A stretch of DNA of 64,000 nucleotides, taken from positions 96,001 through 160,000 of the forward strand of contig CAXXKA010000005.1 in assembly GCA_963668625.2 (NCBI GenBank), read 5' to 3'. Positions within the stretch are counted from its first letter, which is position 1, and the number at the start of each line of letters is the position of its first letter. Of this stretch, positions 1 to 64,000 are shown piece by piece. The notes under the pieces were generated by a model, which worked only from the letters and a program-made list of their open reading frames with translations, was not told where the DNA came from and searched no databases. The position numbers were made by a program, and so were the translations under genes. Source of the stretch: an uncultured candidate division Zixibacteria bacterium (GTDB taxonomy: Bacteria; Zixibacteria; MSB-5A5; UBA10806; 4484-95).

Positions 1-340
1 CGAGCCCTGGTTTTATCGTATCCTGACAAATATCTGCCGCGATAAATTACGCAAGCGAGGCCGGTTTGCCGATTTCAAAGACCGTTTTCAGCAGGAGAAA
101 TTAACCGAACTGGGTAGCGCAAAAGCCAAAGTCAAACCCGATACCGAGTTGTTCACTCGGGCATTGCAGAAATTAGATCCTGATAAACGAGAGGTAATAA
201 TACTCAGGTTTAACCGGGATCTCAGCTACGATGAAATTGCCAGAGCGCTCGATATAAGTCCGGGTACAGTGATGTCGCGCCTTCACAGGGCTAAAAAGGA
301 ACTTGAAAAAATCTTTAAGATAATGGGGATAAAACCGTAA
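1..340 (+). CDS. ECF RNA polymerase sigma factor (5' truncated by window edge)
   Basis: Frame is open from position 2: EPWFYRILTNICRDKLRK (region 2) ... REVIILRFNRDLSYDEIARALDISPGTVMSRLHRAK (region 4 HTH). Confidence 0.92.
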   Translation, partial: EPWFYRILTNICRDKLRKRGRFADFKDRFQQEKLTELGSAKAKVKPDTELFTRALQKLDPDKREVIILRFNRDLSYDEIARALDISPGTVMSRLHRAKKELEKIFKIMGIKP

Positions 341-1350
341 TGGACTGCCGGGAATTCGAAAATAAAATCTGGAGCCAACCTAATAATTACTCATCAAAGG
401 ATAATCTCCCTGATGACATGATGGCTCATCTGAATAAATGCCCTGAATGTGCCGGTGTCTACGAGGATTTCCTGAAAATGTTCTTGCTTTCGGGCAAAGC
501 CGAAATTGCCGGAGATGAGAGCTACTGGCAAAATTTCGAAAATAATGTTTGGGACAAAATCGAATCCTCAGAAAAAGACAGTCAGGCCGTATCGAATAGC
601 TCGTTTAGGCCTCGTTACAACCTCGGTTTCAAGCAATTGTTCGCCTCGCTTACGGTCGCTGCCGGCACGGTGGCTATGTTGATGCTGGCGGTCTCGAATA
701 TCACTAACGAGCCTGATATAGCGCCAATGATGAAGAAAGCCGAAAATCGGTTGATGAATAATTCAAGCCTGCCGATAAGCGATCTCAAACAAAAACGATA
801 CGAGCTTTCTTTTGTACCGGGCGAAAAGGGGGGGCTTCAGTTCGTGCAATATTCGCTTCTCTCCGAACCCGAGGTTAACGTCATTGACGATAGCTCGGAG
901 GTTCGTATCGATGCCGCTTATCTTACCGAGGACGGACTCGAGGATAAAGACCTTTCCATAACCAGGGCAAGTATCCAGGATGTCGAAAGAGGCATGGGCA
1001 CCGGCGATTCGGTAATCCCACATGTCGAATCGGAACTTGCAGAGGCGACACCTCCCGAGTACATAATCACGGTCGAGAAAATGCCCAGGATGATAAAAGC
1101 AGTCGCCCCGGATTATCCGCCTATCGCATATCGTTTCAAACGCGGCGGTGATGTCTGGATAAAGGCTTTCGTTGATGCCTCGGGGAAAGTACAACGAGCG
1201 ACCGTGCATAAAAAGTCGGGCAGTGATAGTGATTTCGATGAGGCTGCGCTCGAGGCGGCCTATAAAAACCAGTTCGAGCCTTTTGAGGTTAACGGCAGGA
1301 AAACTCCTGTCTGGGTAATTTACAAAGTAAGCTTCATCTCTAAAGATTAA
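340..1350 (+). CDS. Zinc-binding anti-sigma factor fused via a TM helix to a TonB C-terminal domain
   Basis: HLNKCPEC (HxxxCxxC ZAS motif); hydrophobic LFASLTVAAGTVAMLMLAV; C-terminal PDYPPIA..GDVWIKAFVDASGKV..FDEAALEAA..FEP typical of TonB_C; coupled to the sigma gene by TAATG overlap. Confidence 0.8.
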   Translation: MDCREFENKIWSQPNNYSSKDNLPDDMMAHLNKCPECAGVYEDFLKMFLLSGKAEIAGDESYWQNFENNVWDKIESSEKDSQAVSNSSFRPRYNLGFKQLFASLTVAAGTVAMLMLAVSNITNEPDIAPMMKKAENRLMNNSSLPISDLKQKRYELSFVPGEKGGLQFVQYSLLSEPEVNVIDDSSEVRIDAAYLTEDGLEDKDLSITRASIQDVERGMGTGDSVIPHVESELAEATPPEYIITVEKMPRMIKAVAPDYPPIAYRFKRGGDVWIKAFVDASGKVQRATVHKKSGSDSDFDEAALEAAYKNQFEPFEVNGRKTPVWVIYKVSFISKD

Positions 1351-1374
1351 CCACTAGTATCATGACCTATAGAT

Positions 1375-1404
1375 TAAAAAAGCCCTTGCATCATGCAAGG
1401 GCTT
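1375..1404 (-). terminator. Intrinsic terminator (U-tract on minus strand, possibly bidirectional)
   Basis: Perfect stem AAGCCCTTGCA-tga-TGCAAGGGCTT running into a T-tract on the minus strand. Confidence 0.8.
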
Positions 1405-1610
1405 AAGAAGCTGTGAGACCAAAATGACATGATCCTCTGGAGGGGGTAGAGGACCGATCACTCTCCCGGCTCACAGCAATTTTCAAGAATGTTCTTTATT
1501 TTTGACTTGTCGTAATTTTCGTTTCTCTACCCCTGACTAAATTTTACTACACCTCAATAGGTTCAGCAGTCCCGAGTTATTCCGAGGATGAGTAATATCC
1601 CACCCCAATG
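1375..1610 (-). ncRNA. Candidate small RNA of unknown family
   Basis: Bounded by a TTGACA-17-TATATT promoter and an intrinsic terminator; long hairpin 1410-1477 with loop ACCCCCTCC; no convincing ORF with RBS inside. Confidence 0.55.
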
Positions 1611-1615
1611 GCGAT

Positions 1616-1644
1616 AATATAAGTATAAGTGGCCATACTGTCAA
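1616..1644 (-). promoter_or_regulatory. sigma70 promoter
   Basis: TTGACA gtatggccacttatact TATATT (17-nt spacer) on the minus strand. Confidence 0.75.
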
Positions 1645-1676
1645 GAGAAGTTTTCTAATCTTTTTCATTTTCAGTA

Positions 1677-1820
1677 TTATCGCCTCTCGCTACTCTTTTG
1701 GTTACGATATTGGCTTTCGAACGCCTTTTTAAACCTTGATATTCTCTCCTCAAGTACGATATTAGGATCTCTCGAGAAGTTGGTCTGGCTTTTCATTGTT
1801 TTGCTGTCCACATTTGACAT
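1677..1820 (-). CDS. Putative 47-aa small protein
   Basis: AGGAGGG RBS 5 nt before ATG, 20 nt after the protease stop codon; MSNVDSKTMKSQTNFSRDPNIVLEERISRFKKAFESQYRNQKSSERR. Confidence 0.5.
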   Translation of the reverse strand: MSNVDSKTMKSQTNFSRDPNIVLEERISRFKKAFESQYRNQKSSERR

Positions 1821-1840
1821 TATATCCCTCCTGTCTCTAT

Positions 1841-3610
1841 CTATTTAAGGTACAACATCTTACTAATAATGCTATGTTCGTCGAATTTAACCCGGTAGAA
1901 ATACACTCCTGTGCTAACATCACCGACTCTTGTATCCACTCCATCCCAGTCTATATTATGATATCCGGCGCTCAATCTGCTGTTACACAGATTTTCAACC
2001 AGTCTGCCGTTAATGTCATAGATATCAACTTCCACATCGGAGTCTGCATATAGCAGGAAACTAATCGTGGTCTGGGCATTAAATGGATTAGGATAATTAT
2101 TATATAATTCCGCTTTTTCAGGAATCAGGTATTTGTCATCATCGATATACTGCGGACTACCGATTGCAATATCGGCAGTCATAGTGCTTAATGAATTACT
2201 GATATTAGTTATCGATACGTTAGTAGGATCGCCGGCGTAGCTATTCGAATTCGGCGTACTGATATCGTTAAACGTTCTATTATCGGTTGAACCGGGGAAG
2301 GGATCACCTGAATCGCCCTGATCTATCCCATGCTCCAACTCCCAGAGCTGATCAGCCGGTTCAACGGCCACTAAATAGTGCGAGCTACCCGAGCCGGGCC
2401 ACCACTCGTCATCATTATCACTGCGGTTATCATCAATATGATAAACCATCAAACCGCTTCCCGGAATATATGAATCGTAACCTGTCTTTTGACGGTTTTC
2501 AACCAGAAAATATTCATTACCGGGAAGACCGTTTGTCCAAATCTTATATATCGTACTGTTATTTTCCGAGTTAGGAATAGACAATCCTGTTTGATTGGAA
2601 CTCAGTACGGTCGGCGTAACGAATCCTAACTGTATTTTGCACCAGGCATCGAAATGCGCCGGGCTGCTACCGAGATAGCCGTTCCAACTTCCGCCCGCCA
2701 TGATACTCCATTTGCCTACGCCCTCGGAGGAGTAGTCCGTATCGTATAAGTCGGGTAAACCTAATACGTGCCCCAGCTCGTGGCAATAAACACCGCATGT
2801 CATATCACCGGCCGATACCCAATATTCCGGCTGCATCGAATATGTGTATGCGTATACGCCATCCACATACCGGGGCGAGATTGCCCATTTGTGCGACCAG
2901 ATATCATTATTGCTGCCGGTGTATTCCGCGCCCGGTCCGGCATGAACCACAACCAGGCCATCCACGAAACCATCCGAGTCATTATCGAAATCAGAGAAGT
3001 CCACATAAGGATTGACCAGGTCAACGGCGTCCTCAACCAGTTTCTGGGCGTTCTGAGGATATGATCCTAGGCCGTTCTGGCTATTGCAGTAATAGGCGTA
3101 TGTCTGGGACGGTTGTTTCCAACCGATGTCGGAGGGTAATATTACGGTAGTGAGATTCAGTGTGTTGTACGAAACCTCCTTATAATAATTATTAACCGTT
3201 CCGGTTTGATCGACATACATGAGCGTATCGAAAAATAGGTCAGGTACCGAGGCCTTTTTATCGGAGAAATTAATCAGTATAGTCAGGACATTTATATTGC
3301 CCGATGCCACCGATTTGGCCAAGCTATTATTCGAGCGGTTCAGCCCGGCCTGGGAATGGGGAGAATTTCCGGCAGTGCCAACGCCCCTGGAAAGGAGTTC
3401 CTGCCTGTGGTTAAGGTAGTAGGAATCGGCAAATCTGTCGCTTGCGATTTTACCAAGGGCCTCACCCATGTATGGCGGCGCCGAGGAAGCAATAACCGGC
3501 AGCGAAACCGCAATCAGCAACGCTGTCAGGATGCTCAGTTTGACTTTCTTTCTTTTGATCTCTATCATTGCCGTTATCCTTTTCAGAGACGTTAGCGTTT
3601 TACTCATCAC
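1841..3610 (-). CDS. M6-family (immune inhibitor A-like) metalloprotease with T9SS/FlgD-like C-terminal domain
   Basis: HELGHVLGLPDLYD, WSIMAGGSW, EYFLVENRQ; signal peptide; C-terminal NNYPNPFNAQT...GVYFYRV...KMLYLK. Confidence 0.9.
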   Translation of the reverse strand: MMSKTLTSLKRITAMIEIKRKKVKLSILTALLIAVSLPVIASSAPPYMGEALGKIASDRFADSYYLNHRQELLSRGVGTAGNSPHSQAGLNRSNNSLAKSVASGNINVLTILINFSDKKASVPDLFFDTLMYVDQTGTVNNYYKEVSYNTLNLTTVILPSDIGWKQPSQTYAYYCNSQNGLGSYPQNAQKLVEDAVDLVNPYVDFSDFDNDSDGFVDGLVVVHAGPGAEYTGSNNDIWSHKWAISPRYVDGVYAYTYSMQPEYWVSAGDMTCGVYCHELGHVLGLPDLYDTDYSSEGVGKWSIMAGGSWNGYLGSSPAHFDAWCKIQLGFVTPTVLSSNQTGLSIPNSENNSTIYKIWTNGLPGNEYFLVENRQKTGYDSYIPGSGLMVYHIDDNRSDNDDEWWPGSGSSHYLVAVEPADQLWELEHGIDQGDSGDPFPGSTDNRTFNDISTPNSNSYAGDPTNVSITNISNSLSTMTADIAIGSPQYIDDDKYLIPEKAELYNNYPNPFNAQTTISFLLYADSDVEVDIYDINGRLVENLCNSRLSAGYHNIDWDGVDTRVGDVSTGVYFYRVKFDEHSIISKMLYLK

Positions 3611-3617
3611 TCGTTAA

Positions 3618-4886
3618 TTAAAACCTGAGTCCCATAGCGAAACCGAAATCTATGCCTTTCGTCGCGCCGGGATTGAACGAGCCGTTATTAGCTATCGCGA
3701 AATCGATTTGATAGGGGCCCATATATATACCGAAACCGGTGGCTAAAATCGTTCCCCGGTCGCCACCGAAAGAACTACCCAACCTGAGCGGCAGGAAACC
3801 TACCGGTTTATATTCCAGACCGGCGCTTATTCGGGGATTAACCGACTGTGAAGCGCTGCTTCTAACGCCCTGTTCCCAATCGATTGCCCAGGTAAGTTTA
3901 TTATAGGCTCTGGAAAGACCCAGTTTAAGAACGGGGGAGACAGTGGTCGAAAACGCCTCGGTATCGTAGGTGGTATCGCTTGACTCGACCAGTGAATCGG
4001 AATCGTCATCGGCGATATTATCGAAATTGATGGGCTCGGTAAATTCGAACGTGAATACTGTTTCTTCGGGTTGACCGTTCCAGTTTATCTTCGAATACAG
4101 GTTCTGATAACTGGCCGAGAAAACCCAACTGTTCTCGAATATCATGGCCATGCCAATGTCCATACCATAACCCTGGCCGCCAATACACTGGCGAATCGTC
4201 ATGGTACCGTCACCGGTGAAACCGTCATCGGTAGTATTAACACCACCCTCGGCGTTGATAATTTTCTGATAGGCCGCGCCATAGAAAAAGTGAGCGGTCG
4301 CGCCTACAGCCAGTTCACCGCCATCCCACTTTTTAAGAGGATGACCATACGACAGGGCGGCATCGCCTATACCGTAAGCTTCGCCCTCGGTTTCACTCAA
4401 ATCAACCTCAGATTTGACGGCGTTGCCGTAGAGAAACAACTCGAACGGATCTTTGTCGAGGCTGAGTTTCGAGGCGCCCAGGGTTCTGAAAGACATAGCC
4501 ACTCTGTTGACCGAGAAACTAAGAACATTTGCCTCGGTAATGAAATCAAGCTGCAAGCCCTCGTTCGGAATTTTATCCAGAATCGCTTTCTTGTCGCCGT
4601 TATCCAGAAACTGGCCGTTGTACGTATTGTAATCCGCCAGCGAGAAACTGTTATTCTTCAGGCTCAAACCGACTCCCACGATATCCAGCGAGAAAGAGCG
4701 GTTGTTGGAAAGGCCGAGATTAGCCGGGTTGTAGGCTGTCGCCTCAAGCCCGGTGCCCAGCGCCGTGTAGGCGCCGCCCATAGCCATCGCACGCGGGTGC
4801 GACTGACCCCAGGCGAATATCGGGCCGGAACTGAGCAGTATGACACTCAGTACCGCTATCGTTATTTTAAAAGTTGAATTTCTCAT
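3618..4886 (-). CDS. Outer-membrane beta-barrel protein (FadL/PorV/DUF5723-like)
   Basis: Signal peptide; PRAMAMGGAYTA..YNPANL hatch motif; amphipathic strands; terminal F (FGFAMGLRF). Confidence 0.75.
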   Translation of the reverse strand: MRNSTFKITIAVLSVILLSSGPIFAWGQSHPRAMAMGGAYTALGTGLEATAYNPANLGLSNNRSFSLDIVGVGLSLKNNSFSLADYNTYNGQFLDNGDKKAILDKIPNEGLQLDFITEANVLSFSVNRVAMSFRTLGASKLSLDKDPFELFLYGNAVKSEVDLSETEGEAYGIGDAALSYGHPLKKWDGGELAVGATAHFFYGAAYQKIINAEGGVNTTDDGFTGDGTMTIRQCIGGQGYGMDIGMAMIFENSWVFSASYQNLYSKINWNGQPEETVFTFEFTEPINFDNIADDDSDSLVESSDTTYDTEAFSTTVSPVLKLGLSRAYNKLTWAIDWEQGVRSSASQSVNPRISAGLEYKPVGFLPLRLGSSFGGDRGTILATGFGIYMGPYQIDFAIANNGSFNPGATKGIDFGFAMGLRF

Positions 4887-4899
4887 TTATTTCCCCTCC

Positions 4900-6921
4900 T
4901 TAATTTCCATTATTATCTTCCCAGAGATGTTCTCCGGCATTGACTGAAAGCCTGGCGGTAGCCGATATCGTGAAATAATCGCCGCCGCTTATATAGCTGC
5001 CTGTTGTCGGCAGAAGCTGCACCTTTGGCGCTATGAAAAATTCCTCGCTCTCGAACACCGAGATTTCCTCGGAGGTAAGCGAATCGCTGAATACCGATAT
5101 AATCTCTTCGATCGCATAACCATCGGTATCAGTGGTAGCGCTTTCCAGAATAAACGGACCGATAATCAGCGAACGAGGATCGGTGTAAATCCTGTCGTCA
5201 TCATAGTAACCCATATAAAGAGCCACTTTCATGCCCACCGGTAGATGGCTTGTCAATTGGGCGCGCACGGTGCCGTAATTGAATGTCTCATCGAAATCAG
5301 GAGAATCATCACCGGCGCCCTCGGCATCGGTTATCTCCAGATCGAGAGTCGAAGTATCAGCCAATGAAAATGCCAGCGGCGAGTAAATCTCTACCGTCCC
5401 GAAGAAGAAATCATCCTTATGGATATAGACCGAATCCGCGTTGGCAGGATTCATGATTGCTATACCGGTAATATTGATCTGCTCTGGAGTCGGGCTTAAG
5501 AACGAGCTTAAGGCAAGCGAGGATATTATAATCTCGGTCTCCTCAGGTTGGCTCAATGAGAGGCCCTTACCATGCACGGTATCCTGTACGACTACGTTTC
5601 TGGTACCATCCTGGTTTGCCAGAAGCATATCCACGAACACATCGGAGGTGGAGTTGTTATACAGGGTCATACGCATTTGGGCGTGAGTTAATGTGGCATC
5701 CTCGAAACCGTCGGGGACATCGACATCCTCGCTCATCGGATCAATGGTGATCTCGGTAGGCTCGATCTGTCCGGTTATGGACTCGAATGTAATATCTGAA
5801 ACATCCGCGATGACTTTCAGCGAGTCGGTGGCGTTAACCTGGTATTTTAATGGTGAACTATCCTCGATATCAGCGGTAACTCCAATAGTTACTGTCTGGG
5901 GTGAGGTAGCGCCATCAGGCGTAAGGTTGTAGCCATTAAGGTTGATATTTCTATAGACAGTCGAATTTCCGGCAATGGCTTCCGAAAGCGAAAGTGCCGT
6001 ACTATTCAACTCGAAATTCGGAAATAACATATCGAGATTCATTGGCAGACTCGAGCCGTTGACTATCTGTATAGTCATCGTACCCTGATCGATCACCGAT
6101 TCATATATGATCGACTCATCAGCCATATCTATTATTTGATCGAGATTCTTAGTGAATGCGGGAATCTCGGCTAATGCGCTCGATACGGATATGCCGCCGG
6201 GGAATGATGTCGAAATAACCAGATCATTCGAAGGCAAGCTTATCTCCTGAGCCAGAACCGTACCGTAAGTGCGAAGAGTTAATGAATTTTCCACACGTTC
6301 ACCGGCCAGATCGAGTTGACGGCTCAAGGTTTGATTGTCGGCAATACCATTTTCGAAAATTGCAGCGCTTAACGGTGTGCCAAGATCGGATGAATTATAT
6401 ATCCATACAACCAGCGAATCGATATCGGCGCCGATATCGTTAGCGACTTGAACCTCTATTACTCCTTCATGGATTTCAGCCCAGTCGAAATTATCGATAT
6501 TGCTCATTGCCCTGGAACGGTTAAACGAGGTATCGACCGGTACGAAATTAGCCACATTCGGTACACCTAGATCGGCCATACTGAATGTCTCCGGATCGAT
6601 TGTCGGCGAATCGATATCCACTATATCCAGCGAATCCTCGTAGGTCTGATTGATACCATCGGCGCTGAGATTATCCTCAACCGATACTGTATCAACATCC
6701 TGTGTGATAGAGAACGCCGGATTGCCGAGACTATCAAAGATGATATCCTCGGTATCCATCTGGTCTACCAGGTCCTGGATATCATAAGTCTTGTTGGTTA
6801 ATGGTAAATCCCAGGATGTTTCCCAGGTTGGCGCCTGGGGCTCCTGAATAGAACAACCGCTAAAAATAAACATAGCGGCCAGAACTAATACTAGCCCGAG
6901 TTTAAATTGGACTTTTCTCAC
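4900..6921 (-). CDS. Large acidic beta-rich lipoprotein of unknown function
   Basis: Lipobox FSGC after a hydrophobic N-terminus; strong RBS; 673 aa. Confidence 0.75.
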   Translation of the reverse strand: MRKVQFKLGLVLVLAAMFIFSGCSIQEPQAPTWETSWDLPLTNKTYDIQDLVDQMDTEDIIFDSLGNPAFSITQDVDTVSVEDNLSADGINQTYEDSLDIVDIDSPTIDPETFSMADLGVPNVANFVPVDTSFNRSRAMSNIDNFDWAEIHEGVIEVQVANDIGADIDSLVVWIYNSSDLGTPLSAAIFENGIADNQTLSRQLDLAGERVENSLTLRTYGTVLAQEISLPSNDLVISTSFPGGISVSSALAEIPAFTKNLDQIIDMADESIIYESVIDQGTMTIQIVNGSSLPMNLDMLFPNFELNSTALSLSEAIAGNSTVYRNINLNGYNLTPDGATSPQTVTIGVTADIEDSSPLKYQVNATDSLKVIADVSDITFESITGQIEPTEITIDPMSEDVDVPDGFEDATLTHAQMRMTLYNNSTSDVFVDMLLANQDGTRNVVVQDTVHGKGLSLSQPEETEIIISSLALSSFLSPTPEQINITGIAIMNPANADSVYIHKDDFFFGTVEIYSPLAFSLADTSTLDLEITDAEGAGDDSPDFDETFNYGTVRAQLTSHLPVGMKVALYMGYYDDDRIYTDPRSLIIGPFILESATTDTDGYAIEEIISVFSDSLTSEEISVFESEEFFIAPKVQLLPTTGSYISGGDYFTISATARLSVNAGEHLWEDNNGN

Positions 6922-6982
6922 TTGGTTTCCCCTCCTTAATTATGAAAGATTCTTTTTTGCCGCAAATACTGGCAGAATTAAA

Positions 6983-6998
6983 TGCAAGGGGAATGCCA
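6983..6998 (-). promoter_or_regulatory. sigma54 (-24/-12) promoter
   Basis: TGGCATTCCCCTTGCA: GG-N10-GC with TTGCA, ~60 nt upstream of the lipoprotein start. Confidence 0.65.
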
Positions 6999-7176
6999 AG
7001 CGTGTCAAACCTGTAGCAACAGTTAAACATCATGTGTAACCGTATGATATATAGTAGGATATAATGAGATATGAATGTCTGTTATTGTATCATATTATAG
7101 TGTTTTTCATGAAAACTATGGGGTGTTTCCAATAGATGAGGTGATAAATCCCTTTATTTCGGATAAAAAAGAGTGA

Positions 7177-7234
7177 TTGGCGCAAGCCCCCATCAAAGAT
7201 GTTGACTCTGGGGAGTAGGGGAGACTCGCACCAA
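7177..7234. repeat. REP-like imperfect inverted repeat
   Basis: TTGGCGCAAGCCCCC ... GGGGAGACTCGCACCAA. Confidence 0.4.
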
Positions 7235-7415
7235 TCACGAAAGTAACATGACTGCCTCGCAAAAGCACAGGAATTAACAGTTTTTGCGAAAAATCCGTAA
7301 AATAGTTATAAATAATTCTAAACAATAATGGACATACGTGTCATTTAGAGACGCCAAAGACAACGAGGCAATCTGTCTGATTTGTGTAGATAGTTTGATG
7401 GTGGGGATACTCCGG

Positions 7416-9554
7416 CTATTTTAACAGCGTCATCTCGCCTGATAACTGCGTATCGCCCGATGTCAACCGATAGAAATACACCCCCGAGGCAAAACCATCG
7501 GCATCCCAGACAACCGATCTCTCACCGGCGGTTTGATAGCCCTCAGCCAGTGTGGAGACTTTACGACCGAGTATATCGTAGATATCGATTGCCACCTGCC
7601 CGGATTGGGGGAGAGAGTAGTTGATTACGGTTTGGGCGTTGAACGGGTTGGGGTAGTTCTGGGGGAGGGAAGTCTCCATCGGGAATAATGATTTTTCAGT
7701 TATTTCTGTTTGATCCATCCGTAGAATTATAAACGAATAGCAATCAGCTACATAAATGAAATCATCATGTATATCAGTATTATAAGCTAAACCGGGTGTA
7801 TCATAACTCCCAACCATAACGGGAGAAAGTGGATCAGTCACATCGAATACCTCGACTCCATCACAGTAATCCGCTACATAAACGTAATCATCGACAACAT
7901 TTACGCCAAAAGCCCAATCTGTTGTTCTACAGAAACCAACTGTAAATGGATCGGAAGGATCACTGATATCAACAATCCGTACCCCTCTTGAATCGCTGGC
8001 TATATAAGCATATTCGCCGGAGACACATATATCCAATGCTACAGGTTCAAGACTGCATTGACCAACAATGAATGGATTTACTGGATCAACTATATTGATT
8101 ATTTGCAATTCTAATTCGATTGAATTAATAATGTAAGCAAAATTCCCTGAAATATAAATGTCTCCAATAGATCCTTCTACGGGGCAGATACCCACTGGTA
8201 TTGGATTTGCGGGATCGCTAATGTTTATTACGTTTAAACCGTTTTGATATTCGGAGACATAAGCGTATTCATCGATAACAACAACATCTCCTAAATATCC
8301 AGTCATCTGATAGTTTCCAATTAATGTTGGATTAGATGAATCGATGATATTTAGTATAGACAATTCCATTCCAGCAGTCAAATAAACATAATTATCTTGT
8401 TTATATGCGTTTTGTATAATGGTTGAAGCCCTGTATAAACCAACTTGATTGGGATTAGAAGGATTACTTACATCTACCAAGCTCAAACAATTATAGCTAT
8501 CAATCAGATAAGCAATATCATTACTGATTATACAATTAATAATTGTTTCGGGAGTAGTATAATTCCCTGATAGCGTCGGGTTGGTTGGATCATCGATATT
8601 AATTAAATCCAAACCTATATCCATATCCGCTAAATATGCTATTTCATCGGAGATAAAAACACTTTCTCCATATTGAATCGGAAAGCTTCCTGCTATATAT
8701 GAATTATTCGGATCGGAAATATCAATGATTTCCAAATTAGAGTTGTTATAAGCATAGTCAATAACGAAAGCATAGTTGCCGGAAATAACAACATCGCAAG
8801 TGTTCCCTGGTAAATCAACGCTATCTATAAAAATAGGATTAGTAGGATTCGAGATATTAATAATTTGAAAGCCATCTTGCCTACAAGCAAGATAAGCATA
8901 ATTTCCCGATACATAAATTCCCAAAACAGGCGTGGAGATTTCAAAACTTCCTATTAAATTGGGATTGGATGGATTAGAGATATTGAAAATCTGTAAACCA
9001 ATATCGCCATCAGCTAAATATACATAATTACCTCTAACAAATATATCCAGATTGCTGTTTGGGCTTTCTATACTACCTGTTAGAATTGGATTAGAAGGGT
9101 TAGTAACATCAACTATAAACATACTTCTGCAATAATCAGCTAAATAAGCATAATTATTATAAACGAACGCAGTTTTTATTGGATATTCCGTGTTAAAAAT
9201 ACCTACCTGATAAGGATTTTCAGGATCCGCTATATTTATAATCTCTAATCCACAACCGCTATCGACGACATAAACATGATCGCCATCTAATACTATTTGA
9301 TTCGGGAAACCGGAAATATAATAATCACTAATAAAACTGGGAGCAGTATTATCACTAATATCCAATATCACCAATCCATTATAAAATAAGCAATAGGCAT
9401 AATTATCGGCAGCCACCACATCAGTTGCACCACTCCATAGTGTTGAACCTACATAATCTATTTCATAACTTTGAGCTAATACAGCAGAAGGAAATGAAAT
9501 TATAAAATAAACTAAAATAATACCATAAATAATTACTTTAATTCGGGGACGCAT
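7416..9554 (-). CDS. LVIVD-repeat (beta-propeller) secreted protein with T9SS-type C-terminal domain
   Basis: About 14 repeats of YAYxA..GLxIxDISxPxNPxxxG; signal peptide; QNYPNPFNAQT...GVYFYRL...MTLLK. Confidence 0.88.
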   Translation of the reverse strand: MRPRIKVIIYGIILVYFIISFPSAVLAQSYEIDYVGSTLWSGATDVVAADNYAYCLFYNGLVILDISDNTAPSFISDYYISGFPNQIVLDGDHVYVVDSGCGLEIINIADPENPYQVGIFNTEYPIKTAFVYNNYAYLADYCRSMFIVDVTNPSNPILTGSIESPNSNLDIFVRGNYVYLADGDIGLQIFNISNPSNPNLIGSFEISTPVLGIYVSGNYAYLACRQDGFQIINISNPTNPIFIDSVDLPGNTCDVVISGNYAFVIDYAYNNSNLEIIDISDPNNSYIAGSFPIQYGESVFISDEIAYLADMDIGLDLINIDDPTNPTLSGNYTTPETIINCIISNDIAYLIDSYNCLSLVDVSNPSNPNQVGLYRASTIIQNAYKQDNYVYLTAGMELSILNIIDSSNPTLIGNYQMTGYLGDVVVIDEYAYVSEYQNGLNVINISDPANPIPVGICPVEGSIGDIYISGNFAYIINSIELELQIINIVDPVNPFIVGQCSLEPVALDICVSGEYAYIASDSRGVRIVDISDPSDPFTVGFCRTTDWAFGVNVVDDYVYVADYCDGVEVFDVTDPLSPVMVGSYDTPGLAYNTDIHDDFIYVADCYSFIILRMDQTEITEKSLFPMETSLPQNYPNPFNAQTVINYSLPQSGQVAIDIYDILGRKVSTLAEGYQTAGERSVVWDADGFASGVYFYRLTSGDTQLSGEMTLLK

Positions 9555-9621
9555 GTAATCTCCAATTATTGATTTGATTAATTACCTTAACTATCAGATA
9601 GACACTCGTTATATCCATGAT

Positions 9622-9649
9622 AATATAGCCTAATTACACTTAATGTCAA
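9622..9649 (-). promoter_or_regulatory. Putative sigma70 promoter of the LVIVD gene
   Basis: TTGACA-16-TATATT on the minus strand. Confidence 0.45.
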
Positions 9650-9729
9650 TTGAAATCCTCTTTCTATCTTCCGCTTGACTTATCACTATTATATCGATAA
9701 TATTGAACCTGTTGGAAAATATTGCGAAT

Positions 9730-9801
9730 GCCCCCGTAGCTCAGTGGATAGAGCATCGGCCTCCGGAGCCGTGTGCGGCCGTTCGAGTCGGCCCGGGGGT
9801 A
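9730..9801 (+). tRNA. tRNA-Arg(CCG), CCA not encoded
   Basis: Cloverleaf GCCCCCG/CGGGGGT, D arm GCTC..GAGC, anticodon loop CT-CCG-GA, T loop TTCGAGT. Confidence 0.95.
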
Positions 9802-10067
9802 TTTTTACATGAGGAGCAGAAAAAGCAAATTATGGGATCGCCGTAAGGGCGTATTGCCAAACGCCCGGGGAGAGGTCGTGGCGGTCAGGAATCTCCAAAA
9901 TGTTCGAAAGATCGTCAGAACCACAGGGATTTTGACCTACTCTCAAAGCGATGGCAATAATATATTTTCTGACGATAATACATAAATCAGGCAAATTTAG
10001 TGATGATAACCACTCGCCGACCAACCAGTCGGTGTTTAACTTGCAAATAGACAGGAGCCTTAAATAG

Positions 10068-11786
10068 ATGTTCTGGACTAAGACCTTCATCCCGACCCTG
10101 CGCGATGACCCGGCCGATGCCGAATTGGTATCGCATAAGCTTTTAACTCGCGGCGGATATATTCGCAAACTAACCTCCGGCGTGTACAATTATCTCCCCT
10201 TGATGCAGCGAACCATCCACAAAGTCTCGCAAATCGTGCGCGAGGAAATGGACGCCTCCGGGGCGGTAGAGATCACCATGCCGGTACTTCATCCCGCCGA
10301 GATATGGCAGAAAACAGGCCGCTATGAAACAGCCGGCAAAGAGCAGATGCGTCTGAAAGACCGTCACGAGCGCATGATGGTGCTGGGAGCTACCCACGAG
10401 GAGGTAGTGACCACGATGGCGGCTGGTGAGCTACGAAGCTACCGCCAGGTGCCTCTGAACCTCTATCAGATACAGGTCAAGTTCAGGGATGAGATCCGCC
10501 CCCGTTTCGGCCTTATGCGTGGACGGGAGTTCATCATGAAAGACGCTTATTCCTTTGATGTCGATGAGGAGGGTTTGAAAGTTGCCTATAGAAAAATGGC
10601 CGAGGCGTATTTCAAAGCTTTCAAACGCTGCGGACTGGAGGTTAAGATGGTCGAGTCCGATGTCGGTGTAATGGGTGGATTCGCGGCGCATGAGTTCATG
10701 GTGCCGGTGACAACCGCCGGCGGCGAGGAGGTAATCCTCTCCTGCAATAGTTGCGATTACACCGCCAATGTCGAGAAAGCCCAGTCTGTTCCCCGCATGG
10801 ATGAGAAACCTCGCGAAGAGGAGAAAAAGCAGATGGAGATGATGATTACGCCTGATATGCGTAGCATCGAGGAGGTAACCGAATACCTTCGCAAACCCGC
10901 CGAGAAGTTAGTGAAAACCATTATTTATATGGCCGATGGCGAACCCGTTGCCGCCTTAATCCGCGGCGACCGCGAAATCAACGAGGTCAAGCTCAAAAAC
11001 CATCTCAGATGCCTGGAATTGGAGATGGCCGAGCCCGAGACTATCATAAAGCTTACCGGGGCTAATGTTGGATTCTCCGGGCCGGTTGGGTTAACCGGTG
11101 CTCGGATCGTTGCCGATCATGAGATCAGGAGCATGTTCAATTTCGTGGTTGGCGCCAACAAGGATGATACCCATATCATCAATGTCAATCTCGATAATTT
11201 CAGTGTCGATGATTGGGTTGAGATCAGAAACGCAGAGGCGGGGGAGATTTGCCCGCGCTGCGCTAAAGGATATCTCGAGGCGTTCTCGGGTATCGAGGTG
11301 GGCAACCTGTTTATGCTGGGCACCAAGTATTCAGAATCGCTGGGGGCTTTATTTACCGATGAAAAAGGCGAGGAGAAACCGTTTGTCATGGGTTCCTACG
11401 GTATCGGCATAACCCGCACTGCGCAGGCGGCTGTCGAGGCTTATCATGATGAGAAAGGTATAGTCTGGCCGAAAACTATTGCGCCTTATGATTTCCATAT
11501 AGTGCCGCTGTCATGGAACAGTGAGAAACAACGTGATATCGTAGAGGATTTGACCGGCAAGCTCGAGGCCGAGGGATTCTCGATACTCATCGATGACCGT
11601 GATGAGCGCCCCGGAGTGAAATTCAACGATTCCGATCTGATCGGTATGCCGGTTCGTATTGCAATTGGCGATCGCGGCCTTAAAGAGGGAGTTATCGAGG
11701 TGCTAACCCGTCACGATATGAAGATGGAAAAAGTACCGGTTGAGAAAGCCGCCGAGATGGCCATAGAAGCCTGGAAAGCACTGTAG
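10068..11786 (+). CDS. proS: Proline--tRNA ligase (bacterial type with INS editing domain)
   Basis: FRDEIRPRFGLMRGREFIMKDAYSF, GIEVGNLFMLG, MGSYGIGITR. Confidence 0.97.
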   Translation: MFWTKTFIPTLRDDPADAELVSHKLLTRGGYIRKLTSGVYNYLPLMQRTIHKVSQIVREEMDASGAVEITMPVLHPAEIWQKTGRYETAGKEQMRLKDRHERMMVLGATHEEVVTTMAAGELRSYRQVPLNLYQIQVKFRDEIRPRFGLMRGREFIMKDAYSFDVDEEGLKVAYRKMAEAYFKAFKRCGLEVKMVESDVGVMGGFAAHEFMVPVTTAGGEEVILSCNSCDYTANVEKAQSVPRMDEKPREEEKKQMEMMITPDMRSIEEVTEYLRKPAEKLVKTIIYMADGEPVAALIRGDREINEVKLKNHLRCLELEMAEPETIIKLTGANVGFSGPVGLTGARIVADHEIRSMFNFVVGANKDDTHIINVNLDNFSVDDWVEIRNAEAGEICPRCAKGYLEAFSGIEVGNLFMLGTKYSESLGALFTDEKGEEKPFVMGSYGIGITRTAQAAVEAYHDEKGIVWPKTIAPYDFHIVPLSWNSEKQRDIVEDLTGKLEAEGFSILIDDRDERPGVKFNDSDLIGMPVRIAIGDRGLKEGVIEVLTRHDMKMEKVPVEKAAEMAIEAWKAL

Positions 11787-11879
11787 GATTTTAGAGCAAC
11801 TGATATAAATTACATTAAGAACCCGGACAGGGTACATAATGTAGATCAAAACCCATGTGGTTTTGACGAGCGTCTTTAT

Positions 11880-11959
11880 GTGGGAGGCCGATGTTTTCAT
11901 CTGCCTATGTCCAAGGTCTGCTACTCTTAAGCAGCAGACGAGGACGTCTGCCAGCCACA
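11880..11959. repeat. REP-like inverted pair (GTGGCTGGCAGACGTCCTCGTCTGC family)
   Basis: TGTGGGAGGCCGATGTTTTCATCTGCC ... GCAGACGAGGACGTCTGCCAGCCACA; related copies near 12159-12238 and 22469. Confidence 0.55.
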
Positions 11960-12285
11960 GTATTATTATGTAGGGTAGAGTATATACTATTAAAAATTGT
12001 TAAAAATAATCTTTAAACTCCAAACTCCGGTTTGATATTTATATAGGTAATTGTTCTTCCTTCTCGTTACCAAACTATATTTGGTAATGCCTGTATTTGA
12101 GAAACTCCGTTTCGATATATTGGAGGGGATGTACTTTCTTCTAAATTAGCAAAATATGGTGGCTGGCGAACATCCTCGTATGACGCTTAATTGTAGAAAT
12201 GCTTTTTCATGGTGCCGATGAGGGTATTTTCCGCCCACGAAGTAAAAGCACACAGGTAACCGTATACCCGACTATAATTCGATAG

Positions 12286-12366
12286 CTAAGATAATTGCGC
12301 GATTACCGGCACGACGGCAATCATAAATATCATAATCGCGATAAACAAAATCATTCGTTTTGCCAA
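12286..12366 (-). pseudogene. Orphan signal-peptide-only ORF (26 aa), probable remnant of a secreted-protein gene
   Basis: TAAGGAGG RBS, TTG start, MAKRMILFIAIMIFMIAVVPVIAQLS then TAG. Confidence 0.4.
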
Positions 12367-12575
12367 TTGTGTCCTCCTTATTATACTATCCATACTTCTT
12401 ATTTATAAAGCAATCCCCATGCCATCATTATTTGTGTTGATAAATAACGAGTTACAATTTCAGCTATCCACTACGGTGTGTTTAACTGAACACGCCTGTA
12501 TAATATTTGAAACATTTCCATGTAATTTACAATTACTATTTATATATCACTTTTCACTACTGTCCGGTCTTTTCA

Positions 12576-12673
12576 TCTCGTTGCGAAGCGCTGCTTCGCA
12601 ACGTGGCTTGTTTGCCGGCAGAATGCGCATTCTACATGATTCAAGAAGGTTTCCAAGCAGCGCTTGGAAACCA
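12576..12673. repeat. ~100-bp double-hairpin repeat (BIME/MITE-like)
   Basis: TTGCGAAGCGCTGCTTCGCAA plus TTTCCAAGCAGCGCTTGGAAA; inverted copy at 22341-22428, partial copies near 12062 and 35405. Confidence 0.75.
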
Positions 12674-12912
12674 GAAAACCAAGCCTAACATCGGCAGGAT
12701 ATGTCAGGATGAATGATACGCTGAATAAAATAATTATATCGGAAAATATTTTTCATTAACAATTCCAAGGAGAAATTTAAAATTTAACGAAAAACACCGG
12801 ACACTAGTGATCACTTTTCATAATGAAATAGTGGAAAGAATTATAATCAAAATATAATACGTTGTGACGATATAGGAATACGTTAAGTAAATAATAAGTC
12901 TCGGGGGAAAAC

Positions 12913-13473
12913 ATGACTAATGGTACAAATAACTCTGATGATGAACAGAATTTAATTAAACAGGTATTTAAAGGTTTAATGCATGAAGAGAAACACGATA
13001 AATTCAAATATGAACATAATATCTCGCGCTATCTTCACGATTTCTTGATCATCGCTATTTTGACATTAGTAGTAATATTTATTGCTCGCCACTATGATTT
13101 AATGGAGATGATAACCGAGTTCACCCATCATCATGAGGATTGGGAACTAGATGAATTCTTAGCAGTAATGCTTTTTTGGGCTCTCAGTTTTGCAGTGTTC
13201 TCTTATCGACGCGCTAAAGAACTTCGTAAATCTCAAAAGGTACTTATCGACGCCAATATTGATTTAATCGATGCGATGGCGGAGATCAAAAAGCTTAAAG
13301 GCATTATACCGATTTGCGCATCATGCAAGAAAGTCCGTGATGACGGCGGTTACTGGCAGCAGGTGGAGATGTACATAAAAGACCACTCCGATGCCGAGTT
13401 CAGTCATGGTATCTGCCCCGATTGCGCTCGTGAGCTATACCCGGATATCAAACTGGATGAATCAGCTACATAA
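12913..13473 (+). CDS. Two-TM membrane protein with a C-terminal CxxC...CxxC putative Zn-binding domain
   Basis: LKGIIPICASCKKVRDDGGYWQQVE...FSHGICPDC, a domain commonly found on response regulators and sensors. Confidence 0.75.
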   Translation: MTNGTNNSDDEQNLIKQVFKGLMHEEKHDKFKYEHNISRYLHDFLIIAILTLVVIFIARHYDLMEMITEFTHHHEDWELDEFLAVMLFWALSFAVFSYRRAKELRKSQKVLIDANIDLIDAMAEIKKLKGIIPICASCKKVRDDGGYWQQVEMYIKDHSDAEFSHGICPDCARELYPDIKLDESAT

Positions 13474-13538
13474 TAAAAAACCTGACTGACCAATCATGAT
13501 TAACTATACATCCATTTATAGCAAATAATACCGCATAA

Positions 13539-14204
13539 TTACTTACATCCCTCCAACCAAACATCCAGCCATGATGATGGCCGCTTGCCTTTATCAACCA
13601 GATTCTTTATTCGCCTCACTCGTTCTTTATTTGCCTCAGGAGCGCCGACAATATTTACCGTTTTCGGCGCGATGAGCATTGCCACGATCGATATATACTC
13701 ATCCCGCGTAAGCTCGGAATACTCTTTGTCATAATATATTCGAGCGGCATCGGCAAACCCGATTACCTGAATGCCGTTAACACTCCCTAAATACATCTTA
13801 TTGATGAATAACCTCAACTGGTTTCGTTTGGAAACGAGTGGATGTAATACGAATGCGGCTATTAAAGTTTGTCTGATTTTGGCGAAACCGGGTTTGAAAC
13901 TCTTAAAGTAATACTTTTTAACCAGCGCCTGGGTTATCGTCGTCCAGCCCGCCCCCGGTGTTTTAAGGTCGTAACCCGAATGACCATAAAAGTTAGGATC
14001 CTCAACGGTGAGAAGGATATGAAATTGGTCGGATGACAAATCATCCACACTGAGTTCCAGAGCATCCCCCGAACTCAGGTCACTTATTATTTTTCCTGTC
14101 TGGTAGTGTGCATGAAATACGACAGCAAAAGAGTAAACGACGAACACCAGTATCAACATGACCAGTGCCAGACCTGAGAACTTTAATATTTTAATGATAA
14201 GCAC
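13539..14204 (-). CDS. Monofunctional transglycosylase (GT51) domain protein
   Basis: EDPNFYGHSGYD (motif 1), TTITQALVK (motif 2), GFADAARIYY; N-terminal TM helix. Confidence 0.8.
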   Translation of the reverse strand: MLIIKILKFSGLALVMLILVFVVYSFAVVFHAHYQTGKIISDLSSGDALELSVDDLSSDQFHILLTVEDPNFYGHSGYDLKTPGAGWTTITQALVKKYYFKSFKPGFAKIRQTLIAAFVLHPLVSKRNQLRLFINKMYLGSVNGIQVIGFADAARIYYDKEYSELTRDEYISIVAMLIAPKTVNIVGAPEANKERVRRIKNLVDKGKRPSSWLDVWLEGCK

Positions 14205-14262
14205 AACTTATCCCGCGCCGGATAAGTATTTAATCGACTATATAAGAAATTGTTCCCCGAAA

Positions 14263-14595
14263 TTAAACGCTCAGTCGATTCGTATATTCGGATGATATCT
14301 CCACCGGTTCGTAGTATATCGGTCGTCCCATATCCTTGAACGAGAAATTGTAAAATACATTATGTCCGTTGTAATCGAGAACACGAAGATCATCGGATTG
14401 CTTGACATCATTGAGAACCGCCGTGAAATGCGCCCCGTATTTCTCCCTGACCTGCTTGATCGGCAGATCGTAAGCAATGAATTTTTCCACACCCTTATTA
14501 TGCAGCTTCCTCACGAACGCCGGATCAGTCACCGATTCGAAAGTGGTAATCAGCAGGATCGGGCCGGTACCGGTAAACATCAACAGAGTTTTCAT
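14263..14595 (-). CDS. Hypothetical cytosolic protein
   Basis: 110-aa ORF with a G-rich RBS, co-oriented directly downstream of the YbaK-family gene. Confidence 0.7.
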   Translation of the reverse strand: MKTLLMFTGTGPILLITTFESVTDPAFVRKLHNKGVEKFIAYDLPIKQVREKYGAHFTAVLNDVKQSDDLRVLDYNGHNVFYNFSFKDMGRPIYYEPVEISSEYTNRLSV

Positions 14596-14630
14596 ACTAT
14601 CGCCCCCTTTCCATTGATATTTTTTATTTA

Positions 14631-15101
14631 TTAGTCATAAGTATAGGAGAATTTCAACACTTTTGGTCCTACCAATCGTTCATAATCGCGGTAGGTCATA
14701 CGTATCATATCCGTATGGTTGCAAGCGTTGAAAGTAATCTCCTCATCCTCCGTAAGCTTTTCTGCAACTAACACTCCCATGCCATATAGATTGCCGAATG
14801 GTGGCATAGCGCCGATATCACAGTCGGGGAAGAGGTCTTTGAATTCCTGCTCGGTGGCCAGCTCGGCTTTCTCGACGCCAATTACATGCTTTAGCTGCTC
14901 GAAATCGATATTAAACGAGGCAGGCAGCACCGCCATGAACATCCTGCCATCAAGTTTGACTATCACCGTCTTTGCCATCTCCTTGCCCGGGATATGCGCG
15001 GTGGCGGCTGCCTCCTGGGCGGTATAGGCTCGGCTGTGAGTCAGTTGCTTGTACTTAACACTGTTTTGATCGAGAAATTCAATCAACCTGTTGATTGGCA
15101 T
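14631..15101 (-). CDS. YbaK/EbsC family aminoacyl-tRNA deacylase-like protein
   Basis: AKTVIVK, FPDCDIGAMPPFGNLYG. Confidence 0.88.
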   Translation of the reverse strand: MPINRLIEFLDQNSVKYKQLTHSRAYTAQEAAATAHIPGKEMAKTVIVKLDGRMFMAVLPASFNIDFEQLKHVIGVEKAELATEQEFKDLFPDCDIGAMPPFGNLYGMGVLVAEKLTEDEEITFNACNHTDMIRMTYRDYERLVGPKVLKFSYTYD

Positions 15102-15379
15102 ATTACCCCCTTTCAGATTATTAAATGAATCATTAAAGTTTTAATAAAAAAATATAGAATGATGCTTTATTTCTTGATGTTTATCTGATACAAATAAACT
15201 TAATCGAACTTTCTTGTCAACTAAATAATGCATGTTAACATTCATGACAATGCTTGATTACTCTTGCGATAAGCATTAATATTTTCTTATATTATGATTT
15301 TATGTTTCTTTAATCATCTCATTTTGGGATGTGATTACCTGAAATATGACATTCGAATCAGAGCAACGAAAGGAATCGC

Positions 15380-16228
15380 ATGAAACTCGGCGATATTGAA
15401 CTTATATCGATATTTGAAAATAAATTCAAAATAGATGCAGCCTCGGTGTTTGGCGTAGTACCGAAAGTTATCTGGCAGAAAATGGCGCAAACCGATGATT
15501 ATAATCGTATCACTATGGACATTAACCCATTGATCATCCGTGCGGGAAATGAGCTACTGGTAATCGATACCGGTTTCGGCGATACCATGACCGAAAAGCA
15601 AAACATGATGTTCGGGGTAGAGGCGCCCAGCCAGTGGGATAACGAGTTGGATAAGCATGGGATATCACCGGAGGATATCACCGGTGTGATATTCACTCAT
15701 CTCCACGCTGACCATGCTCTTGGCGCGTTGAGGAAAGGCGGTGATGGCAACCCGGAGCTTCGCTTTCCCAACGCTAAACTGTACGCCCAGAAAATCGAAT
15801 GGCAGGATGCTATCAATCCTAACGAGCGCACCGCCGCAACTTATCATGCAGATAAACTGAGGTTGTTCGAGGACTCCGGCAAGCTGGAACTTATAGAGGG
15901 CGATACCGAGCTGTTCCCGGGTTTAAGCCTGAAATTATTGGGTGGTCACACACCCGGTACGCAGGGTATTATTATTGACAGCGATGGGCAAAGGGTTATC
16001 TACCCAAGTGATATCATGCCCAATTCATACAATATCAAAATACCCTATGTCGGTGCAGTCGATCTCGATCCGATTACCACGATGGATCGTAAACGCTGGC
16101 TTACTCGAAAGCTTTTAGAGGATGATTGGACTATTGCATTCGATCATGATTGCGATATGCGGTTCGCTAAGTTTACTACTGATGAAAAAGGCAAAGTTAA
16201 AGCCATAAATCACCCTGATATGGCTTAA
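15380..16228 (+). CDS. Metallo-beta-lactamase-fold hydrolase (YtnP-like)
   Basis: IDTG, THLHADHA, GHTPG; FGVVPKVIW typical of the YtnP family. Confidence 0.88.
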   Translation: MKLGDIELISIFENKFKIDAASVFGVVPKVIWQKMAQTDDYNRITMDINPLIIRAGNELLVIDTGFGDTMTEKQNMMFGVEAPSQWDNELDKHGISPEDITGVIFTHLHADHALGALRKGGDGNPELRFPNAKLYAQKIEWQDAINPNERTAATYHADKLRLFEDSGKLELIEGDTELFPGLSLKLLGGHTPGTQGIIIDSDGQRVIYPSDIMPNSYNIKIPYVGAVDLDPITTMDRKRWLTRKLLEDDWTIAFDHDCDMRFAKFTTDEKGKVKAINHPDMA

Positions 16229-16281
16229 TGTGACACTTTAGAATAGATATATAACACTAATAACGACAGCATATTAAAGGG

Positions 16282-17838
16282 ATGACTATGGACCTTGAGG
16301 CGAAAATTAAGATGCTTGAACAGATGCGCGCCAAAGCCCGTTTGGGTGGAGGCGAAAAGCGTATCGAAAAGCAGCATAAAAAAGGCAAACTGACAGCTCG
16401 CGAAAGAGTTGAACTTCTGCTGGATGAAAACTCATTCGAGGAGTTCGATATGTTCATGACCCACCGAACGCAGGGATTTGGGCTGGAGAAAGAGAAATAC
16501 CTGGGTGATGGCGTAATTACCGGCTACGGTACTATCGATGGCCGACTGGTTTTCGTGTTCAGTCAGGATTTCACCGTGTTCGGCGGCACGTTGTCTGAGG
16601 CCTTTGCCGAGAAGATCTGCAAAATCATGGATATGGCGCTGAAAGTGGGCGCGCCGGTTATCGGCCTTAACGACTCGGGTGGCGCGCGTATCCAGGAAGG
16701 CGTCGTTTCGCTTGGCGGTTATGCCGATATTTTTCTGCGCAATACTCTCGTCTCCGGTGTTATCCCGCAAATTTCTGTTATCATGGGCCCCTGTGCGGGT
16801 GGAGCTGTTTACTCGCCGGCGATAACCGATTTTACGATCATGACTCGCAACACCTCTTTCATGTTCGTGACAGGCCCTAACGTGGTTAAAACCGTCACGC
16901 ACGAGGATGTCTCGTTCGAGGAGTTGGGCGGCGCCGATACCCATGCCTCCAAGTCGGGCGTATCTCATTTCGCCTGCGAAAACGAAGTTGAGTCGATACA
17001 ATGTACCCGAAAACTTTTCAGCTTTTTACCACTTAACAATATGGAGGACCCGCCGGTTGTCGAATGCAGCGATCCGGCTGATCGAACTGATGTTGAGCTT
17101 AACACCATAGTCCCCGAAAATCCCAACAAGCCATATGATATTAAGGATGTTATCACTCGTGTCGTTGATGACGGTGACTTTTTCGAGGTACACGCCGACT
17201 ACGCGATGAATATAGTCGTTGGCTTTGCCCGTCTGGATGGCCACTCGATCGGTATAATAGCCAATCAACCGGCACATCTAGCCGGCGTACTTGATATCGA
17301 CAGCTCGATTAAAGCCGCGCGTTTCGTAAGGTTTTGTGATAGCTTCAATATCCCCCTGGTTACATTCGAGGATGTCCCCGGATTCCTGCCCGGAACGGCC
17401 CAGGAGCACGGCGGAATAATCAAGCACGGCGCGAAACTACTATATGCTTATTGCGAGGCCACAGTTCCGAAACTGACCGTGATAACCCGCAAAGCCTACG
17501 GCGGCGCTTATGATGTTATGTCCTCCAAGCACATTCGTGGCGATATCAACTACGCCTGGCCAACAGCGGAAGTTGCGGTGATGGGGCCTAAAGGCGCGGC
17601 CGAGATCATTTTCAAAAGAGAGATTGCCGAGGCGAAAAATCCCGAGGAAGCTTTAAAGCAAAAAGAGGAGGAGTACCGCGAGATGTTTGCCACGCCGTTT
17701 AAAGCGGCCGAGCGCGGTTATATAGATGATATAATCATGCCGGAAAGCACCCGCCCGAGATTAATCAGGGCGCTTAAGATGTGCGAGAACAAGCGCGATA
17801 CCAATCCGCCCAAAAAGCATGGCAATATTCCGTTGTAA
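16282..17838 (+). CDS. pccB: Acyl-CoA carboxyltransferase beta chain (propionyl-CoA carboxylase / methylmalonyl-CoA decarboxylase)
   Basis: [38 protein letters not shown]. Confidence 0.92.
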
Positions 17839-17955
17839 TGAAAGATAACAAATCTAAGATGATTATATAATCGGTGGCTAGCCTGAGTCACCGGTTTAGC
17901 CGGTGTGCACATTTATTCGATATATTCATATTTGGAATGACAGCCCCGGTGGATA

Positions 17956-18263
17956 TTATCGCCGACTGATAAATTTGAATAGCAATACAAAGCCTCAATG
18001 TCATCCCGGACTTGATCCGGGATCCAGGGTTGGCGGCAGCTAAGGCAAGTTATCCAGCAGTTCATGCTATTTGCGATTGTAACTATATACACGGGTTAGT
18101 CGGGGCCATGGCTCGCCGATCTACGGGTCATTATGCCACTTATCGCCGACTGATAAATTTGAATAATGATAAAAAACCTCAATGTCATCCCGGACTTGAT
18201 CCGGGATCCAGGGTTGGCTGCAGTTAAGGTTAGTTATCCAGCAGTTCATGCTATTTACGATTG
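17956..18263. repeat. Direct repeat (two ~124-bp copies, 184-bp period) containing palindrome GTCATCCCGGACTTGATCCGGGATCCAG
   Basis: 17956-18079 vs 18140-18263; degenerate third copy near 49001-49080. Confidence 0.85.
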
Positions 18264-18540
18264 GCTCTGTATCTGTCAGAAATCCCCGCCTGACGCTTGA
18301 ATGAGGTAGAATCGAGAGAGGCGAAAGATGAGGATATTCTCCGGTTAATGTCTGTGTTACCGCAAATATCCGATAATGCTATCTATAAAAACCTCAAATA
18401 TGACAACAACTTACAATAACTCGCTGATTTTCCTTGTATTTTCATTATATTACTATAAATTACTTGGCTACCAGAGATTTATTGAACCGTTCTCTGGTAT
18501 ATAGTAGTATTATAATAAAGGCAGTGTAATCGTTTGCAAT

Positions 18541-19269
18541 ATGGAAAAGATGAGAATAAATAAATACCTGGCCCGCTCCGGGGTGGCCTCACGCCGTCAC
18601 GCCGATAACCTTATCCTTCAGGGACGTGTTAAAATAAACGGTATACTGGTGAATCAGCTCGGTATACAGGTGCAGGATAATAAGGATGTAGTCGAGGTTG
18701 ATGGCAAAATAGTCTCGCCGGAAAAAGGTAGTTTCTACTTGATGCTGAACAAACCGACAGGTTACCTGGTCTCGACCCGCGACCCTCATCATAAAAGACT
18801 GGTTACCTCGTTGTTGAAAGGCTATAGAGGTAAGGTTTTTCCGGTTGGACGGCTCGATTATGACTCCTCCGGTTTGCTTTTATTTACTAATGACGGCGAC
18901 CTGGCTTTCCGATTAAGCCATCCCCGGTTTAAGCTAAAGAAAACTTATGATGTTATCTGCGAGGGCAAAATCGATCCCGAATCGCTTAAGAAGCTCGAGC
19001 AGGGGATTGAACTGGATGACGGCAAAACCGCGCCATCCAACGCGCTCCTGATCCATACCGGTGAGAAAACCAGCCAGGTGCATATAACAATCCACGAGGG
19101 CAAGAAACGCCAGGTACGCAGGATGTTCGAGATTATCGGGTATCCCGTCAAAATGCTCAAGCGCATATCATACGGGAATTTGCGGCTGGGGAATCTCTCC
19201 GAGGGGAGTTTCGTACAGCTCAAACGCGGCCAGTTGAAAAAGCTAAGATCAATGGTGGGATTGAAATAA
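18541..19269 (+). CDS. rluB: rRNA pseudouridine synthase (RluB/RsuA family, S4 domain)
   Basis: RINKYLARSGVASRR, PVGRLDYDSSGLLLFTNDG, EGKKRQVRRM. Confidence 0.88.
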   Translation: MEKMRINKYLARSGVASRRHADNLILQGRVKINGILVNQLGIQVQDNKDVVEVDGKIVSPEKGSFYLMLNKPTGYLVSTRDPHHKRLVTSLLKGYRGKVFPVGRLDYDSSGLLLFTNDGDLAFRLSHPRFKLKKTYDVICEGKIDPESLKKLEQGIELDDGKTAPSNALLIHTGEKTSQVHITIHEGKKRQVRRMFEIIGYPVKMLKRISYGNLRLGNLSEGSFVQLKRGQLKKLRSMVGLK

Positions 19270-19934
19270 TGGGAAACAAAGTTGTTTTGGATGGCCCGGC
19301 TGGTTCGGGGAAAAGCACGACCGCAATCGAATTATCAAAAAGACTCGGCTATATATATCTCGATACCGGCGCGATGTATCGCGCCTTGACAGTTAAATTC
19401 CTACGTAACGGCAAGGAATTACTGGAAAATACAGCCTGCCTTGATCTGGCTCTGGAGCATACCTCGATAGACCTGAAACCCTCAGACAATGGTCTGCTGG
19501 TTTTTCTGGATGATGAGGATGTTACTGAACCGATTCGTTCCGACGAGGTGGATGGTTTCGTATCCGAGGTGGCCGCGGTCGATAAAATCCGCGAGTTCAT
19601 GCATGTCTTACAACGTAAATTCGCCGAATCGCACGATATAGTCGCCGAGGGCAGGGATCTGGGCACGTTCGTTTTTCCCGATGCCGATGTTAAAATATTT
19701 CTGGTTGCCGATCTGGACGAGCGCGCTAAAAGAAGGTTGATTCAGAAGAACGCCGGTGATGATGAAATTCAGGCGTTTAAAGCTAACCTGGCCAAGCGCG
19801 ATAAGATCGACTCTGGCCGTGAGCACTCGCCTCTTAAAAAGGCGGATGACGCAATCGAGCTTGACACCACCAATCTGACATTCGAGCAGCAAGTAGAAAA
19901 GATACTTGAGATATGTCATCAAAAAATAAAGTAA
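19269..19934 (+). CDS. cmk: Cytidylate kinase
   Basis: DGPAGSGKST, YLDTGAMYRA, AEGRDLGT. Confidence 0.95.
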   Translation: MGNKVVLDGPAGSGKSTTAIELSKRLGYIYLDTGAMYRALTVKFLRNGKELLENTACLDLALEHTSIDLKPSDNGLLVFLDDEDVTEPIRSDEVDGFVSEVAAVDKIREFMHVLQRKFAESHDIVAEGRDLGTFVFPDADVKIFLVADLDERAKRRLIQKNAGDDEIQAFKANLAKRDKIDSGREHSPLKKADDAIELDTTNLTFEQQVEKILEICHQKIK

Positions 19935-20542
19935 ATTACCTCTACTGGTTCTGCCATCACACGATTAACCTGTATATGAAAACTCTTTGCCGGTTAAAGC
20001 TCACCGGTACGGAAAACATCCCGATGCAGGGGGGACTGATAATCGCCTCCAATCATATAGCAGGAGCCGATCCGTTTTTGCTGGGTTCTGCTGTTCCTCG
20101 AGAGTTATGGTATATGGCAAAAAAAGAGCTGTTTGAGGTGCCGATACAGGGGCCGTTAATAGCAAAGGTCAATGCCTTCCCGGTGGATAGGTTCGGGTTC
20201 GATCTCGATGTAATCAAAACCTCGATATCGCTTCTTAAAGAGGGCAAACCCCTGATCATGTTTCCCGAGGGTACCCGTTCGAAAGATGGCGTAATCAAGG
20301 AGGGCAAAATCGGGGTAGGGATGCTGGCTCGCAAAGCCGGTGTGCCGATAGTCCCGGCGTATCTGGAAAATACTCGCAAGGCCTGGTGGAATCTGTTCAA
20401 GGGTAAAAGAATGATTACCCGTTTCGGCGAAATCATAGATGCCGACTGGATAAACAGCCGCCCTAAAAACAAAGATGGCTACAAAGAAATCACCGATCTC
20501 TTGATGGAACGCATAAGAGATTTGCAGAATTCCAAAACGTGA
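19913..20542 (+). CDS. plsC: 1-acyl-sn-glycerol-3-phosphate acyltransferase
   Basis: SNHIAGAD (HxxxxD), FPEGTRS. Confidence 0.9.
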   Translation: MSSKNKVNYLYWFCHHTINLYMKTLCRLKLTGTENIPMQGGLIIASNHIAGADPFLLGSAVPRELWYMAKKELFEVPIQGPLIAKVNAFPVDRFGFDLDVIKTSISLLKEGKPLIMFPEGTRSKDGVIKEGKIGVGMLARKAGVPIVPAYLENTRKAWWNLFKGKRMITRFGEIIDADWINSRPKNKDGYKEITDLLMERIRDLQNSKT

Positions 20543-20705
20543 TTCCTTTTGCAGTAATCATATTTATAATCAATAATATCCAAAATAATTCTTGACAAAA
20601 AGCTTGTATATTACATATAAGCTTGATTAGTAATGTAACTTGGTTTTAGTCCTCATATTCTGTCATCTTGTTTTGGGTTAACGTAAACAAACAAAAGGAG
20701 AATAT

Positions 20706-22214
20706 ATGTTTAAAAAAACGCTTATTCCTATAGCGGTATTCATTATTCTATTAGTATCATTGGCTGAAGCACAAACGACATATTATGTGGGGCCAACTAG
20801 ATACTACACCTCTATCGGTGATGCTATTGCCGTGTGCTCTGACGGTGATAAAATCGAAATCGATGATGCTACTTATAACGAATATGACTTACATGTTGAG
20901 GTAGACCTGGAGATAGAGGGTAATATATCTTACCCCGGTTCGGTGATCATCGAAACTAACTCTAATGGCCGTGGAATCTTAGTTGATAGCATAGATGAAT
21001 TCAGTATCCGGGGTGTGACAATTAGAAACGGTGTAGGACCTATATCTATCGGTGGTGGCGCTATTTATTTTTACAATGTCGAATCGGCAATTGTTGAAAA
21101 TTGCCGTTTTATCGATAATTATTCACCTTACGATGGTGGCGCTATCTGTACCCACACCGCTGGATCACTTGTGCTCGATAGTTGCTATTTTTATCTGAAC
21201 GAAGCTAATGCCTCGGGCGGCGCTGTTTGCTTAATGGGAACTTATACTTCGTATGAAGTTGAGATATTTGATAACTACCTCGAGTATAATGTCTCGAATG
21301 AAGCCGGCGGCGCTTTATACCTGGAAACCGGCGGTAATGCTACTGTTTCTCGAAATCAGTTGTATAACAATTCCAATGTTGATGGTGGCGGATCATCCGC
21401 GATGGGTGGCGGCGCTATTTATTGCCCCGGTTACGACACTATCGAGGACAACTACATTTTCAATAACACATCCGAGGGCTATGGTGGCGGTATGTATGTG
21501 CATGGCCTGACGGTAGCCGAGGGTAATCTGATATGCAATAATACCGGGGAAAACGGCGGTGGCGTTACTATAGCTGGTACCGGCGGTAATTTTGATGGTA
21601 ATACAATCTATGGGAATACCGCTACTATTGAAGGTGGCGGAATATTCGTCGAGATGTACGGCGATGTGGATATCATCAATACGATCGTCTGGGACAACTC
21701 GCCCGATCAAATCGATGATGACGATGGCAATTTGGATGCCACATATTGCGATATAGGAGGTGGCTGGGCCGGTACGGGTAATATAGATCACGATCCTGCG
21801 TGCTGTGCCCCTGACTACGACGAGTTTTCGATAAGTTCATCCTCCTGCTGCTATCAAACAGGCTATAATGGCGTTAATATAGGCGCTCTTGGAGTAGGTT
21901 GTTCCAGTTATGAGTACCTGCTGGGTGATGCCAGCATGTACGCCACTTCCTGGCCGCCTTCCCTAACTGGTGGGGATGCCACCTACCTGCTGTATTATTT
22001 CTATGGAAGTAATGAAGCGTGCGAAATCGATGGCATATGGCTTTCTGCTGATGTTAATGCTAGTTGCAGCGTTACGATGGCTGACATTACTGTGCTCACT
22101 AACTACTTCAGAGGTTTGGCTGAATTGAAATACTGCCCATATCGTCCACCCTTATGGTTCGACGAGGGTGATTTGCCGGGATCGGCGCCGGCCGGCTGGC
22201 CCAATTGCGAATAG
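20706..22214 (+). CDS. Secreted right-handed beta-helix protein with a dockerin-like C-terminal domain
   Basis: Signal peptide; GGAI/GGGI..N repeats; C-terminal LGDASM..GGDATYL..ADVNASCSVTMADITVLTNYFRG..PAGWPNCE. Confidence 0.8.
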   Translation: MFKKTLIPIAVFIILLVSLAEAQTTYYVGPTRYYTSIGDAIAVCSDGDKIEIDDATYNEYDLHVEVDLEIEGNISYPGSVIIETNSNGRGILVDSIDEFSIRGVTIRNGVGPISIGGGAIYFYNVESAIVENCRFIDNYSPYDGGAICTHTAGSLVLDSCYFYLNEANASGGAVCLMGTYTSYEVEIFDNYLEYNVSNEAGGALYLETGGNATVSRNQLYNNSNVDGGGSSAMGGGAIYCPGYDTIEDNYIFNNTSEGYGGGMYVHGLTVAEGNLICNNTGENGGGVTIAGTGGNFDGNTIYGNTATIEGGGIFVEMYGDVDIINTIVWDNSPDQIDDDDGNLDATYCDIGGGWAGTGNIDHDPACCAPDYDEFSISSSSCCYQTGYNGVNIGALGVGCSSYEYLLGDASMYATSWPPSLTGGDATYLLYYFYGSNEACEIDGIWLSADVNASCSVTMADITVLTNYFRGLAELKYCPYRPPLWFDEGDLPGSAPAGWPNCE

Positions 22215-22246
22215 TATTTTAATCATCATGGCTTAAATGACTTTAT

Positions 22247-22282
22247 AGTGGGATGGTAAAATGCCATCCCGCTTTATTTTTA
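22247..22282 (+). terminator. Intrinsic terminator
   Basis: AGTGGGATGGTA-aaa-TGCCATCCCGCT followed by a T-rich tract. Confidence 0.7.
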
Positions 22283-22340
22283 TAGTTTCTGTATAAATTA
22301 TTCATCCTACCAAACCTGCCTTTGTAAGGCTGACTTCTCC

Positions 22341-22428
22341 CTGATTTCCAAGCGCTGTTTGGAAATCTTCTCGAATCGTAGTATACCGGCAGGCAGGCCA
22401 CATTGCGAAGCAGCGCTTCGCAACGAGA
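22341..22428. repeat. Inverted copy of the 12576-12673 double-hairpin repeat
   Basis: TTTCCAAGCGCTGTTTGGAAA ... TTGCGAAGCAGCGCTTCGCAACGAGA. Confidence 0.75.
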
Positions 22429-22741
22429 CGGAATGGCCGCATAGATCGGTCGGTGTTGGTTTTCTATTATGTGGCTGGCGGATGTCCTGATACTGTTCCA
22501 AAAGACACGTGGTTGGGGTACGTCCTTGCTTGTCCAGGCGGTGATCCAACTGGTCTGCTTGCTACTGAAACTGTCACCGGTTGTAGTTATTTGTATATTA
22601 TACTATACGTATATTTTTCGCGAACCCATTCTCATATTAATTTAAATAGATATTGATTCGATCATTATCAGGTCGTATTATTATCGAAATTGAACATTTA
22701 TATTCACTGGGGAAATATCAATAATCAAACGGAGGGTTTCC

Positions 22742-23188
22742 ATGAAAAAGTATTTTATAGCCGCCTTGATTCTAGTGCTCGGAACGCTTTTCATCGGCCA
22801 AAAATTAGCGGTAAGCCAAACGGAGATGCATAACGGCGATGGCATGCTAATTCACATCAGTTGCGGTCCTGATGACGCTCACCGTGTACTCATGGCGCTT
22901 CAGATGGCGCGTATGATGTCGGCTGATAAGAAGGTACTGGTCTATCTCGATATCGAGGCCGTGAATATCGTTTTGAAAAATGCCAAGGATATAATGCATC
23001 CGGCGTTTCCCACCGCGCAAACCCAGATTCAATACCTGCTTCAACATGATGTGCCTATAATGGCATGTCCGGGATGTCTGAGGGCGGCAGGCAAAACTAA
23101 GGCTGATTTGATGGAGGGGATACAAGTCGCATACAAGGATGCTTTCTATAATTTCGCCGAGGGTAAAGTAATCACATTGGATTATTAA
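22742..23188 (+). CDS. DsrE/DsrF-like family protein with signal peptide
   Basis: VLVYLDIEAV, IMACPGCL, KVITLDY. Confidence 0.75.
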   Translation: MKKYFIAALILVLGTLFIGQKLAVSQTEMHNGDGMLIHISCGPDDAHRVLMALQMARMMSADKKVLVYLDIEAVNIVLKNAKDIMHPAFPTAQTQIQYLLQHDVPIMACPGCLRAAGKTKADLMEGIQVAYKDAFYNFAEGKVITLDY

Positions 23189-23518
23189 ACCAACGGGCTA
23201 ATCCTAATCTTATATTAATTCGAAAGCAAGTCGGGTTAGGATTATACCTTTTAGTCCGATGTATTAGTGATTTGCAAATATAAGGTAGAGGCTTGAAGTC
23301 AGTTAGCTTTTATCATGAAATAACTATTTAAACAAATACACAATAAGTCCAAAATCAACACTATAATCATTTTTCAATTGCCTAATTTAAATGAAACCGT
23401 TATAAACCTGTAGCATTTAACAATTAGGATGGCAGGTTACGTAAATAGCCTGTTCTTTTATTATGAACTTATAACGAAGTTTAACACATCTCTGCCGATA
23501 CTTAGATAAAAGGAATAA

Positions 23519-23941
23519 TTGATGAAATACAGAGAGACAAAAAACGGCTATTTCCTGAAAGTGGAAAAAGGCGAGGAAATTGTCCAAACATTATTGGATT
23601 TTATTGCCAAACTTAAAATCCCCTCCGGCACTATTAGCGGAATAGGCGCCCTTGAAAATGTCGAACTGGGCTATTTTAATACCGAGACGAAAGAATATCG
23701 GCATAGTGATTTTGATGGTGTTTTCGAGTTGCTTTCATTGGCGGGAAATATCGCTTGGCTTGACGGTAAACCGGTGGCCCATGTTCATTGTATGATAGGA
23801 GACGCTAACTACAATGTAAAAGGCGGCCATCTTTTTAGCGGTATCGTGGCTGTAACCGGCGAGATTTATATGCAAACATTTACAGATAAATTCACCCGGG
23901 CTAAAGATCCCGAATTAGAACTAAACCTGTTGGATTTCTAA
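23519..23941 (+). CDS. PPC/DUF296 domain protein
   Basis: GIGAL..LGYF, ELLSLAGNI, AHVH, GGHL. Confidence 0.85.
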   Translation: MMKYRETKNGYFLKVEKGEEIVQTLLDFIAKLKIPSGTISGIGALENVELGYFNTETKEYRHSDFDGVFELLSLAGNIAWLDGKPVAHVHCMIGDANYNVKGGHLFSGIVAVTGEIYMQTFTDKFTRAKDPELELNLLDF

Positions 23942-23942
23942 A

Positions 23943-24731
23943 ATGAAAAGAATAATCACCCTGATAACAGATTTCCGGACAACCGATGGCTATATGGGCG
24001 CTGTTTACGGCGTTATTAAGTCCATTACCCCCGATTCTGAGATCGTGACAATTTCACACAATATCCCTCCGGAGGATATCCGTAAAGCCTCCCGAGCGCT
24101 AAAAAACAGTTATCAGTTCTATCCTGAGGGTACAATACATATGGTCGTTGTCGATCCTACAGTCGGTCCTCACCGCCGAGGATTGATAGTTTATGATGGT
24201 GATTATTATTTCGTAGGGCCTGATAACGGTGTTTTCACAGCCGTTTATAAAAAGGCTACCGATTTCCACTGTTATCAGATTTCCAATGATAAATACCGCC
24301 TTTCCTCGCAATCCGAAACATTTCATGGCCGGGATATATTTGCGCCGACGGCTGCTTATATAGCCAGAGGCGTGCCGCCAGAGGAATTTGGGCCGCAGGT
24401 TGATGATCCGGTAATGCTTAAAGATCCCGAACCGGAGAAGATAGGGGATGAGATATACGGCAAAATAGTCGACATTGACGCGTTCGGTAACCTGGTTACT
24501 AACATTCCCGCCGATTTCATTCATTCTAGCGTAAGAATATGCGTTTGCGGACATAAAATTGAGGGATTACAGAAAAGCTACAATGATGTCCCTGAAAAGC
24601 AGCCGCTGGCTTATATCGGCTCAATCGGTCATTTGGAGATAGCTATCAATCGTGGAAACGCCGCTAATTTCTTTGGCGCGCTGTTATTCGATGAGGTAAA
24701 AGTACTGGATGTTGAACCTGACTCCAACTAA
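23943..24731 (+). CDS. SAM hydroxide adenosyltransferase / fluorinase-like (DUF62)
   Basis: ITLITDF, VVDPTVG, GPDNG, TFHGRDIFAP, IDAFGNLVTNI. Confidence 0.9.
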   Translation: MKRIITLITDFRTTDGYMGAVYGVIKSITPDSEIVTISHNIPPEDIRKASRALKNSYQFYPEGTIHMVVVDPTVGPHRRGLIVYDGDYYFVGPDNGVFTAVYKKATDFHCYQISNDKYRLSSQSETFHGRDIFAPTAAYIARGVPPEEFGPQVDDPVMLKDPEPEKIGDEIYGKIVDIDAFGNLVTNIPADFIHSSVRICVCGHKIEGLQKSYNDVPEKQPLAYIGSIGHLEIAINRGNAANFFGALLFDEVKVLDVEPDSN

Positions 24732-24739
24732 GATGTAGT

Positions 24740-25510
24740 ATGTCTGAGGAATCGTTTTTAAAAGATTTTGGCGAGGCTCCATTTTTAGACCATTTGGAAG
24801 AACTTCGCTGGAGACTGATTAAATCCATAATTGCTATAATAGTTGGCGCATTTGTCGCGTTTTACTATTCCGATTTCCTTTTCAATGCCTTATGGTACCC
24901 GTTGAAACAAGCCGTTCCCGAGTTAAAAATACACTATTTCAAGGTAACCGAGGGATTTATCACGAGAATTAAACTGGCGATCATCTCCGGTGCCGCAGTG
25001 GCCTCGCCGATTATATTCTATCAAGCCTGGAAATTTATCATTCCCGGTTTATATGAAAAAGAGATAAAAGTCATCATTCCCATCGTGGCCGCCTCAACTG
25101 CATTCTTTTTCACAGGTACTACATTTTGCTATTTTATCCTTCTACCGTACGGATTACAGTTTTTCTACACTCAAACCCCCGAGGGGGTAGAGGCTACGCT
25201 CATGATGAGCGACTACCTTGGTTTCGTTATGATGCTTCTATTGGCTTTCGGGGCGGTGTTCCAATTGCCTGTTGTTTCGTTCTTTTTCGGTCGAATTGGG
25301 CTTATTTCCTCGGATTTTCTGGCGAAAGGAAGGCGATACGCCGTAATTGCCATTGCCGCCCTGGCGGCTTTTATAACCCCACCGGATATTATCAGTCAGG
25401 TTGGAATAGGGGTACCATTATATATATTGTATGAAATCTCGATCATAATAGTCAGGTTGACGGGCCGAGCGGAAAAACCCAAAAAAGATAAAGAAAATCT
25501 TTCAGGCTGA
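24740..25510 (+). CDS. tatC: Twin-arginine translocase subunit TatC
   Basis: FLDHLEELRWRL, FIIPGLYEKE, ITPPDIISQ. Confidence 0.95.
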   Translation: MSEESFLKDFGEAPFLDHLEELRWRLIKSIIAIIVGAFVAFYYSDFLFNALWYPLKQAVPELKIHYFKVTEGFITRIKLAIISGAAVASPIIFYQAWKFIIPGLYEKEIKVIIPIVAASTAFFFTGTTFCYFILLPYGLQFFYTQTPEGVEATLMMSDYLGFVMMLLLAFGAVFQLPVVSFFFGRIGLISSDFLAKGRRYAVIAIAALAAFITPPDIISQVGIGVPLYILYEISIIIVRLTGRAEKPKKDKENLSG

Positions 25511-25700
25511 TGGTAAAGTATTATTTTATATAAAGATAGACGGATAATTGCAATTCAGTTCCAAATTCGGTAGATGTTTTGCTATACAATATTATATAAA
25601 TAAGGGAATAAGCTTGTGTTAACTCGCTATATATATTAAGCGGGCGTTGGAACAGAAGCTATAATGATTTTGTTATTAAGGAAAGAGAAAGCGGTACAAC

Positions 25701-28490
25701 ATGAGAAAACTATATTTATTTGCTTTTATCTTCGCCTTACTACCTTCATTGGCAATTGGCCAATACTATTTCGGGCAGAATAAAGTACAGTATACCGATT
25801 TCGATTGGCAGGTATTGAAAACCGATAATTTCGATGTCTATTTCTATCCTGAAGAAGAGCAAATCGCTCAGGTAGCGGCTAAGATGGCGGAGGATAGTTA
25901 TGTTCACCACGTCGAAAAATTCAATCATGTTATAGACAAGAAAATCCCGCTCATAATCTACAGTTCCCCGACATTCTTCTATCAGACTAATGTCACGCCT
26001 TACCTGTTGCCTGAGGGTGTCGCCGGTTTTACCGAATATTTCAAAGAGCGCGTGGTCGTACATTATCATGGTTCACACGAGGATCTTCAGAAACTGATAC
26101 AGCACGAGTTGACACACGTATTCCAGATGAATAAAGTTACCTATGTCTGCCGGGCTCATCGCAAACGTAATCCGCCTCGCCCGCCGCTGTGGTTCACCGA
26201 AGGCCTGGCCGAGTACTGGTCTGAGGGCTGGAGTACCGAGGCCGATATGGTTATCCGGGATATGGTGATATCCGGCAATATAGTGCCTTTCGAAAGGCTT
26301 TACACTATCAGCGGTTCTTATTTCATGTATAAAGTAGGTCAGTCGATTTGCCAATTCATGTCCGAAACATACGGCGATGATAAACTGACGCTCTTATACG
26401 AGAACTGGTGGAAAGAACCATCATTCGATTTGCTGGTGAAAAACACTTATGGCGTACCTCTGGCCGAAATCGGAAAGCAATGGGAATATTATCTAAAGAA
26501 AAAATATTATCCTCATCTCGAGGACCAGACGTTACCGGAAAACGTGGCCACTAAACTGACCGTTAAAAGTTATAATGTCAAGCCCACTGTTTTCACCAAC
26601 CTGAATGACAACGGCGAGGAACGGCAGTTCGTGGCTTTCAAAACTTATCGTATGGGATACACCAATATTGCCTTGATGCCGCTAAGCGGTGAGAATTCCG
26701 GCTTGAAACGAATTATCAAAGGCCAAAGATCGGCCAAGTTCGAGTCCTTGCACTTTATCGATTCTAAAATAGACGCCTATGATGACGGCCGTTTGACTTT
26801 CGTCTCCAAGAGCCACGAATCCGATGTGTTATACGTATATGATACCAAGGAAAATAAAATAATCGAAAGCTATCGATTCGAGGGCTTGATTAATGTCAGT
26901 TCACCGTCATGGTCACCCGAGGGCGAAAGAATTGCTTTTAGCGGCACCACCATGGATGGCCAAACTGATATATACCTTTACACAATCGAAAGTGATGAGC
27001 TAAAACGTCTGACTGATGATTTCTATTATGATCTAACGCCCACGTTCTCTCATGATGGCAGACATATCGCGTTTAGCTCCGATCGCGACGGCGATAGAGG
27101 TATAAACATATTCTCCTACGATCTACGATCCGGCAGTATCAAGCAACTGACATTCGGTGAAAGCGAAAATCTCTCGCCTCAATGGGCCTCGCAAAACGAT
27201 AGAATGCTTTTCACCTCGGATGTTGAGGGTGTTCCCAATATATACATGATCGATGAGCCGACGGGCGAGGAACCGAAACTCGTACAATTAACAGATTTCG
27301 TGACAGGCGCTTTCGATCCCGAGTTCACCTCGAACGATTCGGCAATCGTATTCAGCGCATACCAGAATAATCGTTACAATATTTACAGTATGGAATTGGA
27401 TTCCGCCCTGGCAATGACCGAACACGAACGCGCCAGTCAGTGGAGTTCCAAAGATAGCTGGAATCCAGAGGTACTGGGCGGCAGCTATATCAAAGGCAAT
27501 GTCAAATATAAAACCAAGCTTTCGTTCGATATCGCTCAATCTGTCATGTCTTATGATGCCGTATTCGGTTCGGTCGGCGGCCTTCAAGGAGCGTTAACCG
27601 ATATGCTGGGTAATCATCAGTATTATTTCCTGGTCTATAACACCGCCGATACGAGAGAGGATTTACTCAATAGTATGAACGCGGCCGTTACCTATATCAA
27701 TCGAAAGAAACGTATAAACTGGGGTTTCGGAGCATTCAGGTTCTACAACGAGTACACCGATGATTACTATGGTTTCTTAAGCGAGCAAACGTTTGGTGGG
27801 CTGTTCCTGGCCAGTTACCCGTTTTCCAGGTACGACCGCATAGAGAGCTCGTTGTATATTCGTGATTACCGCAAAAATACGATTCTCAGCGAAGACCCGA
27901 GTGCACTGGTCGGTACATCGATGCTCTCGTATATCAAGGATACATCTCTGTGGGGACCCAGCGGCCCGATAGATGGTTTCAGGATGCACCTGACACTGGC
28001 CGCCTCGCTTGATTTGAAGAAAGCCAAGTATTATAATTCGCAAATAAATGTTGATATCCGAAAATATTTCCGATTAACCGAATCCTCGGCTTTCGCGGTC
28101 AGGGGGATGTATTTCAGGTCGATGGGCGAGGACCCGCAGCGTTACTATCTAGGTGGTAGCTGGGATTTACGCGGCTATCCAAGGCGTAGTTTCCATGGCA
28201 AAAAACTCGTGCTGTTCAATAACGAGCTGAGATTCCCGCTTATCAACCGCTTGTTTATCGGCTTCCCGTTCGGCGCTATGAATTTCTCGGCTATCCGAGG
28301 CGCTTTGTTTTTCGATGCCGGAAAGGCCTGGGAAGAAGATATGGAAAGATTAGCCGGTAGTTTCGGTTTCGGATTCAGGGTATCGTTGGGATATGTAACA
28401 GTACTACGTTTTGATTTTGCCAGAAGAACCGATTTTAAAACAGTATCAAAGGATTTCGATTTCGACTTTTTCTTTGGTTGGAACTATTAG
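25701..28490 (+). CDS. Omp85/BamA-type barrel fused to an N-terminal gluzincin peptidase domain and PD40/TolB-like propeller
   Basis: YFGQNKVQY, HELTH..FTEGLAEY, SPSWSPEG/PTFSHDG repeats, LGGSWDLRGY, ELRFP, FFDAG, SFGFGFR. Confidence 0.85.
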   Translation: MRKLYLFAFIFALLPSLAIGQYYFGQNKVQYTDFDWQVLKTDNFDVYFYPEEEQIAQVAAKMAEDSYVHHVEKFNHVIDKKIPLIIYSSPTFFYQTNVTPYLLPEGVAGFTEYFKERVVVHYHGSHEDLQKLIQHELTHVFQMNKVTYVCRAHRKRNPPRPPLWFTEGLAEYWSEGWSTEADMVIRDMVISGNIVPFERLYTISGSYFMYKVGQSICQFMSETYGDDKLTLLYENWWKEPSFDLLVKNTYGVPLAEIGKQWEYYLKKKYYPHLEDQTLPENVATKLTVKSYNVKPTVFTNLNDNGEERQFVAFKTYRMGYTNIALMPLSGENSGLKRIIKGQRSAKFESLHFIDSKIDAYDDGRLTFVSKSHESDVLYVYDTKENKIIESYRFEGLINVSSPSWSPEGERIAFSGTTMDGQTDIYLYTIESDELKRLTDDFYYDLTPTFSHDGRHIAFSSDRDGDRGINIFSYDLRSGSIKQLTFGESENLSPQWASQNDRMLFTSDVEGVPNIYMIDEPTGEEPKLVQLTDFVTGAFDPEFTSNDSAIVFSAYQNNRYNIYSMELDSALAMTEHERASQWSSKDSWNPEVLGGSYIKGNVKYKTKLSFDIAQSVMSYDAVFGSVGGLQGALTDMLGNHQYYFLVYNTADTREDLLNSMNAAVTYINRKKRINWGFGAFRFYNEYTDDYYGFLSEQTFGGLFLASYPFSRYDRIESSLYIRDYRKNTILSEDPSALVGTSMLSYIKDTSLWGPSGPIDGFRMHLTLAASLDLKKAKYYNSQINVDIRKYFRLTESSAFAVRGMYFRSMGEDPQRYYLGGSWDLRGYPRRSFHGKKLVLFNNELRFPLINRLFIGFPFGAMNFSAIRGALFFDAGKAWEEDMERLAGSFGFGFRVSLGYVTVLRFDFARRTDFKTVSKDFDFDFFFGWNY

Positions 28491-28496
28491 GGAATT

Positions 28497-29639
28497 ATGA
28501 AAACAAATAGCCTGGTGTTTATGGGAGGGGTGCTGGGCGCGCTGTTAGCAGGGTGTAGCAACAGTCATCCCCCGTTGGAAATTGCCCCGGAAAAATCGGA
28601 GATGTATGCCGGTTATAAAGGGGATGCTACCAGAAGCGGATATACCGATTCTGATAACGATATTGAATTTCAGCCGTTATGGCAGATTAAATTCCGTCGG
28701 CCGCTTTTCTACGAGCCGGCCATGGCGGCCAACTATGCTTTTCAGCCAACCTCCGATCAAAAAATACATGTGATCGACATTAATACGGGCGAGGAAGTTG
28801 CCGAAATTAAAATCAAGCGCGATATCGGCACTACGCCTGAACTTTTCGGACAATACATGGCCGTGTGCGAGGAAGGCGAACGCAACGAACTCGTAATATT
28901 CGATTATATCGAGGGACGTTTAGTCTGGAAGGCCAGAACCTATCGTGTTTGCCTTCAGCCGTTGCTCTATGATAACAATATATTCTGGGTTGACGGCAGG
29001 AATCGGTTGAACGCCGCCCGGCTGGAAAACGGCGAGGAAGTTTGGTCTAAAAAGATATTCACCGGCATGGATACCGCCCCCATACTCTGTGGCGAAAATA
29101 TTTATGTAACCAGCCGAGATAGTATTATTTACTGCTTAAATCCCGAGGACGGCAAAATAGTCTGGAGAAAAAAGGGGTTGGGTCGAACTAACTCGAGCCC
29201 GGCCTGTTTCGATTCCAGCCTCTATATATGTAATTCGAGCGGTACGGTCGCCGCCTATAATGCCAATAACGGCGATCTTCTATGGAGCCATGAAAACGGC
29301 TCAAGACTTTTCTACTCACCCTCGGTGGATTCACAGGGTGTTTATTTTGGGACAGGCAACAACCGGTTTGTCAAGCTTGACAGGTTCAGCGGTGAAGTTA
29401 TCTGGGAATACAACGCCGGTTCGCCGGTACGGGGCACCGCTATTATCAATACCAAGGCGGCGGTATTTACCAGTATCGATTATACCGTTTACGTCCTCGA
29501 TAAGTTCACGGGACGGCCGATAACAAGTTATGTGGCGGGCGCAGCGATCAGCGCTTCGCCGGTGCTTTACGACAACAAGCTTTTCATCGCAGCCCAGGAT
29601 AAATCCTTGAACTGTTTTTCACTGGAAGGGGAAGAGTGA
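28497..29639 (+). CDS. PQQ-like beta-propeller lipoprotein (BamB-like)
   Basis: Lipobox LAGC; repeated xxTG/DG.xxW and SSP motifs. Confidence 0.8.
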   Translation: MKTNSLVFMGGVLGALLAGCSNSHPPLEIAPEKSEMYAGYKGDATRSGYTDSDNDIEFQPLWQIKFRRPLFYEPAMAANYAFQPTSDQKIHVIDINTGEEVAEIKIKRDIGTTPELFGQYMAVCEEGERNELVIFDYIEGRLVWKARTYRVCLQPLLYDNNIFWVDGRNRLNAARLENGEEVWSKKIFTGMDTAPILCGENIYVTSRDSIIYCLNPEDGKIVWRKKGLGRTNSSPACFDSSLYICNSSGTVAAYNANNGDLLWSHENGSRLFYSPSVDSQGVYFGTGNNRFVKLDRFSGEVIWEYNAGSPVRGTAIINTKAAVFTSIDYTVYVLDKFTGRPITSYVAGAAISASPVLYDNKLFIAAQDKSLNCFSLEGEE

Positions 29640-31036
29640 GGAAACCATCAATCGAGTTATCTCCTAAAGATATCGATATAAAACAAATGTCGCTGGATAT
29701 CCTGCGCGATCTCTATTCGGCGTCACGCAAACTGATGATGTATCCGATCGATCATCCTGTTACCAACGAGACATTGAAAAAACCGTTGGCGACTTTGAAC
29801 GACTTGTTTACATTTAAACGGTCTTTCGTAATAAATATGTATAACAATCGCCTGGCAGCCGAAGGTCTTCTGTTGGAGGATGCCGTATACGTGAACGGCA
29901 TGATTCAGGATTTGTCCAGGCACGATATCCAATCGGTGGCATTCGAATATAATGTCACGCCGGGTGATCTGTTCAATTTCCTAACCAGACTGATCGAATC
30001 TAAAAATCCGATAAATGACTATATCGAAAACAGCCTGAAAAAAATGAATATTAAAACGATTCATATCAATGATGATTCATCCTCGACATTGTTCAATTTC
30101 AACGATACCGTAATCGGCAATCAAAACTTCGACTATCGCCTTCATGGCAGACTGATAGAAATAATCAAAAGCAACCCGGATGCCATACTGGGTTATTACC
30201 ATGATATTATCAAATATGATGATGATATCAAAATGTCCCTGGGGATAGACCTTCGCTATAATAGTTTGAAAAACATATTTCCAGAAACTCTGGCCGCCAT
30301 GGATGAGGACAACGTGCTTGATCTTTTCCAGAAAGCATTATATTCCTCGGATTGGCTGGATGAGAGTATCGATAGCAGAAAACTCAAAGGTATCAGCAGG
30401 CTCTGGCAGGACTACGCGGCCACCAGCGAGGATGTTTCAATACTTCTGCCGGTATATGTCATATTCAAATCTGTGGGCGTTACCGATGAGCTATTGGAAA
30501 AGATATTCGACCGGGGCGCGCTCATAAAGCTGAAAGCGGTCAGGGATGCCGAGGAGTTTATCGAGTTACTGAAAACCTCTAAAGCCAAAGAGATAAATTT
30601 CGAGCATCTGCGAAAAACCGTTTTCAAGCTTGCTACCGATAGCCACAGTAATCCTTTGGAGAAACTTCTGAAGCAACTTATAAGAGGAGTCACCTCAGAA
30701 GTGCTCGACACCCGTCAAAGATCGCTGCGACTTTCCATAGAGGCCTTGCAGACACTATCCGATGGCTCGTTTTGGGAGATATACAGCGCCTTTATCCGCG
30801 AGGTACTGCGCATTATGCATAAACCCTCAGCCGGCCAGGAGCTGATCGAGTTGATCGGCTGGGTGATAGAGAACTCCGCCGAAAACGGCCGCTGGGAGGA
30901 ATTGAAGATTTGCATTCAGACATTACGGGGATTATCCCGCGAGGAAAACGATATACGAAGCGCGAAAGCCATGAGCAAGCTAAACGAACTGATGGACTCA
31001 TCCATAATGACGGATATACTGACCGATGCCGCGTGA
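29636..31036 (+). CDS. Alpha-helical hypothetical protein (probable N-terminal part of a HEAT-repeat protein)
   Basis: 466-aa ORF with YPxDHP motif; stop codon overlaps a GTG of the next frame. Confidence 0.7.
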   Translation: MRKPSIELSPKDIDIKQMSLDILRDLYSASRKLMMYPIDHPVTNETLKKPLATLNDLFTFKRSFVINMYNNRLAAEGLLLEDAVYVNGMIQDLSRHDIQSVAFEYNVTPGDLFNFLTRLIESKNPINDYIENSLKKMNIKTIHINDDSSSTLFNFNDTVIGNQNFDYRLHGRLIEIIKSNPDAILGYYHDIIKYDDDIKMSLGIDLRYNSLKNIFPETLAAMDEDNVLDLFQKALYSSDWLDESIDSRKLKGISRLWQDYAATSEDVSILLPVYVIFKSVGVTDELLEKIFDRGALIKLKAVRDAEEFIELLKTSKAKEINFEHLRKTVFKLATDSHSNPLEKLLKQLIRGVTSEVLDTRQRSLRLSIEALQTLSDGSFWEIYSAFIREVLRIMHKPSAGQELIELIGWVIENSAENGRWEELKICIQTLRGLSREENDIRSAKAMSKLNELMDSSIMTDILTDAA

Positions 31037-31815
31037 CCGGCAAGGGCGATGGCGATATGTTCGAGGCGGTGGCGGCGTTGCGCTCTCCCGGTATAGCTAT
31101 GCAGCTTTTGGATAAAATTGACAGCCCCGAAAAAGCCGTACGCGCCCGGGTAATAAAAGCGCTGGTTGCGATGGGTAAAGATATCGGGCCGGATGTCGTC
31201 TCCCGTTTGGGCTCCATAGTCGGCCAGGGTGAAACCGATGATGATAGAAGCTGGTATAAACTTCGCAACCTGATGAGGGTGCTTGGCCAGATTCGCTATA
31301 TCGCCGCTTTGCCTTATTATGAGGTAATGGCGGGCTGGAACCAGAAACGATTGAAGTACGAGATTATCACCTCCTGCGAGGCCATGCAGTCGGCCTCGGC
31401 CGGTGTGGTGCTTTCCAAACTTGCGCTCGATAAGGATCAGGAGATTCGCAAAGGAGCGGCTATCGCGATGGGCAACACCGGCCATCCCGATATGATCAAA
31501 TTCCTGCGTACGCTGTTTGATGATCCGCGCTCGGAGAAGATAATCCTGGTAGAGGCGTTGGGTAGGATAAGAGGTCCGCAGGCCAGAGACAGGTTAATCG
31601 ATTTGTATGAGGATACAACGATTTACGACAATCATGGGATTTCCTCTAAAGAGCGGGAACAGATCAAAATTTCTATATTAAAAGCATTATCTAAAATCGG
31701 GGATGATATCTCTCGCAGTAAAATAGAATTGTATGGCTCTAAGAAAAAGAGCGGATTCCTCAGGAAAGATAAGTTATCATCCACCGCCTCTGACCTTCTA
31801 AAGCAAATGGGCTGA
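31033..31815 (+). CDS. HEAT-repeat protein (probable C-terminal part)
   Basis: VRARVIKALVAMG, IRKGAAIAMG, LVEALGRI; ORF-track residues upstream of 31033 look off-frame. Confidence 0.7.
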   Translation: MTGKGDGDMFEAVAALRSPGIAMQLLDKIDSPEKAVRARVIKALVAMGKDIGPDVVSRLGSIVGQGETDDDRSWYKLRNLMRVLGQIRYIAALPYYEVMAGWNQKRLKYEIITSCEAMQSASAGVVLSKLALDKDQEIRKGAAIAMGNTGHPDMIKFLRTLFDDPRSEKIILVEALGRIRGPQARDRLIDLYEDTTIYDNHGISSKEREQIKISILKALSKIGDDISRSKIELYGSKKKSGFLRKDKLSSTASDLLKQMG

Positions 31816-31874
31816 CCATCACAGTAAATATACTATCATTTACATTATAGCACAACATCTATTCTGCCAGCCGC

Positions 31875-31928
31875 ACTGCCACTACGGCAGCGATACTGCC
31901 ATATCAACAATATTACTGCCATTATGAC
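31875..31928. promoter_or_regulatory. Putative enhancer-binding-protein upstream activator sites
   Basis: ACTGCCA at 31875, 31895 and 31915 (20-bp period); the first forms the palindrome CTGCC-actac-GGCAG. Confidence 0.5.
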
Positions 31929-32006
31929 TTACTGGATTGGCCGGAGTTAGTCTATCAAACTCTTATAAAATATCTTGTACGTTGTCTGATAATGACTTAC
32001 GCGATC

Positions 32007-32022
32007 TGGCACGGCCATTGCT
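32007..32022 (+). promoter_or_regulatory. sigma54 (-24/-12) promoter of the chaperone cluster
   Basis: TGGCACGGCCATTGCT matches TGGCACGNNNNTTGCW exactly; IHF-like TATCAAACTCTTA at 31953-31965. Confidence 0.8.
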
Positions 32023-32082
32023 TTATAAAGGTGCAGTTAGCATGAAAATAATAAGGAAATGAACTTTAAGGAGGAAATAAAG

Positions 32083-32412
32083 ATGTCAGCTAAATGTAAT
32101 AGGTGCTTACCGGCTACTGAAATAAAAGAGGACGAAAACTCGTACAAGATCATGATTGAGCTTCCGGGCTCAACCCGTGATGAGGTGAAAATCTGGCAGG
32201 AGAAGAATACTCTCACTATCAGTGGCGAGAAAAAAGCCCCGGAGGGCAATCGTATCTGGAACGAAAGAGTGTACGGTAAACTCGAGCGCTCGTTCCGCAT
32301 TCCGGGCGATGCCAACAGGGAGAAGATCGAGGCCAATTACGCTGAGGGCGTAGTCACGGTAAATATCCCGAAACTCGAGGCAGCCAAACCGAGAAACATT
32401 GAGGTTAATTAA
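32083..32412 (+). CDS. Hsp20/alpha-crystallin small heat-shock protein
   Basis: ELPG, LTISGEK, ERVYGKLERSFRIP; AAGGAGG RBS favours ATG 32083 over 32059. Confidence 0.88.
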   Translation: MSAKCNRCLPATEIKEDENSYKIMIELPGSTRDEVKIWQEKNTLTISGEKKAPEGNRIWNERVYGKLERSFRIPGDANREKIEANYAEGVVTVNIPKLEAAKPRNIEVN

Positions 32413-32430
32413 AATAAGGAGGTATGCACG

Positions 32431-32871
32431 ATGTTAAATTTAATCAAAAGAAATCCGAGGTACGCCATGGGCATGATAAATCCAGGTGATTTGGTCAACA
32501 GCTTGTTCCGCGATATGTATGGTGATGTCGAGACCGAATCGAGAACCAGATGGTTACCGTCAGTGGACATCATTGACAATACGGACGCGTTCTTATTGAC
32601 CGCGGAGTTGCCCGGTGTAAGCAAAGAGGATGTGAAAATCAACCTGAACAATAACATCCTGACAATCGAGGGTGAAAAGAAAGGCCATACCGAGGTCAAG
32701 AATGATGACGCTTACCGTAACGAGAGATACTACGGCAAGTTCACCAGGAGTTTCACATTAAGCTCGGAAATCGAAGCTGAGGAAATCAAAGCCGATTTCA
32801 AGGATGGCATACTGACCGTCAATATGCCGAAGTCAGAAAAAGTTAAACCCCGTCAAATCTCGATTAACTAA
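32431..32871 (+). CDS. Hsp20/alpha-crystallin small heat-shock protein
   Basis: WLPSVDI, AELPGV, ERYYGKFTRSF, GILTV. Confidence 0.92.
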   Translation: MLNLIKRNPRYAMGMINPGDLVNSLFRDMYGDVETESRTRWLPSVDIIDNTDAFLLTAELPGVSKEDVKINLNNNILTIEGEKKGHTEVKNDDAYRNERYYGKFTRSFTLSSEIEAEEIKADFKDGILTVNMPKSEKVKPRQISIN

Positions 32872-32942
32872 GTTGAACCATCGGCGGCTCCGGCAGTATA
32901 AACCGGGGCCGTCAAATTCGGTCTCTGGAAAAAGTCAGGTGA

Positions 32943-33059
32943 GGTGGCAGGAATCCTTTCCTGCCACCGGGATACCAGCAGAATGTCGTCAGGAAATGAT
33001 TCCTGACGACGCGCGCTAAAGCGCCAGTCATTGCGAGGAACGAAATGACGAAGCAATCT
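32943..33059. repeat. Stack of REP-like palindromes
   Basis: GGTGGCAGGAATCCTTTCCTGCCACC (also near 35475-35500), GTCGTCAGGAAATGATTCCTGACGAC, GTCATTGCGAGGAACGAAATGACGAAGCAATCT. Confidence 0.7.
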
Positions 33060-33138
33060 GTCGAAAGCCAGCAGCGCACAAACAAGCGACCGAATTTGGC
33101 GAAAAGCCGTAAGAATTAACTTAGCGAATGGAGTAAAA

Positions 33139-33282
33139 ATGATCAGCAACCCGGTAATGCAAATACTCCTGACAGTCGCGGTCGTGGCGGTTGTCATTGG
33201 TTTATTGAGGGCGAAAAAGCCCGCCACGGCAAAGGTAGTAATAAACGATGAAGAAGAGTCTATCGATATAAGGAGGAAATAA
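33139..33282 (+). CDS. Putative 47-aa single-TM small protein
   Basis: GGAG RBS; [47 protein letters not shown]; stop is 2 nt before the dnaK ATG. Confidence 0.55.
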
Positions 33283-33284
33283 AA

Positions 33285-35240
33285 ATGTCAAAGATAATAG
33301 GAATTGACCTGGGTACCACCAACTCCTGTGTAGCAGTGATGGAGGGTGGCGATCCCGTGGTTATCGCGAATTCCGAGGGCAACCGAACAACGGCCTCGGT
33401 GGTGGCGATTACTAAAAGCGGCGAAAGGCTGGTTGGCCAACTGGCCAAGAGGCAAGCGGTGACCAATCCCAAGGATACCGTGTTCTCAGTGAAAAGGTTC
33501 ATGGGGAGACGTTATGATGAGGTAACCTCCGAGGTGCAGAATTTCCCGTACGAGGTAAAAAACGGCAACGGCGGCGGTGTCACTATCGCTATGAGCGGCA
33601 AGGATTACACTCCCCCGGAGGTCTCGGCGATGATCTTACAGAAGATGAAACAAACCGCCGAGGAGTATCTGGGCGAAAAGGTAACCCAGGCTGTAATTAC
33701 CGTACCGGCGTATTTCAACGACTCCCAGCGTAAAGCCACAAAGGATGCCGGTAAAATAGCCGGGCTGGAGGTGCTACGTATAATCAACGAGCCGACTGCC
33801 GCCTCATTAGCTTATGGACTGGATAAGAAAAACAACGAGAAGATTGCGGTGTACGACTTAGGTGGCGGCACATTCGATATCTCCATACTCGAACTGGGTG
33901 ATGGTGTATTCGAGGTACGTTCCACCAACGGCGATACTCATCTGGGTGGCGATGATTTCGATAAGCGTATCATCGATTATCTCGTGGATGAGTTCAGGAA
34001 ATCGGATGGTATCGATTTATCGAAAGACCCGATGGCGTTACAGCGATTGAAAGAGGCCGCCGAGAAAGCCAAGATCGAGCTTTCCAGCACCTCCGAGACC
34101 AATATCAACCTGCCGTTCGTAACCGCCGATTCCTCCGGGCCTAAACATCTGAATATAACCATGACTCGCTCGAAACTAGAACAACTCGTGGACGACCTGA
34201 TTCAGCGTACTATCGAGCCGGTAAAAAGCGCCCTTAGTGATGCCAAACTTTCGGCCTCGGATATTAATGAGATAATAATGGTCGGTGGTATGACCAGGAT
34301 GCCGAAAGTGAACGAGACAGTAAAGAGTTTCTTCGGAAAAGAACCGCATCGTGGCGTAAATCCCGATGAGGTCGTGGCAATCGGCGCGGCTATACAGGGC
34401 GGTGTACTGGCCGGGGATGTCAAAGACGTGCTGCTTCTGGATGTCACCCCGCTGTCGCTGGGTATCGAAACCCTGGGCGGAGTGTTCACCCGTCTGATAG
34501 AGCGCAACACCACTATCCCGACCAAGAAATCGGAGGTGTTTTCGACCGCCGCCGATAACCAGACCACGGTAGAAATTCATGTCCTTCAGGGCGAACGCGA
34601 GATGGCCGTGGATAATAAGACAATCGGCAGATTCCATCTCGATGGTATCCCACCGGCGCCGCGTGGCCTGCCACAAGTAGAGGTAACTTTCGATATCGAT
34701 GCCAACGGCATACTAAATGTCTCGGCTAAGGATAAAGCCACCGGCCGCGAGCAGTCGATCCGTATCGAGGCATCGAGCGGGCTGTCCGAATCCGAAATCG
34801 ATAAGATGGTCAAGGACGCTAAGGCGAACGAGTCGGAGGATAAAAATAAGCGCGAACGTATCGATGCTATCAACACCGGCGATTCGATGGCTTATCAGAC
34901 CGAGAAACAGCTCAAAGACCTGGGCGATAAGATTAACGCTGATGATAAAGCCAAAGTGCAGGCGGCTGTAGATAGATTGAAAGATGCCGTAAAGCGTGAA
35001 AACATCGAGGAGATAAAATCCTCCACTGATGCCTTGAATGCGATCTGGCATGAGGTGTCCGCCAAGATGTATCAAAGCCAGGGCGATCCAAATGCTCAAG
35101 CGGGACAACCCGGCAATGGCAATGGTAATGGAAACGGAGATGGTCACGGAGGACAGGCAGATAATCAGTCAAGCGATAGTAACTCGAATTCAAACGATGA
35201 CGCAGTCGATGCCGATTTCGAGGTGGTTAACGACAAGTAG
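33285..35240 (+). CDS. dnaK: Chaperone DnaK
   Basis: [25 protein letters not shown]; full length. Confidence 0.99.
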
Positions 35241-35278
35241 TAGCTGCTTTTTTATATAAATAAACGATGGCATAACAA

Positions 35279-35316
35279 GGCAGAAGGGGCGTATTGCAAC
35301 ATACGCCCTTTTTGCC
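35279..35316 (+). terminator. REP-derived hairpin / probable terminator after dnaK
   Basis: GGCAGAAGGGGCGTAT-tgcaac-ATACGCCCTTTTTGCC; related to the GGGCGTATTGCCAAACGCCC palindrome near 9847. Confidence 0.55.
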
Positions 35317-35558
35317 GCCTGAAAATAATGCATGCCAGTTATTACAAGCAGCAAAGCGACACGGTTATCTCCACAGGATCAGCAGTGCGGTTAAATGCAT
35401 AGCCCCTCGCTGCGAAGCGCTGTTTCGTAATGATGTTTGAAAGGACAATACCTGCATTTTCTGCCGATTACTGCGGTGGCAGGAATCCTTTCCTGACACC
35501 GGAATACGGGCAGAAAGTTGCAAAAAAGAATGGAGCCATTAATTTCTGCCGATAAAGT

Positions 35559-35587
35559 TTGACAGTTCCGGCATTCGTGAATAGATT
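35559..35587 (+). promoter_or_regulatory. Putative sigma70 promoter for the J-domain genes
   Basis: TTGACA-17-TAGATT; implies the ORF-track TTG start at 35559 is actually the -35 box. Confidence 0.5.
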
Positions 35588-35603
35588 TACCGAAAGACGT
35601 GAA

Positions 35604-36197
35604 ATGCCAATGAAAAACTACTACGAAATACTCGAACTAGCGGTCGATGCCGATCCCGGGATGATCAAATCGGCGTTTAAAAGGCTGGCCAAGCGATGCC
35701 ACCCGGATATCTCGGGGGATTGCGGGGATCAATTTAAAAAATTAAAACAGGCGTTCGACACCCTCTCCGATCCCGGCAAACGTCGCAGCTATGATAGCAG
35801 AATTGGCGTAAACAATCGGGCGAATCGCTCTTACGATGATGGTCGAATACGGGTACCGAAAGTTTCGAGGGATGTTTTTGATGATATTGTCGATGTTTTC
35901 TCGGACAGGTTTGGTTTATCCAGAAAGCAAGAATTGACTTTTGAATTATATCTATCGAATTATGAGTTCGAACACGGCACGAGCACTATGATAACAATTC
36001 CTCAGGAAAAAATATGCCCATCCTGTTTCGGATTCGGCGGAACTCTATTACAAAAATGCCTCGCCTGCGAGGGCTCTGGGCTGGTCTCTTACGGGGTCGA
36101 TTTCGACCTGGTGTTAGACCCACCGCTGGAACCGAATCAAGTTTATAAGATTAAAAGGGGTAATTACGATCTGAGGTTCGTATTGAGAAAGAGGTAA
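35604..36197 (+). CDS. Short J-domain protein with a single zinc-finger pair
   Basis: NYYEIL..HPD..AFDTLSDP; CPSCFGFG and CLACEGSG. Confidence 0.85.
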   Translation: MPMKNYYEILELAVDADPGMIKSAFKRLAKRCHPDISGDCGDQFKKLKQAFDTLSDPGKRRSYDSRIGVNNRANRSYDDGRIRVPKVSRDVFDDIVDVFSDRFGLSRKQELTFELYLSNYEFEHGTSTMITIPQEKICPSCFGFGGTLLQKCLACEGSGLVSYGVDFDLVLDPPLEPNQVYKIKRGNYDLRFVLRKR

Positions 36198-36203
36198 CAA
36201 GAT

Positions 36204-37379
36204 ATGGCTGATTTTTACAATATATTAGGTGTCACAGAAAACGCCTCCAAAGATGAGATAAAAAAATCATATAGAAAACTGGCTAAGAAATATCATCCCG
36301 ACGCTAACCCAAACGATGGCCAGGCCGAGAAGAAATTCAAGGAGATATCCGAGGCCTATAATGTCCTGTCCGATCCGAAGAAAAAACAACAGTACGATAT
36401 GATGCGCAAATACGGCGCAGGCGCGGGAGCCGGCCAGGGTGGGTTCTCCGGTTTTGGCGGTGGCGCAGGCGGCGCACAGGGATTCTCGTTCGAGGATATA
36501 ATGTCCCAGTTTGCCGGGCAGGCAGGGGCAAAAAGAGGCGGTAGAAGGCAACAATCCGATGGTTTTGGCTCGTTTGCCGATATTTTCTCCTCGCTTTTCG
36601 GAGATCAATCAGCCGGTTTCAGCGGTTTTAATGGAAAACAGCAAACCTCAGCCGCTCCCCAAAAAGGACAGGATGCACTCTCTGATATCGAAATTCCATT
36701 CGAGGATTCGGTAAAAGGAGGCGAGCGCAAAGTAAGGATCAATGTAGAACAAAGCTGCGATCAATGCCACGGCTCAGGTATTACGCCGGGAAGTAAGACC
36801 ACGACTTGTCCGGAATGTAAAGGATCGGGGCGTGTAACATTTGCACAGGGAGGATTCTCTGTTGCTCGACCTTGCCCGCGATGTCTCGGAAAGGGGAGAT
36901 TAAGCGGAAATCCCTGTAAAAAATGCTCCGGTAGCGGCAAAACATTCGGTCCAAAGACAATCAAAATCAATATTCCAAAAGGGATCGAATCCGGCAAGAA
37001 AATCCGCTTGAAAGGATTAGGCAATCCCGGCAAACATGGAGGCCCGGCCGGTGATTTATTTTTACGCATTAATATAAAAGGACATAGCTATTTTTGGCGT
37101 GAGGGTAAAGATATATACTGCAAAGTGCCGATAAACCTAAAACAAGCCATTCTTGGCGGTAAAATCGAGGTTACGACATTGTCGGGCAAAAAAGTCGAAC
37201 TGAAAATCCCAGCGGGAACCTCACCCGGCCAAAGATTTCGATTAAAAGGAATGGGACTGGCTTTAAATGGCAGTAGCGGCAATCAGTATGTTGAGATAAC
37301 GGTTGAGATACCGAAAAAACTGAATAGTGAGCAGAAAGAGCTATTCGAAAAATTTGCCGATAAGGCCGGCATGCACTAA
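36204..37379 (+). CDS. dnaJ: Chaperone DnaJ
   Basis: J domain with HPD, G/F-rich linker, four CxxCxGxG repeats, C-terminal domain. Confidence 0.96.
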
Positions 37380-37391
37380 AGGATATACCAG

Positions 37392-37838
37392 ATGGGAAAG
37401 CAGTTTTTAGTTAAAAAACTGGTGGAAAGCCAGGAGATTCAAGAATCTTATGATGCCAAAAACTACTACGAAGCAGTGATGAAATGCCGGGCCTATCTTG
37501 AGGGCTGGCTTTTGGAGTATATCTATGCTATACTTTATCCCACGGATGCTCTTGGCACCAAGGAAAACCGCGCCCTGGTAGAAAGCCGTTTCGATGGAAT
37601 GTATATGATGATGAACTGGCTTTTAAAACAGGGACATATCACTCAGAACGAGCAAGAGAATCTGAATAAAGTCAGGCAGTTCTGCGAAAAAGTAATACAT
37701 AAAGGCGATGTGCATAAAGTGGCCAGTATGGATGTTTTAGATAAATACATTGAGGTAACCGTTCATTATTGCCAGAAATACAAATTGCTGACCCATAGCT
37801 TAATCGAGAAAGCTACCGGTCAAAAAATCAAGCTTTAA
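37392..37838 (+). CDS. Helical hypothetical protein, possibly HEPN-like fold
   Basis: AAGGA RBS; YYEAVMKCRAYLEGWL ... LNKVRQFCEKVIH. Confidence 0.7.
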   Translation: MGKQFLVKKLVESQEIQESYDAKNYYEAVMKCRAYLEGWLLEYIYAILYPTDALGTKENRALVESRFDGMYMMMNWLLKQGHITQNEQENLNKVRQFCEKVIHKGDVHKVASMDVLDKYIEVTVHYCQKYKLLTHSLIEKATGQKIKL

Positions 37839-38014
37839 TAATGCTAAGAATATGTAGTTTGGGTTTGTTGAATAGGTCGTTTTTAGCGGCTGAGGGAACA
37901 CGGCAATCTGTATGATGATGTTGTGTATGCTGACAGATACCATAGCTGTTCCTTTAATCTCATAATCACTGTTTCTAATTATCTCAACAGCCCGGTATCA
38001 AGGAGTATTAGTAC

Positions 38015-40642
38015 ATGAAGTATGAAAAATTCACACAAAATTCAAGAGAGGCTCTCGAATACGCCACCCAGTTGGCACAATCGAGCTCCCATTCGCAAAT
38101 AGAGAGCGTTCATCTGTTAAAAGCATTGCTTACCCAGCGTGATGAGGGTATCACAGATGATTTGCTTAAAGAGGCCGGTATCGATATCCGGCTTTTAGAT
38201 AATACACTGGATAAAGCTTTAGAGAAATTGCCTCGTTTAAGCGGCCAGGCTAAGATATATATATCGAATGATTTACATCAGGCTTTAAACTCCTCGTTCA
38301 AATACGCCGAGCAGTTCAAGGATGAGTATGTCTCAACCGAACATATTCTCCTTGGCCTACTTCAAAATAAAGCCGATCAGACAGCTAAAATACTTTCCGA
38401 GGCCGGATTAAGCGAGGATAAGCTGTTAAAGGCGATGTCCAAAGTGCGAGGCAATCAGCGAGTTACGGATGATAATCCGGAATCAAAATATAAAGTTCTG
38501 GAACGCTATTCGCGCGACCTGACGGCTCTGGCCAAACAGGGCAAGCTCGATCCGGTAATCGGCAGGGATGAGGAGATACGGCGCGTGTTAAAAATACTCT
38601 CGCGTCGCACCAAGAATAATCCGGTGCTGGTCGGTGAGCCTGGCGTCGGGAAAACAGCAATAATCGAGGGATTGGCGCTGAAAATCGCTCAAGGCGAGGT
38701 GCCGCAGTCGATTCTCGATAAAAAGATTATTAGCCTGGATCTGGGTTCTCTTATAGCCGGCTCGAAATTCCGGGGCGAGTTCGAGGAGAGGCTTAAAGCT
38801 ATACTTAAAGAGGTGGAGAACTCCAAGGGTGAGCTGATATTGTTTATAGATGAGCTTCACACAATAGTAGGCGCGGGCGCAGTTTCGGGGGCTATGGATG
38901 CCTCGAATATGCTTAAACCTGCGTTGGCTCGCGGTGAGCTTAAATGTGTAGGAGCTACTACTCTTGATGAGTATCGAAAACATATCGAAAAAGACGCCGC
39001 TTTAGAAAGACGTTTCGCACCGGTAGTGATAGAGCAACCCTCTGTCGAGGATACGATTTCGATACTGCGTGGGCTGAAAAGCCGCTATGAGATTCATCAC
39101 GGTATAAAAATCTCAGATGCCGCTATCATGGCCGCCGCCAAGCTCTCCGATCGTTATATATCCGATAGATTCCTGCCGGATAAAGCTATCGACTTGATGG
39201 ATGAGGCCGCCGCCGAAGCGCGTTTGGAGATCGATTCCATGCCGGCCGAGCTGGATACTATCGAAAAACGGATCAAGCAGCTCGAGGTAGAGAAAGAGGG
39301 AATAAAAAGCGAGCCGGATTACGAGGAACGCTTAAATCCGATACAGTCGGAGTTGGATGATCTCTATAAAGAAAAGGATGAGCTGAGCGGCCAGTGGCGT
39401 AACGAAAAAGAAATCATTGAGAAAATAAAAGCCTTGAAAGAACGTCAGGATAAGCTGGGGCAGGAAGTAGAGCAGGCCATCCGCGAAGCTAACTACGAAC
39501 GAGCAGCCAAACTCCGCTACGGCGAAACAGGCGAAATCGCAGCCGAACTGGAGCGATTGAACGCCGAGTTGGCCGAGATACAGAGCCAGGGCAGCATGAT
39601 ATCCGAGGAGATAAAAGCCGCTGATATAGCCGAGATAGTCTCCAAATGGACTGGCATCCCCGTGTCCGATCTTACCGAGGCTGAAGCCGAAAAGCTGATA
39701 CATCTCGAGGATAAACTTCACGAGCGGGTTATTGGCCAGGATGAGGCGGTTGAGGCTGTAGCAAACGTAGTCAGATCCTGCAGAGCAGGTCTTTCCGATC
39801 CTGATCGACCATCAGGCTCGTTTATATTTTTGGGGCCTACCGGCGTTGGTAAAACCGAGTTAGCCAGAACCCTGGCTGAATCCCTGTTTGGCTCGGAAAG
39901 CGCCATTATTCGTATCGATATGTCGGAATACATGGAGAAATTCTCGGTTTCACGTTTGATTGGCGCGCCTCCGGGATATGTCGGTTATGATGAGGGCGGG
40001 CAGCTCACCGAGGCGGTACGCCGCCACCCGTACAGTGTGGTACTCCTGGATGAGATAGAGAAAGCTCATCCCGAGGTACATAACCTTCTGTTGCAGCTTT
40101 TAGATGATGGAAGATTGACCGACAATCAGGGGCGAATAGTCAGTTTCAAGAACGTTATAGTGATTATGACCTCCAATATAGGCGCCGAGTATATCATGGA
40201 GCAATCCTCGCGTATTGATGATTCCAATCGCGAACGTTTGCTTGAGGAGATAAAAGAGGAAGTAGTATACAAATTAAAACAAACACTCAGGCCGGAGTTT
40301 CTTAATCGAATCGATGATATAGTAGTGTTCTCCTCACTGGCTAAAACCGAGATCAAGCAAATAGCCCGACTAGAGTTGGATAAACTCTCCAATCGCCTGT
40401 TAGATAGAGATATAAGTATCGAGTATGATGACTCGGTTATTGAGCTTATAGCCGATATCGGGTACGAACCACAATTCGGCGCCAGGCCGTTAAAACGAGC
40501 TATTAAAAAGCTGGTAGCCCAACCTCTAGCGGAGCATCTGCTAAAAAATACCTTCAAGCCTAATGATAAAATCAGGGTAGAGTTAGTAGGCGGTGATATT
40601 AAATTCAGAAAATCTGGATCAAAAGAGGTTGAAAAAGTATAA
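38015..40642 (+). CDS. clpB: ATP-dependent chaperone ClpB
   Basis: Clp N-repeats, GEPGVGKT and GPTGVGKT Walker A motifs, long coiled-coil middle domain. Confidence 0.96.
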
Positions 40643-40698
40643 ATATATATTATATTGAAATTGCAAAATCTCTAATCATTGATTAAACGGAGTAAGTA

Positions 40699-41136
40699 AT
40701 GAAATCGATTAATGGCATAACTATACTTATTCTCGCGGCTGCGGGCGTCATCGGATGCTCCTCTGAACCGCAAAGTCAACAGACGCAGCAAACAGAGCAG
40801 ACTCAATCCCAGGTTCAACCTCAGACTGAGAAAGCACTTTTCGATCTGGCGACAAAAGCTGAAATCGCCAATAGGTTCGAGGATGCTATCGGCTACTACG
40901 ATCAGATCATAGCCGAATACCCGGATTCACCAGGACTGGATAAAGCCCTGTTCATGGCCGGCTATATTAAATATGAATATAAAAAGGAGCCGAAACAGGC
41001 TCTGGAGAATTTCAATAAGGTTATAGAGGAGTACCCGAATTCCGACCTGGTTGATGATGCCGAGTTCATGATTAAAGCTATCAACTCCGGCAAGGATGCC
41101 CTAACAACATTCGAGGAAACCAGTTCCGGGAATTAA
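40699..41136 (+). CDS. TPR-containing lipoprotein (BamD/CpoB-like repeats)
   Basis: Lipobox VIGC; two EYPxS TPR motifs. Confidence 0.8.
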   Translation: MKSINGITILILAAAGVIGCSSEPQSQQTQQTEQTQSQVQPQTEKALFDLATKAEIANRFEDAIGYYDQIIAEYPDSPGLDKALFMAGYIKYEYKKEPKQALENFNKVIEEYPNSDLVDDAEFMIKAINSGKDALTTFEETSSGN

Positions 41137-41289
41137 TCATTTTAGAATAGCAGTGTTTGTGTTGTAACGGGGGGTTCACTTTCATCCATTATTATTACAA
41201 ATAACTTGCTTTTCTGTTGACATTAGACTGAACCGCTATTAAAATTTCGGTTTATCAATTTCAGCCCGAACAAAATCTCCGGAGGGGTT

Positions 41290-41727
41290 TTGCGAATCGT
41301 TCTTCAAAGGGTGAAAAAGGCATCAGTTGCCGTTAATAATGAAATCATCGGTAAAATAGATCGAGGATTTCTTGTTCTTCTGGGCGCGGCTAAAGGCGAT
41401 ACCGGGGAAAGAGTACAATATTGGGCTGATAAATGCTCCGGTATGAGAGTGTTCGAGGATGATGCGGGCAAGATGAATTTAGCGATCGGTGACATTGGCG
41501 GCGAGATGCTTATTGTTTCGCAATTCACGTTATGCGGCGACATCGCTAAGGGAAGGCGGCCGTCATTCGATAAGGCCATGCCTCCCGAGCAAGCGGAGAA
41601 ACTCTATGATAGTTTCTGCGATAAAATTAAAGCTAAAGGAATCGAAGTACAGACCGGTCGTTTCGGCGCCAGGATGGATGTTGAACTTATAAACGATGGA
41701 CCTGTAACATTGATATTGGAAGATTGA
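41290..41727 (+). CDS. dtd: D-aminoacyl-tRNA deacylase
   Basis: MRIVLQRV, VSQFTL, NDGPVT. Confidence 0.95.
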   Translation: MRIVLQRVKKASVAVNNEIIGKIDRGFLVLLGAAKGDTGERVQYWADKCSGMRVFEDDAGKMNLAIGDIGGEMLIVSQFTLCGDIAKGRRPSFDKAMPPEQAEKLYDSFCDKIKAKGIEVQTGRFGARMDVELINDGPVTLILED

Positions 41728-42296
41728 AAATAGTATTAGCATCAAGTTCACCCAGGCGATTAAGCCTGTTATCCGAGGCAGGTTTCGAGTTCGATGTACA
41801 GTATCCTGATGTTAACGAGGATAGACTGGCCAACGAGTTGCCCGATAAATATGTCTGTCGCTTGGCCGAATCCAAGGCCAGGGCAGTCTCGAACGGTAAC
41901 TCGCTGACTATCGGCGCCGATACGGTGGTGGTGTTAGGCGGCGAGTTCTTGACGAAACCGGGCTCGGAGGATGAGGCTAAAACTATTCTGGAGAAACTCT
42001 CGGGTAAACCTCACATGGTTTATACCGGAGTGAGCGTTGTTTGCAGTGGATGCGGACGGGTACATACCGATTATGATAGTACGAAGGTGCAATTTAATGT
42101 CTTGACTGAACAGGATATTTTACAGTACATAAAAACCGGTGAGCCGATGGATAAGGCCGGAGCTTATGGTATTCAGGGCATGGGATCGTTTTTAGTCAGA
42201 CAATATGATGGTGAATTGGATACTGTTATAGGGCTGCCGAGAAAATTGTTACGAAAGCTTCTGGAGGAACATAGAAAGTGTCTCAACAAAGCTTAG
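41724..42296 (+). CDS. maf: Maf-family nucleotide pyrophosphatase
   Basis: LASSSPRR, GADTVV, DKAGAYGIQG. Confidence 0.93.
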   Translation: MKIVLASSSPRRLSLLSEAGFEFDVQYPDVNEDRLANELPDKYVCRLAESKARAVSNGNSLTIGADTVVVLGGEFLTKPGSEDEAKTILEKLSGKPHMVYTGVSVVCSGCGRVHTDYDSTKVQFNVLTEQDILQYIKTGEPMDKAGAYGIQGMGSFLVRQYDGELDTVIGLPRKLLRKLLEEHRKCLNKA

Positions 42297-43051
42297 GCGA
42301 AAAGTTAAAAGAATTACGCGAGAGTAAAGGTATGACCAGAGATCAGTTATACTCTCAAACTAAAATTCTGGTCAGATATATCGAGGCTTTGGAGGATGGC
42401 AGATGGGATCTGCTGCCCGGTAAAGCCTATTTGAAGCCATTCGTTAAAAATATCGCAGGCGCGTTGGGCGCCGATTACAAACAGTATTATGAGCTCATTG
42501 AATCTCAAACGGAAGCGGAATCAGAACCTAAACAGGATAAATCCGCGAAGAAGGGATTCGATTATCGCTGGCTGGTGGTGGTGGTGATGATTTGCCTGGT
42601 CGCGGTAATCATTTACGTTTTCAATCCAATGGCAAGCGATAAAGGAGTCCAGACAGCGGAAGATATTCCGATACCGGTAGTCGAACCTGGCAACAATAAC
42701 CACGCGATATTCGAAAAAGAATACTCGAGCGAGCTCGACATGGACGGTAAAATGTTCGAGGGTAAAACCCTTCACCGGGTAGAACTGACGGCCACAGACA
42801 GTGTCTGGGTGCTTCTTACCTCAGAAAGCGATACGTTGTACTCGGGTTTGCTTACCTCGGGAAGACGCCTGGTAAGGGAATCATTGGAACCGTTCGTGCT
42901 CTTGATGGGTAAAGCGAATTGCCTGGATGTCAAATACAACGGGATAAAATTAGACAGAGCCGGTTTCCTTCAAAACCGTAGACGAATTAATTTCGACAGG
43001 ATTAGCCTCGATCAGAAGCAACCGACCGGAGGACAGGGTGAAAATCTATAA
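42278..43051 (+). CDS. rodZ: RodZ-like HTH-TM-DUF4115 protein
   Basis: GEKLKELRESKG..YIEALEDG..LP..Y HTH, single TM helix, beta-rich C-terminal domain. Confidence 0.75.
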   Translation: MSQQSLGEKLKELRESKGMTRDQLYSQTKILVRYIEALEDGRWDLLPGKAYLKPFVKNIAGALGADYKQYYELIESQTEAESEPKQDKSAKKGFDYRWLVVVVMICLVAVIIYVFNPMASDKGVQTAEDIPIPVVEPGNNNHAIFEKEYSSELDMDGKMFEGKTLHRVELTATDSVWVLLTSESDTLYSGLLTSGRRLVRESLEPFVLLMGKANCLDVKYNGIKLDRAGFLQNRRRINFDRISLDQKQPTGGQGENL

Positions 43052-43613
43052 GATTGTCGAAATGATGGCTAATTTCCGTTATCGTTTCAAATACAAAGAT
43101 GAGGCGGTAAATTTCCTGTCATTGACGGGCGGCAAGGATGATTGCCTGGTGTGTATGCCCTCCAGAATGGAACATATGCTATTCGCCTCGACCAAGCTGC
43201 CGGAAATCGCTGCGGTTTTCCCCAATCGTTCGATCAAGATACTGGTCACCTCCAATATCGATCATCGTTCGCACGAATATATCAAGAATTTCTCATTGGA
43301 AAAACCATACTCTTACGATATCACGAATTTCAATCTTCCCAAAAGCACATTCATAGAAAAGTTAAAAGGCAAAGGTACATCGATCTGCATAGATATGGAT
43401 TTTGAACATAACTTTTTCAACTCCGCTGTTTGTTTGAAAACAAATGCGCCGCTTCGTATAGGAGCCAGTAAAGGAATGGGATTGCCATACTACAACCTCG
43501 AAATTGATGTCGGGGATAGAACGAGTATCAATGCCGAATCATATAGCAACTTTATGAATGTCTTATACAATTTTAAGGATAAAGGAGAAAGAGTTGCTCC
43601 TCTCGAAACTTGA
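43038..43613 (+). CDS. Hypothetical protein
   Basis: 191-aa ORF overlapping both neighbours in the operon; APLRIG..YNLEI motif. Confidence 0.65.
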   Translation: MKIYKIVEMMANFRYRFKYKDEAVNFLSLTGGKDDCLVCMPSRMEHMLFASTKLPEIAAVFPNRSIKILVTSNIDHRSHEYIKNFSLEKPYSYDITNFNLPKSTFIEKLKGKGTSICIDMDFEHNFFNSAVCLKTNAPLRIGASKGMGLPYYNLEIDVGDRTSINAESYSNFMNVLYNFKDKGERVAPLET

Positions 43614-46600
43614 ATTAAACGGATTCAAATCTTTTCCAGATAGAATAAATCTTCGCTTTGACGAGGGAATAATGGGTGTTGTCGGACCCAACGGTTGCGG
43701 TAAAACCAATATCCTCGACTCTATCAGGTGGGTGCTGGGTGAGCAGCGTAACTCGCTGATTCGCGCCGGTAAAACCGAGGAAGTCATTTTCAATGGAACT
43801 ACCCAGTTGAAACAGGCGGACATGGCAGAGGTCTCGCTGACTATCAAGAACAATCGTGGCGTGTTGCCGTTGGAATACGATGAGGTCGAGGTAACCCGTC
43901 GGCTATTTCGCTCCGGGGAATCGGAGTACTTGCTTAATCGCACTAAATGCCGTTTGAAAGATATCACCAACCTGTTCGCCGATACCGGTATGGGCGCTCA
44001 TGCCTATAGTATTTTCCAGCAGGGCATGGTCGATGCCGTCCTTTCGGATAAAACCGAGGACAGGCGTTATCTGTTCGAGGAGGCGGCCGGTATCACCAAG
44101 TACAAAAACCGTAAAAAAGAGTCGTTAAAGAAACTCGAGAATACCGAAAGCGACCTGATTCGCCTGAGTGATATCATAGCCGAAATAGGCAAAAACGTTC
44201 GCTCGTTACAACGACAGGCTGGTAAAGCCAGAAGTTATAAGCGCATAAAAGAACAACTTCAGGAACTCGAAGTAACGCGAGCCTCCGCCAGGGTGTACGA
44301 CCTTCAGCAAAAATTTACCGACCACGAGCAACAACTCGAGGATAGAAAAGCTCAGAAAGAGGGTTTAAACGCCACGATGGAGTCCGAGGAATCCGCTATA
44401 CAGGAATTGAAATATCAGGTAGACATATTAAACGAGCAGATTACGTCCCAGGCGACGATCGAGGCTAATTTCAGTCAGCAGGCATTGAAAGCCGAAAACA
44501 GCCTGACTACGATTCAAGCACGATTGGATTCGGGCAAGAAAAACGTAGAGCTGTGGGATTCCGAGATAAACGGTTTAAAAGAGCGTATCGAGAATTTGAA
44601 GAATCAAAAAGAGCGCGCCGAAAACGAAAATCGCGAAACCTCCGAGCAGTTATCTTTGCTGAAAGACAGTATTATCGATATAGAAACGAAAGTTATCGAG
44701 GCTAAAGCCGCACTCGATAAATCGCAAGGACGGCTGGAAGAATCGCGAAATAACCTGCACAAATGCGAAAACGAGATGTCAACCGATAATGCCAAACTGG
44801 AAGCCTCGATTACGGCGGTCGAGAGGCTGGCCAACTTAAGCAAAGACCTCGATCAGTCGCTTTTCAAGTATCGCGAGAAGAAAGAGAATTCGCAGGAGAA
44901 TTTAAGCCGCAAAAAGAATGACCTGGAAGCTTGCGAGAACGAGATCGGTTCGATCGATGAGAACATCACCGGCAATCAACGGGAGCATATACGGATCGAT
45001 TCGGAGATAGAGGAATTGCGCCGTCAGATATCATCCGCCCAATCGGAGAAATCCGCAACCGAGGCAAAACTCGAGATGCTATCGAAAATGGTGTTGGAGC
45101 ATGAGGGCTATGGTTCGGGAGTCAAAACATTATTCGCCTGGGAATCGAAACCCGAGGGCATAATCGATACGCTGGCGAATCTGATATCCACGGATAAAGA
45201 ATATTACCAGGCGGTCGAGGCCGCCATGAACGCTTACGGTCAATTGGTCGTTTGCAAAAACCGTCAGGATGCCGAAGCAGGTATAAATTACCTTAAGGAG
45301 AAATCAGCAGGCCGGGTAGTATTTCTAATTCTCGATATGATAGAAAACGGCAATACGGAAAAGGTCTCGTTGAGTGATGATAATTTCATTGGCTCGATCT
45401 CGGATATCATTAAATGCCCCGAAAACCTAGCTCTGGCGATTCAAAAATTATTCGACGGTATCGCGGTGTTCAAAGATAACTCCTCGATTAACGGCTATAA
45501 AGGAGAGGCGGTCGATCTAACGGGCAACTACTACAACGGCCGGGGAATAATAGGCGGTGGTAAATCGAGTGTCACTTTAATCGGGCGCAAAACGGAGCTT
45601 TCGGAACTGGAGGAACTGGCGAGGTCGGTCGAGGATCGCCTGGAAACCCTGCAGGATAATATCGAAACAAAGCGCGAGGAACTACAGAGATCAGCGGTTG
45701 AGGCTGACAGACTTAAGGCCGAGAAGAAATCATTGTTGGGGAAAAGAGAAAGTTTGATCTCCGAGATGACCCGATTGGATTTCGAGTTTCAGGAAAGCGT
45801 AACTCGTCTGACCGAATTGGAAAAAAGCTCAACCGAGGCGGCGGGACAGGCCGAACAGTTGCAGGCGGAGAAAAAAGAGATAGAAAACAGACTCAATGAT
45901 AAAAAGACCAACCATCAGCAAATTGCCGCCGAAATGGAAAATCTCGCTGAAAATCACCGGAATCTGAATGAAAATTACGAAAAAGTTACCTCTGAGTTAA
46001 ACCGAACCCGCCTAAAACTTGTCGAACTAAACGGGCTGGTGCATAAACTGGAAGAGGACAGTCGCAGAATCGCCGAGATGATCGATGAGGCGGGCGTTAT
46101 GATCGAACGCAAGCAGGAGATGATCGGCGAGGAGCAGAAACTCTGGCAGCAGTTCGAACAGGAGATGGAATCTGTCAAGGCTCAGATGACGAAATTGTTC
46201 GAGGCTAAAGATAAAGTTGAGGATGAGAAAAATACCCTCAACAACCAGCGCAGCGATTTGATGACCGCTCTTAACAGCGGAGAAATGAAACTCAAAGAAA
46301 TCCGCACGCAAATTAATAATATCAACGAGGATATTCATCAAAACGAAATGAAATTCGCCGAGTATGAAAACTCCATAAAGACGATAGCCGAACAAATCTT
46401 CCACGAGTACGGCGTCCAGATAAAGGCCGAGCAGCCGGAGGAATACGAAGAGACTCAGCTATTGAATGAAATAGAGGATTTCAAGATCAAGCTCGATCGT
46501 ATCGGCCAGGTGAATATGTTGGCCGATGAGGAGTACAATACCGAAAAAGATCGTCTGGAATTTTTAGAGAAACAGTACGCCGATCTTCAGGAGGCGAAAA

Positions 46601-47115
46601 AATCTCTTTTGGAGGTTATTCAAAAGATCAATAAAACCGCCGAGGAGAAATTCCTCGATACTTTCGATATGGTCAGGGAGAATTTCCAGAATGTTTTCTC
46701 CTCGCTGTTCGAGGGCGGCACAGCCGATATCAAACTGGTTAATCCCGAGGATTTACTCGAGACGCCGATTGATATTATCGCCAGGCCGGGAAGCAAGAAA
46801 ACCGTTTCCGTAAACCAGCTTTCAGGCGGTGAAAGGGCGCTTACCGCTATCTCGCTGCTGTTCTCTATCTACATGGTCAAGCCCAGCCCGTTCTGTATCC
46901 TGGATGAGATAGACGCGCCGCTGGATGATTCGAACGTGACCCGGTTCTTGAAATTGATCAATAAGTTCACTCACTCGACTCAATTTATTGTCATTACTCA
47001 CAACAAGAAAACGATGGAAGCGGCCGATTTATTATATGGAATCACTATGGAAAGACCCGGCGTCTCCAATATCGTATCAGTCAAATTCAATGGGAATGCA
47101 GTAGAACATGTTTAA
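43594..47115 (+). CDS. smc: Chromosome segregation protein SMC
   Basis: GPNGCGKTN, hinge, LSGGE, LDEIDAPLD; TTG start at 43594 after AAGGAG. Confidence 0.97.
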   Translation: MLLSKLELNGFKSFPDRINLRFDEGIMGVVGPNGCGKTNILDSIRWVLGEQRNSLIRAGKTEEVIFNGTTQLKQADMAEVSLTIKNNRGVLPLEYDEVEVTRRLFRSGESEYLLNRTKCRLKDITNLFADTGMGAHAYSIFQQGMVDAVLSDKTEDRRYLFEEAAGITKYKNRKKESLKKLENTESDLIRLSDIIAEIGKNVRSLQRQAGKARSYKRIKEQLQELEVTRASARVYDLQQKFTDHEQQLEDRKAQKEGLNATMESEESAIQELKYQVDILNEQITSQATIEANFSQQALKAENSLTTIQARLDSGKKNVELWDSEINGLKERIENLKNQKERAENENRETSEQLSLLKDSIIDIETKVIEAKAALDKSQGRLEESRNNLHKCENEMSTDNAKLEASITAVERLANLSKDLDQSLFKYREKKENSQENLSRKKNDLEACENEIGSIDENITGNQREHIRIDSEIEELRRQISSAQSEKSATEAKLEMLSKMVLEHEGYGSGVKTLFAWESKPEGIIDTLANLISTDKEYYQAVEAAMNAYGQLVVCKNRQDAEAGINYLKEKSAGRVVFLILDMIENGNTEKVSLSDDNFIGSISDIIKCPENLALAIQKLFDGIAVFKDNSSINGYKGEAVDLTGNYYNGRGIIGGGKSSVTLIGRKTELSELEELARSVEDRLETLQDNIETKREELQRSAVEADRLKAEKKSLLGKRESLISEMTRLDFEFQESVTRLTELEKSSTEAAGQAEQLQAEKKEIENRLNDKKTNHQQIAAEMENLAENHRNLNENYEKVTSELNRTRLKLVELNGLVHKLEEDSRRIAEMIDEAGVMIERKQEMIGEEQKLWQQFEQEMESVKAQMTKLFEAKDKVEDEKNTLNNQRSDLMTALNSGEMKLKEIRTQINNINEDIHQNEMKFAEYENSIKTIAEQIFHEYGVQIKAEQPEEYEETQLLNEIEDFKIKLDRIGQVNMLADEEYNTEKDRLEFLEKQYADLQEAKKSLLEVIQKINKTAEEKFLDTFDMVRENFQNVFSSLFEGGTADIKLVNPEDLLETPIDIIARPGSKKTVSVNQLSGGERALTAISLLFSIYMVKPSPFCILDEIDAPLDDSNVTRFLKLINKFTHSTQFIVITHNKKTMEAADLLYGITMERPGVSNIVSVKFNGNAVEHV

Positions 47116-47989
47116 TAGATTCAAGAAAGGCCTGGAGAAGACCCGCAAGGGGCTCCTGGGCTCGATCGGCGGTTTGTTCGGTAAGAAAATCGATGATGAA
47201 ACGCTGGAGGAACTTGAGGAAAGCCTAATCTTAGCCGATGTTGGCCCGGCGCCGGCATCGGAGATAATAGAGGTGATGCGCAAACGGAAGAACGAGGATC
47301 CGGCGCAGATTTTAAAAGATGAGATATTTAATCGCGTTAACCTTGAGATACCGGAAAACAATAACGGAGAGATCAAGCCGCATGTGATCCTGTTCGTCGG
47401 CGTGAACGGCACCGGCAAGACCACATCGATAGGCAAACTGGCACATAAGTTCATTAAAGATAATAAAAGCGTGCTTATGGCGGCAGCCGATACGTTCAGA
47501 GCGGCGGCCTCCGAGCAACTCGATTTGTGGGCCGAACGAACCGGCGCGCAGATAATAAAATCGGTGCTTGGCGCCGATCCGGCCTCGGTCGCTTTCGATG
47601 CTATCAAAGCCGGGTTGGCTCGCAGATCCGATTACGTGTTAATCGATACCGCAGGCAGGTTACAGACTAAAACCAATCTCATGGAGGAACTGAAAAAAAT
47701 TCATCGCGTATGCGAAAAAGCGATGCCCGGCTCGCCGCATGAGATATGGTTGGTATTGGATGCCTCGATCGGTCAGAACAGTTTCTCGCAGGTGGAGCTG
47801 TTCAACCAGGCTATAGGCTTGACCGGGCTGGTGTTATCCAAGCTGGATGGCACCTCGAAAGGCGGCGCGATTATCGCGATCTCCGAAAAATATAAAATAC
47901 CTGTCAGATATATAGGTCTGGGCGAGGGAGTCGATGATATCGAAAAATTCGATCCGAAACAATTCGCCGAGGCATTGGTAGAAAAATGA
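47108..47989 (+). CDS. ftsY: SRP receptor FtsY (NG domain only)
   Basis: GVNGTGKTT, DTFRAAA, DTAGR, KLDGTSKGG. Confidence 0.96.
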   Translation: MFNRFKKGLEKTRKGLLGSIGGLFGKKIDDETLEELEESLILADVGPAPASEIIEVMRKRKNEDPAQILKDEIFNRVNLEIPENNNGEIKPHVILFVGVNGTGKTTSIGKLAHKFIKDNKSVLMAAADTFRAAASEQLDLWAERTGAQIIKSVLGADPASVAFDAIKAGLARRSDYVLIDTAGRLQTKTNLMEELKKIHRVCEKAMPGSPHEIWLVLDASIGQNSFSQVELFNQAIGLTGLVLSKLDGTSKGGAIIAISEKYKIPVRYIGLGEGVDDIEKFDPKQFAEALVEK

Positions 47990-48378
47990 TAGAACTCGGT
48001 GTTAAAACCTCCGCCAGAAATCAGATGGTAAATATTACGAGCGAGGTGTCGAAAAATATCCCTGCCGGTTATACCGGGCATGCGATGGTTTACGTGCCGC
48101 ATACCACGGCCGCGGTTACAATCAACGAGGGCGCTGATCCCTCGGTGCAAAGTGATATTCTCGGTTACCTTTCGGAGTTGATACCGAATCATCCCGGCTT
48201 TACTCATGCCGAGGGCAATTCCGACTCGCATATCAAATCGAGTCTGGTGGGCAACACTGTTAATCTGATCGTAGAAAACGGCAGGATAATACTGGGAACA
48301 TGGCAGGCAATTTATTTCTGTGAATTCGATGGTCCAAGAAATAGAAAGGTGTATTTAAGTTTAAGTGAAAAAGCTTAA
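47986..48378 (+). CDS. yjbQ: YjbQ/UPF0047 family protein
   Basis: PHTTAAVTINE, NSDSHIK, LGTWQAIYFCEFDG. Confidence 0.9.
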   Translation: MIELGVKTSARNQMVNITSEVSKNIPAGYTGHAMVYVPHTTAAVTINEGADPSVQSDILGYLSELIPNHPGFTHAEGNSDSHIKSSLVGNTVNLIVENGRIILGTWQAIYFCEFDGPRNRKVYLSLSEKA

Positions 48379-48844
48379 GGCAAAACTAACGATAATCGGC
48401 AAACTTCATGATGGCTATGCCAAAGAGTGGGCTGAACATTATATCAAGCTTCTCGACAAATACACCCAGCTCGAGATTAAATACCTCAAAGAGGAGAAAC
48501 TCAACGAGGGCAAAAACGAGGCTGAGGTGTTAAGGCGCGAAAGCGAGCGTATAATCGAGGAAGTTAAAACCGGCGACTTTTTAGTCATTCTCGATAAAAC
48601 CGGCAAAAAATTCAAATCAGTGGATTTCGCTAAGTTCGTCGAGTCGTACTATCAGCGCAGTGATGTGATCTTGCATTTCGTCATCGGCGGAGCTATCGGG
48701 GTTTCGGAACAAATCCTGAAATTCGCGGATATGAAGCTGGCGATGTCGGACATGACATTCCCGCATCAGATGGCGGCTGTTTTATTCTTAGAGCAGCTTT
48801 ATCGGGCGATAAGCCTGATACACGGTTTGCCGTATCACAAGTAA
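48365..48844 (+). CDS. rlmH: 23S rRNA m3Psi1915 methyltransferase
   Basis: FVIGGAIG, MTFPHQM, EQLYRA..PYHK. Confidence 0.92.
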   Translation: MKKLKAKLTIIGKLHDGYAKEWAEHYIKLLDKYTQLEIKYLKEEKLNEGKNEAEVLRRESERIIEEVKTGDFLVILDKTGKKFKSVDFAKFVESYYQRSDVILHFVIGGAIGVSEQILKFADMKLAMSDMTFPHQMAAVLFLEQLYRAISLIHGLPYHK

Positions 48845-49187
48845 TCTTTTATTATCCCCCCTGAAATAACAGAGCAGTGTTCATCCCGCTGTGGTTTGGA
48901 CGTTTTATGCTATTGGGTGAAATGTGGGTTGGTCGGGAACCACGGCTTGCAACAAAGCTAATTGGCAACTGATTCGATTACTTGAACCTGCAAGATTCAT
49001 TGTCGTCCCGGACTTGACCAGGGATTCAGGGGTAATGGAAGCAAAGGTTTATTATCAATCAGCCCATGCAATTGATGTTTGCAATTCCATAGGCGGGCGA
49101 ATCTGATATCCAAATCGAGTATTGAATGACTTGATAAGCCCTGAATCCACTCTGGAACCTCGCCATCATTTACGCCGTTTTATTGGC

Positions 49188-49216
49188 TTGACACATTCGT
49201 GTCTAAAATATATATT
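49188..49216 (+). promoter_or_regulatory. sigma70 promoter of the rib operon
   Basis: TTGACA-17-TATATT immediately before the riboswitch. Confidence 0.75.
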
Positions 49217-49222
49217 CTGGAT

Positions 49223-49336
49223 GTCTTCAGGGTGAGGCGAAAATCCTCGACCGGCGGTTAAAGCCCGCGAGCCCCAATATTGGGGTTGAACCTGTGAAAT
49301 TCAGGCGCCGACGGTATAGTCCGGATGGGAGAAGAC
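49223..49336 (+). ncRNA. FMN riboswitch (RFN element)
   Basis: GTCTTCAGGG..ACCGGCGGT..AAGCCCGCGAGC..GTGAAATTC..GCCGACGGTATAGTCCGGATGGGAGAAGAC, upstream of ribD. Confidence 0.95.
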
Positions 49337-49367
49337 GAGTTCAGGTGTTATACCTGTATATTCGTAT

Positions 49368-49392
49368 CCCTGCCCTGAGTAGGGTTTTTTTT
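49368..49392 (+). terminator. Riboswitch expression-platform terminator
   Basis: CCCTGC-cctga-GTAGGG followed by T8. Confidence 0.65.
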
Positions 49393-50481
49393 ATGAAATA
49401 CGAATCTGACAACGAAAGAATGATGGCCAAGGCGCTAAGCCTGGCGAAAAAAGCGGTGGGCTATACCTCGCCCAATCCGGCCGTCGGCTGCGTAATAGCC
49501 AAAGATGGCCAGATTATCGCCAGTGACTACCATCACCGGGCAGGCCAACCGCACGCTGAGGCGCTGGCGCTGGCCAAAGCCGGCGATAATGCACGCGGCG
49601 CAACGCTTTATGTCACTTTAGAGCCTTGCTGCACATTCGGCAAAACACCGCCTTGCACGGATTCTATCATATCTTCAGGTATCAAGAAAGTCGTTATAGG
49701 CACACTTGATCCCAATCCTCGCGTTAATGGCAAAGGTGCGGAAATTCTCCACAAAACAGGCATAGAGACAGTAATCGGCGTACTGGAGCCCAGATGCCGC
49801 GAGCTTAATCTCGCCTACAACAAATTCATCTCCACCGGCTTGCCGCTTGTCACGATTAAATACGCGCAAAGCCTGGATGGTAGAATCGCCACCAGAAGCG
49901 GAAGTTCTCAGTGGATATCCTCGCCGGATTCACTGAAACTGGCGCATAAACTTAGAGCTACTCATGATTCTATCCTGGTGGGGGCGAATACCGCCAACAT
50001 TGATAATCCCCGCCTGACAGTGAGGCATCTTAAAGGTAAAAACCCTCTTCGTATAGTGCTTTCTCGCTCCGGCAATCTCAAAGACGATCTCAATATTATA
50101 AATGATAACTCCACGAAAACACTGATTGTCACCTCGGACGAGGGAAGATCGCAGGCGGAGAAGCTGGTTAACGATCATGTCGAACTCATGACTGTCCCAT
50201 TAACTGGCAACCAGTTTAATCTTCAACAATTGCTACTTAAACTTGCCGCCAGATGTATCACCTCAGTACTGATAGAAGGCGGCTCAGGCGTAATCACCGG
50301 TTTCCTCAAGCAGAAGATGGCCGATAAGATGGTGATAATCTCCGCCCCGATATTCATAGGCGAGGGTATAAATGCGGTCGGCGATCTGGGAATCGACAAA
50401 TTAGAAAATGCATTTAAGCTGACAAATATTACTCAAACAAAATACGGCCCGGATTGCGCCATGATAGGGGATATTATCTAG
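49393..50481 (+). CDS. ribD: Bifunctional riboflavin deaminase/reductase RibD
   Basis: PNPAVG, HAE, TLEPC..PPC, SLDGRIA, EGG; ATG 49393 (the ORF-track start lies inside the riboswitch). Confidence 0.95.
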   Translation: MKYESDNERMMAKALSLAKKAVGYTSPNPAVGCVIAKDGQIIASDYHHRAGQPHAEALALAKAGDNARGATLYVTLEPCCTFGKTPPCTDSIISSGIKKVVIGTLDPNPRVNGKGAEILHKTGIETVIGVLEPRCRELNLAYNKFISTGLPLVTIKYAQSLDGRIATRSGSSQWISSPDSLKLAHKLRATHDSILVGANTANIDNPRLTVRHLKGKNPLRIVLSRSGNLKDDLNIINDNSTKTLIVTSDEGRSQAEKLVNDHVELMTVPLTGNQFNLQQLLLKLAARCITSVLIEGGSGVITGFLKQKMADKMVIISAPIFIGEGINAVGDLGIDKLENAFKLTNITQTKYGPDCAMIGDII

Positions 50482-51120
50482 ATGTTTACCGGTATTATAC
50501 AGGAACTCGGGACGATTATGCAGGCACGCCGCTCGGGGGATGGTCTGGCACTCAAGATCGAGGCCCCGAAATCCTCTCCGAGGCTAAACAAAGGCGATAG
50601 TATCTGCATAAATGGCGCCTGTCAATCGGCAACTATGATTGATAGTTCGTGGTTTGAGGTATATGCCATGCCCGAGACAATCAAGCGTACGACATTCAGG
50701 AATTTCAAGCCGGCTGATAAGGTCAATCTCGAGTTGCCGCTTACCTTGAATGACCCATTGGGCGGGCATCTGGTAGCAGGGCATGTGGATGAAATCGGGC
50801 GTATAGCCAGTTTCGATCCAACCGGCGGCAGCAATATATTGAAGATTGAATTCGATAAGGCAAACCGGAAATACATGATCGAGAAAGGCTCGGTTGCCAT
50901 CGATGGTATCAGCTTGACCGTGTTCGATATCAGCGAGACGCAGTTCTCTATCTCTTGGATACCGGAGACGATCGAAAACACGGTGCTTAAATATCGTAAG
51001 GTCGGGGATGAGGTGAATCTCGAATTCGACATGCTTGGGAAATACATAGAAAACTTCATCACCGGCAAAGGTGATGGTTTAACGATAGACATGCTAAATA
51101 AACATGGATTTTTGAGGTAA
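50482..51120 (+). CDS. ribE: Riboflavin synthase
   Basis: MFTGII, GGHLVAGHVD, KGSVAIDGISLTV. Confidence 0.95.
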   Translation: MFTGIIQELGTIMQARRSGDGLALKIEAPKSSPRLNKGDSICINGACQSATMIDSSWFEVYAMPETIKRTTFRNFKPADKVNLELPLTLNDPLGGHLVAGHVDEIGRIASFDPTGGSNILKIEFDKANRKYMIEKGSVAIDGISLTVFDISETQFSISWIPETIENTVLKYRKVGDEVNLEFDMLGKYIENFITGKGDGLTIDMLNKHGFLR

Positions 51121-51124
51121 TACA

Positions 51125-52381
51125 ATGACAGATTTCGATAGAGTAGAGGAAGCGATTCAAGATATCAAAGACGGTAAAATAATTATCGTTTGCGATGACG
51201 AGGATCGCGAGAACGAGGGGGATATGGTAATGGCCGCCGAGAAGGTCACCCCGGAGGCGGTTAATTTTATCAGCAAGTACGCGCGTGGTTTAATGTGCGT
51301 ACCTATGCCCATCGATTTAGCCGAGAAGTATCAGCTAAACCAGATGGTTTCGGTGAACACCGCTCCCCTGGGCACACGATTCACTGTCTCGGTGGACTAC
51401 CTGAAAGGGACATCAACCGGTATCTCGGCATTCGATCGCGCTGCGACGGTGACCGCTTTAGCCGATGAGAACGCTCCCCCGGAGGATTTCGGACGACCCG
51501 GGCATATATTCCCGCTTCAGGCTGCCGATGGCGGCGTACTTTCCCGCGCCGGGCATACCGAGGCCTCGATTGACCTGGCAAAAATGGCCGGCTTGAAACC
51601 GGTAGGATTTTTATGCGAGGTATTGGACGAGGACGGTTCGATGGCCCGCGTGCCCCGCTTGATGGAGATAGCCGAGAAGTTCGATATGAAAATCATCACG
51701 ATTAAGGACCTGATCGCCTACCGTCGCCGCCACGAGAAACTGGTGAAAAAAGTTGAGATAGTGGATATGCCTACCAAGTTCGGGCATTTCACCCTTCACC
51801 TGTACGAAAGTTTAATCGATGACCATCACCACCTGGCAATTGCCAAGGGCGATATCAGTGGTGAGCAGGATGTTTTGGTCCGCGTGCATTCATCATGCTT
51901 AACCGGCGATGTTTTAGGTTCGTGTCGATGCGATTGTGGCGAGCAGTTACACGCCGCCATGCAGATGATCGAGAAAGAGGGCAAAGGCCTGGTGCTGTAC
52001 ATGCGTCAGGAGGGCAGAGGTATCGGCCTGGCCAACAAGATCAAAGCGTATAAACTTCAGGAAAACGGCCGCGATACGGTTGAGGCCAATGTCGAACTGG
52101 GATTCAAGGCCGATTTACGCGACTACGGTATCGGTGCGCAGATACTGGCCGATATGGGTCTTTCGACTATCAAGCTTATTACCAATAATCCTCGCAAAGT
52201 GGTTGGTTTGCAGGGCTACGGTTTGAAAGTAGTCGAACGCGTGCCGATGAGCATAAAGCCCAACAAGTTCAACCTTCGCTATTTGGAAACAAAACGTGAT
52301 AAACTAGGACATATACTTGCCGACAGCGCAGCTTCGTTAAGCTCCTGTTGCGGGAGGGATGATGATGGAATTTGCAGGTAA
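51125..52381 (+). CDS. ribBA: DHBP synthase / GTP cyclohydrolase II
   Basis: [38 protein letters not shown]. Confidence 0.96.
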
Positions 52382-52823
52382 ACTAAACGCCGAGGGAATG
52401 AAGTTCGGTATAATCGTTTCCCGATTCAATGAGTTTTTCTCCGAGAAATTAATGGAGGGCGCTCTGGACGGGTTAAAACGTCACGGTGCTGATGACGAGG
52501 CAATCGATATCATCCGCGTGCCCGGCTCGTTCGAGATCCCTTATGCCGCCTCGAGAATAGCCGGGATGAACAAGTACGATTCGATTATCTGCCTGGGCGT
52601 GGTGATAAAAGGCCATACGCCGCATTATGAATATATCAACAATGAGGTAGCCAAGGGTGTGGCCAAGCTTTCGCTCGATCACAATATGCCCATAATTTTC
52701 GGGCTGGTTACCGCCGATACACTGGAGCAAGCGATAGAACGCTGTGGCTCGAAATCGGGCAACAAGGGTTACTCGGCGGCTATGACAGCTATCGAGATGG
52801 TCAACCTGTTTAAGACATTATAA
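52359..52823 (+). CDS. ribH: 6,7-dimethyl-8-ribityllumazine synthase
   Basis: [20 protein letters not shown]. Confidence 0.95.
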
Positions 52824-52824
52824 G

Positions 52825-53241
52825 ATGGGCCAAAGACATAAAGCGAGATGCGTCGTACTCGAGGTATTGTATTCCGTAGAGGTTGGAGCGGCCGAAAAAG
52901 TCAAATCCAATCTCGAATACTGCTCTGACCTTCATAATTTAGCCGATGAGGGCAGAGAGTTCGCCACCAAGCTTTTCGATACGGTTTTCAATAACCTCGA
53001 GGCTATCGATGAGATACTAAAACAGCATATAAAAAACTGGGATATAAACCGCCTGGCGATTGTCGATAAAAACGTGCTCAGGCTGGGTGTCGGTGAGATT
53101 AAGTTTTTCCCCGAGACGCCGGTGAAAGTCGCCATCGATGAATCTATCGAGTTGGCCAAGCGTTATGGCTCGGCCGATTCCGGGCGGTTCGTAAACGGTG
53201 TTCTGGATGCTATCTGCGAGGATGACGAGTTAAAAGGCTAG
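52825..53241 (+). CDS. nusB: Transcription antitermination factor NusB
   Basis: RHKAR, WDINRL..D..LR, DESIELAK, FVNGVLD. Confidence 0.93.
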   Translation: MGQRHKARCVVLEVLYSVEVGAAEKVKSNLEYCSDLHNLADEGREFATKLFDTVFNNLEAIDEILKQHIKNWDINRLAIVDKNVLRLGVGEIKFFPETPVKVAIDESIELAKRYGSADSGRFVNGVLDAICEDDELKG

Positions 53242-53338
53242 CCAAGCTTGAACAGTCGTCATCCCTTTGTTCTATTCCAACGTATTTTTTGATTTTAAAA
53301 GCGTATAGCTTAATTGTATAGTTGCAGGCATTTTTCTC

Positions 53339-53367
53339 TTGACAAACAAGAACTGCAATACCATATT
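53339..53367 (+). promoter_or_regulatory. Putative sigma70 promoter of the AT-rich islet
   Basis: TTGACA-17-CATATT. Confidence 0.45.
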
Positions 53368-53446
53368 TTATTATTGGTCGTTTAACAATAAAATAAAGTA
53401 TATTATTATTTGAAATTATGAAGAAATTTTAGAAGAGCGTATAGCC

Positions 53447-56077
53447 TTGGTATTTTTACTTTTACTTTTATCAATTAATTTAGCATTTACAGATTGCCCA
53501 TGTATTCAAAACTGGGCTTCTAGTGACTGGTGTTCGATTTACTCAGTAAGAGCCAATGCCCCCGAGCGCGAAGTTACTTTTTATATAGAATTATATACTA
53601 CTTGCGCAAATGGCAATGATCGTGACGATATCGGCGCAGAGTTTTTTGTTAAAGATGATTGTCATAAAAATGTAAACTGGGGATATTATCCCAGCGATTA
53701 CAAATGGGGTTGTGGCGTTTTATGCGGTGATAATTGCTGGTGCGGTGAGGACTGTGCTTATGCTCCTTCTTTTGTTTATTCTATTTATACTATGAAAGTT
53801 ATATATGGAGGAATTTTTACGATCACCGTAAAATATAAAGGTGATATTCTATACAGAAATGAATTTGATTTCGAGGAATTCCCCGGCTATACTGGCCCGG
53901 AAATTCTTTTAGCTATTTTTAGAAGCCTAGCAGATGAAACTTTACCTGAAATAGATGTCATAGATATCGATGAGGGATTTAAAATACGAGCTACTGCTAG
54001 GTGGCATCCCAAACCCGAGAATCACGATCAGCTAATTGAAGCTGTTATTAAAGGTGAATATGCTAACGATTCTCTGGTAACTAGCTTACGAAAAACAGGT
54101 TTTGATGGCGATATCACTACTTATGAGACGCAAATAGCACCATCAGCATTAAGGGAAATGTATTTTAATCCCGATGATCACTTCATGAATGACCATAAGG
54201 AAAGGCTAACTGTTTATACTCACAAAGCGGGATGTGATTTCCCTGAAAATACAGGCCCTGAAGATAGGGTTTATATTGGAAAGTATCGGTTTTGGATTTC
54301 TGAACTGACTTTTAATAATAGTATCGATTTAAAAAAGGACGATCCCGCTATCCCGCCAGGGCAAGGTACACAAATTAATATCCAAAAACCTGAATGGTTA
54401 ATGGGAGATGCGCGAAATGAACCAGTATGTTATGTTAAAAACTCTCCTGTATCTATGAAACTAAAAGCGCATACAAACTTTTTGCCATATCATAAATTAC
54501 CTTTTCATCTTTCTGCTATTCCCAGCATCGACCAGAGAAGATATTATATTTATAATGATGACCCATCTCAAGATACTACTTATTATTTTGACAACATATC
54601 CAATTGCACGATTGATAGCATAAAAACAAATGGTTCCCTTCCTGATAGTGTAGGTTTTGATACGCTTAGTTTTTCATGGAAGTTCAGATTATCGCCTCAA
54701 AGTAACATAAGGTCATCAAAGAGAACTGGAACTCACAATATTTACAGGATTTATAACGATCCTATTCAGCCATCTCATAGTGAAGTACTTCCTGTTTATG
54801 TGGAGGGATGTTTGGATGAGGTTTGCAAAGACTGGGCGAAGAATACAAACTCTATAGATACAATATTTCAAGTTTGTTCAAGGGGAATATCTTCTTTTTG
54901 TGAATATAATAGTATGATAGATTCGGGAAATGATCCTTATAGTATTTATTGGACTCCAAATAGGATAGGTCTATGCCTAAATTATTCCAAATATATGAAT
55001 GTGTTATTGCATTCTATTGGAGTACCTGCTAATTGTCGATCTATCTGGTCTGGTACTATACAATCCAATATTCCATATCTTTATTATTGGAGAAATGCAA
55101 GTGATTCTTCAGACTATTATCTTTGGGTTACAACTAATTATTTTAGCGATGATTATAGTTATATTTACCACGCTATTGTTAATAGCCCACAAGGTGTAGC
55201 AGATCCTGTTACAGGATTTTATGATGATTGGCCAACATACGTTAAAAAGAATTTACGATACTATTATAATCCATTATGCTTACCAGATGAACCCCCAGGA
55301 CCAGATCCACAAGTCTACGATTGGCCTTATAATAAATATCCGAATATTCCTGTACCAAACTGGAATCCATATAGGGAAAGAGATAGCGGTTGCTATCACA
55401 CGCCTCTATTATTAGCTAATGATGAAAGAGCATTACCCAAAAAACTTGAATCTTCTTACATAACTCCTTTTAGATGGGCCAAAGTTAAGTCGTGCCCAGA
55501 TTATTCTAAAGTAATTAATATTGCATCCAGCCAAAATAAGCGGTTTAATGATTTTGAGCATCCAGGAATGTATTTAGCGCGGCCACAAGCCAAATGGGTT
55601 AAAGCTACTGAGGAAGATCAAAATTTTATCCGAAAGGTGTTATCAGAAAATCTAGCGTCAGAATTCTACTCTGAAGCAATAATTGATTCAATAGTTAGTT
55701 TATATTTGATTGATTTAAATAGAAAAGAATTTTACTTTGAAGCTACTGTTAATAGTATAAGGTTTCGCTTCTCAGGATGGTATGGAAAATTCGCACACAT
55801 CTATGTATTTACTGAGATAAAATCTAAAGATGATTTCATAGAATTAAGCAAAAAATATTTCAAGTTACCAAAACTGGAAAAAGAAGAAGTGGTTTTTGAT
55901 GATTACAAAGATCAATTTGGATGTTATGATTTCTTTTATTCTTATGATAAAAAAGACATAGATTTTGAACTTTATGGATACCCTTATTTGGATTGCTATC
56001 CAAGTGAAAAAAACGGTATGGAATGTGATTACGATTATGTAATCATAAATTTAACCGTGCACGCTGATGAGGAATAA
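53447..56077 (+). CDS. Large secreted Cys-rich protein with a transglutaminase-like domain
   Basis: Hydrophobic N-terminus; GLCLNYSKYMNVLLHSIGVPA...YHAIV...ADPVTG; AT-rich DNA. Confidence 0.7.
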   Translation: MVFLLLLLSINLAFTDCPCIQNWASSDWCSIYSVRANAPEREVTFYIELYTTCANGNDRDDIGAEFFVKDDCHKNVNWGYYPSDYKWGCGVLCGDNCWCGEDCAYAPSFVYSIYTMKVIYGGIFTITVKYKGDILYRNEFDFEEFPGYTGPEILLAIFRSLADETLPEIDVIDIDEGFKIRATARWHPKPENHDQLIEAVIKGEYANDSLVTSLRKTGFDGDITTYETQIAPSALREMYFNPDDHFMNDHKERLTVYTHKAGCDFPENTGPEDRVYIGKYRFWISELTFNNSIDLKKDDPAIPPGQGTQINIQKPEWLMGDARNEPVCYVKNSPVSMKLKAHTNFLPYHKLPFHLSAIPSIDQRRYYIYNDDPSQDTTYYFDNISNCTIDSIKTNGSLPDSVGFDTLSFSWKFRLSPQSNIRSSKRTGTHNIYRIYNDPIQPSHSEVLPVYVEGCLDEVCKDWAKNTNSIDTIFQVCSRGISSFCEYNSMIDSGNDPYSIYWTPNRIGLCLNYSKYMNVLLHSIGVPANCRSIWSGTIQSNIPYLYYWRNASDSSDYYLWVTTNYFSDDYSYIYHAIVNSPQGVADPVTGFYDDWPTYVKKNLRYYYNPLCLPDEPPGPDPQVYDWPYNKYPNIPVPNWNPYRERDSGCYHTPLLLANDERALPKKLESSYITPFRWAKVKSCPDYSKVINIASSQNKRFNDFEHPGMYLARPQAKWVKATEEDQNFIRKVLSENLASEFYSEAIIDSIVSLYLIDLNRKEFYFEATVNSIRFRFSGWYGKFAHIYVFTEIKSKDDFIELSKKYFKLPKLEKEEVVFDDYKDQFGCYDFFYSYDKKDIDFELYGYPYLDCYPSEKNGMECDYDYVIINLTVHADEE

Positions 56078-56449
56078 AATGAAAAGTTTCAAGATATCAA
56101 TAGTATTCATTGCCTTTATGTGTTTGTTTGCGACATCAAACCTGCAAGCTTGGGATACTTTCTCTTACGAATCAACCGTAGACTCATTAATACCCCCTGA
56201 AGGCAATCCCGGTATATGGGATACGATAAGCGTACCAGTTGATATTATCATTGAAGATTTAAACGTTTATGTAGAGATCGAAACATTTTCATACATTGCC
56301 GGCTCATTAGGTAATACGCTAACATCACCATGGCAAGATACTGTTACTATCTGCTATAGAAATGGTGATCGAGTATTGCCTTTATGGTTCGATACCGATG
56401 ATGATGAGGATGGCCCGGGAGACCTTGATGATTATAACGGCTTAAATGC
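56050..56449 (+). repeat. 400-bp direct repeat, copy 1
   Basis: Near-identical to 57497-57896 (offset 1447). Confidence 0.95.
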
Positions 56450-57524
56450 TTGCGGCAAGTTGTTAATGAAGGCTGCTTATAATAATGAAAACTTTGACTG
56501 GCATATGATAAACATGTATTCAGATTATGCACTAGATGCTGTATATGGCAAATATCTACAGTGGAATGATTATAAAACTGATGCTTTTAGGTATTATTGG
56601 AATCAAAATTGTGTCGCTTCTGAACCGCCCCGAGAAAATCCAGCAGTTTTAGACTATACTAGTAGCGTATTTCCAAATAAGCCATGGGTCAATGATGTTG
56701 ATGCATATAGAAGCTTATGTCTACATATAACTCAATACAATTTAGGTAGTGGGCAATTACCATTCATGCTTTTTGATTTTGAAGAATGGATTATGAATTC
56801 ATTTCGATTAAAAGCTCTTGGTTTAAGCTCATACATAATAGATCCTCTAGAAAACTGTTCCAGTGATGAAATAAATTCATTTATTAGAACATCGAACCTT
56901 GATAATCCTGGATACTATTTTAGATTCCCCGGTTCTGGTTCTAGCTCAACTGAAGATATAGAATTAAATGATACCAACATTTTATTTTTTAGGAAAATCG
57001 AAAGTAATTACATAAATAGCTATTATCACAATGAAAGTATTATTGATTCTCTAAATTGCTTTCATATGTTTGATAACATTAGAAAAAATCTTTTAACTGC
57101 TAGTAAATATAAAGGTTATAACATAATTGATTCTACAGAATCACATTACAAAATTGATTTGAAAAGGAATGAATTTTTCTTTGACATTGAATCTAATGGA
57201 ACAGCTTTCCGTTTTTCCGGCTGGTATGGCAAATTCGCGCATATATACACTATAACTGAATTCGATTCTAAAAAAGGGTTTATAAAAGAAGCTCAAAAGT
57301 ATTTTAATCTACCTGATCTTGATTTAAATAAAGTCTCTTATATCGAGGGAGAAGATGGAATAACCGGCTGCTATGATTACTTCTATTCTTATGATGATCC
57401 TGATGCCGGTTTCAAACTATATGCATACCCGTTTATTACATCCAACAATTGCGAGGAAGATTCCGGAGATAAATATCACGATGGTGTTATCCTTGATTTA
57501 ACCGTATACGCTGAGGAGGAATAA
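56079..57524 (+). CDS. Chimeric secreted protein: P-domain-like N-terminus plus a C-terminal part paralogous to 53447-56077
   Basis: First ~124 aa match the next gene; FRFSGWYGKFAHIY, GCYD.FYSYD and LTV.A.EE shared with the upstream gene. Confidence 0.75.
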   Translation: MKSFKISIVFIAFMCLFATSNLQAWDTFSYESTVDSLIPPEGNPGIWDTISVPVDIIIEDLNVYVEIETFSYIAGSLGNTLTSPWQDTVTICYRNGDRVLPLWFDTDDDEDGPGDLDDYNGLNACGKLLMKAAYNNENFDWHMINMYSDYALDAVYGKYLQWNDYKTDAFRYYWNQNCVASEPPRENPAVLDYTSSVFPNKPWVNDVDAYRSLCLHITQYNLGSGQLPFMLFDFEEWIMNSFRLKALGLSSYIIDPLENCSSDEINSFIRTSNLDNPGYYFRFPGSGSSSTEDIELNDTNILFFRKIESNYINSYYHNESIIDSLNCFHMFDNIRKNLLTASKYKGYNIIDSTESHYKIDLKRNEFFFDIESNGTAFRFSGWYGKFAHIYTITEFDSKKGFIKEAQKYFNLPDLDLNKVSYIEGEDGITGCYDYFYSYDDPDAGFKLYAYPFITSNNCEEDSGDKYHDGVILDLTVYAEEE

Positions 57525-57896
57525 AATGAGAAGTTTCAAGATATCAATAGTATTCATTGCCTTTATGTGTTTGTTTGCGACATCAAACCTGCAAGCTTGG
57601 GATACTTTCTCTTACGAATCAACCGTAGACTCATTAATACCCCCTGAAGGCAATCCCGGTATATGGGATACGATAAGCGTACCAGTTGATATTATCATTG
57701 AAGATTTAAACGTTTATGTAGAGATCGAAACATTTTCATACATTGCCGGCTCATTAGGTAATACGCTAACATCACCATGGCAAGATACTGTTACTATCTG
57801 TTATAGAAATGGTGATCGAGTATTGCCTTTATGGTTCGATACCGATGATGACGAGGATGGCCCGGGAGACCTTAATGATTATAACGGCTTAAATGC
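57497..57896 (+). repeat. 400-bp direct repeat, copy 2
   Basis: Near-identical to 56050-56449. Confidence 0.95.
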
Positions 57897-58308
57897 ATAC
57901 GGTGAGTGGGAGATGTATGTTTATATATTTGCAGATAGTTATCCTCTAACCTGGGATAGCTGGGCGCTGGAGATTATAGGCGAACCGCTTTCCACCGCCG
58001 ATGAAGCCTTATTGCCTTTAACAACCGGCTTGAATGATATTTATCCTAATCCGTTTAACTCCACGGCAGTTATTCACTATTCACTGGAAAATCCGGCAAT
58101 GGTCAATTTCAGTATATACAATATTCTTGGTGAGATCGTCAGGACTTATAAGGTAGACCATCAGGCTGCGGGATATTATCAGCTAAAATGGGATGGTGTA
58201 ACCTCCACCGGCCAACCGGCTGCCTCCGGTGTATACTACACTCGCATGGTAGCCGATGGTAACACCGGCAAAACCACATTCACAAGGAAGCTGACACTAC
58301 TGAAATAG
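57526..58308 (+). CDS. Proprotein-convertase P-domain-like protein with T9SS/FlgD-like C-terminal domain
   Basis: DTISVP..IEDLNVYVEI..LTSP..GPGDL.DYNG...GEW..SWALEI; IYPNPFNST...ASGVYY...LTLLK. Confidence 0.8.
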   Translation: MRSFKISIVFIAFMCLFATSNLQAWDTFSYESTVDSLIPPEGNPGIWDTISVPVDIIIEDLNVYVEIETFSYIAGSLGNTLTSPWQDTVTICYRNGDRVLPLWFDTDDDEDGPGDLNDYNGLNAYGEWEMYVYIFADSYPLTWDSWALEIIGEPLSTADEALLPLTTGLNDIYPNPFNSTAVIHYSLENPAMVNFSIYNILGEIVRTYKVDHQAAGYYQLKWDGVTSTGQPAASGVYYTRMVADGNTGKTTFTRKLTLLK

Positions 58309-58640
58309 AGCAGGCATCCATCCGCGAAAGACCTGTTGCCAATCCATGCCTGTTACGTTTGCAATTCCAACGCATATTAATCAATCCCAAGCAGATATAA
58401 CCGTCGCTTTGGCGCCCCTGACAGAAATATCAATATACCATACTATATTTAGCACACTACGCTTTACACTCAACACCTCAAAAATTGGTTAAAATCATTG
58501 CCTAACACACTTTTAATAAACATTTTCCCGCCGATAGGAAATTATAGATTGCGTTATCAGAGATAATGCATATATTGATTGCCGGCCTACCGGTCAGCCC
58601 TTTGGGGCAAGTTAAGTATTCGTAAGGAGGACATTCATAA

Positions 58641-60719
58641 ATGCCAGCAAAGAAAACAGCAGCGGCAAAGAAAAAAGCTCAACCAAAGAAAAGAATAGGG
58701 GGTAGCGCAAAAAGTAAGACTAAATTAGCTAAAGAAAAATCAAGAGTCGAAGCTACCGCCAAGAAAGCGCTCGATCAAATTGAAGATTTGGAGGAAGTTG
58801 CTCCAAAGAAGAAAACCCGCACCAAAGCGGCTCGTGTAAAACTCAAGAAAGTCGAACACGTAACCGCCCTCACCGAGGAAGATCTCGAGGATCAGGAGTA
58901 TACCGAAGAGGAATACAACAAGATGCTTGTCATGTACGAGAGCACGATCAACGATTTCAAAGAGGGTGAAATTGTCAACGGTAAGGTGATGGCTGTCACC
59001 CGTGATGATGTTATCGTGGATGTCGGTTTCAAATCCGAGGGCATCATACCGATGCACGAGTTCAAAGAGCCGATCAATGTTTCCGTGGGTGACCAGATCG
59101 ATGTCTATCTCGAGGCAATCGAGGACAGCGATGGTCAATTAGTACTTTCCAAGCAAAAAGCCGATTTCCTGAGAGTTTGGGACAATATCAAGGATTGTCA
59201 CGACTCCGGTGAGACGATCAAAGGCAGAGTCGTCAGGCGTATCAAGGGTGGTCTGGTAATCGATTTATTCGGCGTGGAATCATTCCTGCCGGGTTCACAG
59301 GTCGCATTACGCCAGGTACCCGATTTTGACGCGCTAATCGAGAACGAACTCGAGCTGAAGATTATCAAGATAAATAAAAGCCGCCGCAATATCGTAGTAT
59401 CCCGCAGGGCGGTTTTAGAGGAGCAGCGCAAAGAGATGCGCGAGGCTTTACTGCAGGAAATCCAGCCCGGACAGGTGCGCGAGGGTGTTGTTAAAAATAT
59501 CACCGATTTCGGTGTATTTATCGATTTAGGCGGAGTGGATGGCCTTTTACATATAACGGATATGTCATGGGGCAGAATCAATCACCCATCCGAAATTTGC
59601 AAACTCGGCGAAGATATCAAGGTTAAAATCCTCGATTTCGACAATCAGTCGGGAAGAATTTCGCTGGGCTTGAAACAACTCACACCATATCCCTGGGAAA
59701 ATGTCGAGGAAAGATATCCTGTCAACAGCCGAATTAAAGGCCGGGTCGTATCGATAACAGATTACGGCGCCTTTATCGAACTTGAACGCGGCGTTGAGGG
59801 ACTTATACATATTTCAGAGATGTCCTGGACACAGCATATCAAGCATCCGTCAAAGTTACTCTCTGTCGGTGATGATATCGAAGCTGTTGTCCTCACTGTA
59901 GATAAAGAAAACGAGAAGATCTCCCTGGGCTTGAAACAGCTCGAACCCGATCCGTGGTTGACAATCGATCTGAAATACCCGATCGGCAACCTGGTGAAAG
60001 GCAAGGTCAGAAACCTGACTACGTTCGGCGCTTTCGTGGAGATCGAGGATGGTATAGACGGCCTGATTCATATTTCGGATATGTCCTGGACCAAGAGAAT
60101 CCAGCATCCCTCCGAGATTATGAAGAAAAACGATGAGATCGATGTCAGAGTTCTTTCTATCGATAAAGAAAACCGTCGCATCTCATTGGGCTTGAAACAG
60201 GTTATCGATGATCCGTGGCCGGATCTCGAAATGAAATACGCGGTTAACACCGAGACCCTGGGCACTATAACCCGCCTGTTAGACAGAGGCGTTATCGTCG
60301 AGCTCGAGGGCAATGTCGAGGGATTCGTACCAACCCACATGATGGGTAAGGCCGATATCTCAAAACCCGCCGAGGCTTTCAACGAGGGTGAAGAGATTCC
60401 GCTGAGAGTTGTCGAATTCGATTCGAAAAACCGTAAGATCCTGCTTTCTGTCGAGGCCTATTACGCTGTTCGTGAAAATGAGGAGATGGATACTTTCTTA
60501 GCCGCTCATCCGACCAGAACGGTCAAAATGGGTGAGGTTCTCGAAGGCGCGCTTGAGGGCGCAGCAGGCGAGGAGAAAACTGAGGAAGCCACCGCTCCTG
60601 TAGCCGTAGCGGAATCCGAACCAGAACCCGAAGCCAAAGCCGAGGAACAGGCCGAGCCTGAACCGGAAGCCGCCGAGGATGAGGAAAAGGAAGCCGATTC
60701 GGATAACGGACAGAAATAA
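58641..60719 (+). CDS. rpsA: 30S ribosomal protein S1 with basic N-terminal and acidic C-terminal extensions
   Basis: Six S1 domains (DVGFKSEG, DFGVFIDLGGVDGLLHITDMSW...); AAGGAGG RBS. Confidence 0.96.
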   Translation: MPAKKTAAAKKKAQPKKRIGGSAKSKTKLAKEKSRVEATAKKALDQIEDLEEVAPKKKTRTKAARVKLKKVEHVTALTEEDLEDQEYTEEEYNKMLVMYESTINDFKEGEIVNGKVMAVTRDDVIVDVGFKSEGIIPMHEFKEPINVSVGDQIDVYLEAIEDSDGQLVLSKQKADFLRVWDNIKDCHDSGETIKGRVVRRIKGGLVIDLFGVESFLPGSQVALRQVPDFDALIENELELKIIKINKSRRNIVVSRRAVLEEQRKEMREALLQEIQPGQVREGVVKNITDFGVFIDLGGVDGLLHITDMSWGRINHPSEICKLGEDIKVKILDFDNQSGRISLGLKQLTPYPWENVEERYPVNSRIKGRVVSITDYGAFIELERGVEGLIHISEMSWTQHIKHPSKLLSVGDDIEAVVLTVDKENEKISLGLKQLEPDPWLTIDLKYPIGNLVKGKVRNLTTFGAFVEIEDGIDGLIHISDMSWTKRIQHPSEIMKKNDEIDVRVLSIDKENRRISLGLKQVIDDPWPDLEMKYAVNTETLGTITRLLDRGVIVELEGNVEGFVPTHMMGKADISKPAEAFNEGEEIPLRVVEFDSKNRKILLSVEAYYAVRENEEMDTFLAAHPTRTVKMGEVLEGALEGAAGEEKTEEATAPVAVAESEPEPEAKAEEQAEPEPEAAEDEEKEADSDNGQK

Positions 60720-60742
60720 CCAGTTACGAAATACGATATTTG

Positions 60743-60772
60743 AGGCTCTCTGTTATCGGGGAGCCTTTTTTT
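60743..60772 (+). terminator. Intrinsic terminator after rpsA
   Basis: AGGCTCTC..GGGAGCCT followed by a T run. Confidence 0.75.
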
Positions 60773-60895
60773 ATTAATTCCTCTCAATGGCAATAATAGG
60801 TTGACAAACAACGCCTTAATCACTAATTATCATACCTTAATCGTGTAATTATCAGGGATTTGAGAAGGAATTGCTCACGATTGCAGCGAAATAAC

Positions 60896-62002
60896 ATGAT
60901 AAAACTACTGTTTAAAATCGGCTACGTCTATCATATGGCTGCTTTCGAATCCGTTATAGATAAGCTTCTGAACAACCCCAATTACGATGTCTGGTTCTCG
61001 CTGGAATACGAAAAGAAGCGTGTCCTGTTTTTCGATATACCATATAAGGCGCCTATTATAGAGAAATGGAAACAGCTGGGGTATCGGTTCACCGAGCGTA
61101 AAACCGGTTTCGATGTTATAATCGCGGGTGATACTATCAGAAATTCCAGCGATTACGGCAAATCAATATTGTGTTTTTTAAACCACGGTACCGGAATTAA
61201 AAACATCCTTTACAGGAACTTAGCCTCACGTCCCGAGGATAAATACCAGGTATTCGTCGAGGGACAACATCGCGTGGACTCACTGAACAACTCCGGCAGC
61301 CTGGGTAAAAACGAGGTACACCTGATTGGATTACCCAAGCTGGATTATTATTTCCAGGGCAAATTTCGCGATAGGGAAAACCTTCTGAGGAAATGGGGGC
61401 TCGATCCGAGCAAGAAAACCATCCTGTTCGCGCCAACGTATAAACCAACCTGTTTGTACGAAATAAAGGATGATATATTCGAGCAAACCAAAGATTACAA
61501 CCTGATTATCAAACTTCACCCTTATAGCTGGATGGGTAAATACGCGCCTCACCGCCAGCATAGGATATTCGAAAAGCGGGTTGGTAAATACCCACACAGC
61601 GTCTTATTACCGGCTCACGAGTACAATATACTGCCATATTTCGCAGCTGCCGATACGCTCTTGAGCGAGGCCTCGAGCACGGTGTTCGATTTTCTAGCGC
61701 TGGGCAAAACCGGAATAGTTTACGATCTGGACTGCTCAAACTTGAAACACTCAGATGGCCAACCTCTTCTGGAGATAGATAATCGTGAGTTTCTTAAAGA
61801 TGCGTTCATTCATGTAGATAATGGCAGGGATATCGGCAAAGCAGTGGAACGGGCGCTCAAGCCTACGCCGGGAATGATACGGGCGGCTGATGATTATCGA
61901 GAGCGTATGTTTTGTAAGCTGGATGGTAAAGCAGCCGAGCGTATGCTGGACACTATCGAAAGATTACTGGAAGAGGGCGGGCACGAGAATATACCCGCAT
62001 GA
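60896..62002 (+). CDS. CDP-glycerol glycerophosphotransferase (TagB/TagF-like) family protein
   Basis: LNHG..IK, GLPKLD, ILFAPTY, IIKLHP, ADTLLSEASS. Confidence 0.82.
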   Translation: MIKLLFKIGYVYHMAAFESVIDKLLNNPNYDVWFSLEYEKKRVLFFDIPYKAPIIEKWKQLGYRFTERKTGFDVIIAGDTIRNSSDYGKSILCFLNHGTGIKNILYRNLASRPEDKYQVFVEGQHRVDSLNNSGSLGKNEVHLIGLPKLDYYFQGKFRDRENLLRKWGLDPSKKTILFAPTYKPTCLYEIKDDIFEQTKDYNLIIKLHPYSWMGKYAPHRQHRIFEKRVGKYPHSVLLPAHEYNILPYFAAADTLLSEASSTVFDFLALGKTGIVYDLDCSNLKHSDGQPLLEIDNREFLKDAFIHVDNGRDIGKAVERALKPTPGMIRAADDYRERMFCKLDGKAAERMLDTIERLLEEGGHENIPA

Positions 62003-62018
62003 GAGCAAGGAATAATCG

Positions 62019-62732
62019 ATGAAAACCGTGATTGTAGCCGCTGGCCTGGGCAGCCGTCTGTGGCGAGAAACATATAGCAAGCCCAAAACTCTCCTGCCAT
62101 TCGGTGAGGGAACCATACTATCGACAATTTTGAGCAATTTTCACGAAGTGGGAATCGATGATTTCGTTATCGTGGTCGGTTTTCAGGCGGAATATATAAA
62201 ACAGTATATGACCGAAAACGATAATTTCGGCTATAACGTGGCTTTCATAAATAATGACGGTTGGGAGAAAGGCAACGGTATCTCGGTGATGGTTGCCGAA
62301 CCGGAGGTCAGGGGTGAGGATTTCATCCTGACTATGTCCGATCATATACTGCCGACCGAGGCATTGAAAAGAATTGTTAACCATGATAGCCGTCATAACC
62401 TTCTTCTGGTTGATCCCAATACCTCTGATGTTTTCGATATCGATGATGCTACCAAGGTGCAACTCGAGCAAAGCCGTATAACCGGGATCGGCAAGGAACT
62501 GAATCGGTACGATGGTATCGACTGCGGAATATTCCGGTTAAATGATAACTATTTCAGCTCGATCAGAAAAGCGCTCGAGAACGATCAGGACTCTATTAGC
62601 GCCGCGATAAAAATCCTGATTGCCAACAACGATATGGAGGCTGTCTTTCTAAACGAACATGAGAAATGGGTGGATATCGACACGCCGGCCGATTACGAAT
62701 ACTCGAGAAAGCTGATAACCCCAAATACCTGA
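62019..62732 (+). CDS. NTP transferase (phosphocholine / inositol-1-phosphate cytidylyltransferase-like)
   Basis: AAGLGSRL, PKTLL, GNGISV, MSDH, DATKV, WVDIDT. Confidence 0.82.
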   Translation: MKTVIVAAGLGSRLWRETYSKPKTLLPFGEGTILSTILSNFHEVGIDDFVIVVGFQAEYIKQYMTENDNFGYNVAFINNDGWEKGNGISVMVAEPEVRGEDFILTMSDHILPTEALKRIVNHDSRHNLLLVDPNTSDVFDIDDATKVQLEQSRITGIGKELNRYDGIDCGIFRLNDNYFSSIRKALENDQDSISAAIKILIANNDMEAVFLNEHEKWVDIDTPADYEYSRKLITPNT

Positions 62733-62770
62733 ACCGCTTAACCTCAATATTTCCAGTAATGCATTGCCGC

Positions 62771-62798
62771 TTGACAAAGCTTTCCCCAAAGCTATAAT
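62771..62798 (+). promoter_or_regulatory. sigma70 promoter
   Basis: TTGACA-16-TATAAT. Confidence 0.7.
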
Positions 62799-62856
62799 TA
62801 TATGTTTTAAACCGGTACCGGGGAAACCCTGATACTAATGATAAGGATGTGTAATA

Positions 62857-64000
62857 GTGAAAACTTACTTACGATTGTTAAGATATTTAAAGCCTCATCT
62901 GCTATTTTTCATTCCCTCGGTTATATTCATGTTCCTTTTCTCGTTTTCCAGCGGAGCCTCTTTAACGACGGTCGTACCGGTTACCCAGTTAATATTCGAA
63001 TCCAATATCGACTATTATGAAAATATCGATGAGGACTACACTCCTACCCTGGAGGAACTTCGTAATTTCGATAAAAAAGCTGTATTGACATTGATCGGCG
63101 GCAAAACACGAATGGAATCGCTGGTAAGGATATGCATACTCATGGTATTGGTATTTTTTATCAAAAACCTGTTCTGGTATATACAGAGTTTCCTGATAGC
63201 AACGGTCGAACAGGGTGTAATACGCGATATCAGGATTGATATATATCGAAAATACCAGAATCTACCGTTATCATTTTTCCACGGTCAAAAAGTCGGCGAG
63301 CTTATATCTCGTATCGCCAATGACGCTCTCCTGGTCCGGGGCGCAATCGGGGATGGTTTATCCAAGCTGATCAAATCCTCGTTCAATTTCGTATTTTTTC
63401 TGGGACTGGCGTTACTGGCCTCGTGGAAAATGGCGCTGGCCAGCATGATCGTACTTCCTCCGGCGGTAATTATCATAGGTATTTTAAGCAAGAAACTCCG
63501 GGCCAGTTCGCGCATATCACAGGAAAAAATGGCCGGCGTTACCTCGATAATTCAGGAATCGATCTCCGGTGTCAGGGTGGTTAAAGCATTTAATATGGAA
63601 AAATTCGAACATAAGAAATTCGCCGATATCGTTCAGGATTATTTCAAGACCATGGTCAGGTTAAGCAGAATCGGATATTTAAGCATGCCCCTGACCGAAC
63701 TTCTTGGTGTAGGCGTAGGCGCATTGATTTTATATTACGGCGGCACCCAAATTATCAATGAGACCGGTTTGACAACCAGTACATTCATACTATTCCTGCT
63801 GGCGGTGTTTTCGACAATGGACCCGGTTAAAAAACTGAGCCAGGTGAATGTCGAGATTCAACAGGGAATGGCCTCCGGCAAACGCATATTCCAGATGTTG
63901 GATACTCCGCAGGAGATTGTCGATAAAGACAACGCACTGGAAATCGACGATTTCAAAGATAAAATCGTTTATGAGAATGTTGGATTCAACTACGGCGAGG
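62857..64000 (+). CDS. msbA: MsbA-like ABC exporter (3' truncated by window edge; absent from ORF track)
   Basis: GTG start MKTYLRLLRYLKPH..; LPLSFF...GELISRIAND, QESISGVRVVKAF, PVKKLSQV, IVYENVGFNY. Confidence 0.82.
   Translation, partial: MKTYLRLLRYLKPHLLFFIPSVIFMFLFSFSSGASLTTVVPVTQLIFESNIDYYENIDEDYTPTLEELRNFDKKAVLTLIGGKTRMESLVRICILMVLVFFIKNLFWYIQSFLIATVEQGVIRDIRIDIYRKYQNLPLSFFHGQKVGELISRIANDALLVRGAIGDGLSKLIKSSFNFVFFLGLALLASWKMALASMIVLPPAVIIIGILSKKLRASSRISQEKMAGVTSIIQESISGVRVVKAFNMEKFEHKKFADIVQDYFKTMVRLSRIGYLSMPLTELLGVGVGALILYYGGTQIINETGLTTSTFILFLLAVFSTMDPVKKLSQVNVEIQQGMASGKRIFQMLDTPQEIVDKDNALEIDDFKDKIVYENVGFNYGE

Follow-up and report, generated by a model that had tools for sequence, protein, structure and literature searches.

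The window, the 64,000-nucleotide stretch of a Zixibacteria genome (G000) analysed here, carries near its start a short unit on the minus strand, made up of a promoter, a variable stretch, a two-tier hairpin and an intrinsic terminator. Upstream of it lie a microprotein gene and an M6-family metalloprotease gene; facing it is a plus-strand gene for a TonB-C protein (340–1350), convergent with the RNA. In order of transcription, the features of the unit and of the genes upstream are:

4900–6921, minus strand: gene for a 673-aa protein without family, upstream of the M6 peptidase gene
3618–4886, minus strand: gene for a DUF5723/TraF-like protein that weakly matches PorV/PorQ, upstream of the M6 peptidase gene
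1841–3610, minus strand: gene for an M6-family metalloprotease with a T9SS C-terminal sorting domain (domain match; operon context)
1677–1820, minus strand: gene for a 47-aa microprotein with a GGAGGG ribosome-binding site, upstream of the RNA (conserved core ...ERIxRFKKAFxxxW...)
1537–1668, minus strand: 43-aa open reading frame (ORF), decayed homologue of a lipoprotein gene, without a Shine–Dalgarno (SD) sequence and with Trp in place of the lipobox Cys
1639–1644, minus strand: −35 hexamer TTGACA, which together with the −10 hexamer matches the consensus promoter at 11 of 12 positions
1616–1621, minus strand: −10 hexamer TATATT, separated from the −35 hexamer by a 17-nt spacer (promoter match; alignment of relatives)
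1609, minus strand: predicted transcription start, an A 7 nt past the −10 hexamer (promoter geometry)
1478–1608, minus strand: variable, non-conserved 5′ region, remnant of a small-lipoprotein coding sequence (BLAST; comparison of homologues)
1525–1533, minus strand: GGGGUAGAG, complementary to CUCUACCCC at 1451–1443 (duplex)
1468–1477, minus strand: 5′ arm of the outer helix (fold and 24-sequence covariation)
1448–1459, minus strand: 5′ arm of the inner helix, GAUCGGUCCUCU (fold and 24-sequence covariation)
1439–1447, minus strand: apical loop ACCCCCUCC, with the invariant part CCCCCUCC (24-sequence alignment)
1430–1438, minus strand: 3′ arm of the inner helix, AGAGGAUCA (fold and 24-sequence covariation)
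1410–1420, minus strand: 3′ arm of the outer helix (fold and 24-sequence covariation)
1375–1404, minus strand: intrinsic terminator with an 11-bp stem (1404–1380), a 3-nt loop and a U-run (window sequence; covariation of helix 3)

The genes at 3618–4886 and 4900–6921 may belong to the same T9SS-related operon as the M6 peptidase gene. Strong GGAGG-type sites are found upstream of the neighbouring genes.

TTGACA-17-TATATT at 1644–1616 is the only 11/12 promoter match between positions 1000 and 2200. From the A at 1609 to about position 1376 on the minus strand, the predicted RNA is about 233 nt long. Folded as a 238-nt RNA (1612–1375), the sequence reaches −77.6 kcal/mol (z = −3.47); of 200 shuffled sequences, not one folds as well. 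Both the minimum free energy (MFE) and the centroid structures of the window RNA retain the hairpin. On the minus strand, the core of its outer stem pairs GCUGUGAG (1477–1470) with CUCACAGC (1417–1410), and that of its inner stem pairs GGUCCUCU (1455–1448) with AGAGGAUC (1438–1431). At 1404–1375, a GC-rich stem-loop is followed by a U-run and shows compensatory conservation. The initial annotation of this DNA, made from the letters alone, had described a self-contained unit of promoter, RNA with a long hairpin, and strong terminator; all of its elements are present on the minus strand at the coordinates listed above.

The same annotation regarded the RNA as undescribed, and comparison with Rfam 15 agrees with this. 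The comparison covered every Rfam 15 family, including 6S RNA and RsaE/RoxS, at the gathering threshold: the window gave an FMN riboswitch and a tRNA only, both elsewhere in the window, and ten homologous loci gave no match. A permissive scan of positions 1200–1900 returned ncS54 as its best match (25.7 bits against a cut-off of 43), with only the terminator aligned.

Conservation of the promoter and of the hairpin

The 4.3-Mb genome contains 66 exact copies of TTGACA-16..18-TATATT, against about three expected from base composition; TTGACA-17-TATATT is thus the organism's consensus promoter and no chance match. Two RNAs of known families in the window served as internal controls. The FMN riboswitch (49219–49340, plus strand, 103 bits) has an identical TTGACA-17-TATATT upstream, and the tRNA (9730–9801, plus strand) is preceded by TTGACT-17-TAATAT. 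On contig C6 of the same genome, five near-identical copies of the consensus promoter together with ~40 nt of downstream sequence lie at ~799592–814148, and a separate set of three such copies lies at ~625595–630452. Such sets point to tandem families of genes or RNAs under similar promoters.

Conservation of the locus was followed in 24 genomes of the order, ten from family f1 and fourteen from family f2, which represent 11 genera. A sigma-70-type promoter lies at the equivalent place, just after the microprotein gene, in all 23 assessable genomes (f1 10/10, f2 13/13); the fourteenth f2 genome stands outside this count, as a contig end cuts its promoter. Among the ten f1 genomes, the −35 hexamer is TTGACA (8) or TTGCCA (2), the −10 hexamer is TATATT (7), TATCTT (2) or TAAATT (1), and the spacer consists of 16 or 17 nt of unrelated sequence. 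The thirteen f2 genomes have TTGACT (10) or TTGACA (3) as the −35 hexamer, a 17-nt spacer, and AATCAT (10), CATCAT (2) or ATTCAT (1) as the −10 hexamer. Even genomes without an ORF at the locus retain both hexamers. Because the hexamers are kept while the spacer sequences vary freely, they form a promoter footprint. In one genome (G005), promoter and hairpin are just 34 nt apart; the long 5′ part of the RNA is therefore dispensable.

The promoter read by the initial annotation at 1644–1616 therefore agrees with the consensus of the whole genome and is conserved wherever it can be assessed. Judged from these sequences, the RNA is likely to be transcribed independently from this promoter. A look through listed sequencing runs returned no RNA run with this stretch, only three runs of unrecorded kind from one study. 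A further point stands against an independent gene: read-through from the microprotein gene would carry the hairpin as a 3′ UTR too, and it is possible because no terminator is present in the window between the microprotein gene and the RNA promoter.

BLAST similarity in relatives covers the 3′ ~115 nt (hairpin and terminator) and ends at ~1491; the 5′ part is unmatched. The top of the hairpin is found in seven public contigs, recorded as Candidatus Zixiibacteriota (three), "uncultured Ignavibacteria" (three) and "uncultured bacterium" (one), and all seven named records are metagenome-assembled genomes. A covariance model of the hairpin and terminator (R1) was built from eight sequences and run over 151 genomes sampled evenly across the phylum. 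Full-length matches were returned only in f1 (4/4, plus G000) and f2 (6/6). The model also gave 16 weak matches outside these two families; the five that were aligned (L029–L032, L041) all arose via the terminator only. Within the order, R1 finds exactly one match per genome, in 24 of 24 genomes and 11 of 11 genera.

In the alignment of these 24 sequences, 93.2% of cells are standard pairs, compared with 74.3% after shuffling, and none of 500 shuffles reaches the observed value. Controls with slid partners drop to 43–54% pairing. Both sides have changed in 23 of the 31 pairs. The outer helix (helix 1) has changed on both sides in 10 of 11 pairs and is almost wholly rebuilt between families f1 and f2. 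The terminator (helix 3) has done so in 9 of 10 pairs, with 96.1% of cells paired; the inner helix (helix 2) has 95.8% of cells paired. One G.U wobble in helix 2 is kept in all 24 sequences, and since an invariant G.U can pair on that strand only, the strand of the RNA is fixed as minus. While the stems vary, CCCCCUCC is identical in every sequence (alignment A4). The hairpin and loop that had been drawn from one sequence are thus found, conserved and covarying, across the order.

This stretch of the window is almost certainly a real conserved structured RNA, as the comparative evidence indicates. Its functional part, as marked out by the alignment, is the 3′ module: the two-tier hairpin with the invariant CCCCCUCC loop, with the terminator directly after it. 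The RNA is a member of no described family; it is a new, previously undescribed small RNA (sRNA) family of one Zixibacteria-like order.

The microprotein and the lipoprotein reading frame

The order of the locus is constant among these genomes: a T9SS-tailed gene (found in homologous loci wherever the printed flank reached it), the microprotein gene, the promoter, the variable stretch, the hairpin and the terminator. The microprotein gene adjoins the RNA in 23 of 24 genomes. In the remaining one (G009), the RNA is kept and the microprotein gene is, by eye, a decayed remnant without a profile match. The sole conserved part of the microprotein is a basic segment of ~18 residues (...ERIxRFKKAFxPxWL...), and comparison of the protein with Pfam, NCBIfam and Atlas gave no family or lead.

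A profile search of 201 genomes of the phylum found weaker homologues of the microprotein in families f8 (8/8), f18 (9/10) and f12 (1/4); the other twelve families sampled had none (e.g. f9, 0/73). Structured stretches also lie downstream of the homologues in f8 and f18:

L074:842–962, L075:836–957, L077:804–925 and L079:800–923, minus strand: hairpin RNAs of f8
L082:687–809, plus strand: hairpin RNA of f8
L076:648–854 (plus strand), L081:745–966 (minus strand) and L083:745–1028 (plus strand): structured stretches of f18

The conserved hairpin RNA of f8, ~120 nt long, is different from that of the window. Its outer stem, GUCGCCAAG/CUUGGCGAC, also serves as the terminator, and six C residues (C6) but no CCUCC are found in its apical loop, ACACCCCCC. 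Against Rfam, the f8 loci gave only TPP riboswitches, which lie farther downstream, a few hundred bases past the f8 RNA on the same strand (L074:399–498, L077:190–305 and L079:194–306, minus; L082:1250–1358, plus). R1 finds no match in the f8 RNA with filters off, and a search with the hairpin core as an nhmmer profile gives E > 1; common descent with the window RNA is therefore only a possibility, one suggested by position and a loose resemblance. If the two are related, the anti-SD core discussed below would not be an ancient feature. In f18, a stretch of 200–285 nt after the microprotein homologue is closed by GUCGCC.../...GGCGGC, and no obvious C-rich apical loop was seen in these stretches.

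The variable 5′ region, between promoter and hairpin, ranges from 34 to ~190 nt among homologues. In 12 of 24 genomes, it is filled by an intact lipoprotein gene of 52–70 aa; these belong to f2 genera g6, g7, g8 and g10 and to f1 genus g2. A GGAGG site and a lipobox (...AGCGAK.PT...) mark the intact gene, whose stop codon lies 2–18 nt before the modelled element. Differences at codon positions 1/2/3 number 12/5/23 between the same-length orthologues of G003 and G007, and 5/5/17, 4/7/22 and 3/4/11 in three pairs from genus g7. Where intact, the lipoprotein ORF is, judging from its sequence, a real coding sequence. The other 12 genomes have lost the ORF or keep it only in decayed form, and they retain the hairpin, terminator and promoter.

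The initial annotation saw no credible ORF in the RNA, a statement that needs a qualification. A 43-aa ORF does cross the promoter (1537–1668), but it is decayed, as described above. In the congeners G001 and G002, the frame and length of the ORF differ from those of the window's. A coding reading of the 43-aa ORF was rejected.

Where the lipoprotein gene is intact, it is entangled with the promoter. Genus g2 has the promoter hexamers within the codons for the signal peptide. In f2, the promoter spacer contains the ribosome-binding site of the lipoprotein gene, whose start codon overlaps the −10 hexamer. As the promoter overlaps the start of the lipoprotein gene, transcripts from this promoter could not encode the lipoprotein; from this layout, its translation would need read-through from the operon.

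The RNA appears to have originated at the 3′ end of the mRNA for a small lipoprotein and to have outlived the coding sequence. The ORF between promoter and hairpin persists in half of the lineages; in the other half, the window genome among them, it is gone or decayed. In the window, the unit closes a conserved operon, and a decayed lipoprotein gene makes up its 5′ half, which the initial annotation had missed; the RNA thus derives from a 3′ end and is no orphan gene. Features expected of a 3′-UTR-derived RNA are found here. The 3′ end and terminator are common to a protein-coding transcript, and at the sequence level the promoter lies within or just behind an upstream ORF, with the hexamers present in all 23 assessable genomes.

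The C-rich loop and competing explanations

The 16S rRNA of this genome ends in ...GGAUCACCUCCUUUCU, so the loop repeats the CCUCC anti-Shine–Dalgarno core. The conserved, unpaired C-rich motif is CCCCCUCC, which is apical in the hairpin in 24 of 24 genomes. The loop would be the functional end of the RNA. The unpaired UCCC or C-rich motifs of RsaE and RNAIII bind SD sequences and block the formation of initiation complexes (PMC2790875). By analogy, the exposed loop of the Zixibacteria RNA would pair with the G-rich ribosome-binding sites of target mRNAs (GGAGG to GGAGGGGG) and would thereby block translation initiation on them. Its action would be independent of Hfq, like that of the sRNAs with UCCC or C-rich loops in Firmicutes. 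Hfq was not found in G000, a genome that is 95.9% complete; CsrA is encoded there. A CsrA-sponge RNA was considered and rejected: multiple GGA motifs in loops are absent, and the one conserved purine arm, RGARGAU, lies in a stem and is without GGA in several homologues (e.g. AGAAGAU).

Scans of G000 for targets of the loop gave negative results, which are weak because gene starts were called crudely. GGAGGGGG occurs 69 times in the genome against 71 expected, with no enrichment, and just 10 of these 69 sites precede a start codon as crudely called. Duplexes of the loop with 6729 crude start regions were no better than those of the reversed loop, a weak control since it is itself C-rich. The best predicted duplex of the loop lies inside a gene for a 256-aa protein and not at a start. 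No enrichment for loop pairing was seen among 204 crude ORFs with a T9SS-tail motif (p = 0.57). These 204 ORFs, with [YF]PNPF[NS] near the C-terminus, would amount to an unusually large predicted T9SS secretome for 4.3 Mb.

By analogy with the motifs of RsaE and RNAIII, pairing between the loop and G-rich ribosome-binding sites is plausible and the most economical reading. That the RNA acts in this way, the translational-repressor role suggested by the initial annotation, is put forward tentatively; more broadly, it probably regulates translation. We assign a probability of about 45% to the overall explanation, in which the RNA would be an sRNA of ~230 nt with a 3′ hairpin module, an origin from lipoprotein mRNA and a loop that acts in the manner of an anti-SD sequence.

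Two other explanations keep the conserved hairpin and change its role; both are unlikely. The element might be a purely cis-acting part of the 3′ UTR of an operon of peptidase and microprotein (with or without lipoprotein), with no separate RNA gene. The hairpin would shield the 3′ end of the mRNA or fold back on the ribosome-binding sites of the operon. The element does always stand at the 3′ end of the same operon, it begins 2–18 nt after the lipoprotein stop where the ORF is kept, and no terminator separates it from the microprotein gene. However, a consensus promoter with a free spacer stands directly upstream in 23 of 23 genomes, even in those without an ORF, and the element is still there after loss of the lipoprotein ORF (12 of 24 genomes) and after decay of the microprotein gene (G009). 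By inspection, the lipoprotein SD of f2 (GGAGGG) can form 6 bp with the loop; pairing to the SDs of the operon is, at this same length, no longer than ordinary 16S pairing. The invariant loop might instead be a protein site, possibly for the basic microprotein encoded upstream, in a small ribonucleoprotein. A strictly invariant 8-nt loop on freely changing stems is typical of protein sites too and would suit a protein ligand just as well as an RNA partner. The proposed partner is encoded next door in 23 of 24 genomes, conservation within it is confined to the basic segment, and its homologues in f8 (8/8) and f18 (9/10) also precede structured RNAs. Yet the microprotein matches no known RNA-binding family, and G009 keeps the RNA without a match to the microprotein. 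CsrA, the other protein considered, is present, but several homologues have no GGA in the conserved arm.

The remaining two explanations fare worse still. The initial annotation had also proposed a two-state switch, in which GGGGUAGAG would alternately sequester the loop and the 5′ arm of the hairpin. The 9-bp complementarity between 1533–1525 and 1451–1443 is real: in G000 the duplex reaches −18.4 kcal/mol, against a mean of −11.8 kcal/mol for shuffled sequences, and 2% of shuffles attain this value. It is the switch itself that is not conserved. At the 5% shuffle level, comparable pairing is seen in 1 of 23 homologues (G000 only), and at the 10% level in 2 of 23; the 34-nt leader of G005 holds no G-rich partner, and the MFE and centroid structures hold the hairpin. 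A riboswitch-like sRNA of this kind is very improbable. Hardly credible at all is a locus with no RNA function, in which a decaying lipoprotein pseudogene would simply end in an ordinary terminator, or a peptide (...PPPED...) would be encoded across the hairpin. The 5′ half is indeed the remnant of a gene, and ORFs reading G-P-L-P-P-P-E-D occur in several genomes. The presence of the element in all 24 genomes, with compensatory stem changes, speaks against both versions. The peptide is ruled out because the third positions of its proline codons, which would be free if coding, are invariant, and because the C-run has five or six residues (C5 or C6) by lineage, a difference of one base that would shift any frame; nor do these ORFs have a common start.

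Relation to known small RNAs and biological meaning

With RsaE/RoxS and RNAIII of Firmicutes, the Zixibacteria RNA has in common an invariant unpaired C-rich motif in a hairpin loop and, as proposed here, an action on ribosome-binding sites (PMC2790875). There is no homology in sequence or structure to these RNAs, in line with the lack of an Rfam match. The Zixibacteria RNA has a single C-rich loop and not several; its loop of 8 nt contains the full CCUCC anti-SD core, and it belongs to an unrelated, uncultured phylum.

Other comparisons concern origin and target choice. sRNAs of the MicL/DapZ type derive from 3′ UTRs and are transcribed from a separate promoter within or behind the upstream gene. 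The Zixibacteria RNA resembles them in having a terminator in common with a protein-coding operon, a conserved regulatory 3′ end, and a promoter at or inside the preceding ORF (in the signal-peptide codons in g2, at the start codon in f2). It differs from them in that half of the lineages retain the RNA without its parental ORF. Nor is it a proteobacterial Hfq system. RepG of Helicobacter pylori pairs a C/U-rich hairpin loop with a G-rich stretch in mRNA leaders. A C/U-rich loop that is proposed to pair with a G-rich leader stretch is the point of likeness; the two RNAs are not homologous, and the scans of G000 identified no G-repeat target. Our best guess is that the Zixibacteria RNA acts like the C-rich-loop sRNAs and arose like the 3′-UTR-derived ones.

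A search of full-text literature found no small RNA described for Zixibacteria. To our knowledge, the phylum itself is known only from metagenome-assembled genomes. The RNA described here, found throughout an order in single copy, would be a regulatory RNA defined purely by comparative evidence.

A wider picture is offered as speculation that we consider improbable as a whole. The microprotein and the RNA might form an ancient module of Zixibacteria. The mRNA of a tiny lipoprotein would have given rise to the RNA, whose promoter was set in the signal-peptide codons, and the RNA would have outlived the coding sequence repeatedly. It would now serve as a free copy of the anti-Shine–Dalgarno sequence that tunes strongly SD-dependent mRNAs, perhaps together with the basic microprotein. 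The RNAs of f8 and f18 would be remodelled versions of the same module.

The locus displays a clear evolutionary route from mRNA to non-coding RNA, in that stages with an intact ORF, a promoter-overlapped ORF and a decayed ORF are all seen among the genomes of the order. If the anti-SD reading is true, the C-rich-loop mechanism of Firmicutes would extend to a distant phylum, one that has the T9SS in common with Bacteroidota and appears to be without Hfq.
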